From the NCBI GenBank assembly GCA_963765675.1, contig CAVXXK010000006.1:1-64000 (forward strand): 64,000 bases of DNA. The letters are read 5' to 3'. Under the pieces are notes generated by a model. The model was not told where the DNA came from. It made no database searches and saw only the letters and a list, made by a program, of their open reading frames with translations. Shown here piece by piece: positions 1 to 64,000 of this stretch. Every line of letters begins with the position of its first letter. The stretch's first letter is position 1. The stretch comes from an uncultured delta proteobacterium. GTDB taxonomy: Bacteria > Desulfobacterota > Binatia > Binatales > Binataceae. The translations under genes were made by a program, and so were the position numbers.

Positions 1-262
1 TTTCCGCCATGTTCAAGCGCCGCCGGCTCACGCTTCGCGCCGCGCGCCTCGCACTCGAAGCGTACCGGCAGATTCCGATCCGCTTTTCAGAAATAGAACT
101 GGATCGGTCGCTCGAAGTGGCTCAGAACTTCGATCTCTACGCATACGATGCCTATGTCCTGGTCTGTGCCATGCAGCATCACTGCGCGTTGCTCTCGCTC
201 GATAGAGGGTTGGTGACCGCTGCCGCCGCGCGGGGATCAAAATATTGGAGATACAACTATGA
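1..262 (+). CDS. PIN-domain (VapC-like) toxin, 5'-truncated by window edge, apparent frameshift near 225-232
   Basis: YAYDAYVLVCA...LLSLDRGL is the PIN C-terminal motif. An alternative frame gives the ending AGIKILEIQL*, whose TGA (260-262) overlaps the antitoxin ATG. Confidence 0.75.
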
Positions 263-540
263 CGGTCTATACATTTTCGGAAGCACGACAGAAGTTCGAC
301 GCTCTTCTCGAACGAGCACGGCGCGAGGGCGCCGTACGGGTCAAACGCCGCGACGGCCAGGTGTTCCTCATTCAGCCTGAACGCTCGCGTCGCTCGCCGC
401 TCGACGTGGGCATCGATAGCGACGTCTCTGGCGAAGAAATCGTCGATATGGTGCGTGAGATGCGTCAGCGGGTCAATGTACTCCAGCCAGAAAAGACCCA
501 GCCGAGCCGTAGCAAGCGCGCACCAAAGACGGAACGTTAG
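259..540 (+). CDS. Phd/YefM-family antitoxin
   Basis: N-terminus MTVYTFSEARQKFDALLERARREGAVRVKRRDG is typical of Phd/YefM; ATGA coupling to the PIN gene. Confidence 0.8.
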   Translation: MTVYTFSEARQKFDALLERARREGAVRVKRRDGQVFLIQPERSRRSPLDVGIDSDVSGEEIVDMVREMRQRVNVLQPEKTQPSRSKRAPKTER

Positions 541-721
541 AGAACCGGATCGGGCCGCTGATCGGACCTACGAGGAGAGTCGATGGCGGGACGTGCGCGC
601 GGATTCCCTTCGCATTAGACAATTATTATATTTCGGATTTCCGATGACATTTCTTGCGGACTCTGTACCCTTCAGCAATCAGGAGACGGCGAGTGGCGAT
701 GGTTCGCGCTGATCAATCGGA

Positions 722-1051
722 ATGAAGACATTTGGCCAGATCCTCAGAGAGGCTCGGAAAAAGGCGGGGCTCACCCAGAGAGAAGTTGCCGCCCGGTTAA
801 GGCGTGAAGACGGCCGGCCCGTCGATCCGCCTTACCTCAACGCGGTCGAGCACGATCACCGCTATCCGCCCGACGACCATCTGATCGAGCAGCTCGCGAA
901 GATTGTCGGCATCTCGCCCGATGTGCTGTACTTTCATGCGAATCGCCAACCTCCGGACGTGAAGACCGAGGCCGACCAGCCGCGGGTCGAAGCCGCCTAT
1001 CGCGCGTTCCGCAAGGCGCTCGGAGTAAAACCGGCCGGCAAGCGAAAATGA
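722..1051 (+). CDS. XRE-family helix-turn-helix repressor (ImmR-like)
   Basis: FGQILREARKKAGLTQREVA...YLNAVEHD HTH_3 pattern. Confidence 0.85.
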   Translation: MKTFGQILREARKKAGLTQREVAARLRREDGRPVDPPYLNAVEHDHRYPPDDHLIEQLAKIVGISPDVLYFHANRQPPDVKTEADQPRVEAAYRAFRKALGVKPAGKRK

Positions 1052-1721
1052 AGCTGCTTCGCGATCCGCTCGGACGCCCGATCAAGCGTCTTTATTTCAA
1101 AGCCGAGGAGCTTGACGAGCGCTGTGAGCGGAAAATCGCGGACTTCATGAACAGCATTGCGGCGGCTTCAGGCTTCCGATCCCGACCGACGACATTATCC
1201 GCATGATCGAGTTCGATGCGGACGACCTCGACATGTACGCCGACCTTCCTGAAGAAGAAGATGGACATACGGATTTCTTTACCGACCGGAAGCCGAGGGT
1301 GCTGATTTCGAGCCGCCTCTCAGAGCCAGGCTACAAAAATCGGCTCAGGATGACGCTTGGGCACGAGTACGGCCACGTCTGGTTTCACGCTCCGCTGTGG
1401 AGAAAATCTGGGCGAGAAGACGCGAGCCACAACCCTGCCGAGCCATCATGGACTTGCCATCGCGATGGGATCGTGACCGCTCCCCAGAACGACTGGATGG
1501 AGTTTCAGGCGGCATACATAGGTGGCGCGCTGCTAATGCCTGGGTCTGACGTGAAGGTGTGGGCCAGTGAGATTGCGATGCGCGAGGCCAAGCAACCGCC
1601 GCTGCCCGTCGATTCAGATCTGGCGCGCTCTGTGATCGAACGAATCATGAGGCGTTGTCAGGTCTCCGAGCAGGCCGCACGGGTCCGGCTCTTGCGTTTG
1701 GGCTTGCTGACCGAATCGTGA
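1048..1721 (+). CDS. ImmA/IrrE-family metallopeptidase (frameshift near 1150)
   Basis: RLRMTLGHEYGH (HExxH) and EFQAAYIGGALLMP motifs. ATG at 1048 overlaps the XRE stop; the N-terminal frame shifts into HCGGFRLPIPTDDIIRMIEF near 1150. Confidence 0.8.
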
Positions 1722-1749
1722 CCCGTCCGTACATAGTAAATTATGGAAT

Positions 1750-1779
1750 TTGACAATTACGTGAGAAAGAGCCTATGAT
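1750..1779 (+). promoter_or_regulatory. sigma70-like promoter for xis-int
   Basis: TTGACA-N18-TATGAT in an AT-rich gap upstream of 1843. Confidence 0.55.
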
Positions 1780-1842
1780 GCGGATCGACGACAGGTAAGC
1801 GCGCTATGCGTAATTTTCAACCCCCGGTCGTTTTCGTTTGCT

Positions 1843-2103
1843 ATGCCTTCCGACCAGATTGCAGCACAACCCAAGCCCTACGTATCGATCCGCGAGCTCT
1901 CCACCCTGACACCGTGGACGGAGCAGGCTATCCGCACCATGATGGTCAAAGGAATCCTGCGTGAGTGTGAGCACTACTTTCACGTGGGAAGACGCCCGAT
2001 ATTCAAATGGGAGGCGATCGTCGGCTTCATTGAGGCCGACAGACGGACTCGTAGCGAAAAGATTCCCCACTATCGCGATCGTGTGAGCAATGGCGAAGCG
2101 TAA
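1843..2103 (+). CDS. Excisionase-like small DNA-binding protein
   Basis: 86 aa with YVSIRELSTLTPWTEQAIRTM...HYFHVGRRPIFKW winged-HTH pattern; overlaps the integrase start. Confidence 0.7.
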   Translation: MPSDQIAAQPKPYVSIRELSTLTPWTEQAIRTMMVKGILRECEHYFHVGRRPIFKWEAIVGFIEADRRTRSEKIPHYRDRVSNGEA

Positions 2104-3454
2104 GAGAGCAAAGTATCGATCCTGCGTCGTGCAGACCACGTCTGCGGGACTTCTGCGATTTCGGTTCCGCTGGAAAACGCCAGCCGGTTGCGTTCGTAAG
2201 TTCGCTGAAGCAACAGCTCTCCGCGACACTGCTGAGGACCGCCAAAGGGTCGAACGCCAGGCCGAAGTGATCGGTGCGGAGATTCGAGCCGGCACGTTTG
2301 ATTACTTGAAGTGGTTTCCGAACGGCAATCGTATCGCCGAGTTCCTCGCCGCCCAAGGCACACCGCCGTCACCGAAAACTCCAGGTCCGCCGCACTGGAC
2401 CGTTCGGCGCTATTACGACCAATGGATCGACCGGATGGTTCCGCCCGTAGTCCGCACGTCCGCGGCGCGCGACTATAGAAGCCATTTCCGCAACTACATA
2501 CTGGCCGCGCTCGGCGACGTTCCTCTGCCCGACCTTTCGCTGGCGCATTTGGAAGATCTCCGCGTGACAATGCGAAAGGGCGGGCTTTCCGAGAAGACCA
2601 TTCGGAATACCATCGACGGATCTTTGAGAGCCATGGTTCGTGATGCCGCGCAGGACGGGATTGCGACTGGATTTCCTTTCGCGAAAGTCCGATGGCCACA
2701 GAAGATTGTCCCTGGACCATCGCCGTTCACAGAGGAAGAACGCGATCTAATCTTGGCGTACTTTGAGGTGAAGCGCTGGAAGTTTGGCGGCTTCAACGAC
2801 AATCGTCCTCATTATCCCTATTTCGCATTTCTCTACACGCTGTTTTTTACCGGCATGCGCCCATCTGAAGCCGTAGCCGTGCGAACCAGTTGCGTAAATC
2901 TGAGCGCGCGGACGATCCAAGTTGAGCGCTCCCGACATCTCGGCGCAGAAGCACCGCCGAAGACCTCAAGGTCCCGCAGAGCAATCCGGTTGACGCGGCG
3001 AAACGTGGAGGTGCTGCGAACCCTGATCGAGCCAAAGGCTCAGCTCGGAGAATATCTTTTCAAGAACGTCCGTGGAGAACCGATCGAGGCCGCTAATTTC
3101 TACGATCTGTTCCGCAGCGCCCAGCAGGCGCTGTCGCTCTCGCCTCTTCGGGATCTTTACTCGACAAAAGACACGTACATGTCCGTGGCGCTCAGCAACG
3201 GAGTCAGCCTTACTTGGCTGTCCGAGCAGACCGGCGTGGCTGTAACCACCATCCTCAAACACTACGGACGCTTCATCCATTCTTCAGAGGCTGACGACTT
3301 CGAGATGTCTAAGTTCGAGCGCCGAAATGAGCCCATTTCGGGAAAAATTGGACACCGAATTGGACACCGGATGCCGGTGAAACCAAAAAAGCCGCCAATT
3401 TACTCAGGAAGGTTGGCGTCCCCGACGGGATTTGAACCCGTGTTACCGACGTGA
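2090..3454 (+). CDS. Tyrosine recombinase/integrase with arm-binding N-terminus
   Basis: GTFDYLKWFP arm-binding motif, FFTGMRPSE, PPKT, LYSTKDTY and KHYGRF; abuts tRNA-Glu. Confidence 0.9.
   Translation: MAKRKRAKYRSCVVQTTSAGLLRFRFRWKTPAGCVRKFAEATALRDTAEDRQRVERQAEVIGAEIRAGTFDYLKWFPNGNRIAEFLAAQGTPPSPKTPGPPHWTVRRYYDQWIDRMVPPVVRTSAARDYRSHFRNYILAALGDVPLPDLSLAHLEDLRVTMRKGGLSEKTIRNTIDGSLRAMVRDAAQDGIATGFPFAKVRWPQKIVPGPSPFTEEERDLILAYFEVKRWKFGGFNDNRPHYPYFAFLYTLFFTGMRPSEAVAVRTSCVNLSARTIQVERSRHLGAEAPPKTSRSRRAIRLTRRNVEVLRTLIEPKAQLGEYLFKNVRGEPIEAANFYDLFRSAQQALSLSPLRDLYSTKDTYMSVALSNGVSLTWLSEQTGVAVTTILKHYGRFIHSSEADDFEMSKFERRNEPISGKIGHRIGHRMPVKPKKPPIYSGRLASPTGFEPVLPT
3346..3369 (+). repeat. Tandem 12-bp repeat AATTGGACACCG x2, candidate integrase arm-type sites
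   Basis: Exact tandem repeat about 45 bp from the tRNA CCA end. Confidence 0.6.
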
Positions 3455-3491
3455 AAGGCCGGTGTCCTAGGCCGAGCTAGACGACGGGGAC
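3414..3491 (-). tRNA. tRNA-Glu (TTC)
   Basis: Reverse complement GTCCCCGTCGTCTAG...CCGGC-CTTTCAC-GTCGG...GGTTCAAATCC...GGGGACGCCA forms a cloverleaf with encoded CCA. Confidence 0.97.
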
Positions 3492-3729
3492 GGCGCACTA
3501 CTAAGACAAACGCGCGCGAGGCGCGCGCTTCGACCGCTCACGGTACCATCGGCGCAGGAAGCGGAGCAACACTCGCATTGCGAGCTCAAAGCTCGGGCGA
3601 CCGCGTTCCACGGCATCGGCTGAAAAAGCGCCCGACGCGCGGTTTAGTCATCGCGTTTCGCCGCTGCCATGCGCAATTATGAGAGAGTGGCGCTTGTGTC
3701 GCTTGAGCTACCGCGGGGGGCCGGAACGG

Positions 3730-4575
3730 ATGAACTATCGCAAGAAATTTCGCATCGCGCCGGGAAGTCGGATCTCTCTGAAAGACTTCGATCCGGATTT
3801 CTTCGATCCGCACGAAAACAAGAAATCCGCGTTGGGGAAGATCGCGATGCTCCAGCGACGGATGGACCAGTTGCAGTTCGAGCTCTACGCGGAATCCAAG
3901 CGCTCGCTGCTCATTTGCCTTCAGGCTCTCGATGCTGGCGGCAAGGATGGCGTCATCCGGCACGTAATCGGCACGATGAATCCGCAAGGCTGCCGCGTCG
4001 TCGGCTTCAAGGCGCCATCGCCGCTGGAACTCGCGCACGATTTCTTGTGGAGGATCGAGCAGCAAACTCCCAAACGTGGCGAGGTGGTGGCATTCAACCG
4101 CTCACACTACGAGGACGTGCTGGTCGTGCGGGTTCACGATCTGGTCCCGAAAGCGGTCTGGTCGAAGCGCTACCCACAGATCAACGATTTCGAGCGGCGG
4201 CTCGTTGCCAGCGGCACGCATATTCTTAAGTTCTTCTTGCACATCAGCAAGCAGGAGCAATTGCGGCGATTCAAACGACGGCTTGACGATCGCGCCCGAC
4301 GCTGGAAGATCAGCGAGGCCGATTACTCGGAAAGAGAGCTCTGGGACGGCTACGAGGCCGCCTACGAGGATGCGATCAGCAAGTGCAGCACGGAGGACGC
4401 GCCGTGGTTCGTGATTCCCGCCAATCACAAATGGTTTCGCGATCTCGCTATCGCGCAAATCATCACCGAGACGATGGAGCGGCTCGGCATCCAGCTTCCG
4501 AAGCCGAGCGTCAACCTCGCCGACATCCGGCGGAAGTATCACGCGGACGTCAAGGAAAGTAAAAACGCGAACTAG
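3730..4575 (+). CDS. ppk2: Polyphosphate kinase 2 family protein
   Basis: QALDAGGKDG Walker A, FNRSHYEDVL and PANHKWFR motifs. Confidence 0.92.
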   Translation: MNYRKKFRIAPGSRISLKDFDPDFFDPHENKKSALGKIAMLQRRMDQLQFELYAESKRSLLICLQALDAGGKDGVIRHVIGTMNPQGCRVVGFKAPSPLELAHDFLWRIEQQTPKRGEVVAFNRSHYEDVLVVRVHDLVPKAVWSKRYPQINDFERRLVASGTHILKFFLHISKQEQLRRFKRRLDDRARRWKISEADYSERELWDGYEAAYEDAISKCSTEDAPWFVIPANHKWFRDLAIAQIITETMERLGIQLPKPSVNLADIRRKYHADVKESKNAN

Positions 4576-4616
4576 ACGCGGGCGGCATCTTCCGCCGATC
4601 GACGAGAGAGTATTCG

Positions 4617-5825
4617 ATGAAGGATTCCGGCACACGCATCCTGACCGTCAACGGCGGTTCGTCGAGTATAAAATTCGCGCTGTTCAAGGCGGACAAGTCG
4701 CTCGCGCGGATTCTGCACGGATCGATCGAAGGGATCGGGAGTCCGAAGAGCAGCTTCAGCGTAGGTTCGAATGAGTCCGACAATGTAGTGAAGGACGTGA
4801 AGGCGCCGGACCATCAGGCCGCCGTGGGCTTGCTGATGGACTGGATCCAGAAACGGACCGATCGCGACGCGCTCTCAGCAGTGGGACATCGCATTGTCCA
4901 CGGTGGACCAAAGTATTGGGAGCCGCAGCGAATCACGCCGGCGATGATAGGGGAGCTGCGCCAGCTTAGCTCGTTCGATCCTGAGCATCTGCCCGAAGAG
5001 ATCATGCTGGCGGAGGCCTTTCAGCGCCGGTTTCCGGCCGTGAGCCAGATCGCATGCTTCGACACCGAGTTTCATCACGACCTGCCGCGCGTGGCGAGGA
5101 TGCTCGCGATCCCTCGCCGCTACGAGGCACAGGGGGTTCGCCGCTACGGTTTTCATGGTTTGTCGTATGCGTATTTGATCCAGGAACTCGAGCGCGTTGC
5201 CGGCGCGAAGGAGGCTCGTGGGCGCGTCATCCTGGCTCATCTCGGCAGCGGCGCGAGCCTCGCAGCGGTGCGCGATCGGAAAAGTATCGACACCTCGATG
5301 GCGTTAACTCCGGCAGCGGGTATTGCGATGAGCACGCGCTCTGGCGATGTGGACCCGGGTTTGGCTTTCTATCTGTCGCGCACCGAAAAGATGACCGCGT
5401 CGAAGTTCGATCAGATGGTGAATCACAAGTCGGGTCTCCTCGGAATTTCGGAGACCAGCTCCGATATGCGGGAGCTGCTCGCGCGCGAGGCCGGCGACGT
5501 CCGCGCCGCGGAAGCGGTGGCGATCTTCTGCTACCAGGCGAAGAAATGGATCGGAGCTTATGCGGCCGCGCTCGGCGGACTTGATACGCTGGTATTTGCC
5601 GGTGGTATAGGCGAAAAGGCGCCCGTGGTTCGCGCGCGGATATGCGAGGGGCTCGGCTTCCTCGGTCTCGAGCTGGATGAGTCGCGCAATGCGCAGAATG
5701 CGGCGCTGATTTCCAGCGACGCCGCCCGAGTCGCGGTGCGCGTTATCTCTACAGACGAGGAAGTCATGATTGCGCGATCTACTTGCCGCATTCTCGGTCT
5801 GGTCTTCGATCCTCCTGAAGTATGA
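4617..5825 (+). CDS. ackA: Acetate/propionate kinase
   Basis: [38 protein letters not shown] and FAGGIGE motifs. Confidence 0.95.
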
Positions 5826-5880
5826 AAAAATTTCTCAGGCCTTAACCAGCGAAATTCGCTGGATTTCAAAGCTATTTCAC

Positions 5881-5896
5881 TGGCCTTGGTATTGCT
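5881..5896 (+). promoter_or_regulatory. sigma54 (-24/-12) promoter upstream of csbD-BON
   Basis: TGGCCTTGGTATTGCT (GG-N10-GC). Confidence 0.65.
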
Positions 5897-5952
5897 CCCT
5901 AGCCTCCGGACAGCGTGACGAAAAGGTCACCCGTCGAGGAGAGAGAAGAGCA

Positions 5953-6147
5953 ATGAACAGCGATCAGATCAAAGGAAAGCTGAAGCAGCTCAGCGGCCAA
6001 ATGAAGAAGAAATGGGGTCAGCTCACCGACGACGATCTCAAAGAGGCGTCGGGCAATCTCGATATCCTGGTCGGGAAGATCCAGGAGCTTTCGGGAGACC
6101 GTCGCGAAGAGATCGAGCATTGGTTCAAGTCCCAAGGCGTAGACTGA
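5953..6147 (+). CDS. CsbD/YjbJ family stress protein
   Basis: [29 protein letters not shown]...LVGKIQE. Confidence 0.92.
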
Positions 6148-6223
6148 TTGCCGTATCGTGCGCTCGAGCCGAGTTGTCGCGGCCATTCATCGGTCGGTTT
6201 CAGTCTTACAAGGAGAGAGGCTA

Positions 6224-6628
6224 ATGAAAATTAGCAAGCTGATAGTTGCACTGCCGGTCCTCGCGCTGACACTGTCCTCGACACCGCTGGTATTCGCGCA
6301 ATCAGACGGTCCGTCTTCGGCCTCGAGCGACATGAAAAGCGCCGGTTCTTCCGCCGTGGATGCGGCCACCGAGGCCTACCACGGCACCGCGCGCGCGGTT
6401 AAGGACACTGCCATTACGGCGAAGATCAAAACCGCTCTGCACGACGACAAGATCACCAAGGGCACCGACATCCACGTCGATACCGTCGCCGGCGTCGTAA
6501 CTCTAAGCGGCACCGCTCCCAGCGCCGAAGTGGCTCAGCGCGCTATGGAATTGGCACAGCAGACGAGTGGCGTTCACAACGTAAAGAACGCGATCACGCT
6601 CGCCCAGGTGAACAGCTCGATGCATTGA
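6224..6628 (+). CDS. BON-domain (OsmY-like) periplasmic protein
   Basis: Signal peptide followed by DTAITAKIK...IHVDTVAGVVTLSG...GVHNVKN. Confidence 0.92.
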   Translation: MKISKLIVALPVLALTLSSTPLVFAQSDGPSSASSDMKSAGSSAVDAATEAYHGTARAVKDTAITAKIKTALHDDKITKGTDIHVDTVAGVVTLSGTAPSAEVAQRAMELAQQTSGVHNVKNAITLAQVNSSMH

Positions 6629-6760
6629 CGACGAGCCGGAGCGCTCCATTCGTTCAATTCGCGCTCTGGATGAAAAATCCGCCCCGGCACGCGACGCCAG
6701 CAATCCCTCTGGCGCGAGTGCCGGGTCCATAACGGACCATAGGGAAGGAAGTCCGTATAA

Positions 6761-8896
6761 ATGATTACCAACGAGCTTATGCCCGGCGGTCCTTATCCTC
6801 AGGGGGCGAACTGGGACGGAGCTGGAGTCAACTTCGCACTGTTCAGTGAAAATGCTGAAGCGGTCGAGTTGTGTCTGTTCGAGGAAAGCGGCAGCGACCG
6901 CGAAACTACGCGAATACCCATAACCGAGAAGACTGATAGCGTCTGGCATATCTATATTCCCGGACTGAAATCTGGCTTGCGCTATGGATATCGCGTGAGC
7001 GGTCCTTACGATCCGGCACATGGATATCGATTCAACCCGGCGAAACTCCTGATAGATCCGTACGCCAAGGCGGTCGACGGAACGATCAAATGGGACGACG
7101 CACTTTTCGGCTACACGATCGGGAGCGGCGAGGAAGATCTCTCGCGCGACGACCGCGACAGCGCCGCGTTCGTTCCGAAGAGCGTGGTCGTCGATCCTTT
7201 TTTCGATTGGCGTAACGACACTCAGTTGCGCACGCCATGGCATGAGACCGTCATCTACGAACTTCACGTAAAGGGCTACACTAAGCTGCATCCGGATATA
7301 CCCGAGACGCTCCGCGGCACCTACGCCGGAATAGCTCATCCGTCATCGATCGACCATCTGGCGTCGCTGGGTATCACCGCGGTGGAACTGATGCCGATTC
7401 ATCAGTCGGTCTCAGATCGGCGGCTGGTCGAGCGTGGGCTGAGTAACTACTGGGGATATAACTCAGTAGGTTTCTTTGCACCCGACAACCGATTCTCCTC
7501 GAGTACTGGTCCTGGAGATATGGTTGGCGAATTCAAGAATATGGTGCGCACTCTGCACGCAGCCGGAATCGAGGTGATCCTCGACGTCGTCTACAACCAC
7601 ACGGCCGAGGGTAACCAGTTGGGACCCACGATCTGTTTTCGCGGCGTGGACAATGGCGCCTACTACCGCCTGGTCGAAGATCAGCCGCGCTATTACATGG
7701 ACTACACCGGATGCGGAAATACGCTGCGCATGCGTCATCCTCAACCGCTGCGGCTGATCATGGACAGCTTGCGCTATTGGGTTCTCGAGATGCACGTCGA
7801 TGGGTTCCGGTTCGATCTCGCAGCAGCATTGGCGCGCGAGCTGCACGAGGTCGATCGGCTCTCCGCATTCTTCGACATCATCCACCAGGATCCGGTGCTG
7901 TCGCAGATCAAGCTGATCGCGGAACCATGGGATCTGGGGCAGGGCGGTTACCAGGTCGGGAATTTCCCGGTGTTATGGTCGGAATGGAACGGCAAATATC
8001 GCGACGCCGTGCGCGACTACTGGCGCGGCGCTGATCAGAGCGTGGGTGAGTTGGCATCGCGGCTCACGGGCAGCTCTGATCTCTACGAATCGAATGGTAG
8101 ACGGCCCTACGCGAGCATCAACTTTGTTACCGCGCACGACGGATTCACGCTCACCGACCTCGTCAGTTACAACGATCGCCACAACGAGGCGAATGGCGAA
8201 GAGAATCGTGACGGCGAATCCAATAATCGTTCCTGGAACTGCGGTGTAGAAGGTCCGAGCGCGGACGAGGGCGTTGCGTCACTTAGATGGCGTCTCAGGC
8301 GCGATTTCATGGCCACCCTGTTCCTGTCGCTGGGAGTTCCGATGCTTCTGGCGGGCGATGAGATGGGCCGCACCCAGCAAGGCAACAACAATGCCTATTG
8401 CCAGGATAGCGAGTTGTCGTGGCTGGATTGGAAGAACGCCGACAAGGATCTGCTTGAGTTCACCCGCAAGATGATTGCGTTCCGCAAGCGTCATCCGGTG
8501 TTTCAGCGGCGCAAATGGTTTCAGGGACGATCGATCCGCGGCTCCGACGTTGAGGACATCGCATGGTTTCGCCCGGACGCGAAGACCATGTCCGACGAGG
8601 ATTGGGGCAACGGCTTTGCCAAGTCACTTGCGGTGTTTTTGAATGGCGAGGTCATCCCGACGCCCGACCAGTACGGGCGGCGAATCGTCGATCAGTCTTT
8701 TTATCTCATCTTCAATGCGCACTGGGAGGCCGTGAAGTTTACTCTGCCGGCTGAGGACTGGGGAAAAAGCTGGCATCGCGAGATCGACACCGCCGAGCCG
8801 GTTCAACCTCCCAATGGCGACGACCATGACTGCGCGGCGGGTAGCGAGCTGGTGGTCGAGCCGCGATCCTTGATGGTTCTGAGCCGTGCTGCGTGA
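6761..8896 (+). CDS. glgX: Glycogen debranching enzyme (GlgX/TreX)
   Basis: GH13 motifs NYWGYN, DVVYNHTAEG, DGFRFDLA, IAEPWD and FVTAHDGFTL. Confidence 0.97.
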   Translation: MITNELMPGGPYPQGANWDGAGVNFALFSENAEAVELCLFEESGSDRETTRIPITEKTDSVWHIYIPGLKSGLRYGYRVSGPYDPAHGYRFNPAKLLIDPYAKAVDGTIKWDDALFGYTIGSGEEDLSRDDRDSAAFVPKSVVVDPFFDWRNDTQLRTPWHETVIYELHVKGYTKLHPDIPETLRGTYAGIAHPSSIDHLASLGITAVELMPIHQSVSDRRLVERGLSNYWGYNSVGFFAPDNRFSSSTGPGDMVGEFKNMVRTLHAAGIEVILDVVYNHTAEGNQLGPTICFRGVDNGAYYRLVEDQPRYYMDYTGCGNTLRMRHPQPLRLIMDSLRYWVLEMHVDGFRFDLAAALARELHEVDRLSAFFDIIHQDPVLSQIKLIAEPWDLGQGGYQVGNFPVLWSEWNGKYRDAVRDYWRGADQSVGELASRLTGSSDLYESNGRRPYASINFVTAHDGFTLTDLVSYNDRHNEANGEENRDGESNNRSWNCGVEGPSADEGVASLRWRLRRDFMATLFLSLGVPMLLAGDEMGRTQQGNNNAYCQDSELSWLDWKNADKDLLEFTRKMIAFRKRHPVFQRRKWFQGRSIRGSDVEDIAWFRPDAKTMSDEDWGNGFAKSLAVFLNGEVIPTPDQYGRRIVDQSFYLIFNAHWEAVKFTLPAEDWGKSWHREIDTAEPVQPPNGDDHDCAAGSELVVEPRSLMVLSRAA

Positions 8897-11543
8897 GCCG
8901 CTTTCGACATACCGGATCCAGCTAAATAGCCAGTTCGGATTTGACGCGGCCGCGGAGCTCGTGCCGTACCTGGAAGAACTGGGAATTGACTATCTGTATT
9001 GCTCGCCGTACTTTCAGGCGGCGCCGGGCAGCACTCACGGCTACGACGTCGTTGATCATTCACACGTCAACGAAGAGCTGGGCGGAACCCCCGCGTTCGA
9101 GCGGATGTGCGCGGCGATCGAGCGCAACGGCTTGCGCCAGATACTGGATATCGTCCCCAACCACATGGCGATAACCGGCCGCGAGAATCCGTGGTGGTGG
9201 GATGTTCTGCAAAATGGACCGTCGAGTGGGTACGCGGCGTACTTCGATGTCGACTGGGAGCCGCCGGAGCATCGCATTCACAATATCCTCCTGATGCCGG
9301 TGCTCGCCGATCAATATGGCGTCGTGCTCGCGGCAGGCAAGCTAAAGATAGGCCGCGAAGGCGCCGATTTTGTCGTTGGATTCGACAATCGCACTTTTCC
9401 GCTCGCGCCCAGATCGCTCAGACTGATCCTTTCCGCGGCCGTCAGAATCTATTCCTCGGATTTGCTCGCATATCTCTCCGATGTTTTCGCAGAGCTTCCC
9501 GCGGCGGCATCGACCGACCGCGCCAGTATCGCGCGGCGAAACCGCGATCGTCATTTGATGGTGACGATGCTCGCGAAGTTGATGCATGACGATCCCGTTA
9601 TCGTCACTGCGATCGATCGTGCGATCGAACAGATCAACTCCGACGCCGCTCAATTGCATGAAGTGCTGGAGGCGCAGAACTATCGGCTCGCGGATTGGCG
9701 AATGGCCGCGCGCGATTTGGGCTATCGGCGCTTTTTTGACATCTCGACCCTGGTTGGACTGCGTATGGAGAACGTGCAGGTATTCGAGGCGACCCATGCG
9801 CTGACTCTTAAGTGGGTGAGCGAAGGCCGTCTGTCGGGCCTCAGGATCGATCATATCGACGGCCTGCGCGATCCGATCGGCTATCTCCAGCGCCTGCGCG
9901 CGGCGGCGCCCAATGCATGGATCGTTACGGAGAAGATTCTTGCGGACGATGAGCGTTTGCGCGAGTCGTGGCCGATTGACGGAACTTCCGGTTACGATTT
10001 CTTAAATATCGCCGGCCGGCTGTTTGCCGATCCCGCGGGAGCGGAACCTCTGACAGAGTTCTACCGCGAGTTCACCGGCGATACCGCGGACTTCCAGTCG
10101 ATCGCGCGAGCGAAGAAGCAGCTCGCGATGCGCGGCACGCTGGGCAGCGAAATCAACCGCCTGACCGCCAAATTTCTGGAAGTATGCGAAGCCGACATTC
10201 TTCATCGCGACCATTCGCGTCACGAAGTACACGAGGTACTGCGCGCCGCGCTCGCCTGCGAGGAGGTCTACCGCACCTACGCGCGCGAGCCGAACGAAGT
10301 ATCGCGTGAGGATGAGCGCCTGATCGCGAAAACGATCACTGCCGCGAAATCTTATCGGCCGGACCTCGATCCGCGCCTGTTCGACTTTCTCGCCTGGATT
10401 TTGGCGCTGCATGTGGCCAATGATGCCGCCGTCGAGCTTGCGATGCGCTTTCAGCAAACCTCGGCCGCGGTGATGGCGAAGGGACTCGAGGATACGGCCT
10501 TCTATAGTTTCAACCGGATGATCGCGCTCAATGATGTTGGCGGCAATCCGGACGCCTTCGGAACCACTCAACATGCTTTCTATCGATGGTCGCGCGAGAT
10601 TCACAGGAAATGGCCGCGCACGATGCTTGCGACGTCCACTCATGACACCAAGCGTAGTGAAGATGTTCGTGCGCGCCTGTTCGTCCTCTCTGAGATTCCG
10701 ACCCTGTGGGCCAACGCGTGCCGTCAATGGTCGGAAATAAACCGCGCATATCGCAGCGGCGAATTCCCCGATAGCAACCTGGAATATCACCTTTATCAAG
10801 TGATCGTCGGAGCGTGGCCGATTGAGAAAGAACGCATTATCCAGTACGCGGAAAAGGCGGCGCGCGAGGCGAAAGTTCATACCTCATGGACGGAGCGAAA
10901 CGAGGAATACGAAGCCGCGCTCCGAAAATTCATCGAAGGGATGTACGGCGATTCGCGGTTTCGCCGCGGGGTCGAGGAATTCGTCGCGGGGATATGCGAT
11001 CCAGGTCGGGTTAACTCACTCGCACAGACTCTAATCAAGCTGACCGCGCCGGGCGTCCCCGATTTCTACCAGGGATGCGAGCTGTGGGACCTTTCACTGG
11101 TCGATCCGGACAATCGCCGTCCTGTCGATTTCGACCGTCGGCGCGCACTGCTGAGCCAAATCAGGACCGCGACTCCAGAGCAGGTGATGGAGCGCGCCGA
11201 CGAAGGTCTGCCCAAGCTGTGGTTGATAAAACAAGGACTGGCGCTTCGCCGACAGCACCCGGAATGGTTCGGCGCCGAGGCCGACCTCCGCCGCCTCCGC
11301 GTTCGGGGCAGCCAGGCCGATCATGCGATTGCCTATGTGCGCGCCGGATCAGTAGTCGTGCTCGCCCCGCGCTTGACCGTGAAGTTGGGCGGTGATTGGC
11401 GCAACGCCGCGGTCGAGCTCCCGGAAGGCAAATGGCTGAATCATCTTACCGGTGACAGGTGGACCGGGGGTTTGAACGGCGTTGCGGAGCTCCTGCGCCG
11501 GTTTCCGGTCGCGTTGCTGTCGCGCGAGGCCAACCCGCAATGA
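8886..11543 (+). CDS. treY: Maltooligosyltrehalose synthase
   Basis: STYRIQL, GSTHGYDVVD, DIVPNHM, LRIDHIDGL, STHDTKRSED and SLVDPDNRRPVD. Confidence 0.96.
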   Translation: MLREPLSTYRIQLNSQFGFDAAAELVPYLEELGIDYLYCSPYFQAAPGSTHGYDVVDHSHVNEELGGTPAFERMCAAIERNGLRQILDIVPNHMAITGRENPWWWDVLQNGPSSGYAAYFDVDWEPPEHRIHNILLMPVLADQYGVVLAAGKLKIGREGADFVVGFDNRTFPLAPRSLRLILSAAVRIYSSDLLAYLSDVFAELPAAASTDRASIARRNRDRHLMVTMLAKLMHDDPVIVTAIDRAIEQINSDAAQLHEVLEAQNYRLADWRMAARDLGYRRFFDISTLVGLRMENVQVFEATHALTLKWVSEGRLSGLRIDHIDGLRDPIGYLQRLRAAAPNAWIVTEKILADDERLRESWPIDGTSGYDFLNIAGRLFADPAGAEPLTEFYREFTGDTADFQSIARAKKQLAMRGTLGSEINRLTAKFLEVCEADILHRDHSRHEVHEVLRAALACEEVYRTYAREPNEVSREDERLIAKTITAAKSYRPDLDPRLFDFLAWILALHVANDAAVELAMRFQQTSAAVMAKGLEDTAFYSFNRMIALNDVGGNPDAFGTTQHAFYRWSREIHRKWPRTMLATSTHDTKRSEDVRARLFVLSEIPTLWANACRQWSEINRAYRSGEFPDSNLEYHLYQVIVGAWPIEKERIIQYAEKAAREAKVHTSWTERNEEYEAALRKFIEGMYGDSRFRRGVEEFVAGICDPGRVNSLAQTLIKLTAPGVPDFYQGCELWDLSLVDPDNRRPVDFDRRRALLSQIRTATPEQVMERADEGLPKLWLIKQGLALRRQHPEWFGAEADLRRLRVRGSQADHAIAYVRAGSVVVLAPRLTVKLGGDWRNAAVELPEGKWLNHLTGDRWTGGLNGVAELLRRFPVALLSREANPQ

Positions 11544-13267
11544 ACGCGCGGCGGCTATGGGCGCCGTTCGCACGCACGGTCGAATTGGTAGCGGCACAAA
11601 CGCGCATGCCGCTGCATCGGGAAGAGGAGGGTTGGTGGTCGGTCGAAATCGACGACGCTATCGCTCGCGCTGACTATGCCTTCAGTATCGACGGCCACGA
11701 TCCGATTGCCGATCCGCGGTCGCCGTACCAACCCGAAGGGGTGATGGGCTCTTCGCGTCCGATCGATCATTCAGCATTCCTATGGTCCGACGACGGATGG
11801 CGCTCGCCGCCGCTCGGCTCGGCGATAATCTATGAATGCCACGTCGGTACTTTCACCGCGGACGGCACGTTCGACGCCGCGATCGATCGGCTCGAGTACC
11901 TGAAGGACCTGGGAATCAGCTACCTCGAGTTGATGCCGGTCGCCGAATTCTCTGGCGATCGCGGATGGGGCTATGACGGCGTGGATCTCTGCGCTCCCCA
12001 CCACGCCTACGGTGGGCCGGATGGAATGAAGCGGCTCGTCGATGCGTGCCACAGGATTGGGCTCGGGGTCATCCTCGACGTAGTTTACAATCACTTCGGG
12101 CCGGCCGGAAATTTTCTTCCGACCCTCGGTCCGTATCTGACTAATCGCTATCGCACGCCCTGGGGCGACGCGATCAATTTCGACGACTCTGGTAGTGTCG
12201 AGGTCAGGCGCCTGGTTTGCGACAACGCTCTGATGTGGCTGCGCGACTACCATGTCGACGGTCTTCGCCTCGACGCGGTCCACGCCATCTTCGACGCGTC
12301 GGCGATTCACGTGCTCGAGCAACTCGCAACCGAGGTTCGCTCGCTTGAGGTGCAACTCGGACGCCAGTTGCTCGTAATCGCGGAAAGCGACCTCAACCAG
12401 CCTCGACTCGTCACTTCACAGGAGGCTGGCGGCTACGGTCTGGACGCGCAGTGGAGCGACGATCTCCATCACGCTCTACACGCCTACCTCACCCGTGAGC
12501 ACGCGGGCTATTACGAGGATTTCGGATCACTCGCGAAGGTCGCCAAAGCGCTTGCGAGCCCGTATGTGTACGACGGTATCTATTCGCGCCATCGAAAACG
12601 CATTCATGGCAGGCCATCCGGATCACTTCCAGCTGACCGTTTCATCGTATGCATTCAGAACCATGATCAAATAGGTAATCGCGCGGCAGGCGAGCGGCTA
12701 GGTCATCTGATTTCGGCCGATAGGCTGAAGATCGCTGCGGCGTTGCTGATGGCGTCGCCGTTTGTGCCTCTGATCTTTCAAGGTGAGGAATGGAACGCCT
12801 CGAGTCCATTCCAGTACTTCACCGATCACCGGGATCCCGCTCTGGCACAGGCCGTCCGCGAGGGTCGTCGCAGAGAGTTCGCGCAGTTCATCGGCGCTGC
12901 CGCCGAGGTTCCCGATCCGCAGGCACCGCAGACGTTCGCGCGATCAAAGTTGAAGTGGGAGGAACGCAAGCATGGCGAACATGCGGAGATACTCGCGTGG
13001 TACCGAAAGCTTATTGGTTACCGCCGCGGCCGAAGGCCTACGTTGCGTCTGGATCAGATGATCGTGGAGTTCGACGAAGGCGCCCAATGGCTGTCGTTAT
13101 ACAACGGCGCGAGCGGCGTGATTTGCAACTTCGCGGAGTCCGAGGCCTGTGTTCCAATCGCCGCGCCCGACCACGCCATGGGGATCGTGCTCGCGTCGAA
13201 AGAGCCGATGAGGGTGTCGGCAGAAGCGATAATCCTGCCGCCGATTTCGGTCGCGATTGTCGAGTGA
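11540..13267 (+). CDS. treZ: Maltooligosyltrehalose trehalohydrolase
   Basis: WGYDGV, GLRLDAVHA, QNHDQIGNRA and FQGEEW; ATGA overlap with treY. Confidence 0.95.
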   Translation: MNARRLWAPFARTVELVAAQTRMPLHREEEGWWSVEIDDAIARADYAFSIDGHDPIADPRSPYQPEGVMGSSRPIDHSAFLWSDDGWRSPPLGSAIIYECHVGTFTADGTFDAAIDRLEYLKDLGISYLELMPVAEFSGDRGWGYDGVDLCAPHHAYGGPDGMKRLVDACHRIGLGVILDVVYNHFGPAGNFLPTLGPYLTNRYRTPWGDAINFDDSGSVEVRRLVCDNALMWLRDYHVDGLRLDAVHAIFDASAIHVLEQLATEVRSLEVQLGRQLLVIAESDLNQPRLVTSQEAGGYGLDAQWSDDLHHALHAYLTREHAGYYEDFGSLAKVAKALASPYVYDGIYSRHRKRIHGRPSGSLPADRFIVCIQNHDQIGNRAAGERLGHLISADRLKIAAALLMASPFVPLIFQGEEWNASSPFQYFTDHRDPALAQAVREGRRREFAQFIGAAAEVPDPQAPQTFARSKLKWEERKHGEHAEILAWYRKLIGYRRGRRPTLRLDQMIVEFDEGAQWLSLYNGASGVICNFAESEACVPIAAPDHAMGIVLASKEPMRVSAEAIILPPISVAIVE

Positions 13268-13296
13268 TTGGCAGCGGGCGCAGTTCCGCGCGCTCG

Positions 13297-14265
13297 CTAT
13301 TTTCCCGCCGCGAGCGCGTCGAAACTGTGGCCCGAGACGAAGTTCTGGAACCATCGCGGCCGCCGGCTCATCGAGGAGACAACGTCCAGCACTCTGGCCG
13401 GCTCGCCCAGGTCGTTCCACTCAAGGTCGTCCATCTTCATTACCGCCAGATTGGGTGGGCATTGCGCCAGAATCTGTTCGGAGAATCCTGTCGACTCGAG
13501 ACGCTCATAGAGCCGCTCAGCCGCGGCTTCTTCATCAACCGCTGCGGCCATTTCGGCGCCAAAAGAGCAGAACAGTTCTGGCGTGTATTCCGCAAACATC
13601 GCATGCAACGTCGGCAAGGCCGCCACGACGATGAAGCTGTTCCACAGGCATCCGCCCCGGTAGAGACGCGCCGCGGTTTCAGCGTCGGGCTTTTCCCAGA
13701 ACCGCCGCACACGAAGGAGGTCGGGACGGTCAAACGAGATTCGTCCGTCAGGTTCGAGCCATCCATATGATCGTTCGGGCGCGTTCGGAGTTGAGCCGAG
13801 CAGAACGCATAGCTGGGGGAATTCGTCGATCGCCTCGAAAGCCTTCTCGATGTGCCGGGCAAAACGCTCGGTATTGTCGACGAAGTGATCCGAAGGAAAG
13901 ACCGCCACGGTGGCTCCGCGTCCGAGTTCGAGCAGGCGGCGCAGTCCAATGAAGACCGCGGGCGCGGTACCGCGGTTACCGGGCTGCTCGACCACCTGAT
14001 GCGGCGTCATCCCGCGCAACAGCGGCTGGTAGAATCTCTGATGCGCGCGATTGACGACCACCACCGTATGATCGGCAGGAACCGCAGCGTGGGTGCGCAG
14101 GAGGGTTTCCTCCAGCATCGTCCGTTCGCCGAGAAGCGGACAGAATTGCTTGGGAACCTCCGCGCCCCATACAAATCTGGTCAAGGAGCGAAGCCGCGTT
14201 CCGTCTCCACCGGCGAGAACGATAGCTGCTCGACTATGACGCGCGGAATCCTCTGACTGTAACAT
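13297..14265 (-). CDS. Mannose-1-phosphate guanylyltransferase-like sugar-phosphate nucleotidyltransferase
   Basis: LAGGDGTRL, PKQF, NRGTAPA, FPSDH, FWEKP and WNDLG motifs. Confidence 0.88.
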   Translation of the reverse strand: MLQSEDSARHSRAAIVLAGGDGTRLRSLTRFVWGAEVPKQFCPLLGERTMLEETLLRTHAAVPADHTVVVVNRAHQRFYQPLLRGMTPHQVVEQPGNRGTAPAVFIGLRRLLELGRGATVAVFPSDHFVDNTERFARHIEKAFEAIDEFPQLCVLLGSTPNAPERSYGWLEPDGRISFDRPDLLRVRRFWEKPDAETAARLYRGGCLWNSFIVVAALPTLHAMFAEYTPELFCSFGAEMAAAVDEEAAAERLYERLESTGFSEQILAQCPPNLAVMKMDDLEWNDLGEPARVLDVVSSMSRRPRWFQNFVSGHSFDALAAGK

Positions 14266-14312
14266 CTCGGCATACCCTGCGTTTCGGTTGAGATCTGCGT
14301 CCTCAACCCACG

Positions 14313-14328
14313 AGCAAGGTGAATGCCA
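14313..14328 (-). promoter_or_regulatory. sigma54 promoter for the nucleotidyltransferase
   Basis: Minus strand TGGCATTCACCTTGCT. Confidence 0.7.
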
Positions 14329-14510
14329 CCGGGTTTTTTGCGAAGCGCAAAAGTGTTTCTGAATTTCAATAACGCGCGTTTTTCGGGGAATTGCCGCAAA
14401 AAAAATCCGGATCAGCGGGACGCGAATCGCACGAGAATGCGCGCGCGTTCCCGCAGACTTTCCGGAAATTCTTCTGTAATTTCTTCATGCTTCCCGCAAG
14501 CCACTTGAGT

Positions 14511-14711
14511 TCAGGAGCTTTTCTTGCGCGGCACCTTTGCGCCCTTCTTGCGCGCTTCCGAAAGTCCGATCGCGACCGCTTGTTTTCTGCTGGTGACCTT
14601 TTTGCCCGAACGGCCCGATTTGAGCGTGCCGCGCTTCCTTTTGTGCATGGCTTTTTTTACGGAACTCGATGCCTTCGAGCCGTATTTCTTTTTGGATGAT
14701 TTCTTGGGCAT
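14511..14711 (-). CDS. Small basic protein (DUF6496-like)
   Basis: MHKRKRGTLKSGRSGKKVTSRKQAVAIGLSEARKKGAKVP; GGAGAGG RBS. Confidence 0.85.
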   Translation of the reverse strand: MPKKSSKKKYGSKASSSVKKAMHKRKRGTLKSGRSGKKVTSRKQAVAIGLSEARKKGAKVPRKKSS

Positions 14712-14755
14712 AACCTCTCCTCAAGGGATAGTGTTCAATTTGTCCGCAGCGGATT

Positions 14756-14926
14756 TCAAATAACTGGCCGCCTTCTCCTTCCGCCTATAAGTGAGACGAT
14801 GAACAGCACGAGGAAAAGGAAGAACAGGACGCGCGCGATCTCCGCGGCAACGCCTGCAACTGCGAAGAATCCTAGAGCGCCGGCAATCAGGGAGATCACC
14901 AGAAACACGAGCGTGTAGTAGAGCAT
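14756..14926 (-). CDS. DUF1328 (UPF0391/YtjA-like) small membrane protein
   Basis: [46 protein letters not shown]. Confidence 0.9.
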
Positions 14927-14951
14927 GGCCGTGTACCTCCGGCCGGGATGG

Positions 14952-14967
14952 AGCAAACAATATGCCA
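14952..14967 (-). promoter_or_regulatory. sigma54 promoter for DUF1328-DUF6496
   Basis: Minus strand TGGCATATTGTTTGCT. Confidence 0.7.
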
Positions 14968-15073
14968 TCAAGCCACCGGTAAGCTCGGCGGATTTCTTAT
15001 GACTTGGACGCGTCCGGTGACATATAAATAATATAGGATCCGAGCGCAGCGACTAGAGAAACTACCCATCCAC

Positions 15074-16411
<1,338 letters not shown>

Positions 16412-16486
16412 ACAAGTCTCCGGCTCCGCGTTCAGGCGTCGCAATCATTCGCCGCATCTGCTCTTATAGCGCCCTCGGAGGATTGG

Positions 16487-17923
16487 GTGGGACGCGAGTT
16501 ACAGACGGCCGATATCGTTGTGATAGGCGGAGGACCTGCCGGGCTGGCGGCCGCGCACGAGGCGGCGACGCACGGCGCGTCGTCGATCGTGCTCGAGCGC
16601 CTGGACCGCGTGGGCGGCCTTGCCCGCACCATCGAGCGCGCCGGCAGCCGCTGGGACATCGGACCGCATCGCTTTTTCACCCGCAATCAGGAAGTCAAAG
16701 CTCTCTTCGACAGCATCCTCGGTGAGGACGCGGTGCGCGTGCCTCGGCTGACTCGAATCCTCTATGACAATAGCTATTTCAATTACCCACTCACTCCAAT
16801 CAACGCGATCGCAGGAGTCGGCGTACTCTCGGGAGTGTCGATACTGACCAGCTATTTGCAGGCGCGGATGCGCCGTCTTTCCGGCGAAGTCACTATAGAT
16901 ACTTTCGAAGACTGGACCGTGGACAAATTCGGCCGTCGTCTGTACGAGACATTCTTCAAGACTTATACCGAGAAAGTCTGGGGCATACCGTGCGCGCAAA
17001 TCGGCGCGGATTGGGCCTCGCAGAGGATCAAGGGCTTGAGCCTCGCCGCGGCGGTTGGCAATGCGATTTTCAAGCCGCGCGAGAGTCGCGTTAAGAGCCT
17101 GATCGACGAGTTCCTGTACCCGCGGCTGGGGACAGGGCAGCTCTACGAAAAGATGGCGTCGGGTTTGCGCCTGGCGGGAACTCGCGTATCAACTGGCGTC
17201 TCGGTCAAAGCTATCGTGCGCGACGGTATGAGCGTCCGCGCGCTAATCGTCGCCGACGCGACGGGCGCCCGCGAGGAAATCACCGGGCGATTTTTTCTTT
17301 CCAGCGCTCCGCTGACCGACATGATTGGAATGATGCAGCCTGCCGCGCCCGCCGAGGTGCTACAAGCGTGCGCAAGGCTGCGCTACCGGCATCATATCGG
17401 TGTGAATCTGCTCGTGCGTGGCAATCCGTTCCCCGACAACTGGATATACGTTCATTCCAAAGACGTGGCGATGGCGCGGATTAGTAACTACTCGAACTTT
17501 TCGAAAGCGATGACCGAACGCGAAGGATTCTCGCCGCTGACCATCGAGTATTTTGCCTTTCCGAACGATAGCACCTGGAACGCGCCGGATGCTGAATTGA
17601 TCGACCGAGCGATTCGCGAGCTGAACCTCAAGGGAATCGTTCGCCGCGACGATGTTGCCGACGCGTTCGTGGTCCGCAACGAGAACGCATACCCGGTAAT
17701 CGAGCGCGGATGCGATAGCCAGGTAAGTACAATCAAGGCGTGGCTCGATCAGTTTCAGAATCTGCTGCCGATCGGGCGGTCAGGGATGTTCAAATACAAC
17801 AATCAGGACCATGCGATGGCGACCGGGATGCTCGCGGCACGCACCGCGCTGGGAATCCGGCGCTACGATCCCTGGCTGGTCAATATCGACGCCGAGTACC
17901 ACGAAAGCGGTCCCGCGGCCTGA
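16487..17923 (+). CDS. FAD-dependent oxidoreductase (UDP-galactopyranose mutase/HemY-like)
   Basis: IGGGPAGLAAA, VGGLART, DIGPHRFF, DNWIYVH and GRSGMFKYNNQDHAM. Confidence 0.8.
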   Translation: MGRELQTADIVVIGGGPAGLAAAHEAATHGASSIVLERLDRVGGLARTIERAGSRWDIGPHRFFTRNQEVKALFDSILGEDAVRVPRLTRILYDNSYFNYPLTPINAIAGVGVLSGVSILTSYLQARMRRLSGEVTIDTFEDWTVDKFGRRLYETFFKTYTEKVWGIPCAQIGADWASQRIKGLSLAAAVGNAIFKPRESRVKSLIDEFLYPRLGTGQLYEKMASGLRLAGTRVSTGVSVKAIVRDGMSVRALIVADATGAREEITGRFFLSSAPLTDMIGMMQPAAPAEVLQACARLRYRHHIGVNLLVRGNPFPDNWIYVHSKDVAMARISNYSNFSKAMTEREGFSPLTIEYFAFPNDSTWNAPDAELIDRAIRELNLKGIVRRDDVADAFVVRNENAYPVIERGCDSQVSTIKAWLDQFQNLLPIGRSGMFKYNNQDHAMATGMLAARTALGIRRYDPWLVNIDAEYHESGPAA

Positions 17924-17942
17924 GATGCGATTAGCGCGCGGC

Positions 17943-18887
17943 TTAAGCGGGCAGGGCGTCGAAGTGAACTCCGGTCATCTGTTCGGAGAGGGTCCACAAC
18001 CGCGCCGCGACGCTCCCGTCCTGCGCGGCTGGGCTGCGCTTCGCGCGGGCGGGATTACCCCACATCTCGGCGATCCCGTCCGGTCCGATATACTCTCCGC
18101 CGCGGACTTCCGGCGCCGCCGCCGCGTAAAGCGTCGGTAGCGCGCCCATCGCGGCGCTCTGCGCGAAGATCCGGTTGCTGACGCTGAAGAGAGATTCCAG
18201 AAATGCCGAGCCTTCCATCCGCGGTCCCGCGGCCTGCAAATTGGTCGCGGCGTATCCCGGATGACACGCGACCGCGAGGAGCTTCGCACCGTGCGCGTCG
18301 ATCCGCCGCTGGAGCTCGAGCGTGAACAGCAGGTTGGCGAGCTTGCTCTGTCCGTATGCGCGCCACTTGGAATAGCCATGCTCCCAGTTCAGATCGTCGA
18401 AACGAATCGTGCCCATCCGATGCGCTCCGCTGCTCACATTGACCACGCGCGCGCTGCCGGCCGCGAGGAGCGGTTCGAGCAGCAGGCCGGTCAGCGCAAA
18501 ATGGCCCAGGTGATTAGTGCCGAATTGCATCTCGAAGCCGTCGCTGGTGCGCGAGTACGGCAGCGCCATCACGCCGGCGTTGTTTACCAGAATATCCAGC
18601 GTGCGATGCTGCGCGCGGAAGGCCGCCGCGAACTCGCGAATCGACGCGAGGTTCGACAGATCGAGCGCCATCGGCTCGACGATCGCGGAAGGATACGCTG
18701 CCTTGATCTGCGCCGCGGCCGCGCGCGCCTTCTCGATGTTGCGGCAGGCAAGGATGACCTCGGCGCCCTTGCGCCCAAACTGCAGCGCCGCTTCATACCC
18801 GATTCCGCTGTTCCCGCCGGTGACAATGACCGTCTTGCCCGACAGATCCGGCAAATCGTCGGCGGTCCATTTCCCGTTTGCGGCCAT
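17943..18887 (-). CDS. Short-chain dehydrogenase/reductase (retinol dehydrogenase/WWOX-like)
   Basis: TGGNSGIG, NNAGVM, NHLGHF and YGQSK motifs. Confidence 0.92.
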   Translation of the reverse strand: MAANGKWTADDLPDLSGKTVIVTGGNSGIGYEAALQFGRKGAEVILACRNIEKARAAAAQIKAAYPSAIVEPMALDLSNLASIREFAAAFRAQHRTLDILVNNAGVMALPYSRTSDGFEMQFGTNHLGHFALTGLLLEPLLAAGSARVVNVSSGAHRMGTIRFDDLNWEHGYSKWRAYGQSKLANLLFTLELQRRIDAHGAKLLAVACHPGYAATNLQAAGPRMEGSAFLESLFSVSNRIFAQSAAMGALPTLYAAAAPEVRGGEYIGPDGIAEMWGNPARAKRSPAAQDGSVAARLWTLSEQMTGVHFDALPA

Positions 18888-19020
18888 ACCAGCGTCCTCC
18901 CGAGTTGCTAGCAGAGTGGAGACTACGATCTCGATGTTCCTGTAGCTACCGGCATTCGGCGCGCCCGTTGACGGTTGAAACATCTGGTGCGAAGGCTTAT
19001 TCGGGTCACGAGGGCCCGCG

Positions 19021-20490
19021 ATGAAGTCCAACCTCACCAAGTCCGCGGCAATTCGCGCGCGCCTGAATCATCCGATAATCGACTCCGACGGACATATCGC
19101 CGAGTTCGAGCCCGCGCTGTTCGATTACCTTGAGCGCGAGGCCGGCGCGAAGCTCGCCGATCGAGTCCGCCGGCTCGTGCTCGAGCCCGCGTGGTATCGC
19201 GCGACGCCGGACGAGCGGCGGGCTAATCGTATCCCGCGCCCGACCTGGTGGGCGCATCCCGCGCGCAACACTCTGGATCGCGCGACCAGCTCGCTTCCGC
19301 GCCTGCTCTATCGCCGGCTCGACGACTTCGGGCTCGACGTTGCGATCATCTATCCGAGCCTCGGTCTTTTTCCGATTCATTTCGACGACGCCGAAGTGCG
19401 CCTCGCGATGTGCCGCGCATTCAACCGGATGCAATCCGAGATATTCCGCGAGTACCGCGACCGCCTGATTCCGGTCGCGATCATCCCGATGCATACGCCT
19501 GCGGAGGCGCTCGCCGAGCTCGACTACGCGGTGAACACATTGGGCTTCAAGGCGATCGTGATGCCGGCGTATGCGCGCCGCCCGCTCGAGGCGGTCGCGC
19601 GGAAAAATCCCGAGCTGGCGCGGCACGCGTTATGGTTCGACAACTTTTGCATCGACAGCGCCTACGACTACGATCCGGTGTGGGCCAAATGCCTGGAGCT
19701 CAAACTCTCACCAACTTTTCATTCGCCGACCTCAGGCCTGAGCATGCGCGCGACGGTTTCGAATTTCGTTTACAACCATATCGGCCATTTCGCCGCCGGC
19801 GGCGAAGTGATTTGCAAGGCGCTGTTTCTCGGCGGAGTGACGCGGCGCTTTCCCGCCCTGCGCTTCGCGTTCATGGAGGGCGGCGCAGCGTGGGCCTGCG
19901 CGCTGTTCAACGATCTCATCTCGCATTGGTCAAAGCGCAACCGCGAGGCGCTGGCGCATCTCGACCCGGCAAATCGCGACGACAGCCAAATGCGCCAACT
20001 GTTCCAGGAATACGGCGGCGAGTACGGCGCGAGAATCCTCGCACGCATGGGTCAGGATCGTACCCATCTGATGTGGGGTAGCCCGGAGGATCCCGCCGAC
20101 CTCGACGAATTCGCGCGATGCGCGATCGCGAGCAAGGCGGATATCGGCGATCTGTTCGTGCCGAAGTTCTTCTTCGGATGCGAGGGCGACGATCGGATGT
20201 CGGCGCTCGCCTTTGATCCGCGGATGAATCCGATAGGCGCGCGCCTGAACGCGATCTACAGCTCGGATATCGGCCACTTCGATATCCCGGACATGCGCGA
20301 CGCGGCCGAGGAAGCCTACGAGATGGTCGAAGACGGCTTGATCGATGCCGCCGACTTCCGCGACTTCGTCTTCACCAATCCGATGCGAGCGAAGACCGAC
20401 GTGAACCCGGAGTTCTTCAAGGGCACCCGCGTCGAGGACGCGGTCGCGTCAGTGCTGAAGGCGAATGAGAAGCACGCTTCGCGCAAGTGA
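19021..20490 (+). CDS. Amidohydrolase family protein
   Basis: IIDSDGH, IPMHTP, PTFH, FMEGG and SSDIGHFD. Confidence 0.85.
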   Translation: MKSNLTKSAAIRARLNHPIIDSDGHIAEFEPALFDYLEREAGAKLADRVRRLVLEPAWYRATPDERRANRIPRPTWWAHPARNTLDRATSSLPRLLYRRLDDFGLDVAIIYPSLGLFPIHFDDAEVRLAMCRAFNRMQSEIFREYRDRLIPVAIIPMHTPAEALAELDYAVNTLGFKAIVMPAYARRPLEAVARKNPELARHALWFDNFCIDSAYDYDPVWAKCLELKLSPTFHSPTSGLSMRATVSNFVYNHIGHFAAGGEVICKALFLGGVTRRFPALRFAFMEGGAAWACALFNDLISHWSKRNREALAHLDPANRDDSQMRQLFQEYGGEYGARILARMGQDRTHLMWGSPEDPADLDEFARCAIASKADIGDLFVPKFFFGCEGDDRMSALAFDPRMNPIGARLNAIYSSDIGHFDIPDMRDAAEEAYEMVEDGLIDAADFRDFVFTNPMRAKTDVNPEFFKGTRVEDAVASVLKANEKHASRK

Positions 20491-20519
20491 CGCGCGCTCG
20501 ACTTTGCGAAGCGCCTGGA

Positions 20520-21692
20520 TCATAGGATCATCTCTGGTTTCGAGGTTCCGAGCAGCATTCCTCCGACCGCTCGCGCCAGTGGATCGGTCTGCAGGTAGGC
20601 GTGTCCCAGCGCGGCTTGCACATCCTGGAACCGGCGCTGGAGCGGATGGTCCAGAAAGATCGTGCGGCCGCTCGCGGCTCGAAACAGATCACCGACCGCC
20701 TTTCCAACGAGCTCGCATCCCCGATTCATGTTCCAGCGCATCTGCGCGCGGATTTGCATCGATGCCGCCTCGCGCGCCTCGGCCATCTGCCATAACTCGT
20801 TCGCGTCGGCGCGCATCCGCGCGACGGATGCATCGAGATACCAAACCGCTTCGGCAAGGCGCTGCTGAAGAATCGCGTCGTCCGCGGCCCGTGCTCCTGA
20901 CATGAGCCTGCGCTCGCGCGATGCTGCCGTCCACGCATCGACGAATCCTCGCGCGGACCCGAGCGCCGACGCGGCCAGCGCCATGTTGAACACCACCGAC
21001 CACGGCATACGGTAGAGCGGCCCCGGATTCACTTCTTGTCCGGGCAGCGGCGCATTGGTCGCGTAGTCGAGATGCGACTGCGTCCGATAATCGGGAACGA
21101 ACGTCTCTTCGACGACGATATCCTTGCTGCCGGTCCCCTTGAGGCCGGCGACATGCCAGTTGTCATCGATTCGGTACTGATCGCGCATCAGCAGGAACGA
21201 GCGAAAATCGCGAACCTGGTTTCCGCCGATCTCGCGCGATCCGCAGATCGCGCCCAGCATCACGCCGCCGCAGTGATCGCATCCCGACGAGAACGACCAT
21301 CGTCCCGACAACTTGTATCCGCCCGCAACTTTTTCGGCTTTGCCGGTCGGGTTGTACGACGACGAGTGCATCGTCGTGGGATCTTTGTCCCACATCTCGC
21401 GCTGCGCCTTATCCGGGAAGAGCGCGAGCTGCCACGGATGCACCCCGATCACACCGGCGACCCATCCAGCCGACGGCGACGCGCACGAGAGCTCGATCGC
21501 CGCGTCGACGAACTCGGCCAGAGAGACTTCGCCGCCGCCAAACCGGGCCGGCTGCAACGCTCGCAGGAAACCGCCGTCCAGCAGGAGCTTCCACGTCGAG
21601 TCGCTGAGCCGCCGGATCCCGTCGTCCTCGGCCGCATTAGCCGCAAGCCGCGCCGCAACCCGCCGCGCCTCTTCAACCACGTTCATCGTCAA
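20520..21692 (-). CDS. Flavin-dependent monooxygenase oxygenase subunit (HsaA-like, acyl-CoA dehydrogenase fold)
   Basis: GRWSFSSGCDH, WHVAGLKGTGS and LQRRFQDVQAALGH. Confidence 0.88.
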   Translation of the reverse strand: MTMNVVEEARRVAARLAANAAEDDGIRRLSDSTWKLLLDGGFLRALQPARFGGGEVSLAEFVDAAIELSCASPSAGWVAGVIGVHPWQLALFPDKAQREMWDKDPTTMHSSSYNPTGKAEKVAGGYKLSGRWSFSSGCDHCGGVMLGAICGSREIGGNQVRDFRSFLLMRDQYRIDDNWHVAGLKGTGSKDIVVEETFVPDYRTQSHLDYATNAPLPGQEVNPGPLYRMPWSVVFNMALAASALGSARGFVDAWTAASRERRLMSGARAADDAILQQRLAEAVWYLDASVARMRADANELWQMAEAREAASMQIRAQMRWNMNRGCELVGKAVGDLFRAASGRTIFLDHPLQRRFQDVQAALGHAYLQTDPLARAVGGMLLGTSKPEMIL

Positions 21693-21937
21693 TGCTCCTC
21701 CTCGCTGCTATCTGCCAGGCCGGACCTCTCTTACGATCGCCGACGAGCCCTCGATCCGTTCGCCTCGCATAGGCTCATACCGTCCGCCCAGAAGTTCGCG
21801 AGAAATCTAACGGGATGCTCACATGTCGTCGTGACAGCGGACGCAAAAAAGGGACCTCCTCGAGCGTGCGCGATGTTACCCCAAGGGCGCGCGCAAAATC
21901 GAGGAGGTTATCGAATCTGACCGTGATCGCTAAAGAC

Positions 21938-22342
21938 TTAGAATCCGCCCATCAGGGGGACGTTCGGGAATGAGTAATTCGTGAAACCGTCCGCGTAATA
22001 GTAATAAGGATACGGCTGATACTGATACGCCGAGTCGCCGTAATACGCGGGATTCGGATCGCATCGGTATCCGTCCTTGTCGCAATACATCAGCGGACCG
22101 TCTTCACCCTTGAGCAATCGCTGCGCACGCGCCTCGATGCTCGCCGATTGCGCAGGAGGTATCGCCGGCGCGTCTGAACCATAGGCGAAGTGATGAGGCT
22201 CAAGACTCGACGCGTAGGCCTGTACCGACTCTGCGTTGCTCGGGTTTTGCGCGAACGCGATAGCTGGAAAGGATAACGCGGCAATCGCGCAGATACCGAC
22301 GACCGCGCCTAACATTCGTTTGAAGATTGTTGAGGGTAACAT
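21938..22342 (-). CDS. Hypothetical secreted protein with Tyr/Pro-rich C-terminus
   Basis: GGAGG RBS, signal peptide ending AFA, YCDKDGYRC and YYYY tail. Confidence 0.6.
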   Translation of the reverse strand: MLPSTIFKRMLGAVVGICAIAALSFPAIAFAQNPSNAESVQAYASSLEPHHFAYGSDAPAIPPAQSASIEARAQRLLKGEDGPLMYCDKDGYRCDPNPAYYGDSAYQYQPYPYYYYADGFTNYSFPNVPLMGGF

Positions 22343-22376
22343 CGCGAATACCTCCATGAGGTCCGTAACCAAGAGG

Positions 22377-22392
22377 AGCATCGCACGTGCCA
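22377..22392 (-). promoter_or_regulatory. sigma54 promoter for the secreted hypothetical protein
   Basis: Minus strand TGGCACGTGCGATGCT. Confidence 0.65.
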
Positions 22393-22521
22393 GAGCGGAA
22401 AAGTGCCCAGACGGGCCAGACTTTCGAGCGCGTTTCGCCGATCAGGTCCTAAAGGACCCGGTAAGAAATGCCGGGTCGGAGATCTTTCGATCTCCGGCCG
22501 GGGTCATATCGGTGGACAATC

Positions 22522-24597
22522 CTAGTGCTGGAATGCGCCGAGATCGACCGGACTCGCGGGACGTACTGTTCCCATGATGTCGGTTGACGGCACACCGTAG
22601 GCGGTCGTGCCCGCGCCGATCGCGGGGCTTGCCGTCTGCAGCATGAAACTGATTGCCGGATTTACCAGCATCGGATTTTTTCCGGAGAGCTCAGCAGTTA
22701 TCGTGTCGCTCGTACTCGAGATCGACGCTGAGGAATCTCCGCTGGTACCGTCGAAGGTCAGGTTGTTCGCAAACGTATTGTCCGAGCCGCCCCCGTCGAG
22801 AATCGCGGTGTTGGAACTGTTCAAGCTTGGTGCAGCGACCAGCACGTTGTTGGCTATCGTGTTTGCGTTGGAGTTTTCCAGCGAGACCTCGCCGCGCCAG
22901 GTGTAGGTATTGGTCGTCGTGGCGTAGTCATCCCAGCAGGTGTTATTGAGGACCGTGACCGCGGTCGAATCGTACACTTTGACGCAGGCCCCAGTGTTCC
23001 CGTAACCCACGTTGTTCTCGACCAAAACCGCTGCGCTGTAACCGGTCGCGATGCCGCTGTCGATAATGATCCCGTTACCGTCGGTCCCGCCCTGCGGATT
23101 CAGGTTTGAGTATGAGTAGTTGTTCGCTACCGTAATGTGGTAGCCCGCCGCGCTGTCCGCCTGCATCGGTTCATAAACGGAGATTCCCGAGCCCGAGCCA
23201 GACCAGGTCGAGGCGTTTCCCGAGACGATATTGTGTTCGATGTCGATGTAGTCGCTGTTATTGACCTGGATTCCGCTGGCGGCGGCGCTGGTGACTTCGT
23301 TGCCGGTCAATTTCAAGTGCGCGCCGCCGCCCGAAGTGACGATTCCCCACATTCCCCCGGTTATCTCGAGATTCTCGACTGCGATGTAGGACTGCCCGTT
23401 GATATTCACCCCCATCGCGCTGGTGCCGCTCATGCTGATCGTGGCGCCGAGCGCGGTCGGAGCCGCCAGCGTGATCCATCCATTCGCGGTTCCCGAGTTG
23501 TTGAAGGTTACGCCCGTCGTGTAGGTGCCGGTTGCGCAGACCGTGTCGCCGGGATTCGCCGCGTCAACACCCTCTTGCAAGGTTAGGAAAGGCTTCGACG
23601 AACTGCCTGGCCCCGAATTGCTTCCCGATGGTGACACGTAGAGGGTACATGCGATCGAGGAGGTTGGTGTCGCGGTGGGCGATGCCGTGCCGGTCGGAGT
23701 TGCCGTTATCGTAGGTGTCGCGGTCCTTGTTGGAGTAGCTGTCCTGGTCGGCGTCGGAGTCGCGGTCCGAGTTGGAGTGGACGTTGTCGTGGCCGTCGGC
23801 GTAGCGGTCGTGGTCGGAGTTGGTGTAGCCGTCGCGGTTACCGCGATTGTGGGGGTTGCTGACACTGTCGGAGTCGCGGTTGCGGTTTGAGTTGAAGTCG
23901 CTGTTGCCGTCGAGGTCGCGGTCGGCGTTGCCTTTTTGGTCCGAGTTGCAGTTGCCGTCGCGGTCACGGTCGGCGTCGTGGTCGCTACGGCGGTCGGCGT
24001 TGCGGTCGCGGTAAATGTGGCGGTTGCCGTTTGAATCGGAGTCGGCGTGGATATCGGACTTGTCGTCGACGTGGGGAATGGTGTGGGGGTTTGCCGTGAT
24101 GTCGGTCCCCGCGGATCCAGGTTTCTAACTCGGCCGAACAACGGTACCGACACAGTCGGATTGGTCGCGTCGCTGAAGATCGTTAGCGTTCCTTGGTGCG
24201 TTCCGGTCGGACTCGCGGTAAAGGCAATGCTGACAATGCATCGGTCGCCCGGCTCCAATTGCCCCACGCAGGTGCTCGACGGAACAAATTCCGGGTTTGA
24301 AGATGTCAGGTTGGAAATTGTAATGGGCTGATTCTGACGGCGCGTTTTCCGATTGTGGAGAGTGACCCTTCCGGATTTGCGCTCGACCACCGCGCCTAGC
24401 TTGACGACCTCGGTTGCGGACTTGACTACCTGCGGTGAGACCTCGAGCGCTGCCGGCTCGACGTCTGAAGCGATCTGCGGCTGACTCTCGGCCGGATATT
24501 GTCCAGCGTATGAATTGGTGACTGCGAACAGCGCGGCAACGGTGGCGAGCAACGCGACGAGGACGGCAAGAACACTGCGGTTAAACTGAAAACCCAT
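22522..24597 (-). CDS. Secreted protein: Ig-like (ASH/choice-of-anchor D) domain, Thr-Pro linker, right-handed beta-helix (pectin-lyase-like) domain
   Basis: [23 protein letters not shown]; long T/P/A linker; [17 protein letters not shown]; DGNGIIID; [11 protein letters not shown]...DLGAFQ. Confidence 0.8.
23660..24100 (-). repeat. Low-complexity Thr-Ala-Thr-Pro coding repeats
   Basis: TATPT units repeated in translation. Confidence 0.85.
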
Positions 24598-25188
24598 CTC
24601 TTCCGCTTGAGGCGGCCCCTATTCCGCGTTCGTAGTTCGCGCGGCTGTCTTGCTACAAAAAGTAGCAGAATTGCTGCGCCATCAGTGGGAGAGCGAGTTT
24701 CGTGCCGGATTGTATTCATCTTTTGTCTACAACTTGTGTCATTTTGAGGTTGTCTCTGAGACAATTTTTTCCACTATCTGTAGCAAAACTGCGACGTTCA
24801 GCGCCGAGTTGGCGGCGCTGCTCCGCCCGCTGCGTCATCGCTTGTCCCACTCCGCGCCCAAGCCAGGCACCCCTGCGATTACGCGCGCGTCCAGCCTCCG
24901 TACGCCTGCTGAACAGTGATTTGTGTGTCAGAGCCGGTCCGTGAAAGGGCTCGCGCCTCGAAAACCGGTCCACCATCGCTCACTTGGATGTTCACATTCT
25001 GAATATGCTAAAAAAGAAGGAGTGGACTGATTAGCCCGTGACCTGTTTTGCATTGTCATGTTAAGCGGGGGTTTGCTATGTTGCGTCCACGTTAGTTCGA
25101 TTGACGACCATCAGTCCCCGGTCCTCGATGGTCGGGGGACTGCTGATTGCGATTTGTAATGTTCTGGAAGTTTGCAATGGAGACCACG

Positions 25189-25473
25189 ATGGATCAGGGC
25201 AATTCTCAGGCGCATGACTATCTGATTATCAACCGCGTCCAGTTATTGAGCGAATGCGGATGCAGCGCGTGCGGCGGCGGTTTCAGTCAAAGCCCGACGG
25301 GCGACAAGGCTCTCGTCGTCACGGTCGGCGAGGGCGGCAAGAGCTTCATATTCTGCGGCGGATGCGGCGACAATATCATGGGGCGAATCTCCTCCGACGA
25401 CGTGCGTAAGCATTACGTCTGGGATTGGGCGATCCCGCTCAGGAACGGGCGTCCCGCAACCCAGAGTTCCTGA
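25189..25473 (+). CDS. Hypothetical 4-Cys (zinc-ribbon-like) protein A
   Basis: GGAG RBS before ATG 25189; CSAC...CGGC...NIM...YVWDW. Confidence 0.7.
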   Translation: MDQGNSQAHDYLIINRVQLLSECGCSACGGGFSQSPTGDKALVVTVGEGGKSFIFCGGCGDNIMGRISSDDVRKHYVWDWAIPLRNGRPATQSS

Positions 25474-25497
25474 GCGCGCACCTCCGCGGCTGCCGCG

Positions 25498-26064
25498 ATG
25501 GACTCGATGAAGGGATGGCTCTCGATTGCTCCCATGGCGGGCGCGATCGCACGAGTTTCCCGGCGTGGCCGCTATTCTTGCTATCTGCTCGAACATGGGC
25601 TGGAACTTGCCGAGCCGTGCTGCGCTGCGTGCGGAATCGCATTTGATTCGCCGCGAGTCGTGGGCGAGCGTTTTCCCGTTGCGCTCCAGGTCTTCGACGC
25701 GCGCATCGGTGGCGAGGTTGCGCCTTCGACCCGGATGTTCGTCGGCGCCAAGGTGCTGATCTCGCGCGCGGGAGCGTCGCTCGCGCCGCTGCTCGATCGT
25801 TCGGTCACCTACGTCGGGGCCAGGGTGATGGTCGTGCTGGTGCGCTTCCGCCCCGGCCGCTATCTGCCGATCCTCCTGTGCCGCGCATGCGGCCATAACG
25901 TCATGGCGCATCTGCGCGAGGATAGTGAGGCGAGCTACACCTGGGATTGGATAGTGGAATTCCGGCCGCGCAAGATCCTCTCGCGGCTGAGCGGCCGTCT
26001 CGGATTGCGACCCTCCGTTAGCTTTCCGAAACTGCAGATGCGCGCGATAGCGGCCGCGCATTGA
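25498..26064 (+). CDS. Hypothetical 4-Cys protein B, paralog of A with internal insertion
   Basis: CAAC...CRAC...NVM...YTWDW aligns with protein A. Confidence 0.7.
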   Translation: MDSMKGWLSIAPMAGAIARVSRRGRYSCYLLEHGLELAEPCCAACGIAFDSPRVVGERFPVALQVFDARIGGEVAPSTRMFVGAKVLISRAGASLAPLLDRSVTYVGARVMVVLVRFRPGRYLPILLCRACGHNVMAHLREDSEASYTWDWIVEFRPRKILSRLSGRLGLRPSVSFPKLQMRAIAAAH

Positions 26065-26355
26065 ACGTCTCGAAGCCGCCGTGCGAATTCTCAGTAGCGG
26101 CGTCAATCCACCGATTCATGCGCGCGCTTTTTTCGTAGGCGCCGCCGCCGCCCTGACGCGGTGTCGGCCGTTTAATCCGGCCCGCGAATCTGCCGCAATC
26201 AAGAGTTATTCCCCGAGGTAAGGACTTTTGACATTTCGCGATGGCCGGACTACTAGTTGCCATCCGGTCAGTCCGGAAGTAGCGATGGCGGATCTGCAGT
26301 CGCGGGCAGGGAGGCCAAATAAACAAAGTTCTCTGAAAAGAGAACGGAGGTTCTT

Positions 26356-27666
26356 ATGCTCGTGGGGACTCGTACGTGGGGAACTGCACTCCTGAGCGCC
26401 GCGGCCTCGGTGATGCTCGCGACGATGGTGGCCGCTCCGGCAGCCGCTCAGGTCAAACCAGGTGATTACATCACCGCGGACCAGGCGGCCAAGGTCCGAA
26501 ATCTCGTCTCGCCGGGTGTGCTCTACAAGGTCGATCATGGGATGACGATGAAGATCGTTCCGACCGAGCGGATCGACTGGCCGCCGCCTTACAAAGACGC
26601 GACCGAGAAATACTCGGCCCAGGTCGATCTGTCGGCCGATCATCGCTCGCTGGTCGGCTACGTGGCGGGGCAGCCGTTCCCGCTGATCGACGCGAACGAT
26701 CCGTACGTCGCGACCAAGATCGCGTGGAACAACGTGTTCCGTCCGATCAACAGCGACGATTACGATCTGCGCTATTTCGATTGCGACACGGTTTATACCG
26801 GGCTCAACAAACCGTTCTTCGAAATCGCGTACGGACAGCTCGGCCACTACGCGGGCTACGATGAAGTCGGACGCACCGAAGTCGAGCCGCTGCCGACCGA
26901 CCCGGACTTCAAGAAGACCGGACGGCTGTGGCTGTTCTACCTCGGACCAGAACTCGCTCCGGTGGACGCGCGCGGCACCAGCCTTTTGCGCTGGCGCTAT
27001 GCGGACCCAAATCACGGCGACGACACGTGGACTTGGGAGACAGGATCTCGCCGCGTGCGTCGCTTGAACGAAGCGATCAACTCCTCGGCGACGGGATCGC
27101 AAACCTTCGATCCGGATCATTATTCAGGCTTCAATCCCAAGACCGAGGAATACGACTACAAGTTCATCGGAGAGAAGCAGATGCTCGCGTGCGTGCGCGC
27201 GGAGCATTCGCCCGAAGTGCGCTGCCCGACCGACGGTGGCGGAAGCGCGTGCCCCGAGGTCTGGGAGATGCGGCACATGTACGTGATCGAAGCGCTGCCG
27301 CGGAAAGTCAACAACTCCGGCGCACTGGATTCCCGCACCGTCATCTACGAAGACTCGGAAATGTGGTTCCAGCCGTATATCGATACCTATGACCGCGCGG
27401 GTCAGTTGTGGCGCAACCATATCTACTGGTCGGCGTTCCGTGATCGTCCGGTCCCCGATGCGAGGGTCGCGATTTATCCGTATAAACGCGAGTTCGTGGT
27501 CGGTGCGGCCTCGACCGACGTGCAATCCTCGATGGTGACGATGTGTTACCTGCCCGGAATGGAAACGCCGGAGCGCGAATGCTGGTACATCAACATGGGC
27601 GCAGTGGACAAGAGCTTCTTCACCCAGGAAGCGATGGTGAAAGCCGCAGTCAGCGGAGGCCGTTAA
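26356..27666 (+). CDS. DUF1329 domain secreted protein
   Basis: Signal peptide; VKPGDYIT, GYVAGQPFP, DDTWTW...RRVRRL, YDRAGQLWR and FTQEAM. Confidence 0.85.
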   Translation: MLVGTRTWGTALLSAAASVMLATMVAAPAAAQVKPGDYITADQAAKVRNLVSPGVLYKVDHGMTMKIVPTERIDWPPPYKDATEKYSAQVDLSADHRSLVGYVAGQPFPLIDANDPYVATKIAWNNVFRPINSDDYDLRYFDCDTVYTGLNKPFFEIAYGQLGHYAGYDEVGRTEVEPLPTDPDFKKTGRLWLFYLGPELAPVDARGTSLLRWRYADPNHGDDTWTWETGSRRVRRLNEAINSSATGSQTFDPDHYSGFNPKTEEYDYKFIGEKQMLACVRAEHSPEVRCPTDGGGSACPEVWEMRHMYVIEALPRKVNNSGALDSRTVIYEDSEMWFQPYIDTYDRAGQLWRNHIYWSAFRDRPVPDARVAIYPYKREFVVGAASTDVQSSMVTMCYLPGMETPERECWYINMGAVDKSFFTQEAMVKAAVSGGR

Positions 27667-27698
27667 GCGTTACCGCAACTCTCCCAAGGCCTGACTCG

Positions 27699-27740
27699 AA
27701 ACCGGCGGGATCACCTCGATCCCGCCGGTTTTATTTTTTT
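27699..27740 (+). terminator. Intrinsic terminator after DUF1329 copy 1
   Basis: AAACCGGCGGGATC-loop-GATCCCGCCGGTTTT followed by a T-run. Confidence 0.85.
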
Positions 27741-27758
27741 CGGATCGGCACTGGCTGT

Positions 27759-27995
27759 GTCATTCCCGCGCGTGGCTGCCGCGTGAGAGCCTGTCCTGCG
27801 CAACGCCGAAGGAAGTCCCGAACGATAAGCCGCCGCACGAGGTGAGGACTCGGCGCACGGCCGCTCGGGATTTCTCCCGGAGCTTGCCCTGAGCGACGTC
27901 AAAGGGGTCGAAATGACGGATGTGGGCTCGGTGCATGAGTATCGTAATCCCAGCCGAACCCTCATTCGTCATTTCGAGCGCTGCGCGAGAAATCC
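27759..27995 (+). repeat. Composite palindromic intergenic repeat (GTCATT...AATGAC family), copy 1
   Basis: Homologous to 29815-29971 and, inverted, to 36373-36591. Confidence 0.8.
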
Positions 27996-28390
27996 GGAGG
28001 CGGCCATGCTCATCGCAAACACTGCAGAGACGGGATCTCTTCAGAGCCGTCATATGCTGGGCGCCGATACTCGATATGATTAGCTCTGACCATCGAAGAA
28101 GCTGCGGATCATCTCGCATTCCGCTTTCGCGAATTAAAGGTCAGCAGCTCCGCAGAATAGGAACCACTTTGTATGGTTCCTTGCGGCGGCTATCTGTCGT
28201 TTAGTCTCTGGACAAATTCGTAAATTACCGACATTGTGTCAGAAGGGCGTAGTGAATTCTTTTGACACGATTCGGGTGCGGTACTTTTAGTGCAACGTCA
28301 CGCCGGAGCATCTTCCGGATACTCGCCGATCTGCAGTCGCGGGCAGAGACGCCTATTGAACAAGTTCTCTGGTAGGGGAACGGAGGTTTT

Positions 28391-29724
28391 TATGCGTTTG
28401 TGTACTCGCTTGTGGGAAAACAAGATCCTGAGCGTGGCGACGTCGCTGATACTGACCGCGATGGTGGCTGCGCCGGCAGCGGCGCAGGTCAAACCGGGTG
28501 ATGTCGTTACCGCCGCCAACGCGTCGGTGGTGCGCAACCTGGTTTCGCCGGGAGTTTATGCGCGCGTGCAGATGGGCATGCGAATGGATATCGTTCCGAC
28601 CGGCCGTATCGATTGGCCGCCGCCGTACAAAGACGCGACTGAGAAGTACGCGTCGCAGGTCACGCTCAGCAAGGATCATCGCACAATGATTGGATACGTG
28701 GCGGGGCAGCCATTTCCGCTGCTCGATCCGAACGATCCGGATGTCGCGACCAAGAGCAGTCTGGAACAACGTGTTCCGGCCGATCCAGAGCGATGACTAC
28801 GATCTGCGGTTCTTCGATTGCCAGAACCATATACCCGAAACTTGGCGGCACCGCAGCGCGTGATCGACGACGTCTAGGTCGGCCATTATGCGGGTTACAG
28901 CCTGGTGGGCCGCACCGAGGTCGAGCCGCTGCCGACTGATCCTGATTTCAAGGTCACCGGACGCCTGTGGATGTTCGCGCTTGTATCCGGTGCTGGCGCC
29001 GGCCGACGGAACGCGGCACCGGCCTCATCCGGTATCGCTACGCCAATCCGAACCAGCGGCGACGATTCCTGGACCTGGACAGACGGGAGCCCGCCGCGTT
29101 CGCCGTCTCGAATGAATCGCTCTTGAGCTCGACAACACTGGCACTGGCAGCCTTCGATCCGGATCACTACTCGGGCTACAACCCGAAGACCGAACAGTAC
29201 AACTACAAGTTGCTCGGTGAGCAGGAGATGCTCGCGTGCGTGCACGCCAAGAATTCGCCCGAAGTGACCTGCCCGTCCGACGCGCGGCTCGTCGGCCTGT
29301 CCTGAGGACTGGGAGATGCGCCACATCTATGTAGTCGAGGCGACCCCGCGCAGAGGCGTCGTTCAATCGACCAACGTTCTGGAAAGCCGCAACGTGGTTT
29401 ATCTCGACGCCGAAGTGTGGTTCCAGCCGTACGTCGATGAGTACGATCAGCAAGGGCGAGCTGTGTCCGCACCAATCTCTACTGGCTCGGCCTATCGCGA
29501 TCGTCCGGTCCCGGACGCGCGGGTCGCGATCTATCCGTTCAAGCGCGAGTTCGTCGTCGGCGCGAGCGTCGCTTGACGTGCAAGGCGGCCATTGCGACGA
29601 TGTGCTATCTGCCCGGCCAGCACACGCCCGAGCGCGAATGCTGGTACATCAACATGGGCGCGGTGGACAAGGATTTCTGCACCGTGCGCTCGATGGTGAA
29701 AGCGCAGTCAGCGGCGGCCGATAA
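28391..29724 (+). pseudogene. DUF1329 paralog, disrupted
   Basis: Colinear with copy 1 but split across frames by many indels; in-frame TAG near 28875 (DV*VGHYAGY versus GQLGHYAGY). Confidence 0.7.
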
Positions 29725-29756
29725 GCGTTAACGCAACGCGCCCAAGATCTGACTCG

Positions 29757-29797
29757 AAACCGGCGGGATCATCCGATCCCGACGGTTTTCTTTTTTT
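29757..29797 (+). terminator. Intrinsic terminator after DUF1329 copy 2
   Basis: Near-identical to 27699-27740. Confidence 0.8.
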
Positions 29798-29814
29798 CGG
29801 ATCGGCACTGGTGT

Positions 29815-29971
29815 GTCATTCCCGCGCGTGCCGCGCGCGAGAGCCTGTCCTGAGCAACGCCGAAGGAAGTCCCGAACGATAAGCCGCCGCACGAGGTGAG
29901 GACTCGGCGCACGGCCGCTCGGGATTTCTCTCGGAGCTTGCCCTGAGCGATGTCGAAGGGGTCGAAATGAC
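29815..29971 (+). repeat. Composite palindromic repeat, copy 2
   Basis: Near-identical to 27759-27918. Confidence 0.8.
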
Positions 29972-30011
29972 GGATGTCAAGTTCTCTGGTAGGCGATCGC
30001 GCCTGTTCTTC

Positions 30012-30039
30012 GTGGGGGCGGCTCGCGAGCCGCCCGTCT
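30012..30039 (+). repeat. REP-like palindrome GGGGCGGCTCGCGAGCCGCCCGTCT
   Basis: Same sequence recurs near 35352-35377. Confidence 0.75.
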
Positions 30040-30072
30040 CTGCTTTTGCTGACAGGGAGCCATGCGTCGGAC

Positions 30073-31635
30073 TCAATGGTCGCGCTGGGGTGATATTGCC
30101 GAGCCGAGTTGCTTGAAGTAACTGCGCAGGCGTTCCGGATCGCCGTTTTGATCGGCCAGCGCGATATAGCCGTCGGGCCGAATGAGATAGTTCGCGGAGC
30201 GCATTACGCCAGCCTGGTCCATCGCGGCGGTCCACGGGAAGACATGGATCGGCAGTGCGAGTGCGGCGCACGCTTCAGTAACGCCGCCGTGCGGTTCACC
30301 GTAAACGTGGAGCTGCCACGCCAGCGAAGTCAGCGGCGCGAAATTGTCTTGAGGACCGGTCTCTCCCGACGGCATCTGAATCCACGGGAGCCGATCGCCG
30401 CCTTGCAGAGTGCCGGCGACACCGGCGCTCAGCGGGCTTCCGCGATAGTTCAGAGCGATTTGCGAGATCGTCGGGAAGATGAAGCGGCGCGCCGCCGGGA
30501 TGCGCAACAGCATCGGGAGGAGAAAAGGAAAGAGCTTGGTGCGCGCTTGCGCGGCGATGAAGCCCGGCTGGGTCGCGAGCGTGAACAGGCGATCGGTGGT
30601 CGCGACCAACCGCCGGGCAAAGACGATGCGCTCGAGTTCGTAGCTGTCGAGGATTTTATCCGGGATGCGGCCGCTCAATACGGCGGCGAGCTTCCACGCC
30701 AGGTTGATAGCGTCGCCGATGCCGGTGTTCATCCCCTGGCCGCCTACTGGACTGTGAATGTGAGCCGCGTCGCCGAGCAGGAATGCGCGCGCGGCGCGAA
30801 AGCTCTGTGCAACACGGTGATGCACACGATACGTCGAGAACCAATTTATTTTTGAAACCGCGAGCTTCACCTGCCTGATCGCGTAATCGCTGACGTCGGC
30901 GAAGGTCAGCTCGTGGTCGCCGCGTCCCCGACGCTCGCCCACCAGGCCGACCAGGCGCACATGTCCCGTTCCCTTCATCGGAAAGATTGCGAGCAGGTCA
31001 GTCTTGTCCAGATCGACGTGGACTTCGTCATCGATCACGGGGCCGCTCGCCTCAACGTCGGCGACATAGAACAGGTGCGAGTAAGTTCCGCCCGGAAAAC
31101 CAGCGCCGATCGTCTCGCGTACGATCGAGCTCGCGCCGTCGCATCCCGCAAGATAGGCCGGCTGGCAAATTTCATCGGAACCGTCGGGACGTTTGAGCCT
31201 CGCTCGCACGCTACCGGGTTGCTGGTCGAAACTAACCAGCTCGGTCTTGCGCTCGACCGTGACGCCGAGGGTTTCCAGATGCTCGATCAGCAGCCGCTCG
31301 TGCGCGTCCTGCGCAAAATCGAGAAGGTAGGGAAAGGGAGTGAGACCAATGCCGAGTTCATGCAGAGGCACATGCGCGGCTTTGGTTCCTCGCGCCCAGA
31401 AGTTGACGCCTTTTACCTCTACTCCGCTGGCGACGGCGGTGTCGGCAATTCCTATCTGGCGGTAGAACTCGAGGGTGCGCGCCTGCACGCCGAGTGCGCG
31501 GGAGAAAGCTGCGGCGCCCGCGGTCTTGTCGATAATCCGCAGCCTGACGCCGAGCCTGGTAAGCCAAAGCGCGAGCACGAGCCCGGTGGGTCCGGCGCCC
31601 GCAATCAAAACCTGCGTGACTGGATTCTGATCCAT
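30073..31635 (-). CDS. FAD-dependent monooxygenase (PheA/TfdB, FAD_binding_3)
   Basis: IAGAGPTGL, GCDGASS and LLGDAAHIHSPVGGQGMNTGIGDA. True start is MDQNPVTQ. Confidence 0.92.
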   Translation of the reverse strand: MDQNPVTQVLIAGAGPTGLVLALWLTRLGVRLRIIDKTAGAAAFSRALGVQARTLEFYRQIGIADTAVASGVEVKGVNFWARGTKAAHVPLHELGIGLTPFPYLLDFAQDAHERLLIEHLETLGVTVERKTELVSFDQQPGSVRARLKRPDGSDEICQPAYLAGCDGASSIVRETIGAGFPGGTYSHLFYVADVEASGPVIDDEVHVDLDKTDLLAIFPMKGTGHVRLVGLVGERRGRGDHELTFADVSDYAIRQVKLAVSKINWFSTYRVHHRVAQSFRAARAFLLGDAAHIHSPVGGQGMNTGIGDAINLAWKLAAVLSGRIPDKILDSYELERIVFARRLVATTDRLFTLATQPGFIAAQARTKLFPFLLPMLLRIPAARRFIFPTISQIALNYRGSPLSAGVAGTLQGGDRLPWIQMPSGETGPQDNFAPLTSLAWQLHVYGEPHGGVTEACAALALPIHVFPWTAAMDQAGVMRSANYLIRPDGYIALADQNGDPERLRSYFKQLGSAISPQRDH

Positions 31636-31649
31636 CCCGCGATCATGCA

Positions 31650-32489
31650 CTACGGGAGCATTGAGAGCGACTCGCTTTCTTTGTCGGCGGGATAAAACGC
31701 TTCGATGTGCAGCTCCTGCAGGGTCACGTCTTCGGGCGCGGACAAGGTTGTGATCGTGCTGAACATCCGCGCGATTTTTCCGCTGGGCGTCCTGAGCTCG
31801 AACGACAGCATCAGCGCGGCGGGAGTTTCGAGGTCGGGCTCGCGCCAATTGGCGGGAACTCCGGGATAGGACAGGATCGCCGTAATGAGCTCCCGCATCG
31901 AGTTGTCGCGCGCCCATGCGGCGGCGCGGTAAGCCTGATTGAGCAGCGATTTCGCGATCGGTTCCCAATTGACGATCACTTTGCGGATCGCGTCCGGATC
32001 GAACAGCAGATGCAGCAGGTTCAGCCGCGGCTCGGCGGCGACCTTGAGCGGCAGGAATCCGGCAGGAGGCTCGCCCATCACGGCGGTCAGAAATCGTACG
32101 AACGCAGCGTTGCCCATCACGAGATTCCAGTGCCGATCGAATGCGAAGGCGCTGCGCGGCTCCTGCTGGCGCAGGATCATCTCGAGCGCGGCGCGCACGT
32201 GGTTCATCCGCGGATCGTCGAGGCTGGTCTCGCGATAGACCGGCGCGTAACCCGCCGCGAGCAACAGGATATTGCGCTCGCGCAACGGAACGTCGAGCAC
32301 GTTGGATAGCGTCAGCAGCATCTCGCGGCTGGGCGCGGCGCGGCCGGTTTCGAGAAAGCTGATATGACGGCTCGAGACTTCGGCCTCGAGCGCGAGATCG
32401 AGCTGGCTCAGGTGACGCGACTCGCGCCACCGGCGAAGCAGCGGTCCGGCGCCCGACTCGATTGCGGTCCCGTTCTGATGGGTATCCAT
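31650..32489 (-). CDS. XRE-family regulator with MmyB-like ligand-binding domain
   Basis: LLRRWRESRHLSQLDLALEAEVSSRHISFLETGR...LRERN...QELHIEAFYPAD. Confidence 0.9.
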   Translation of the reverse strand: MDTHQNGTAIESGAGPLLRRWRESRHLSQLDLALEAEVSSRHISFLETGRAAPSREMLLTLSNVLDVPLRERNILLLAAGYAPVYRETSLDDPRMNHVRAALEMILRQQEPRSAFAFDRHWNLVMGNAAFVRFLTAVMGEPPAGFLPLKVAAEPRLNLLHLLFDPDAIRKVIVNWEPIAKSLLNQAYRAAAWARDNSMRELITAILSYPGVPANWREPDLETPAALMLSFELRTPSGKIARMFSTITTLSAPEDVTLQELHIEAFYPADKESESLSMLP

Positions 32490-32524
32490 AGCTGAAACCG
32501 TACCAGCCGCGAGGTTATTGAGCC

Positions 32525-32541
32525 ATTACCTTGCAGGTAAT
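32525..32541. promoter_or_regulatory. Operator palindrome ATTAC-N7-GTAAT (site 1)
   Basis: ATTACCTTGCAGGTAAT upstream of the XRE gene. Confidence 0.75.
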
Positions 32542-32598
32542 CGAGTGCCGCGCGGCGGGAGATCGCGTCAGCCGGTCTCCCGCCGTTGGCAGACATGG

Positions 32599-32982
32599 CT
32601 AGCGCGACGGCGGCGGAGCGGGCGCTTCGTCGGTGAAGCCGATAACCGACTTGAAGCGGCCGTCGCTGCCGACGATACCGATATCGGTGCCGACGAAATG
32701 CAGCGGCGCCTCCTTGGTGCCGCCAGCCTCCCACTGGAAGCGGACGAACTCGTGATGCGCTTCGTCGGCGGACTTGAGGCGGAACTGGTACTCGACGCCG
32801 AAGGCCGCGTGCACCGTCGCCATCATCGCGGATACTCCGTCGTGGCCGGTGCCGGTGCGATGCGCGTCGACGTAGTTGCCGTCGTCGCTCCAGGTCTTGG
32901 CGACGAGCTCGCGGCGGCGGCGCGCGTCGCGTTCGTTCCACGCCGCGATGTAGGAAGTGATTAGTTCGTTGACGTTGCTCAT
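32599..32982 (-). CDS. SnoaL-like/NTF2-fold protein
   Basis: YIAAWNERD..RRRELVAKTWSDDGNYVD...VRFQW...GTD...VIGF. Confidence 0.85.
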   Translation of the reverse strand: MSNVNELITSYIAAWNERDARRRRELVAKTWSDDGNYVDAHRTGTGHDGVSAMMATVHAAFGVEYQFRLKSADEAHHEFVRFQWEAGGTKEAPLHFVGTDIGIVGSDGRFKSVIGFTDEAPAPPPSR

Positions 32983-33073
32983 GTTTGTACTCCTTCTCTG
33001 CGTTGCGCAATCGGACCAGCCGGCGCGATTGCGTGTTATGGTCATGATCTAGAAACGGTTCGCGCGCGCATCA

Positions 33074-33090
33074 ATTACGTGCGGGGTAAT
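33074..33090. promoter_or_regulatory. Operator palindrome ATTAC-N7-GTAAT (site 2)
   Basis: ATTACGTGCGGGGTAAT upstream of the SnoaL gene. Confidence 0.75.
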
Positions 33091-33232
33091 GCTCGCGCTT
33101 TTGTCGCGATGACTTGGGGTCGTACGAACTCGACCTAACCCTTGTTCCCTTCCCGCACGGGAAGGGAAACACGTCAACGCATGAGTTGCGCGACATCCAG
33201 TGCTTTCGCCTTAACGACATGACCGGCTGAGA

Positions 33233-34108
33233 TCAGCTCCGGGCGAACGCGATCAGATCGCGGCTCAGGCGCTCCATGTGCGTGAACATCAGGCCGTGCG
33301 GCGCGCCTTCATAGACCTTCAACTCGGCGCCGGGAATCAGCTTCGCGGTTCGGCGTCCCGTGAGATCGAGCGGAGTCGAGGCGTCCTTGTCGCCGTGGAT
33401 GACGAGCGTCGGAACCGAGATTTTCGGCAGCTCGGCGCGGAAGTCGGTCTCGCAGAAAGCGTGATTGCATCCGAGCGCCGCGACCAGTGAGCATTGGAGG
33501 CTCAGGCCGAGCACCCACGCCCTCATCGCGGGTGAGGTCTCGGGCACGAAGAACGGATCGGCGTTGTCGGCGAGCCATCGCGGAAAATCGGCGGCGAGCT
33601 GCGCGCGTGTCTGCTCGAACATCGCATTGGGAACGCCGTCGGGATTATCCGGCGTCTGCAGGACAAACGGCGTGGTCGGCGCAATCAGCACGATACGCGC
33701 AATCCGGCTGTGGCCGTGGCGCGAGAGGTAGCGCACGATCTCGCCGGCGGCCATCGAGTGTCCGACCAGCGTCGCGCCGCGCAGATCGCGATCGCTGATC
33801 ACGGCTGCGAGATCGTCAGCGAGCGTGTCGTAGTCGTAGCCGGTCGAGGGTTGGCCGGAGCGGCCGTGTCCGCGGCGGTCGTAGGCGACGCATCGAAAAC
33901 CCGCCGCCGCCATCGGCGCCATCTGGTACTGCCACATGTCGGCGTTGGCCGACCAGCTCGAAATGAAGACGACCGGCCGACCCTCGCCCCAATCCTTGAA
34001 GTAGAGCTGGGTGCCGTCGTCGGCGGTGACGAACGGCGAGTGCGGGGTGCGCGGCGCGATCGCGTCTGACTTGAGTGCGGGTTGTCTATCCATGATCGAG
34101 TCCTCCAT
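33233..34108 (-). CDS. Alpha/beta hydrolase (non-heme chloroperoxidase/arylesterase-like)
   Basis: YFKDWGEG, YDRRGHGRS, GHSMA, HGDKD and YEGAPHG. Confidence 0.92.
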   Translation of the reverse strand: MEDSIMDRQPALKSDAIAPRTPHSPFVTADDGTQLYFKDWGEGRPVVFISSWSANADMWQYQMAPMAAAGFRCVAYDRRGHGRSGQPSTGYDYDTLADDLAAVISDRDLRGATLVGHSMAAGEIVRYLSRHGHSRIARIVLIAPTTPFVLQTPDNPDGVPNAMFEQTRAQLAADFPRWLADNADPFFVPETSPAMRAWVLGLSLQCSLVAALGCNHAFCETDFRAELPKISVPTLVIHGDKDASTPLDLTGRRTAKLIPGAELKVYEGAPHGLMFTHMERLSRDLIAFARS

Positions 34109-34153
34109 CCGACGAGTGATGAATTGACAGTAGTCTTCGTGGCGATGGAGTCG

Positions 34154-34170
34154 ATTACTTCAGAGGTAAT
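34154..34170. promoter_or_regulatory. Operator palindrome ATTAC-N7-GTAAT (site 3)
   Basis: ATTACTTCAGAGGTAAT upstream of the hydrolase. Confidence 0.75.
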
Positions 34171-34206
34171 GCGCGGGTGATGCTCTAATCTGGACAAGGT
34201 GGGGCC

Positions 34207-35380
34207 TTGGGTTTTTGGAAATCGCGCAAATTTCGGTGGGTTCGTTTGGTATCTTTTCTAGTGGCTCAAAAAATAAACTCCTTGAAGACGCTGGCGAATT
34301 TGCCGAATGGGTTCGTTTTCGGCGTCTTTTTGGTACTCCGATATTTGGGCGCTCTGACGCCGCAAGAAAGAAAGACTAAACACAAAGACACCAAGGAAGA
34401 GGAAGACACTAAGACACGATTAAGATTCATTTCCGCGCGCGGCGCGCGGAAATGAATCAGGTCTTTGTGTCTTTGTGTCTTGGTGGTTGGATTGATGACT
34501 GCGCCTGATGCTTCCATGGGATCAGTTTTGCACGAAGTGGAATTGGGCATAAGGCTGAACAGTTCAGCCATGAACAAATCTGGCAAAAACCCGAACGATC
34601 GTTAGGGAGACGGCGATGGACTCGAAAAGCGTGGGATCGCAGGATAACGCCTGTGCCACATGGTCTTTCCGCAGATCGGCGGCGCGCGGAGACGGGCGCG
34701 TCCCGACGCACCCCTATGAAATGGACGCGTCATCGAATCGGTAATTGTAGGGTGAGTGAGTTCTTCCAGTGGCGGCCGGCGGCTCGCCGGCCGACGCGAA
34801 GCGTAATCGGATGCAGGATGGAAGCTCGCGGAGCAGCACCCTATCAAGAAAGTCACTGCGCCTCTGGCGCGATACGCGAAATGAACCTGGCTGCGGAGAA
34901 GGCCAAGAAAGACCGACCTAACCCCCGACCCCTTCCCGCGCGGGAAGGGGAGTCAGAAACCTAACCTCGATGACGACCTGGCACGCGCAGCGTCGCTAGC
35001 GGCGCCGGGAATTTGCCAGCCCACTCCAACCCTTGCGACCAGTGTGCCCCTTCCCGTGCGGGAAGGGGACAGGGGTTAGGTCGATTGCCTGAGAAGCGCC
35101 GCCCTAGGGCATCTTATTTTCATCCATCAAGGTGCGCGCAGCCCATCCCACCTCACCCAAGCGTCACGATGCTTGCGAAAAAAGCGCAAGCATCGCGCCG
35201 CGTCGCCCGCGTGCCAGTGGCACCTCCCGGAGGGCGAGGGTTTCCGGAAGGAGGCGCGACGATCATGTACGCGCGCGATGGTCGCCTGGCATAGACGGGC
35301 GCGTCTCGACGCGCCCTACGAATAGAATAGGTAATCGAATCTTTCTTCGTCGGGGGCGGCTCGCGAGCCGCCCGTCTTCC
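34207..35380. repeat. Non-coding mosaic of several short palindromic repeat families
   Basis: TGGGTTCGTTT x2; CACAAAGACAC-type inverted repeats; GTAG-type REPs; CCCTTCCCG..CGGGAAGGG hairpins; CCTCACCC...GAGGG element. Confidence 0.7.
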
Positions 35381-35407
35381 TACTCGCTGCAAGGAGAGGA
35401 ATCGAGA

Positions 35408-36211
35408 TCAGACGAAAGCGCTTTGTTTGCGTTTCGGGAATGCCATTTGGCGCATCCATTCGGGAGGGCCGTCCATGAATCCGATCGAGTTGAGATACAA
35501 CTCGCCACCGAGCAGGCGGCGCAGCAGCGGCGTTGCGCGATGCCATACTTCCTCGCGCACCGAGACAAGATGATTCTCCTGCACGCGCAGGAACGGCCGC
35601 ACGTAGTACGCGAACAGCGCGCGGCGCTGTCCGGCGCGGGTCACGTTGGCGCCGGTGCGATGCCACGTGTAGCCGTGCAGGATCGCGACCGAGCCGGCCG
35701 GAGCGATCAACGGGACGCAGGTGTAGGACATCTTCGGGTCGGGATTCGTCCGCATCCGATGCGACCCCGGAACGTATTCGGTGCCGCCATTTTCGAGCGT
35801 GAAATCGTCGAGAATCCAGATCGCGTTCGCCGACAGCGGCGCCTCCGGATGCGGCGGCGGCACGTAGCCGGAATCCGAATGCAGCAGCATCGGCTCGCCG
35901 CCCGGTCCGGTGGTGTTGGAGGAAAATCCCGAGAGGATAAAATCTCCGCTCAGGACCTGCTGCATTATCGCCATCACTTCGGGCTGCTGAACGGCCTGCT
36001 CGAACACCTCGCCCTTGTTGACGAGGTTAAAGATGCGCTGGTTGGCTCCTTCGGATTCGAGAAAGCCGACGCCCGCGGCGCGTTCGGCGGAATTGAGCGC
36101 ATCGATGCGGTCGCGCAGGCGCGCGAGCGTCTCGCGCGGAATGAAATCGCGTATCAGCGCGATACCGTCGCGCTCGAGGGTGGCGATAGTGTGGTTGAGA
36201 TCAAAATCCAT
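35408..36211 (-). CDS. Phytanoyl-CoA dioxygenase family (PhyH) Fe(II)/2OG oxygenase
   Basis: LHSD, IWILDDFTLENGGT..VPGSH and WHRTGAN. Confidence 0.9.
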   Translation of the reverse strand: MDFDLNHTIATLERDGIALIRDFIPRETLARLRDRIDALNSAERAAGVGFLESEGANQRIFNLVNKGEVFEQAVQQPEVMAIMQQVLSGDFILSGFSSNTTGPGGEPMLLHSDSGYVPPPHPEAPLSANAIWILDDFTLENGGTEYVPGSHRMRTNPDPKMSYTCVPLIAPAGSVAILHGYTWHRTGANVTRAGQRRALFAYYVRPFLRVQENHLVSVREEVWHRATPLLRRLLGGELYLNSIGFMDGPPEWMRQMAFPKRKQSAFV

Positions 36212-36372
36212 CGCGGAAGCAAACCTCCGTCGGTTCCTGCGGGAGCTCCCTGAACGATCGGTTAATTGTGCAACATTCGCGCTTACTATGACAATCAGGC
36301 GGCTGCTGTGCGCGAGGAAGCCCGGACGAGAGGGCACTGCATGAGGCGCGGACTCGGAGCATGGACGCCTCG

Positions 36373-36591
36373 GGATTCCTCGCCCAGGGCTCGGAATGAC
36401 GATCGTGGGCTCGGTTGAGACTACGATACTCGTGCACCAAGCCCAGGTTCGTCATTTCGACCAGCGGGAGAAATCCCGGGGCGTTCGTGCACTCACGCGC
36501 GAGTTGTGTAAACGCCAAGGGGCCGAGCACCGGATTTCCTTCGGCTTCGCTCAGGACGAGCTTTCGCGCGGTAGCCGCGTGCGGGAATGAC
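36373..36591 (-). repeat. Composite palindromic repeat, copy 3 (inverted)
   Basis: Reverse complement GTCATTCCCGCACGCGG...GTCCTGAGCGAAGCCGAAGGAA...GTCGAAATGAC...GAGTATCGTA... matches copy 1. Confidence 0.75.
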
Positions 36592-36603
36592 CTCGCAGAA
36601 ACG

Positions 36604-37146
36604 CTAGTGCGTCAGCAGCATGTAGATCGTTCCCGACAGGAGGACCAGGAGGCCGGGGTTTACGTGGCGCCAGAGGAGGATCGCGCCGACGCCAATCGCG
36701 ATGGCGAGGCCCAGCGGATTCATGTGCCCGGTGATCGGACTCACGATCGTCAGCCGCGCGATCGCGTAGGTGCCCGCGCACATCAGGCCGATCGCGACCG
36801 GCGCCATCCCGCGCTGCACGGAGAGGCGCCATGGCGAGCCCTCGAAATGGACCCATAGCCGGTTCGCGAACAGAGTCAGGATGCAGTCGGGCAGGAAAAA
36901 TGCGATGCCGACGACCGCGGCGCCGAGCGCGCCCATCAGCTTGTACCCGATCACCAGCACCATCAGCATGTTCGGGCCCGGCGCAACCTGTCCGAGGCTA
37001 TAGATGTCGCGGAATCCCTTGTCGGTCAGGCTGAACCAATGCACCGTCGCATGCTGCATTTCCGGCAACACCGCGGTTCCGCCCCCGACCGCGAGAATCC
37101 CGAGCATCGTGAAGACCAGGCCGAGCTTGAGCAGTTGGGTTCTCAT
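36604..37146 (-). CDS. Short-chain chromate transporter (CHR) subunit
   Basis: AVGGG and GQVAPGPN motifs. Confidence 0.88.
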   Translation of the reverse strand: MRTQLLKLGLVFTMLGILAVGGGTAVLPEMQHATVHWFSLTDKGFRDIYSLGQVAPGPNMLMVLVIGYKLMGALGAAVVGIAFFLPDCILTLFANRLWVHFEGSPWRLSVQRGMAPVAIGLMCAGTYAIARLTIVSPITGHMNPLGLAIAIGVGAILLWRHVNPGLLVLLSGTIYMLLTH

Positions 37147-37155
37147 CGATGCGTC

Positions 37156-37803
37156 CTAGTGCCGCAGGTTTCCATGGCGTGGTCCGCGATGAAACGGCAT
37201 GTGCAGCTCGGCGGTTTGTGCGAGCGATCCGCCGGAGCCCGGCCGATAAAGGAAAATTGCCAGCGGACCGAGGATCAGCAGCACCCACACCAGGGAGACC
37301 CTGAAAATCGAGACCGCAACGAAGGTGATCACGATAAGTGCAAGGTCGAGCGGTTTCGTAAACTGGCGGCGTCCGAGTTGCAAGGTCACGACCGAGAGCA
37401 TCCCAACCGCCGCGGCCGCAATACCGAGCAGGAACTGGTTGACGCGCGGATTATGCCCGCTGTTGGTCCACAGGACGCCCAGCGTCATCACGATTATCGC
37501 GCCGGGGACCATCAGGCCGATCACCGCGGCGAGAGCGCCGGGAATTCCACGCAGGTTGTCGCCGACGATCACGGCGATATTGACCGAATTCAGACCCGGC
37601 AGAGTCTCGGAGATCTCGAGGGTTGCGAGAAAATCCTCGTCGGTAAGCCACTGGGCTCCGCCGACGACGTACTCGCGCTCGTAGGCGACCACGCCGCCGC
37701 CAAAGCTGACCAGTCCCGCCATGAAGAACAGCTTGAACAGATCGAACAAGGAGGCCCGCTTGGCCGCGGGCGCGGATTCATTCGCGGTGTTTGACGGCGG
37801 CAT
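37156..37803 (-). CDS. Short-chain chromate transporter (CHR) subunit
   Basis: GLVSFGGG, WLTDEDF and ETLPGLNSVN motifs. Confidence 0.88.
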   Translation of the reverse strand: MPPSNTANESAPAAKRASLFDLFKLFFMAGLVSFGGGVVAYEREYVVGGAQWLTDEDFLATLEISETLPGLNSVNIAVIVGDNLRGIPGALAAVIGLMVPGAIIVMTLGVLWTNSGHNPRVNQFLLGIAAAAVGMLSVVTLQLGRRQFTKPLDLALIVITFVAVSIFRVSLVWVLLILGPLAIFLYRPGSGGSLAQTAELHMPFHRGPRHGNLRH

Positions 37804-38665
37804 TTCCCAATCCGTAAACCAGCGCGGTCTTGGTGGTGCCGCGTTCGATCCAGTCCGAGCATCGTTGCTGCAGGCCGAGGTAGAACTGCTCCGACAGTTC
37901 GCGCGGCTTCTTATGCATCGCCGCGGGCCGATCGAATTTAAGCTGAAACGCGAACTCGGCGACCAGCGGCTGGTCGCTATCGCGCACCCGCCAGACCGCG
38001 ACATTGCACTTGGCGGTAAGATGACCGCCGAAATCGAGCACGCCGAGCTCGAACAGGTACTCGGCAATCGAAGCGCCATGCACCGGCGCCATCGTGGCTT
38101 TGGGATTCGCGCCGATCGTCTCGAGCGCGGGAAACGCGTTCGAGATCAGCTCGACCTTCTGCGTGAGCAGGATATTGGGCGTATCGAGCTCGCAGTTATG
38201 CGAATAGACCAGGCGAATTCCGACCGAGTCATCCTTGGGCAGCAGGATCTCTTCCTTGAACTTGATCGTGTAGAGACACGGCAGGAGCGGGCGCACGTCA
38301 ACGGATGCGGCGGTGGTTTTGCTTGAATGGCGGAATTTCAGAACCAGCTCGTGATTGGATTCCGGCAGTCCGTGCTTGTAGAAAGTGCGTTTGCGCAGGA
38401 TAAAACCCGCGTTGTAGAGCTTGAAATGCGGGGTGTCGAAGAACACGACCTCGCGGATCTGCGGAGTCGGCTTTTCCTCTTCCTCCATCTTGCTCAGATG
38501 CGCGCCCAGGCTTTTGGCGGTGTGATGCGCGATCTTCCAGAACTTGTGAAACGACGCGGGCTTGTGGAACTTGTCCGCGCCGAGTAGCAGCTTGTATTCG
38601 CGGTACTTGATCTCGTCCGCCGGGATCGGCTCGTAGAGATTTTTGTGATTCGCCTGTGGGCTCAT
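37778..38665 (-). CDS. Hypothetical protein, CYTH/triphosphate-tunnel-like
   Basis: REYKLLL, FFDTPHFKLYNAGFILRKR, ELVLKFR and C-terminal TKT resemble CYTH motifs. Confidence 0.6.
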   Translation of the reverse strand: MSPQANHKNLYEPIPADEIKYREYKLLLGADKFHKPASFHKFWKIAHHTAKSLGAHLSKMEEEEKPTPQIREVVFFDTPHFKLYNAGFILRKRTFYKHGLPESNHELVLKFRHSSKTTAASVDVRPLLPCLYTIKFKEEILLPKDDSVGIRLVYSHNCELDTPNILLTQKVELISNAFPALETIGANPKATMAPVHGASIAEYLFELGVLDFGGHLTAKCNVAVWRVRDSDQPLVAEFAFQLKFDRPAAMHKKPRELSEQFYLGLQQRCSDWIERGTTKTALVYGLGNAAVKHRE

Positions 38666-38828
38666 CCGGGCTATTGTTCGGGCTCCCCTTCAGTAAGCGT
38701 CGTGAACAGTGACGCTTGACCCCATCGAAGTAACAGTCCCAGAGGCAATGGTCAATTGTTTGGCGGGTGTAGCAGGTTGCGCCGCGCCGCCGCTTGATTT
38801 AGGCGCCGGTTTCCCGCACTTACGAAGT

Positions 38829-40115
38829 ATGGAAACTAATTCGAGCCTGTGGGCGCGGCTGCAATCCGCGGTGCCGAGAGGAGTCAGCGTGTCGTTGCCG
38901 ATCTTTGCGGCCTCGGCCGAAAACGCGGAGATCCGCGACGTCGAAGGGCGGCGCTATATCGATTTCGCCGGAGGAATCGCGGTGCTGGGAATCGGGCATC
39001 GCCATCCGCGCGTCATCGCGGCCGCGCAGGCGCAGCTCGCCACGCTAACTCATGCCTGTTTTCAGGTCACGCCGTATGAATCCTACGTGCGGCTGGCGGA
39101 GCGGCTGAACGAGCTTGCTCCCGGAGCGGAGCCGAAAAAAACCATCTTCCTGACCACCGGGGCCGAAGCGATCGAGAACGCGGTGAAAATTGCGCGCTAC
39201 GCGACGGGACGCAGCGGTGTGATCGCCTTCGAGGGTGCGTTCCACGGGCGCACGCTGATGGCGCTGGGACTGACCGGCAAGGTGAATCCGTACAAGGTCG
39301 GGTTCGGACCATTTCCGGCGGACATTTTTCACGCGCCATTTCCCGACGAGTTTCATGGCGGCAGCATCGCGGCGTCGATGAGCGCGATCGAAGGGATATT
39401 TCATTCCTCGCTCGAGCCCGCGCGCACCGCCGCGATTATCATCGAGCCGGTCCAGGGCGAGGGCGGCTTCAACGTGGCGCCGGCGGAGTTTCTGCGCGAG
39501 CTGCGCGCGCTGTGCGATCGCCACGGGATCCTGCTTATCGCCGACGAGGTGCAGACCGGCTTCGGACGCACCGGGCGGATGTTCGCGATCGAGCACGCGG
39601 GCGTAGTGCCGGATCTGATCGCGATGGCGAAGAGTCTCGGCGGCGGCTTTCCGATCTCCGCCGTGACGGGAGCGGCGAAGTTGATGGATAGCGTCGCGCC
39701 CGGCGGCCTCGGCGGAACCTACGCCGGAAATCCGGTCGCATGCGCGGCGGCGCTGGCGGTGCTCGACGTGATGCGCGATGAGGATATCCTCGCGCGGGCG
39801 GCGAAGCTGGGCGCGATGGTTCGCGCGCGGCTGCATAAGATGCAGCACGACGCGCGCTTCGGATGTATCGGCGATGTGCGCGGGCTGGGCGCGATGCTGG
39901 CGTTGGAGCTGGTGAAGGATCGCGCGACCCGCGAGCCTGCGTCCGAGATGACGCGCCGGCTGGTGGTGCGCGCGGCGGAGCGCGGACTGGTGATCCTGTC
40001 GTGCGGAACTCACGCGAACGTGATCCGGATTCTCGCGCCGCTGACCGCGCCGCTCGAACAGGTGGACGAAGGCATGAGCATCCTGGAAGCCTCGCTGGCA
40101 GACGTACTCGGGTGA
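38829..40115 (+). CDS. gabT: 4-aminobutyrate aminotransferase
   Basis: IDFAGGI, TGAEAIENAVK, FHGRT, EPVQGEGGF, DEVQTGFGRTG, AKSLGGG and GGTYAGNP. Confidence 0.92.
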   Translation: METNSSLWARLQSAVPRGVSVSLPIFAASAENAEIRDVEGRRYIDFAGGIAVLGIGHRHPRVIAAAQAQLATLTHACFQVTPYESYVRLAERLNELAPGAEPKKTIFLTTGAEAIENAVKIARYATGRSGVIAFEGAFHGRTLMALGLTGKVNPYKVGFGPFPADIFHAPFPDEFHGGSIAASMSAIEGIFHSSLEPARTAAIIIEPVQGEGGFNVAPAEFLRELRALCDRHGILLIADEVQTGFGRTGRMFAIEHAGVVPDLIAMAKSLGGGFPISAVTGAAKLMDSVAPGGLGGTYAGNPVACAAALAVLDVMRDEDILARAAKLGAMVRARLHKMQHDARFGCIGDVRGLGAMLALELVKDRATREPASEMTRRLVVRAAERGLVILSCGTHANVIRILAPLTAPLEQVDEGMSILEASLADVLG

Positions 40116-40140
40116 CCGGTTCCTCGGCCGCTGACTGGTT

Positions 40141-40306
40141 CCTCGCCCTGAAAGGGAGAGGTTAGGTGAGGGTCATTATCCAGCGCGGCGCGCGGCGCCG
40201 CGCGATTATAGAGAAAGCTTTCCGCAAGGTCGCCCTCACCCGCGCGTCACGACGCTTGCGAAAAACGCAAGCCTCGCGCCGCTTGCCCTCTCCCGGGGGG
40301 AGAGGG
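40141..40306. repeat. CCCTCACCC...CCCTCTCCC/GGGAGAGGG palindromic repeat pair
   Basis: Shares GCGTCACGA.GCTTGCGAAAAA.GCAAGC with 35151-35240. Confidence 0.65.
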
Positions 40307-40498
40307 AATTTCAGAGATGCAGCGGCAACCGCGGGGTATCAGCAGCGTGGATATTTTCGGATTGGCGGCGGCCGCTCTCATGTTGATACTACGTGATCGA
40401 CAACTTGATACGTCGATCGGCGGATGTTAGCGTCGCGGGCGGTTGGGAGAGAGGGAGCGCGAGAAATCGCGCGCGGTGGACGCACCCGGATTGAACGC

Positions 40499-41401
40499 AT
40501 GACTGAGCATCGACGGCTCCCTGATTTTATTGCGGTCGGCCCTCAGCGCACCGGAACAACCTGGCTGCACAAAGTGCTTACGGGGCAGGCCGGTTTGCCG
40601 TCCACCAAGGAAACCGATTTCTTCCTTAAAAATTTCGACCGCGGCCTCGATTGGTATCTCGCATTCTTCGACGAATGCCCGAGCGAGGCGCCGATGGGAG
40701 AAATCGATCCGAATTATTTCGGCGCACCGGCCGCGCGCGAACGAATTGCCGCGATGATCCCGCAGTGCAGGATCGTCGTCTCGCTGCGCGATCCGACCGA
40801 GCGCGCATGGTCGTCGTATCGAACGATGCGGCGCGACGCATGGACCCGGGCCGGCTTCGAGGAAACCGTCATGCGCAGCGAGATTATCCGCGAGTCGAGC
40901 CGCTACGCGTTCCATCTCGCCGCCTGGCAGCAGGATTTCGGCGTCGATCAGGTGCTGGTCTGCCTCTACGATGACCTGGAAGCCGATCCGCAGGCGTACC
41001 TGGATCGGATCTGCAAATTTATCGGCGCGCCGCCGGTCGAAGTGAGCGGCACTGCCGCCGCGTCCGAGCGCGTGAACACCGTGGCCGAGGCTCCGCGCAG
41101 CCGCAAGCTTGCGCAAAGCGCGCGCGACGCGCGCGATTGGCTCGCGATGCATCGGTGGAATCGCACGAGCCACGCGCTCGAGCGGCTCGGGATCTGGCGC
41201 TTCGCGTTCGCGGGCGGCGAGGAGTTTGGCGCGATCGATCCTGCCGCCGAAGCGCGCTTGCGCGAATACTTCCTGCCCGAGGTGGAAGAGCTCGAGGCAC
41301 TGATTGGCCGCGACCTCGACGCATGGAAGCGCCCGCGCCCGGCCGGGACCGTGGATGCATCCGCGCCGAATCGCGCGCGCGGCGCGAGAGCGCATCCGTG
41401 A
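40499..41401 (+). CDS. PAPS-dependent sulfotransferase 1
   Basis: LPDFIAVGPQRTGTTWL, KETDFF and LRDPTERAWS. Confidence 0.9.
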   Translation: MTEHRRLPDFIAVGPQRTGTTWLHKVLTGQAGLPSTKETDFFLKNFDRGLDWYLAFFDECPSEAPMGEIDPNYFGAPAARERIAAMIPQCRIVVSLRDPTERAWSSYRTMRRDAWTRAGFEETVMRSEIIRESSRYAFHLAAWQQDFGVDQVLVCLYDDLEADPQAYLDRICKFIGAPPVEVSGTAAASERVNTVAEAPRSRKLAQSARDARDWLAMHRWNRTSHALERLGIWRFAFAGGEEFGAIDPAAEARLREYFLPEVEELEALIGRDLDAWKRPRPAGTVDASAPNRARGARAHP

Positions 41402-42360
41402 TGCCGCGCGTATCGGTAATCATCTCGGCGTACAACGCGGCTGACACGATAGGGCAGGCGCTCGAGAGCGCGTTCGCGCAGAGCTTCAAAGACTACGAAG
41501 TTATACTGATCGATGACGGATCGACTGACGCGCTCGACGTTGCGATAGAGCCGTATCGCGATCGCGTTAATCTCATCCGCCAGAGAAACCGCGGTATCTC
41601 TGCCGCCAAGAATGCCGGTGCCGCCGCCGCGTCGGGCGACTACCTGGCATTCCTCGACGCCGACGACATCTGGATGCCCGAGCGGCTGGCGAGGACGGTC
41701 GCGGTGCTCGAAGCGGACCCGCGATGCGTGCTGGTTTCGGCTGGCGCGATGACAATCGACAAGGACGGAACTCCCAGCGTGGAGTACTCGATCGAACGCG
41801 CCGGAAGCGTATCGCCGGGGCTTACCGATATCGTTTCGGGAAAGACGGAAATCAAGGTGAGCTCGATTCTGATCCGCCGCGGAGTTTTCGAACGCGTCGG
41901 CGGTTTCGATGAGGCCGCGTTCGGACGCCTGCGCGGCGGCGAAGGATCGTATCTCTACTCGCTTGCGACCGAGCACGGCACGATCCGGATTGTGCCCGAG
42001 GCGTTGGTGAAATATCGCGCGGAGCTGACGCGCAATCGGATGTGGAAATACGAGCATGGCCGCCGCATCCTGATTCGCAAATGGCGCAAGCGCTATGGCG
42101 GAAAAATCAAGTCCGCGCTCAGGATTCAAATCCGGGCGTGGGTACGGGCGTGGAACCAGATGGGAATCACGGCGACCGAACGCGGCAATTTGAAGGCCGC
42201 CCGGGCCGCATTTCGCGCCGCGCTGCGGCTTGAACCGTGGAACTGGCGCGTGCGGGCGCGGATGATGCGGACCTATCTTCCGCCGCGGATGGTGGCGCGG
42301 ATGGCCGATCGGCGTGCCGAGCGCAAACGGGTCTCTCGCGCGTCGCGAGCGAAAACATGA
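41401..42360 (+). CDS. Glycosyltransferase family 2
   Basis: VSVIISAYN, IDDGSTD and AFLDADD. Confidence 0.92.
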   Translation: MPRVSVIISAYNAADTIGQALESAFAQSFKDYEVILIDDGSTDALDVAIEPYRDRVNLIRQRNRGISAAKNAGAAAASGDYLAFLDADDIWMPERLARTVAVLEADPRCVLVSAGAMTIDKDGTPSVEYSIERAGSVSPGLTDIVSGKTEIKVSSILIRRGVFERVGGFDEAAFGRLRGGEGSYLYSLATEHGTIRIVPEALVKYRAELTRNRMWKYEHGRRILIRKWRKRYGGKIKSALRIQIRAWVRAWNQMGITATERGNLKAARAAFRAALRLEPWNWRVRARMMRTYLPPRMVARMADRRAERKRVSRASRAKT

Positions 42361-43238
42361 AACCGCGCGAAGCGGAAGAGCCCCGTGCGATGCGGCTGCC
42401 GGACTTTATCGCGGTCGGACCGGGACGAACCGCAACCACATGGCTGCATGAGAAGCTCAAGGGCCACGCCGACCTTCCGGCGGGAATCAAGGAAACCGAT
42501 TTTTTCACCACCAACTACGCCAAGGGAATCGATTGGTACGCGCGCCATTTCCGCTACGCCTCGGGCGCGCTGCCGGTCGGCGAAGTGAATCCGTATTTCG
42601 GATTTCCCGAGGCTGCGGAGCGTATTTACCGGCATATTCCGGGCTGCAAGATCATCTGCACGTTTCGCAATCCGGCCGAGCGAATCTATTCGTCGTACAA
42701 ACTCTGGCGGCATTACACGCAGACCAACCTGCCGATGGAGGAATTCCTGGTAAAGGTGCCGCAGATTATCGAGGTTACGCGCTACGCGAAGCATCTGCCC
42801 GACTGGCAATCGCGCTTTGGCGCCGAGCGAGTGCTGGTGCTACTGAACGATGACTTGCGCGCGGACCCGCAGGCGTTTCTCGACCGAGCGAGCGATTTTA
42901 TCGGGATCGCGCGGTATCCGGTGCCCAGCGCCGGTCCGGAAATGATCAATTCAATTGACGACCTGCCGCGCTATCCGCATATCGCGCGCCGCGCACGCCA
43001 TCTGATGGATTGGCTTGAAGAACGGCAAGCGTACGCGGTCATCAACGGTCTCGAAAGCGCGGGGGTGTGGCGATGGTGCTTTGGCGGTGGCGCGAAGTTC
43101 GGCCCGATCGATCCGAAGCTCGAAGCGCAACTGCACGAACTGCTTCTGCCCGATATCGAGGCGCTGGAAAAAATGCTGGGCCGCGATCTCACTGCGTGGA
43201 AGGGCCGAACTGCCGAGCGGCGCGATCGGTTAACCTGA
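42357..43238 (+). CDS. PAPS-dependent sulfotransferase 2
   Basis: LPDFIAVGPGRTATTWL, KETDFF and FRNPAERIYS. Confidence 0.9.
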   Translation: MKPREAEEPRAMRLPDFIAVGPGRTATTWLHEKLKGHADLPAGIKETDFFTTNYAKGIDWYARHFRYASGALPVGEVNPYFGFPEAAERIYRHIPGCKIICTFRNPAERIYSSYKLWRHYTQTNLPMEEFLVKVPQIIEVTRYAKHLPDWQSRFGAERVLVLLNDDLRADPQAFLDRASDFIGIARYPVPSAGPEMINSIDDLPRYPHIARRARHLMDWLEERQAYAVINGLESAGVWRWCFGGGAKFGPIDPKLEAQLHELLLPDIEALEKMLGRDLTAWKGRTAERRDRLT

Positions 43239-43251
43239 GGTCGGCGGACCG

Positions 43252-44160
43252 ATGCCACGAGTCTCGGTAATAATTCCGGTCTTCAACGGCGCCGCGACGA
43301 TCGGCAGAGTTATCGAGTGCGTGCTCGCGCAGAGCGCCGGTGCGGACGAGATCATCTGCGTCGATGACGGCTCGACCGACGGCTCGGCCGACGTCGCGCG
43401 CGTATACGGCGATCGGGTCCGCGTGGTTACGCAGCGCAATGCCGGCCAGGCGACTGCGCGCAACGCGGGGGCGCGCGCTTCGAGCGGCGAATTTATAGTC
43501 TTTCTCGATGCCGACGACCTCTTGCGGCCCGCGATGTTCGAGCGATGTCTGGACGCGCTGCGCGCAAACCCGCAATGCGTGCTTGTATACACCAATGCCG
43601 AAATTATCGACGAGAGCGGGAAGATCGTCCGCGAATCGATGGTCGCGCCGGATCGCGCGCGGCCGCCCTCGATGGAGGATCTGCTCGGGCGCATCTGGCC
43701 GATCGTCCCGAGCACGGCGATGATGCGGCGGACGGCGTTTAAGGCGAGCGGCGGATTCGATCAGGCGCTGCGCGGTCCCGAGGACATCTTCTTCTGGCTG
43801 GTGCTGCGAGAAACGGGGCCGTTCTTCTATATCCCCGAAGTTCTGGTGGCGAAGACCGAGTACGGGCTGTTTCCCAAGGTGCTCGAACGCGACCCGGGCG
43901 CGCGAGCATTTGCGCGAGCGGTGCGAAATCGTTACGGCCTACGCGCCCGCGGACTGCTCGGCGACTTCCATCACATGAGAGCGCGGCTGCTCGAGCGCTG
44001 TGCCGTCGAGGCGATCGCCGCGGGCGAGCCGGCGATGGCAAGACAGTGCTATCTGCGCGCGCTGGCCTACGCGCCGGGGCGGATCAAGAACTACCGGCGA
44101 TTGCTGGCAACCCTTTTCTCGCGCGGACAGGGCGCGCCGGCCGCCGGCGCGAACCGGTGA
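43252..44160 (+). CDS. Glycosyltransferase family 2
   Basis: VSVIIPVFN, VDDGSTD and FLDADD. Confidence 0.92.
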   Translation: MPRVSVIIPVFNGAATIGRVIECVLAQSAGADEIICVDDGSTDGSADVARVYGDRVRVVTQRNAGQATARNAGARASSGEFIVFLDADDLLRPAMFERCLDALRANPQCVLVYTNAEIIDESGKIVRESMVAPDRARPPSMEDLLGRIWPIVPSTAMMRRTAFKASGGFDQALRGPEDIFFWLVLRETGPFFYIPEVLVAKTEYGLFPKVLERDPGARAFARAVRNRYGLRARGLLGDFHHMRARLLERCAVEAIAAGEPAMARQCYLRALAYAPGRIKNYRRLLATLFSRGQGAPAAGANR

Positions 44161-44168
44161 GAGCCGCG

Positions 44169-45101
44169 ATGGGTGCGCGGGTTACGGTTATCGTGCCGGT
44201 TTACAACGGCGCCGCGACGATCGGGTCCGCGCTCGACAGTATTCTTGCGCAATCGTTTACGGATTTTGAGATCGTCGCGGTTGATGACGGCTCGACCGAC
44301 GACTCGAGGTCGGTGCTGGAACGCTATCAGCCGCGGGTGCGCGTGTTGACGCAGCGCAACCACGGACCGTCGGCGGCGCGCAACTTTGGTGTCGCCAACT
44401 CGTCGGGCGAGTATCTGGGCTTCCTCGACGCCGACGATCTCTGGCGCCCCGCATTTCTCGAACGCACGGTCGCGGCGCTGGATAGGGACGCGGCCAGCGT
44501 GCTCGCCTATACCGATCTCGAACTCGCCGACAGTACAGGTAGACTGATGGGCACGCGGCTGATCGGAGCGCGCGGCGTTCCCAGTCTGAATGACATGCTC
44601 GAGCGGCTGTGGCCGATTCTGCCGAGCTCGGTTTTGATGCGGCGCGACGCATTCGAGCGCGCGGGCGGATTTCCCGAAGCATTGACCAGTTTCGAGGACG
44701 TTTATTTCTGGCTGCTCGCGCGCGAGCAGGGCGGCTTCAGCTATATAGATGAGCCGCTGGCAGTATGGCGCTTCGCGCTGTTTCCGGCGCCGCTCAAACC
44801 GGCGGGCGGACAGGAAGCGGCGGGGCGGATCTTCGACGAGATGCTGCAGCGGCGCTACGGCGTGCGCGGACTTGCGCATGTGGCTGCTCGCGAGCGCGCG
44901 CCGCGCAGTATCCTCGGCTATATCGGGTTGCACGCGCTCGCGCATGGCGATCAGCAGACCGCGCGGCGCGCGTTCGGTGCGGCGCTGCGGACCGATCCGT
45001 GGCGGCTGAAAAATTATTTTCGCTATGCGCGTACCTATCTGCCCGGTCCCGTCGCGCGTGCTCTGTCGGGCGGCAGGACGAACGGTTTCGAGCGGAAATA
45101 G
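44169..45101 (+). CDS. Glycosyltransferase family 2
   Basis: VTVIVPVYN, VDDGSTD, FLDADD and FED. Confidence 0.92.
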   Translation: MGARVTVIVPVYNGAATIGSALDSILAQSFTDFEIVAVDDGSTDDSRSVLERYQPRVRVLTQRNHGPSAARNFGVANSSGEYLGFLDADDLWRPAFLERTVAALDRDAASVLAYTDLELADSTGRLMGTRLIGARGVPSLNDMLERLWPILPSSVLMRRDAFERAGGFPEALTSFEDVYFWLLAREQGGFSYIDEPLAVWRFALFPAPLKPAGGQEAAGRIFDEMLQRRYGVRGLAHVAARERAPRSILGYIGLHALAHGDQQTARRAFGAALRTDPWRLKNYFRYARTYLPGPVARALSGGRTNGFERK

Positions 45102-45170
45102 CCGCTTGTTAGGCTGGGTGCGAGTTGTTAGCTTCGCGCCCGATGTCCATAGAACGGGAACGCGCTACTA

Positions 45171-46052
45171 GTGACGGCATCGTCTGAACTGCGGCGACTG
45201 CCGGATTTTATCGGCGTCGGTCCGCCGCGCACTGCGACCACCTGGCTTTACGAGGTATTGCAGGGGCGGGTTGGATTTTCAGATTTCCGCAAGGAAACCG
45301 ATTTTTTCACGCGTTTTTACGGCCGCGGCCTCGACTGGTATCTGCAATATTTCGCCGGATGCCCGCGCGGCCTGCCGATGGGCGAGATGTCGCCGCTGTA
45401 CTTCGCGTCCGACGCCGCGCGGGAGCGGATCCGTAGCGCTATCCCGCGCTGCAAGATCATTTGCACCTTTCGCGATCCGGTCGATCGCGCGTGGTCGCAT
45501 TGGCGGCTGATCGTGCGCAACATGTGGACCCGGCTCGAGTTCGAGCAGGCGGCGGCGAGCCACCGCGACATCCGCGAAGCGAGCCGCTATGGCCATTACA
45601 CGGCCGAATGGATCGCGAGCTTCGGCCGCGACAACGTATTGCTGATGTTCTATGAGGATCTCGAGCGCGATCCACAAGGATTCGTCGATCAGTTCTGCGA
45701 CTTTGTCGGCGCACCGCGATTTGCGCTGAGCGATTCTCCGGCCGCGCAAGAGCGGGTGCATTCGGTGCCCTCGCGCCCGCGCCATCCGAAAGTCGCGCGC
45801 GCGGTCCGCGACATCAGGTCATGGCTGAACGACCGCCGGATGCATCGCGCGGCCAGGCTCATCCGGGACAGCCCCCTGTGGCGCTACTCCTTCGAGGGCG
45901 GAGAGCCTTTCGCGCCGCCATCGCCGGAAGTTGACGCGCGCGTGCGAGCGGCGCTGCGGCCGGAGGTCGAGATGCTCGAGCAGTTAAGTGGGCGCGATCT
46001 CTCCGCGTGGAAGATCGGAGGCGCGCGTGTCCAAAAACAAAACGCCGGCTAG
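45171..46052 (+). CDS. PAPS-dependent sulfotransferase 3
   Basis: LPDFIGVGPPRTATTWL, KETDFF and FRDPVDRAWS. Confidence 0.9.
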   Translation: MTASSELRRLPDFIGVGPPRTATTWLYEVLQGRVGFSDFRKETDFFTRFYGRGLDWYLQYFAGCPRGLPMGEMSPLYFASDAARERIRSAIPRCKIICTFRDPVDRAWSHWRLIVRNMWTRLEFEQAAASHRDIREASRYGHYTAEWIASFGRDNVLLMFYEDLERDPQGFVDQFCDFVGAPRFALSDSPAAQERVHSVPSRPRHPKVARAVRDIRSWLNDRRMHRAARLIRDSPLWRYSFEGGEPFAPPSPEVDARVRAALRPEVEMLEQLSGRDLSAWKIGGARVQKQNAG

Positions 46053-46098
46053 ATACCTAATGCCGGCGTGTGAATATGAAATCCAAGCGCGGTGCGGT

Positions 46099-47292
<1,194 letters not shown>

Positions 47293-47623
47293 CGTATGTA
47301 CCCCCCGCGGTGTCCCCGCCGCGAGTCTCTACTTTCTGTCGCAAAGACAGAGCTACATGTTGTAGGAAAATCATATATGCGAGGCGCAACGTTCCTGTCA
47401 AGTGCGATGGCAAAATTTTATGGACTCGTTTGTGTCTTGATGAGTTGTACTTGCTGCTGCCATCGCTATCGTAAGCGCCCAAAAAACGCTTGAGGCGCGT
47501 CAAGCCACGACAAGCCGCGAAGCCCGTGGAATTTTTACGCGCCCGGTGGGGCAGGGCGCGATGGTGAAGGCGACGCGGACTTCCAATGCGTCCGAATCCC
47601 TGTAAACATCGCAATTCCACGGC

Positions 47624-47697
47624 GAGCCGTTAGCTCAGGCAGGTAGAGCATCTGACTTTTAATCAGAGGGTCCCGGGTTCGAGTCCCGGACGGCTCA
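47624..47697 (+). tRNA. tRNA-Lys (TTT), CCA not encoded
   Basis: GAGCCGTTAGCTCAG...TCTGA-CTTTTAA-TCAGA...GGTTCGAGTCC...ACGGCTCA. Confidence 0.95.
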
Positions 47698-47933
47698 CTT
47701 AAAAACCCTTTTAGGTTCAAAACTTTTTCTATGGAATTGTCGCCGTTGGTTGAGCGAGCGCGGCTTGAAATTTGAGGCGTTTCTGTCCGAGGAAGTCTGT
47801 ATCGCCTACGGACCTGGTCTACGGGGTGGGGCGAGTAGACCACAGATCAGCCCAAACTCAGGATTCGGCATGTATATGAGGCCGGCGGCGAGGCGTTCTT
47901 TGGCCTGTGGCCGCCGGCCGTGTGATCCGTGTT

Positions 47934-48080
47934 TTATAGACGGCCGGTCAGGAGCAATATGATCAGAATAATGATCACGATCCCGCCGATTCCGAAGCCG
48001 CCGTATGGTCCATAAGCGTAGTAACCGCCACCACCGCCGAAAATCAGAATCAAGATCAGTATTAGTAGTAAGGGTGACAT
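47934..48080 (-). CDS. DUF3309-like 48-aa membrane protein (absent from ORF track)
   Basis: MSPLLLILILILIFGGGGGYYAYGPYGGFGIGGIVIIILIILLLTGRL*; GGAGGAG RBS. Confidence 0.85.
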   Translation of the reverse strand: MSPLLLILILILIFGGGGGYYAYGPYGGFGIGGIVIIILIILLLTGRL

Positions 48081-48174
48081 AAGCTCCTCCTGCGAAACTC
48101 GACAACTTCTAGGGTTTATCTACCATCGGACGCGCTAGCATCCGTTTTAACAAGTGGCTAATCGCAAGCTCATC

Positions 48175-50106
48175 TCAGTTGCTCTCCGCCTCGGTTCGTT
48201 CTTGAGTTACACTCGCCGGGGCTGGCTCCTTGGTCTCGGCGGCCGGCTCCTCAGCCGGTGCGGTCTTCATAGTGAAACCCGGCAGCCCCTTTGAAGGCAC
48301 GCCGACGCGTGATCTCGCGCGCTGCAACGCGTAGCGCCTGACGGTGCGGCGCGCCTGTTCCAGCGTTGCGCTGACTTCGAAGCATCCTGCGGCGAGAAGC
48401 TCTGCGATATGGCCATTGGCGGCGCCGCCGCCGGCCAGGATTATCTGGTTGGGCAGCGCGGACTTGATCGACCGGACCAGGTCGAGCGTTGCCGGGATGC
48501 ACTCCGTGCAGGTGCATGAAATACAAATGATATTGGGAAAAAAGCGCTTGGCGAATTCCTCGATCTCGGCGGCGCTCTTTCCGTCGCCCAGAAAAGTCGC
48601 GGCAACCCCGTCCTGGCGCAGGAGCTCCAAAAGAATCTTCAACCCCAACGTATGAAGCTCGCCGGGAGCGCATACGCCCACCACCCGGAGCGGCGGAATC
48701 AGAAGCGGGCGATTGAATCGGCTGCCGAGCTCTCCCACCAGGCCTTCGGTGGTATCGACAATGAATTTCTGATTCTCGGGGCTGATATGATCGTCGGAAC
48801 GCTCCTGCTCCATCAGGGCCAGTGCTGGAAGGATTACGTCGTTAAGAGTGGGTTCGAGGCCGTTTTCGTCGCAATATTCCACCACCAGGGCGCGCGCTCC
48901 GTCGCGATCGATCTCGAGGAGCTTGCGGTAGTAGTCGTGATAGTCCTCGAGCTTCCGGTCCGCGCCGAGCAGGACGGTCAGAAAACTCAGTGCGGGAATA
49001 TAGTCGCCCGCCACCTTCAGGCAGGAGGTCAGAGGTGTTGCCAGGAGCAGACCCGGCAGCCCCCACAGCCACGCCCAGAACATCGCCGAGACCAGCAACG
49101 CCAACGGAGAGAGGCCAATTCCACGTCCGATCAGAAAAGGCTCGACGAACTGCGACGCCACCTGGTCGAGAATCACGAACGCCGCAAATACTTCGAGGCA
49201 CTGGGACCATCCTGGAAAAACGGCGAACGCGACCACGGTCGGCAATACCGCGGAAGTCAACGCGCCGACGTAAGGGATAAACCGCAGCAGAAAGGCCAGC
49301 GCCCCCCAGAAGGCAGGATTAGGCAGTCCGAGCAGCCACATCACGATTCCGATCGAGACGCCGTATCCGAAATTAACCAGTGAGAAGAGCAGCAGGTACT
49401 GAGAAACGGTGCTGCCTGCAGTCGCTATCGCCTCCGCGGCGAGGGTGACGCGAATCCTGGCGGTAAGGCGTACGAGACGATCGCGCACGTCTTCGCGCCC
49501 ATAGAGCAGAAAAAAGAACAAGACGATTACGAGCAGGACTTGGGCGAGTCCGGACAGCAACGGAAGGATCGGCTTCAGCACCTGCTCGGCGGCCGACGAC
49601 TCAGCGGGTGCCTGAACCACGGTTTGGGTTTTCTTATGTTCCGGCTTCGCCTGCTGAAGCCGCCGCTCGACGTTCTTTACGCCGTACTCGATACTTGCCA
49701 GCCAGTCCGGCGTAGCTCCTTGAAGCGAATTGATCTTGGCCGCGATATTTTCCGAGTGGTCGGTTACGTTCACCGCAACCGCGGTGAGTTGGACCGCCAG
49801 AAAATAGGCCAATACCGCGATCGCGATTATCGCGGTAGCGACGACCAGGGCGGAGCTGGCGAATCTGCCGATAAAACGCTCGAGGCGAGTCGCGATCGGG
49901 CTGAAGATCACCGACAACACGCCCGCCATCGCAAGCGGCATCAGCACGTCTTTCGCAAAATAGAGGACCGCCGTGGCGATGATGATGCCGAGCAGGGGAG
50001 TTGCCGCTCCCGATGAGGACGCCGTCGCCGGCGAGGACGAAAAGGATTCACCCGCCTCGCCGGACGGGGGCGGGAGCGGCGGGGTGGTTTCGTCCATCGG
50101 TGGCAT
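48175..50106 (-). CDS. AI-2E family transporter with C-terminal cobalamin-binding-like domain
   Basis: LRFIPYVG, VEPFLIG..GLSP, WGLPGLLLATPLT; C-terminal PGELHTLG..FLG..ILAGG. Confidence 0.85.
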   Translation of the reverse strand: MPPMDETTPPLPPPSGEAGESFSSSPATASSSGAATPLLGIIIATAVLYFAKDVLMPLAMAGVLSVIFSPIATRLERFIGRFASSALVVATAIIAIAVLAYFLAVQLTAVAVNVTDHSENIAAKINSLQGATPDWLASIEYGVKNVERRLQQAKPEHKKTQTVVQAPAESSAAEQVLKPILPLLSGLAQVLLVIVLFFFLLYGREDVRDRLVRLTARIRVTLAAEAIATAGSTVSQYLLLFSLVNFGYGVSIGIVMWLLGLPNPAFWGALAFLLRFIPYVGALTSAVLPTVVAFAVFPGWSQCLEVFAAFVILDQVASQFVEPFLIGRGIGLSPLALLVSAMFWAWLWGLPGLLLATPLTSCLKVAGDYIPALSFLTVLLGADRKLEDYHDYYRKLLEIDRDGARALVVEYCDENGLEPTLNDVILPALALMEQERSDDHISPENQKFIVDTTEGLVGELGSRFNRPLLIPPLRVVGVCAPGELHTLGLKILLELLRQDGVAATFLGDGKSAAEIEEFAKRFFPNIICISCTCTECIPATLDLVRSIKSALPNQIILAGGGAANGHIAELLAAGCFEVSATLEQARRTVRRYALQRARSRVGVPSKGLPGFTMKTAPAEEPAAETKEPAPASVTQERTEAESN

Positions 50107-50190
50107 GCTGGTCAGCGAGTTTGGATACCCTCCATATGGTATCTCCGGTCAGCGGCGATTGTCTTAAAAAACTTCGCGAACAGGGTTGGC

Positions 50191-50220
50191 TTGACATTAT
50201 CCTATCCAGGGGGATAGGTT
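50191..50220 (+). promoter_or_regulatory. Promoter with CsoR/RcnR-type operator
   Basis: TTGACA followed by the G-tract palindrome CCTATCCAGGGGGATAGG (50201-50218). Confidence 0.7.
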
Positions 50221-50227
50221 GAGCGGC

Positions 50228-50494
50228 ATGATTCACGCGACTCATCCCGACATCATTAACCGTCTAAAACGCGCCGACGGACACCTCCGAACAATCATCG
50301 ACATGATTGAAGCCAAGCGTGAGTGCCTGGACGTTGCCCAGCAGCTTCACGCGGTCGAGAAGGCGCTCGGGATCGCCAAGCGGGTCTATATTCAGGACCA
50401 TATCGATAACTGTATCGAAGAAGCGGTCGGCGCGATCCCCCGCGATGCGCGCGGTTCACTCTCCGAATTCCGGGAAATCACCAAATATCTGTGA
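50228..50494 (+). CDS. CsoR/RcnR/NreA-family metal-sensing repressor
   Basis: HATHPDIINRLKRADGHL...CLDVAQQLHAV...DHIDNC...EITKYL. Confidence 0.92.
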   Translation: MIHATHPDIINRLKRADGHLRTIIDMIEAKRECLDVAQQLHAVEKALGIAKRVYIQDHIDNCIEEAVGAIPRDARGSLSEFREITKYL

Positions 50495-50498
50495 GCGG

Positions 50499-51521
50499 AT
50501 GACTAAAGTCCGCTTTGTGGGCGAGCCGATGGACGAGCTGGGGCTGCACGCACATCATCATCCGCACGAGGATGGACGTGACGCGAAGCACGCGCACGTC
50601 CATGGCATCGCGGATCCGGCTTACGCCAGCACTGCGCGCGGACTGGTGGCGCTCAAGTGGTCGGTAGCGGTCCTGGGAATCGCCGCCTTGTTGCAACTGG
50701 CGGTCGTGATGCTCTCGGGCAGCGTTGCGGTGCTGGCGGACACGATTCACAACGCCGCCGACGCATGCACGGCGATTCCACTGGGGATCGCGTTCCTGCT
50801 GATGCGCCGAAAGCCGACCGCGCGGTTCACCTACGGCTACGGGCGGATCGAAGACCTGGCCGGGGTCGTGATTGTCGCGATCATTTTCGCAAGTGCGCTG
50901 GCCGCCGGGTACGAAGCGGCGCGGAGGTTGATCGAGCCGCAGCAGATCGCGGCATTGGGCGCGGTTGCGATTGCCGGGGTGATCGGCTTCGTTGCGAATG
51001 AGGCCGCCGCAGTCATCCGGATCAGCGCCGGCCGCGAGATTAACAGCGCTGCTCTGATCGCCGACGGCTACCACGCGCGGATCGATGGCCTGGCGAGTCT
51101 GGCGGTCACGGTCGGGGCGATTGCAGTCAAGCTGGGCTTTCCGAGGGCTGATCCGATTATTGGTCTCGCGATTGCCGTGGTAATTCTGGGGATCGTCTGG
51201 CAATCCGCATCCGCGGTCTTCACCCGCCTGCTTGACGGCGTGGAACCAGACCTGGTCACCACGATGCACGATGCGGGTGAGCGGGTTGCGGGAATTCGCG
51301 GCGTGCACCAACCTCGCGCGCGCTGGCTGGGGCATCGCCTGCACGCCGAAGCCGATATCGCAGTGGACGCTGCGCTCTCGGCTCACGATTGCGTGGAGAT
51401 CGCCGAGCGGTTCAGGCAAGAGGTCAAGCGGCATTTGCCAGCCCTTGCGGATCTGCACGTAGGAATCGTGGAGGAGAAATCTTCGGACAAGAGCCGTAGT
51501 GGTTTGGAGCCGGTAGGGTAG
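50499..51521 (+). CDS. Cation diffusion facilitator (CDF) metal efflux transporter
   Basis: His-rich N-terminus; LADTIHNAAD, FTYGYGRIE and ADGYHARID. Confidence 0.92.
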   Translation: MTKVRFVGEPMDELGLHAHHHPHEDGRDAKHAHVHGIADPAYASTARGLVALKWSVAVLGIAALLQLAVVMLSGSVAVLADTIHNAADACTAIPLGIAFLLMRRKPTARFTYGYGRIEDLAGVVIVAIIFASALAAGYEAARRLIEPQQIAALGAVAIAGVIGFVANEAAAVIRISAGREINSAALIADGYHARIDGLASLAVTVGAIAVKLGFPRADPIIGLAIAVVILGIVWQSASAVFTRLLDGVEPDLVTTMHDAGERVAGIRGVHQPRARWLGHRLHAEADIAVDAALSAHDCVEIAERFRQEVKRHLPALADLHVGIVEEKSSDKSRSGLEPVG

Positions 51522-51526
51522 CCGCG

Positions 51527-51901
51527 CTAACGCATCAGGAGAAGATAGCCGGCCAACGCGAGACCCATCGCCGCCAGCACCAGAGCGATCGCGATTCCGA
51601 GCGTGGATGGACGCCCGAAATGCTCGCCACCATTTAGCTGCCTGATGAGCCGCGTGTGATGCACCGCCGCGGCGATGTTGACCGCGACCCCGGCCAGCAG
51701 CAGCGCAATTCCACCCCACAGCGACATCCCGGTGGGCTCCAGCGCCTGTGCGTGCGTGGTCATCGCAATCTCGCGCAGGAACAGGCCAAATCGCGCGACT
51801 ACAAAACCGAACCCCATCAGCGCAAGGCCGGTCCGAATCCAGGCGAGAAACGTGCGCTCAGCGGCCAGATAGTCGCTTGCGGTAGCTTGCGGCTGTGGCA
51901 T
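51527..51901 (-). CDS. YidH/DUF202 membrane protein
   Basis: DYLAAERTFLAWIRTGLALMGFGFVVARFGLFL. Confidence 0.9.
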   Translation of the reverse strand: MPQPQATASDYLAAERTFLAWIRTGLALMGFGFVVARFGLFLREIAMTTHAQALEPTGMSLWGGIALLLAGVAVNIAAAVHHTRLIRQLNGGEHFGRPSTLGIAIALVLAAMGLALAGYLLLMR

Positions 51902-51927
51902 CCGTTAAGTGGCAGCGATGCCCAGGC

Positions 51928-52616
51928 TTAGCGGCCGGCGACGGCCGCGTATTCGGTCGGAGTTCTGGACGCGCATCCATTGAAGAATATCGCGATGATC
52001 GTTTCGACCGCGACGCCCGGTGTCGCGAACTCGCGCCCGTAGCGATTGAGTCCTCGCACCATTCCGAGGACCGATTCGGCCGCGAGGCGCGTATCGAGGT
52101 CAGCGCGAATCACGCGGCGCTCGACTCCGTCGCGCAAGATTTCCGAAAGCATCCGGGCCAGACGTTCGCGCTGCTCGCGGTAGGCGCGGGCCTGAGCCGG
52201 CGGGAGCGCCTTCGGGTCGTGCAGCAGCGCGAAAAATTGGCGCCGGTTCCAAAAAAAGCGACCGCGAGGCGGACGAAGGTCGTGATCTGTTCGTAGCTCG
52301 AGTTGGTTTCGGCCAGTCCGGCGCGGATCTGTTTCTGCAATGCGTCGATACCCGCAATCACGACCGCGGCATACAATTCTTCCTTGCTGCGGAAGCGGCG
52401 ATAGACGCTGCCCTTGCCGACATGCGCGCGCGCGGCGACGTGATCGATCAGCACGCGTTCGAACTCATGTTCGGAGAACAGCACCGTGGCGCTCTCAAGG
52501 ATTCGTTCGCGCAAGAACGGCGTCGCCGGGCGGCCACGGCGCGGGCGGCGCGCACGCGCGGACGAAGTTCGCCCATTTGGTCCTGGAGAAGTCGAATCTG
52601 AAATCGGTCGCTTCAT
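51928..52616 (-). pseudogene. TetR-family regulator with a 1-bp frameshift in a T7 tract
   Basis: ERILESA..VAARAHVGKGSVYRRFRSKEEL. Adding one T at 52251-52257 restores AFFWNRRQFFALL...RMLSEIL through to 51928. Confidence 0.75.
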
Positions 52617-52958
52617 GCTTGCGGTTCCTGAACCAATCGCGATCTGCTCCCTTTCGCGCGGCCGCCATGACTGAAACGGTTTTCGCCCTCGTGCGTCCGT
52701 CACATCGGGCGCACGAGTCTTGCTGCGCGGACCGTGGCTTGGTTTCGGTCGTATAGATTAAATATGGACTTGCAGGTCCGAAATTGCAACAATCTAAATT
52801 GTGCGAGCCAAGTTTTGTGCACGGGGCCGCTCGTGATGCTCGCGATCGCGTGACCGCGATCTGGATTCCGGGTCGAGACCGGTACGACGCGCGCGCCAGG
52901 CGCAGGTGGCAGCGCCTGGCTTTTACGGTGGTACTGCCGGAGGTGTGAGTAGCAAACG

Positions 52959-54206
52959 ATGGATACCGATACTCCCGCGAGCAAACTGCAGAACCCTGCG
53001 CTCGCTCCCGAACCCTCGATCCGCAACCGCGACCTGCGGACGGGAATAAAGTGGTGGATGTGGCTGGCGGGGTTTTCGATCCTGGCGCTGGTCGCATACC
53101 TGATGCTCTCGCGGCCCAACGGGGCCGCGCCTGGCTCCGCGGGTGGAAAGGCGGCCCATGCCATGCCTCCAGTGCCGGTAACGGCGGTTGCCGCGAAGAC
53201 CGGCGACTTGAATCACTACCTGACTGCGATCGGATCGGTGACTCCATTTAATACGGTCACGGTGATGTCGCGCGTGCCGGGCCAAATCATGAGTGTCGCT
53301 TTCAAAGAAGGGCAGACGGTGAAGGCCGGAGAGTTGTTGGCCCAAATCGATCCACGTCCATATCAAGTTCAGCTAGAGCAGGCTGAAGGCACCTTGGCCA
53401 AGGACCAGGCCTCGCTTACCGACAACAAAATTCTGCTGGCGCGTGACGAAGAGCTGTTCAAGGAAAGTGTGATCGCGCGCCAGGACCTGGACAATCAGCG
53501 TGCGACCGAGGCTCAGTTCGAAGGTTCGATCATCAGCGACCAGGCCGCAGTCGATAGCGCGAAGCTCGAGCTCACTTACAGCCGGGTCACGGCGCCGATC
53601 AGCGGGCGGATCGGACTGCGCCTGATCGACCCCGGCAATATCGTCACCGTCAACCAGGGGTTAATCGTGATCACCCAGGTGCAGCCGATCTCGGTGCGCT
53701 TCAGTATCCCGGAAGACGATCTGCCACTGGTCATCAACGACATGAAGGCGACTCCGGATCTGCCAGTCGAGGCGTGGGATCGTGACTTCAAGACCAAGCT
53801 CGCGACCGGCACGCTGCTGACGCTCAGCAACGAGATCGATCAGACTACCGGCACTATCGTGTTGAAGGCGGTGTTTCCGAACACCGATAACATGCTGTTT
53901 CCCAATCAATTTGTGAACGCACGCTTGCTGGTTGGCGTCACCAGGAATGCGATCCTGATTCCGCTCGCCGCGGTACAGCGCGGCAATGCGCGCGGCTCGT
54001 ACGTCTTCGTGGTGGCGGCCAATAAGACCGCGCAAAAGCAGGTCGTGACGATAAGCGCGACCCAGGGCGACACGGTCGCGATCGGCACCGGGCTCAAAGC
54101 TGGCGACGTGGTCGTGACCGACGGAGTTGACAAGCTGCGCTCGGGCTCACTGGTGACCGTGCAGATGGCGTCGAACAACGCCAGCAGCGACGGCGGACAG
54201 CAATGA
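52959..54206 (+). CDS. mdtA: RND efflux membrane fusion protein (MdtA-like)
   Basis: [25 protein letters not shown] and [11 protein letters not shown]. Confidence 0.9.
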
Positions 54207-57200
54207 ATCCGTCGCGGCCCTTTATTCTGCGGCCGATCGCAACCTCGCTCCTGATGGCGGGAATCATGCTGGCCGGCATGTTTGCCTATAAGCAGTTGCC
54301 GGTCTCGGCGCTGCCGGAGGTCGATTATCCGACGATCGAGGTGTTGACCTTCTATCCCGGCGCGAGTCCGGACGTGATGGCCTCTTCGGTCACCGCGCCG
54401 CTCGAGCGGCAGTTCGGCCAGGTGCCCGGGCTGAACCAGATGACCTCGAACAGTTCGTTCGGAAGCTCGGTTATCACGCTGCAGTTCGTGCTCGATCTGG
54501 ATATCGACGTTGCCGAGCAGGAGGTGCAGGCCGCGATCAATGCTGCCTCGACCTATCTGCCGGCGAATCTGCCGAACCCTCCAATCTACAGCAAGACCAA
54601 TCCGGCCGACGCACCGATTCTGACCCTTGCTCTGACCTCGACCGAGTTGCCGCTCGATCAAGTCGAAGACCTCGCCGATACGCGCCTTGCCGAGCGCATC
54701 TCGCAACTCTCCGGGGTCGGGTTGGTGAGTATCAGCGGCGGACAGAAGCCCGCGGTGCGGGTCGACGCGAATCCGACCGCGCTTGCCTCCTATGGTCTCA
54801 ACATGGAGAGCCTGCGCACCGCTATCGCAGCGGCGAACGTTGACGAGGCCAAGGGCAACTTCGACGGTCCCGGCCAGGCGTACACGATCGGCGCCAACGA
54901 TCAGCTCCTGACCGCAAAAGACTACGGACCGCTCATCATTGCGTATCAGAACGGCGCGCCGGTCCGGCTTTCGGATGTCGCCACGATCAGTGACGGCGCC
55001 GAGAACGTCAAAGAGGCCGCGTGGATGAACCTCACGCCAGCCGTGATCATGAACGTGCAGCGTCAGCCGGGCGCCAATATTATCGAGGTCGTCGATCGGA
55101 TTAAAAAGCTGATGCCGCAGCTCAAGGCCGGGCTGCCGTCGTCGGTCAACATTTCGATTCTGACCGACCGCACGATCACGATTCGCGCTTCGGTGTCCGA
55201 CGTGCAGTTCGAGCTGATGCTGACGGTCGCGCTGGTCGTGATGGTCATATTCCTGTTCCTGCGCAATATCGCGGCCACCGTGATTCCGAGCATCGCGGTC
55301 CCGCTCTCGATCGTCGGCACCTTCGGCGTGATGTACCTGCTTGGCTACAGCCTCAATAACCTGACGCTGATGGCGCTTACGATCTCGACCGGGTTCGTGG
55401 TCGACGACGCGATCGTCATGATCGAAAATATCTCGCGCTATATCGAAGAAGGGCAGTCGCCGATGCAGGCCGCGCTCAACGGCTCGGCGCAGATTGGATT
55501 CACGATCGTGTCGCTGACCGTGTCGTTGATCGCGGTGTTGATTCCGCTGTTGTTCATGGGCGATATCGTCGGCCGCCTGTTCCGCGAGTTCGCGATCACG
55601 CTGGCGGTGACGATCCTGGTCTCGGCGATCGTGTCGCTGACGCTGACGCCGATGATGTGCTCGAAGCTGCTGCGCCACAAGCCGCGTACCGAGCAGAACC
55701 GCCTGTACCGCAAATCCGAGCAGATTTTCGAGGATACGATCGCATTCTACGGCAAGACTTTGCGCTGGGTGCTGCGCCACGAGCAGGCGACGCTGGTGGT
55801 CGCGATCGCGACGCTGGTGCTCACGATTGTCTTGTACATTATTGCGCCCAAGGGATTTTTCCCGGTGCAGGACACCGGCGTGATCGAGGGCATTTCCGAA
55901 GCGCCGCAGACGATCTCGTTTCCCGCGATGGCCTCGCGGCAGCAGGATCTGGCCAAGGCGATCCTGCAGGATCCGTCGGTGCAGAGCTTGTCCTCGTTCG
56001 TCGGGATCGACGGAACCAACACCACCATCAACAGCGGACGCTTTCTCATCAATCTCAAGCCTGAAGACGAACGCTCCGAAACGATCACCCAGGTAATCGC
56101 CAGTCTGCAGAAGGCGACCTCGCAGATCCAGGGAATCGACCTCTACCTGCAGCCGGTGCAGGATTTGACCGTCGAGGACCGGATCAGCCGCACCGAGTAT
56201 CAGTACAGCCTCGAGGATCCGAATCCCGACGAGTTGACCGAGTGGACCACGCGGTTGATGGCGAAGCTCAAGACTATGCCGCAGTTGGCCAATCTCGCGA
56301 CCGACCAGCAGAACCATGGGCTCGAGGTTGATCTGAATATCGATCGCAGCACCGCTTCGCGGCTCGGGATTCCGTTGCAATCAATCGACAACACCCTCTA
56401 CGACGCGTACGGCCAGCGCCAGGTCTCGACCATCTTCACTCAGCTCAATCAGTACCACGTGATACTCGACGTCGCGCCCGAGTTTTCGCAAGATACGCCC
56501 GCGCTCGGCGATCTCTATTTTCCTTCGACCGGTGGCGGCGAGGTTCCGCTGAGCACCTTCACCACAGTCTCGAAAACCCAGACGCCGCTGGTGGTAAATC
56601 ACGAGGGCCAGTTCCCGGCGGTGACGATCTCATTCGATGTGGGTCCGGGATATTCGCTCGGCGACGCAGTTGATGCGATCAAACAGGCCGAGTCGGAAAT
56701 CGCGTTGCCGGCGAGCGTGCAGGTCGCATTCCAGGGGACTGCGCAGGCGTTCCAGGCCTCGTTGGCCAGCGAGCCGATCCTGATTCTGGCGGCACTGGTC
56801 ACGGTCTATATCGTGCTCGGGGTTTTGTACGAAAGTTATATCCACCCGATCACGATTCTTTCGACCCTGCCCTCGGCCGGAGTCGGCGCGATCGTGGCGC
56901 TTATGATCTGCGGCGAAGATTTGAACGTCATCGCGCTCATCGGCATCATCCTGCTCATTGGTATCGTCAAGAAAAATGCGATCATGATGATCGATTTCGC
57001 GCTCGAGGCGCAGCGCAAAGATGGCAAGCCGCCGCGCGAGGCGATCTACCAGGCGTGCCTGCTGCGCTTTCGGCCAATCATGATGACCACGATGGCGGCG
57101 CTGCTCGGCGGGTTGCCGCTCGCGCTCGGCACCGGCACTGGGTCGGAGCTGCGCCGCCCGCTCGGCATCACGATCGTCGGCGGGCTTCTCGTAAGCCAGC

Positions 57201-57325
57201 TCCTGACGCTTTATACCACGCCGGTTATCTTTCTCGCCTTCGAGCGCCTGGCTGAACGCTTGTCGGGCGCGCCGGTGCCGGCCAAGGATGAGGTGCCCGG
57301 CTCCGTGGGAGCTTCGGCTTCGTGA
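54203..57325 (+). CDS. mdtB: RND efflux permease MdtB
   Basis: [27 protein letters not shown] and [15 protein letters not shown]. Confidence 0.92.
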
Positions 57326-60300
57326 GCGAAGTTTTCATCCGCAATTCGGTCGGGACGACGCTGCTGACGATCGCGCTGGCGCTCGGCGGCCTGATCGGCT
57401 TCCGGTTGCTCCCGGTGTCACCGCTGCCGCAGGTTGATTTCCCGACGATCCAGGTGCAAGCACAACTTCCAGGCGCCAGCCCGGAGACGATGGCCTCGTC
57501 GGTGGCGACGCCGCTGGAGCGCCAGTTCGGGCGTATCGCGGGCCTGACGCAGTTGACCTCGGCGAGCTCGCTGGGCGCGGTCTCGATCGTTCTGCAATTC
57601 GATCTGAACCGCGATATCGACGCCGCCGCGCGCGACGTGCAGGCCGCGATCAACGCCGCGCGCAGCCAGCTTCCGACCAACCTGCCGTCCAATCCGACCT
57701 ATCGCAAAGTTAATCCGGCGGACTCGCCAATTCTGATCATCGCGCTCACCTCCGACAGCAAGACCCGCGGCGAGATGTATGACGCGGCCTCCTCGATCCT
57801 CGCGCAGAAGCTTTCCCAGGTTCTCGGCGTCGGTCAGGTGATCGTCGGCGGCAGCGCGCTGCCCGCGGTGCGGGTTGATTTGAATCCCGCGCAACTCAAC
57901 GCTTACGGCATCGGTCTCGAGCAGGTCCGCTCGGTGCTGGCGGGCGCGAACGTCAATAGTCCCAAGGGTGAATTGGCCAACGGCAATTCGGCATACCTGA
58001 TCAACGACACCGACCAGTTGCTGCACGCGAGCCAATACGCCCCGCTGATTGTTTCGTACGTCAACGGCGCCGCGGTGCATCTTTCCGATCTTGGAGCGGT
58101 GACCGATTCGGTCCAGGACGTGCGTAACGCCGGAGTGTCCGACAGCCAGCCCGCCGTGCTGCTGATTATTTTTCGCCAGCCGGCCGCGAATATTATCGAA
58201 ACAGTACAGCGTGTGGATGAGGCGATGCCGGGGCTGCAGGCTTCGATCTCGCCGGCGATCAAGCTCACGGTCGTGATGGATCGCACGACCACGATCAAGG
58301 CATCGGTCGACGACGTAGAGTTCACGCTTCTGCTCTCGGTCGCACTGGTGGTGATGGTGGTGTTCGTGTTCCTGCGCAACCTGCGCGCCACGATGATTCC
58401 GGGCGTGGTGGTGCCGCTGTCGCTGCTCGGCACTTTCGGAATCATGTACCTGTGCGGCTACAGTCTGGACAATCTGTCGCTGATGGCGCTGACGATATCG
58501 ACCGGATTCGTGGTCGATGACGCGATCGTAGTGGTCGAGAACATCTCGCGTTTTCTGGAGCAGGGCGTGCCGCCGTACGAGGCCGCGGTCCGCGGCGCCG
58601 CGGGAATCGGTTTCACCGTGATCTCGATGAGCGTGTCGCTAATCGCGGTGTTCATTCCGATCCTGGTGATGGGAGGGATCGTCGGACGGCTGTTCCGCGA
58701 GTTCGCGGTCACCCTGTCGGCCGCGATTGCGGTCTCGCTGATGCTCTCGCTGACCACGACGCCAATGATGTGCGCGAAGCTGCTCCGGGCGCATGACGGT
58801 GAGCGCCACGGCAGGATCTATCGCGTGTTCGAAACGGGATTCAACGCTCTGCTGAGTGGCTACGAATCAGGGCTGAAGTGGGTGCTGGATCACCAGCCGT
58901 TCACGCTCGCGATCTTTTTCGCGACCCTCGCGCTCAGCATCTACATGTTCTACGTCATCCCCAAGGGATTTTTTCCGGAACAGGATACCGGCCGCATGGT
59001 GGGCATGCTGCTGGCCGATCAGGACACCTCGTTTCAATCGATTCAGCAGAAGCTCACCGAATTCGTCAAGGTGCTCGATGCTGATCCGGCGGTCGATCAT
59101 GTAATTGGGTTTGCCGGCGGGAATTCCGGCTCGCCGGTGAACACCGCGCGCATGTATATCACGCTCAAGCCGCTTAGCGACCGGACCGGTGTTATGAACG
59201 TGATTACCAGGCTCCGAAAAAAAACCTCGCATATCGCGGGTGCGACGCTATATCTGCAAGCGTCGCAGGATCTGACTATCGGCGGCAGAAGGTCGAACGC
59301 GGAATATCAATACACGCTGCAAGGTGACGATCTTGGCCAGCTCAACCACTACGCGCCCTTGCTGCTCGCCAAGCTGCAGACCATTCGCCAGTTGACCGAC
59401 GTGAGCAGCGACCAGCAGAACAGCGGTCTCGCGGCCAACCTGGTGATCGATCGCAAGACCGCGTCCCGCCTCGGCATCACGCCGCAACTTATCGATGACA
59501 CTCTCTACGACGCGTTTGGGCAGCGGGAAGTCTCGACGATGTACACGCAGCTCAACCAGTACTTCGTCGTGATGGAAGTCGAACCCAAGTTCTGGCAAAA
59601 CCCCGAGTCGCTTTCCGAAATCTATGTTCGCACTACTTCCGGGCAGGAAGTGCCGCTCAGCAGCTTCACCCACTACGAGCCCAGCACCACCGCGCTGGCG
59701 GTGAACCATCAGGGGCAATTCCCTTCGGTTACGATCTCGTTCAACCTGAGGCCCGGGGTCTCGCTCGGTGAGGCGGTTGAGCTGATTAACGACGCCCAGG
59801 CGCAAATCAAGATGCCTGCCAGCATCAGCGGAGATTTTCAGGGAACCGCGCAGGCCTTTCAGGCTTCGCTGGCGAACGAGCCGATGCTGATCGCGGCGGC
59901 GCTGCTTGCGGTGTATATCGTCCTCGGCATCCTCTACGAGAGTTACATTCATCCAATCACTATTCTTTCAACGCTGCCGTCGGCTGGAGTCGGCGCGCTG
60001 CTCGCGCTCGAGATCACCCACAACGATCTTTCGATCATCGCGCTTATCGGCATCATCCTGCTCATTGGGATCGTGAAGAAAAACGCGATCATGATGATCG
60101 ACTTCGCGCTCGAAGCGCAGCGTATCGAGGGCAAACCCGCCCGCGACGCAATTTACCAGGCATGTATCCTGCGCTTTCGGCCGATCATGATGACTACGAT
60201 GGCGGCGCTGCTCGGCGGACTCCCGCTCGCGGTCGGCACCGGAACCGGCTCGGAGTTGCGCCGTCCGCTGGGAATCGCGATCGTCGGCGGACTGATCGTG

Positions 60301-60447
60301 AGCCAGATGCTGACGCTGTTCACGACCCCGGTGGTTTTTCTCTACCTCGAGCGCGTTCGGGTAGGATGGGTTGCGACGTGGAGACGGATCGTCGGGACGG
60401 TGGGACCCGCGCCGGCCGATACGCGTCCTGCCGACACGCGCGCATAG
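57322..60447 (+). CDS. mdtC: RND efflux permease MdtC
   Basis: [14 protein letters not shown] and [13 protein letters not shown]; second RND gene in tandem. Confidence 0.92.
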
Positions 60448-60461
60448 AGCGCGCCGTCCGC

Positions 60462-61397
60462 TCAGCGGCTCGAGATGCGCGGTGCGATACTCGCGCCGCT
60501 TATCAGGATCAAGACTTCGGAGCGCCGATTTTCCGGATCGAGCCGAGCAACGTACGCGGGCAACGCGCTGCGTCCAAGACCGATATCGGTCCGCGCGTCG
60601 CAGCCGCATCGCGCCGCAAGCCCGTCGTTGATCGTTGCGAACCGGTCCAGATGCAACGCCGCGATCGGAAGAGAGCCTTCCGCGATCGCAAGGTGCAATA
60701 CACCATCGTCGCTGATTTGAGGGTCGTCGACCATCGGCGTTCCCGCCACGGTCGCTGTTTCGATCACCCAGTTGCGGAACTTGTCGTCGCTCATCCGGCC
60801 GGTGTGTGAATTTTCCTTCTGAAGCTCGCTGATCGCGCCTTTTAAGGCTGACTTCGTCGCACGGGTTGAACGCGAGCGTGGAAGGTTCACCAGCTTCCAC
60901 ATCCGCTGCGACCACTGCGCAACCTCCGCGGGGTTTGCGCCGGGCGTGGCTTCATAATCCTCAGCCGCCGACTCCGCTCCCGCCAGATCACCGCTCTTGA
61001 GCGCATGCTCGACGCGCTCGGCGTCGTTTTGCGCGATCGCGGTATTTATCCGGTCCAGAAGAGGGCCGCTGCTACTGCCCGGCTCGGATGCCGCGAGAGC
61101 GCAGGCCTGCTGCTGCTCGGCCAGGGGAAACGAAGGTGCGCCGATCGTAAAGTCGGTAACGCACAAATCGTCCTTGACCTCGCGCAGCTCGGCGGCGGAA
61201 AGCTGTTCGGGATGCGCCGAAAGGGCGATCAACTCCGGTCGCGCTCCCGCATAGTCTCCCGCCTTCATATGAGCGCGGGCGGAAGTCAGTGCGCTCGGAG
61301 CGCATCCGGACGCCGCGAGTAGCGCAAGGGCGCTCGCCAGCGCGACCCCCGCGACGAACCGCTTTCCGACGAAATCCTTCACATCCCAATTATGCAC
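60462..61397 (-). CDS. Hypothetical lipoprotein
   Basis: Lipobox-like ASGC after a hydrophobic signal; long ORF with consistent codon use. Confidence 0.6.
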   Translation of the reverse strand: MHNWDVKDFVGKRFVAGVALASALALLAASGCAPSALTSARAHMKAGDYAGARPELIALSAHPEQLSAAELREVKDDLCVTDFTIGAPSFPLAEQQQACALAASEPGSSSGPLLDRINTAIAQNDAERVEHALKSGDLAGAESAAEDYEATPGANPAEVAQWSQRMWKLVNLPRSRSTRATKSALKGAISELQKENSHTGRMSDDKFRNWVIETATVAGTPMVDDPQISDDGVLHLAIAEGSLPIAALHLDRFATINDGLAARCGCDARTDIGLGRSALPAYVARLDPENRRSEVLILISGASIAPRISSR

Positions 61398-61773
61398 CCG
61401 CAGGGGCGGTCCAGTGCAATCTCAATTTTCGGCGCTCGAATCCTGCCGATTCTCAGGTGGCAAAAGTCGGCCAGATGAGCGATGTCGCAGTCGATGTCCC
61501 GCGCGATGCCTCGAATCCAGTCGCGGGCTCCCGGTAGCGATCTGGGATACGCATCCGGAGCCTCTGTTCGCCTGCGCCCGCAAATTACAGGCGACGGGAT
61601 ACAATCTTATTCAAAACTACATTTGTCGAAATTAGTATTCGCTTCAATCTGAAACACTATCCGGCGCGAGACCACATCCTCTTTGTCCCGCTCTCGGACG
61701 TTGGTTATCTCATTCGCAACCAGCGGCCTGATTCGAATGCGGAAGCGCCCGCCATCGCGATAGTCTTTTGCCG

Positions 61774-61789
61774 TGGCATGACCTCTGCA
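61774..61789 (+). promoter_or_regulatory. sigma54 promoter upstream of flp pilin
   Basis: TGGCATGACCTCTGCA (GG-N10-GC). Confidence 0.65.
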
Positions 61790-61874
61790 CTTGTCATCAG
61801 GCAAAGCTGAAAACGGGAACTCAATTCCGAATCAACCAACGAGCAACGCGCTCGAAGAGGGTAAGTACAGGTTC

Positions 61875-62054
61875 ATGACGAACTGGATCACCAAAATGTA
61901 TGTGCGACTTCATGAAGGCAAGGGTCAGACGATGACTGAGTACGTGCTGATCATAGCCGCAATCGCGGTTGCCGGTTACATCGCCTACCAGGGCCTCGAA
62001 GGTGGAATCAACACGATCATTACTAACGTTACGAACACCTTGAAGGGCGCGTAA
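61875..62054 (+). CDS. flp: Flp/Fap type IVc pilin
   Basis: G/QTMTEYVLIIAAIAV Flp motif; 59 aa. Confidence 0.92.
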   Translation: MTNWITKMYVRLHEGKGQTMTEYVLIIAAIAVAGYIAYQGLEGGINTIITNVTNTLKGA

Positions 62055-62310
62055 GAGCGCTAAGCGGCGCAGCGAACAATCTTCGCGGCGTCGCACGAGA
62101 TCGCAGCCGGCGGCGGGTACATATCCCCGCTGTCGGCACGCGAAGCTGAGCTGACTGACAAAACGGTGCCTCTCGGAGCGGCCAAATCGGTGTCGGGCCG
62201 CATCGGAAGAACAACGGAGCAGATCGAAATCGTAATGAGCCATTAGTCAGGCGCATTAAGAGGAAGCGTATCCCAGCGGGCCGCGCGAGCGGGCGGAACG
62301 GAGGGGAGAA

Positions 62311-63411
62311 ATGAGACGACCATTGATTTTCGCAATTCTGGCGGGACTGGCCGCGGTCCTCGCAGCGATAATTGTATTTTCAGCCCTGAAGCGGCGGGAG
62401 GCGGAGGTGCAAAGGGCGTTGGCGAGCACGGTGGATATCGTGGTCGCTACGCGCGATCTGCATCTCGGAGAACGAATCGACGCGAGCGCGATCAAACTTG
62501 CGCGATGGCAGCGCGATAGCGTGCCTGCGGGCGCTTTCACCGATCCTCAGGCGGTGATCAATTCATTCGTCAGAATCGAGACCGTCGCGAGCGAGCCGGT
62601 TGTCGCCGCCAAGTTGTTCATGGGCGAGAAAACCGCCGGCGTGATGCCGCTTTTGATTCCCAACGGGATGCGGGCGATGGCCGTACCGGTCGATGAAGTC
62701 AGCGATATCGCGGGCTTCGTACAGCCGCGTGCGCACGTTGACGTGCTCGTGTCGGTGTCGGGTTCGGGCCGCGACGAGCCGTCATTCGCGAAGATGGTTC
62801 TGCAGGATGTCGAAGTCCTTGCGGTCGCACAGGAAATCGAAAAGAAGAACGACGATCCCGAGGAAGTCAAAGTCGTGACGCTGCTGGTGACTCCCGAGCA
62901 GTCGGAGAAGCTCGCGCTCGCAAGCCACGAGGGCCAGTTGCGCCTGTCGATGCGCAATTACACCGATAGCAAGATCATCGCGACCAACGGCGCCGAAATG
63001 CGCGATCTGAAGAGCTTCGATCAGCCCGCCATTCATATTCCCGATCAGGCGATGGTTGCGCCGCCCAGCGAACGACGCGTGCCGATCCGTACCCTGAACG
63101 TGCAGATCATGCGCGACGGCAAGTCGGCCGAATCAGTCTCGTTCGTCAAATCCGCGCCCGGCGCTCATAGCATGAGCATGATGCGCGCGCTGCCTCCTCC
63201 GGCATCGCCCACCATCGCGACAGGACCGACTGCCAGTGCGATTGCGCCTCCGGCGCGGGCTTCCGCATCGATCATGGCGCCCCCGATGCTGGCAAGGGCT
63301 CTGGGACCGGACGCGGACGATTCCGCGCCGCCGTCCGACGCGCCCGAGGCCCCGTCCAATCCACGTGCAGCCGGGTATGTCCCCGCACCCAAGACGATTG
63401 CGATTCCATGA
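62311..63411 (+). CDS. cpaB: Flp pilus assembly protein CpaB
   Basis: SAF domain (VVATRDL), GMRAMAVPVDEV..AGFVQP..VDVL and VTLLVTPEQSEKL. Confidence 0.92.
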   Translation: MRRPLIFAILAGLAAVLAAIIVFSALKRREAEVQRALASTVDIVVATRDLHLGERIDASAIKLARWQRDSVPAGAFTDPQAVINSFVRIETVASEPVVAAKLFMGEKTAGVMPLLIPNGMRAMAVPVDEVSDIAGFVQPRAHVDVLVSVSGSGRDEPSFAKMVLQDVEVLAVAQEIEKKNDDPEEVKVVTLLVTPEQSEKLALASHEGQLRLSMRNYTDSKIIATNGAEMRDLKSFDQPAIHIPDQAMVAPPSERRVPIRTLNVQIMRDGKSAESVSFVKSAPGAHSMSMMRALPPPASPTIATGPTASAIAPPARASASIMAPPMLARALGPDADDSAPPSDAPEAPSNPRAAGYVPAPKTIAIP

Positions 63412-63438
63412 CCCAAGCGAAACCAAAGGGGAGCAGCA

Positions 63439-64000
63439 ATGCAGTCTAGAGCATTATTCAGAAACAGATTCGGACTCTGGACGGTCGCGATCGCGTCTGC
63501 ATGGGCGATCGCGATCGCCGGAGCCCGTGCCTCTTTTGCCGACGGCGACAAACCTATCGCGCAGGTTCCGCTCACGATTACGGCCGGCGAAACCTACACC
63601 GTCGATAACCTGGCGCTCGGCAGCGTGCCTGCGGTGAAGGTGATCGAAAATCCGCACGCGCTGGTAATTCACTCGGAGATGCCGGGCAAGCTCATCTTGC
63701 TCGGTGCCGAGCGCGGCCGATGGATCGTCGTCGTCACCCGCGCCGACGGCAATCGAGCCGCTTATGACGTCATCGTGAACAGTGTCGCAACGCCCGGAGC
63801 GCCGCTCGAACCGGGCGAGAGTCCTCACGCGACCAATGGGGGACTCGCCGGCCCGCGTGCGGCCCAGTCGTCATCGTCGGCACCGTCGATGGGATTGGCC
63901 GCCGCGCCGCCGGTTTCTTTGCCGCCAAGCGAGGTCGTGCCGATCGCAGGCGCGAGCGCCGCGCATCCACCGACGGCAAATTCGCAGGTCTTCGGCTTTG
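63439..64000 (+). CDS. Probable CpaC/RcpA secretin, N-terminal part (truncated by window)
   Basis: Open frame from ATG 63439 to the edge with signal peptide and an N-domain pattern (LTITAGET...LILLGAERGR); follows cpaB. Confidence 0.6.
   Translation, partial: MQSRALFRNRFGLWTVAIASAWAIAIAGARASFADGDKPIAQVPLTITAGETYTVDNLALGSVPAVKVIENPHALVIHSEMPGKLILLGAERGRWIVVVTRADGNRAAYDVIVNSVATPGAPLEPGESPHATNGGLAGPRAAQSSSSAPSMGLAAAPPVSLPPSEVVPIAGASAAHPPTANSQVFGF

Follow-up and report, generated by a model that had tools for sequence, protein, structure and literature searches.

A paired, so far unnamed family of putative metal-binding Cys4 proteins in part of Binataceae

Two short, adjacent genes in the genome of an uncultured member of Binataceae raise the question of whether they encode a known kind of protein, and whether their products act together. 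An earlier note on the window (the whole stretch of 64,000 nucleotides that was analysed) had described them as an operon of two mutually homologous four-cysteine proteins of no recognised family, which share a Y-x-W-D-W motif and might adopt a new zinc-binding fold, acting as a heterodimer or as a regulator/antagonist pair, with conserved aromatic residues that would make up a site for a ligand or nucleic acid. We call the two genes A and B, in the order in which they are read.

Coding strand, starts and kinship of the two genes

The genes lie on the same strand, with the start of B 24 nt past the stop of A, and have the following limits:

25159 to 25473, + strand: gene A, encoding a Cys4 protein of 104 aa with a pI of about 5.5; an open reading frame with a third-position GC content (GC3) of 0.76, in which changes fall mostly at third positions
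25159, 25177 and 25189, + strand: possible starts of gene A, from the ATG at 25159 (protein beginning MFWKF) to that at 25189 (protein beginning MDQ)
25498 to 26064, + strand: gene B, encoding a Cys4 paralogue of A of 188 aa with a pI of 10.1; an open reading frame with a GC3 of 0.75

Both reading frames are present on the + strand, and all the peptides that the earlier note quoted are found in the translations of A and B. GC content at codon positions 1/2/3 is 0.53/0.51/0.76 in A and 0.67/0.52/0.75 in B, resembling that of neighbouring genes with Pfam domains, whereas an antisense reading frame that covers both genes (25243 to 26106, 287 aa) has values of 0.75/0.56/0.63, a mirror pattern with its excess at position 1; the + strand is therefore the coding strand. 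Word-based searches returned nine homologues with gene A (56–99% identity) and ten with gene B (61–100% identity). Relative to relatives of the same genus, differences at codon positions 1/2/3 number 6/4/23, 1/0/9, 3/4/19, 4/1/21 and 6/3/19 in A and 15/7/31, 18/13/49 and 23/15/46 in B, a further B comparison (L006) being out of register and left out of these counts. Since the differences are mostly at third positions, A and B are genes under purifying selection, and both are real.

The start of A can be placed with the help of a motif, RTGTTYTGG (Met/Val-Phe-Trp), which lies ahead of 32/55 A-type genes and keeps to their reading frame in 30 of these 32; its distance to the stop codon varies by multiples of three, and the two out-of-frame exceptions are truncated genes. 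This in-frame motif places the start at the ATG at 25159, giving a protein of 104 aa, and we regard that start as the most likely one. The ATG at 25189, from which A had previously been read, is in frame and has GGAG six bases 5' of it, but the motif favours 25159.

Several sequence comparisons identify A and B as paralogues. BLASTP aligns them at E = 3e-7 over 52 residues of the C-terminal half (31% identity), and hhalign, given the A-family and B-family alignments, does so with a probability of 93% (E = 2.4e-7, 35 columns), in agreement with the mutual homology that had been claimed for them. A profile of A searched against the organism's own 4.5-Mb genome matches B at E = 1.3e-4 and nothing else, and across 20 loci the A and B profiles each match reading frames of the other family. 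The significant local alignments span the C-terminal half only; homology of the N-terminal CxxC is based on a MAFFT alignment of 18 diverse members together with weak second-domain HMM matches (domain E 0.01–0.5). In the MAFFT alignment C29, C32, C60, C63, Y80, W82 and D83 are invariant in 18/18 diverse A and B members (A residue numbers in this joint alignment count from METT), and the conservation of four cysteines and Y-x-W-D among relatives is thereby confirmed. On the two genes of the window these elements fall as follows:

25261 to 25272, + strand: first CxxC(G) knuckle of A, C-S-A-C, invariant in 17/17 A-family and 18/18 A and B sequences
25354 to 25365, + strand: second CxxC(G) knuckle of A, C-G-G-C, with G-D-N-I next; no A-family sequence departs from C60, C63, G64, D65, N66 and I67
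25414 to 25428, + strand: Y-V-W-D-W motif of A; within the A family Y80, W82, D83 and W84 do not vary
25621 to 25632, + strand: first CxxC knuckle of B, C-A-A-C, with C42 and C45 found in every sequence (19/19)
25666 to 25821 (limits approximate), + strand: insert of about 55 residues, lying between the knuckles of B and found in none of the A-type sequences of the joint alignment
25879 to 25890, + strand: second CxxC knuckle of B, C-R-A-C, with C128 and C131 likewise found in every B sequence (19/19)
25936 to 25950, + strand: Y-T-W-D-W motif of B; Y147, W149 and D150 are invariant, and W151 is present in at least 90%
25963 to 26061, + strand: Arg/Lys-rich C-terminal tail of B, with R or K at 8/33 residues

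An insertion of 55–60 aa in B had been reported by the earlier note, and the spacing bears it out: 82 residues separate the Cys pairs of B compared with 27 in A, a difference of 55. The insert has conserved positions of its own (F59, G83, V86, S102 and G107). The basic tail is likewise as described, with eight Arg or Lys among the last 33 residues of B; within it P157 is invariant and R158 nearly so, while the remainder varies in sequence and length, and some B proteins carry an additional conserved C-terminal domain that has no Pfam match. With gene starts as in the alignments, pI is below 7 in 15/17 A sequences and lies between 9.9 and 11.3 in 19/19 B sequences, for which net charge ranges from +10 to +18 (19/19). 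The charge asymmetry between A and B holds across both families, and the Arg-rich ends are a feature of B. High Arg content is in part expected in a genome of about 60% GC.

Resemblance to known families and folds

Neither A nor B scores above threshold against any Pfam or NCBIfam family; the best matches are Zn_ribbon_Nudix (13.9 bits, cut-off 25.6), which leaves the pair below the gathering score of every zinc-ribbon family, and GFA (14 bits, cut-off 24.3). When 18 members were scanned one by one against Pfam, zinc ribbons were again matched below threshold only (Zn_ribbon_Nudix in 7/18, best E 0.0028), and toxin or antitoxin Pfam families were matched by neither A, B nor any of the 18. PADLOC yielded 0 families at E up to 1 (4 members), no family passes among PDB sequences (where generic zinc fingers are all that is matched, at a best E of 0.054 with A and 1.1 with B), and look-alikes in the ESM Atlas (scores of 0.93 for A and 0.85 for B) are unnamed small proteins only, with no family. 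The two proteins had been said to fit no described family, and in Pfam, NCBIfam, PADLOC and PDB this is so; those parts of the literature on Binataceae, or on zinc ribbons in Binatota, that were available to us hold nothing on them either. As far as these searches reach, A and B are an unnamed new family whose current annotation is ‘hypothetical’ and whose diagnostic motifs are CxxC(G), then CxxCG-[DE]-N-I, then Y-x-W-D-W. Kinship with a 662-aa C2H2 multi-zinc-finger protein (E 9.5e-7 in the search of representative sequences) was considered, and we take this match as a resemblance at the level of the knuckle.

A new fold is a different matter. AlphaFold2 models are poor (mean pLDDT 53 for A and 40 for B, with family alignments of 17 and 19 sequences), and because of this the null results of fold searches with the A model (no Foldseek match in the PDB at E of 0.001 or below; a top Z of 3.2 from VIA-align over 48,161 chains, with none reaching 5) say nothing on the novelty of the fold. 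The best matches, all non-significant (Z of 3.2 or less), are TFIIS, Rpb9, ribosomal zinc ribbons and the zinc domain of the aspartate transcarbamoylase regulatory chain. Models at this level give no ground for the new fold that had been proposed; the Cys pattern and the sub-threshold Pfam matches point to an ordinary knuckle core, probably of zinc-ribbon or rubredoxin type, with putative metal binding. Generic C4 zinc ribbons (Zn_ribbon_Nudix, PF14803; Zn_ribbon_3, PF13248; TFIIS/Rpb9-type) have two CxxC knuckles flanking beta strands; A and B have the two CxxC pairs, and strands flank the second knuckle in the AlphaFold2 model, at the low pLDDT given above. Unlike A and B, these generic ribbons have neither the invariant G-D-N-I after the second knuckle, nor Y-x-W-D-W, nor a pairing of the A/B kind.

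Rubredoxins are small proteins with two CxxCG knuckles about 27–29 residues apart and conserved aromatic residues close by. A and B are alike to them in small size, knuckles and conserved aromatics: A reads C-S-A-C-G and C-G-G-C-G, with 27 residues between, and, as for B, the first alignment of that family has G46 throughout and G132 is present in at least 90%. The proteins could on this pattern be redox or metal-centre proteins, either rubredoxin-like Fe(Cys)4 electron carriers or Zn-thiolate switches responding to oxidant or metal status, in which the aromatics would pack around the metal site, and the occurrence of stand-alone A genes beside flavin amine oxidases, luciferase-like monooxygenases and glutathione transferases would be in keeping with such a role. 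We nevertheless hold it to be unlikely, as no rubredoxin Pfam family matches A or B at E up to 10 or the 18 members at E up to 1 (the sole rubredoxin-related match is PknG_rubred in 1/18 members, E 0.076), the pI of 10–11 and 55-residue insert of B are unlike soluble electron carriers, and no cognate reductase or hydroxylase is found as a conserved redox partner gene near A-B.

Distribution, linkage and surroundings of the pair

The only organism names among the relatives of A and B returned by word-based searches are ‘Candidatus Binataceae’ MAGs. A HMMER search with the B profile over 1.84 billion representatives gave 48 proteins at E up to 0.001, including one unrelated C2H2 zinc-finger protein (the family has about 48 clusters at the 50% identity level), and 34 loci were found in 185,579 species genomes, all of them titled Binataceae or deltaproteobacterial MAGs. 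Within Binataceae, A is present in 31/165 genomes and 8/30 genera, and B in 21/165 genomes with strong matches, three more weak matches being A-type genes (these genome counts include one unpublished genome, G158); at E up to 1e-8, 0/400 other genomes sampled across the phylum match. Genomes of the window's genus hold one A-B pair each; other genera have two to four A-type genes, and one genus has up to seven with no B. In the genomes covered, the A/B family is so far confined to part of Binataceae.

The patchy spread over 8/30 genera, the several copies in some genomes, the small and tightly linked genes with a promoter-like site of their own (see below) and the charge asymmetry are what one might see in a toxin-antitoxin-like or defence module in which small, acidic A neutralises basic B. 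MqsA, a YgiT-type zinc-ribbon antitoxin, offers a likeness as a small Cys4 zinc-ribbon protein of a two-gene module, and appears as a non-significant Foldseek row (E 3.0); it differs in that A and B have no significant similarity to it and no HTH domain, and in that the partner is a paralogue and not an RNase toxin. The PADLOC and Pfam searches described above gave no match to a defence, toxin or antitoxin family, mutually homologous partners are to our knowledge atypical of toxin-antitoxin pairs, and the position of the pair is stable within the window's genus, with no mobile-element genes seen nearby. We consider a module of this type highly improbable.

Conserved synteny of A and B bears out the two-gene arrangement read by the earlier note. 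A is followed by B on the same strand in 25/35 A-containing loci (22 directly and three placed by tblastn, where A was hidden by an overlap filter) and stands alone in 10/35, and the same order is seen in 19/20 loci of the B-profile set. All 21 genomes with a strong B match also contain A; the ten A-only genomes belong to a single genus. No B was found without a nearby A, although at one locus the nearest A is on the opposite strand. For genera with two pairs per genome, phylogenies group the kinase-linked pairs as a clade, with support of 100/99 in the A tree and again in the B tree (100/99), and set the activator-linked B copies apart in a clade of their own (97/98); kinase-linked and activator-linked copies split in both trees. 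These matching splits imply that pairs duplicated whole and stayed together, and the 24-nt gap and the order kept over at least seven genera argue for co-expression.

Both observations weigh against a reading in which the paralogues act independently and form no heteromer, being general small metal-binding proteins whose adjacency reflects tandem duplication. B might then be, for example, a basic nucleic-acid chaperone or a protein associated with the nucleoid or ribosome, and A a separate interaction module. Such a reading draws on the loci and genomes with A and no B, on A-type domains fused to unrelated domains (see below), and on the weak matches, by fold and by sequence, to zinc ribbons of the ribosome and of RNA polymerase; against it stands also the finding of no B without a nearby A. 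We give it some weight while judging it to be on the unlikely side.

The surroundings of the pair in the window contain the following elements:

22522 to 24597, − strand: gene for a secreted beta-helix protein of 691 aa with a Thr/Pro-rich linker, upstream of A and divergent from it
24692 to 24707, − strand: sigma-54-like site upstream of the divergent beta-helix gene
25053 to 25082, + strand: sigma-70-type promoter-like site upstream of A (TTGTCA, 18 nt, TATGTT, with TG before the second hexamer)
25113 to 25141, + strand: hairpin in the presumed 5' leader of A, from RNAalifold
26356 to 27666, downstream of B: DUF1329 gene, after which comes another copy whose reading frame is broken
46099 to 47292, − strand: sensor-less sigma-54 activator gene, about 20 kb from A-B, of the same build as activators that adjoin the pair elsewhere and 60% identical

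A scan upstream of A with the sigma-70-type consensus finds one site where 0.5 are expected. The GTTTGCTATGTTG block of this site is kept in 7/8 same-genus loci and a similar block, TTGTCGC...GTTTGCTA, occurs in 4/5 loci of two other genera; we infer that 25053 to 25082 may act as the A-B promoter. The leader hairpin is predicted to have six pairs, three of them with compensatory changes on both sides among only six same-genus sequences, and a search of 24400 to 26500 against Rfam gave 0 matches at E up to 1. A sigma-54 promoter upstream of A was also considered and rejected, as the loose pattern TGG-N9-TGC is seen in 4/35 upstream regions, two of the sites being good and both from one locus. 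Sigma-54 sites over the window occur at chance frequency (21 vs 22.7 expected), and around the pair such sites are not enriched outside the window's genus (5 in 212 kb vs 5–15 in shuffles). The site at 24692 to 24707 is kept in 6/8 loci of the window's genus.

In the window the neighbours of A-B, the secreted beta-helix and DUF1329 genes, include no regulators, and this arrangement of beta-helix, A-B and DUF1329 is kept within the genus. Elsewhere, signalling genes adjoin the pair. At six loci in two related genera a sensor-less sigma-54 activator, with its AAA+ domain beginning at about residue 45, is directly upstream of A-B; at four loci A-B is followed by a membrane hybrid histidine kinase, with an overlap or a 1-nt gap in the three intact cases and, in the fourth, B and the kinase read through as a single 450-aa ORF at the end of a contig; and at two loci a divergent Ser/Thr kinase is beside the pair. 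An MFS transporter is found at three loci, and a glutathione transferase (GST) is also a neighbour. Stand-alone A genes are followed at no fewer than four loci by a small HTH_17 protein and an amine oxidase, their other neighbours being gamma-glutamyltranspeptidase, Ser/Thr kinases and the luciferase-like monooxygenases and glutathione transferases named in connection with redox. Signalling genes next to the pair hint at regulation, but a small number of related genera supply them all, and so they represent few independent events.

A BLAST link that seemed to place an A/B-like domain in the N-terminus of histidine kinases was traced to the 450-aa ORF and rejected. Fusions of the A-type domain do occur, with an alpha/beta-hydrolase, with extra zinc ribbons and, once, with a partial PadR domain. 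The hydrolase fusion and the metabolic neighbours (GST, gamma-glutamyltranspeptidase, amine oxidase) would equally fit a general interaction or metal module.

PspA and HrpV are small partner proteins that control the sensor-less sigma-54 activators PspF and HrpS. The A-B pair, adjoining in 6/35 loci a sensor-less activator that would need control in trans, could in the same manner be a trans-acting anti-activator or co-activator of such proteins, a proposal with which the activator at 46099 to 47292 and the conserved sigma-54-like site, on the other strand and 350 nt from the A promoter, are both compatible. Its adjacency to activators is, however, confined to related genera, with the window's own pair 20 kb from the nearest example considered here, and other pairs adjoin kinases, MFS transporters and GST genes. 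Within Binataceae, 131/165 genomes hold the activator subfamily, irrespective of A-B and for the most part with neither A nor B, compared with 31/165 for A, so there is no co-occurrence. A and B have no similarity to the PspA or HrpV families. We find this role doubtful, and take the likeness as indicating a possible way of working and not membership of a family.

A possible regulatory pair

Whether A and B bind one another was approached by complex prediction. ESMFold2 gave the A-B complex a median score of 0.42 (runs of 0.50, 0.42 and 0.00) against 0.00 for the best of three controls, for which the tool's own verdict is ‘weak support’; contacts agreed between runs at 0% or more, and partner pLDDT was 62 or above. 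In calibration, the mark was met by 116/157 solved complexes and 2/215 mismatched pairs, and passes of 0.60 or below comprised 18/157 solved complexes and both of the passing mismatches, so that a pass this low is likelier wrong than right unless the guess was probable beforehand. The heterodimer put forward in the earlier note thus retains a weakly positive balance: the margin over the control, the duplication of pairs as units and the finding of no B without A lean towards a heteromer, while the run at 0.00 leans away from it and, with the weak prediction as a whole, towards paralogues that act on their own.

We infer metal binding, heteromer formation and a regulatory role for A-B, and as our preferred reading, with a probability of about 0.35, propose a self-contained small regulatory pair, with basic B as the putative effector and A as the protein that would bind it. 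Under this proposal a duplication would have produced two small Cys4 metal-binding proteins of zinc-ribbon or rubredoxin-knuckle type, of which A would be the ancestral form, able to exist alone, and B the derived partner, having gained the 55-residue insert and the Arg-rich ends. B would bind a polyanionic target, which might be nucleic acid or else a signalling or transcription factor with an acidic surface, and B in turn would be modulated by mildly acidic A, docked on it by way of the second knuckle and the Y-x-W-D-W segment that the two proteins share. We count in favour of the regulatory pair the adjacency of the genes, their joint duplication, the charge asymmetry, the pair's own promoter-like site, the margin of the complex prediction over its controls, the signalling neighbours at other loci and the sigma-54-like site kept in the window's genus; we count against it the poor AlphaFold2 models, the one complex run at 0.00, the small number of independent events behind the signalling neighbours, the non-regulator neighbours in the window, the fusions and metabolic neighbours of A-type domains, the Arg content expected at this GC, the lack of co-occurrence with activators and the lack of sigma-54-site enrichment outside the window's genus.

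A more specific proposal, which we regard as improbable, is a two-protein switch. Its Cys4 site would sense redox or metal state, and acidic A and basic B would swap partners, gating signalling proteins that have no sensor of their own: the sensor-less sigma-54 activators, hybrid kinases and small HTH regulators. On these terms Binataceae signalling would have a portable input module in the A domain.

Returning to the regulatory pair in its general form, the pairing of acidic and basic paralogues is an unusual arrangement, while the chemistry of a Cys4 zinc ribbon is probably ordinary and the family narrow. If the pair is regulatory, it would constitute a lineage-specific input module in the signalling of Binataceae, which are abundant but uncultured soil bacteria, and could account for the way in which signals reach their sensor-less sigma-54 activators and kinases.

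Tandem duplication of the DUF1329 gene

Downstream of A and B, the neighbouring genes for paralogous Cys4 proteins, a stretch of roughly 2.04 kb comprising the DUF1329 gene and its flanks is duplicated in tandem (26288-30000), with 73-97% identity between the copies. The duplication contains the following features:

26356-27666: DUF1329 copy 1, intact, 436 aa
28290-28796, 28967-29305, 29316-29576 and 29573-29731: DUF1329 copy 2, broken over several frames
27780-27923 and 29834-29977: 144-nt non-coding stretch, found 3' of each DUF1329 copy
27903-27982: 29-nt inverted repeat, adjoining the 144-nt stretch

As its reading frame is broken in this way, the second copy is either a pseudogene or misassembled; in one genome of the same genus, both copies are intact (436 and 438 aa). 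The 144-nt stretch is far better kept between the copies (97% identity) than is the duplicated coding sequence (73-87%).

Sigma-54-like sites and other features of the window

Two sigma-54-like -24/-12 sites and a sigma-54 activator that lacks an N-terminal sensor domain are located as follows:

24692-24707, minus strand: CGGCACGAAACTCGCT, upstream of the gene for the secreted beta-helix protein, which diverges from A
22377-22392, minus strand: TGGCACGTGCGATGCT, at the annotated start of a 147-aa gene (21938-22381)
46099-47292, minus strand: sensor-less activator, with an AAA+ domain from residue 47 and a terminal HTH_8

Across the whole window the number of sigma-54-like sites is at chance level, with no excess. 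The site upstream of the beta-helix gene is conserved in six of eight same-genus loci, and that at the 147-aa gene was found again in a relative. The activator shares 60% identity with the activator that, in two other genera, immediately precedes A-B pairs, and a second copy lies just beyond the window, at contig position 71214-72260.

On the minus strand at 48175-50106, a 643-aa protein combines an AI-2E-family transporter with a B12-binding domain; an AI-2E transporter also occurs near a cluster of A-type genes (homologues of A) at locus L034, in another genus. Antisense to both A and B runs an ORF of 287 aa (25243-26106, minus strand), which we rejected as a gene: its GC excess sits at codon position 1 rather than 3, and it is therefore an artefact of high GC content.

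Clusters and fusions in other genomes

Three A-type genes and two long B-type genes (homologues of B) are clustered within 6 kb of a single genome (locus L052, also L032; 1900-7650). The long B proteins, of 308 and 321 aa, have an additional domain of some 80 residues at the C-terminus; this domain is conserved, has no match in Pfam and is also present in metagenome relatives of 289-377 aa.

At locus L067 (5050-6243), a C-terminal A-type domain is fused to a PGAP1-like alpha/beta-hydrolase, and three more such ORFs were found in the same genus, giving open frames of 366-408 aa in four genomes. At locus L058 (6348-7700), an ORF of 450 aa located at the end of a contig continues from a B-type gene directly into the membrane portion at the N-terminus of the hybrid histidine kinase that normally comes after B. 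This ORF is either a real fusion or an assembly frameshift; the representative library holds a similar protein of 378 aa.
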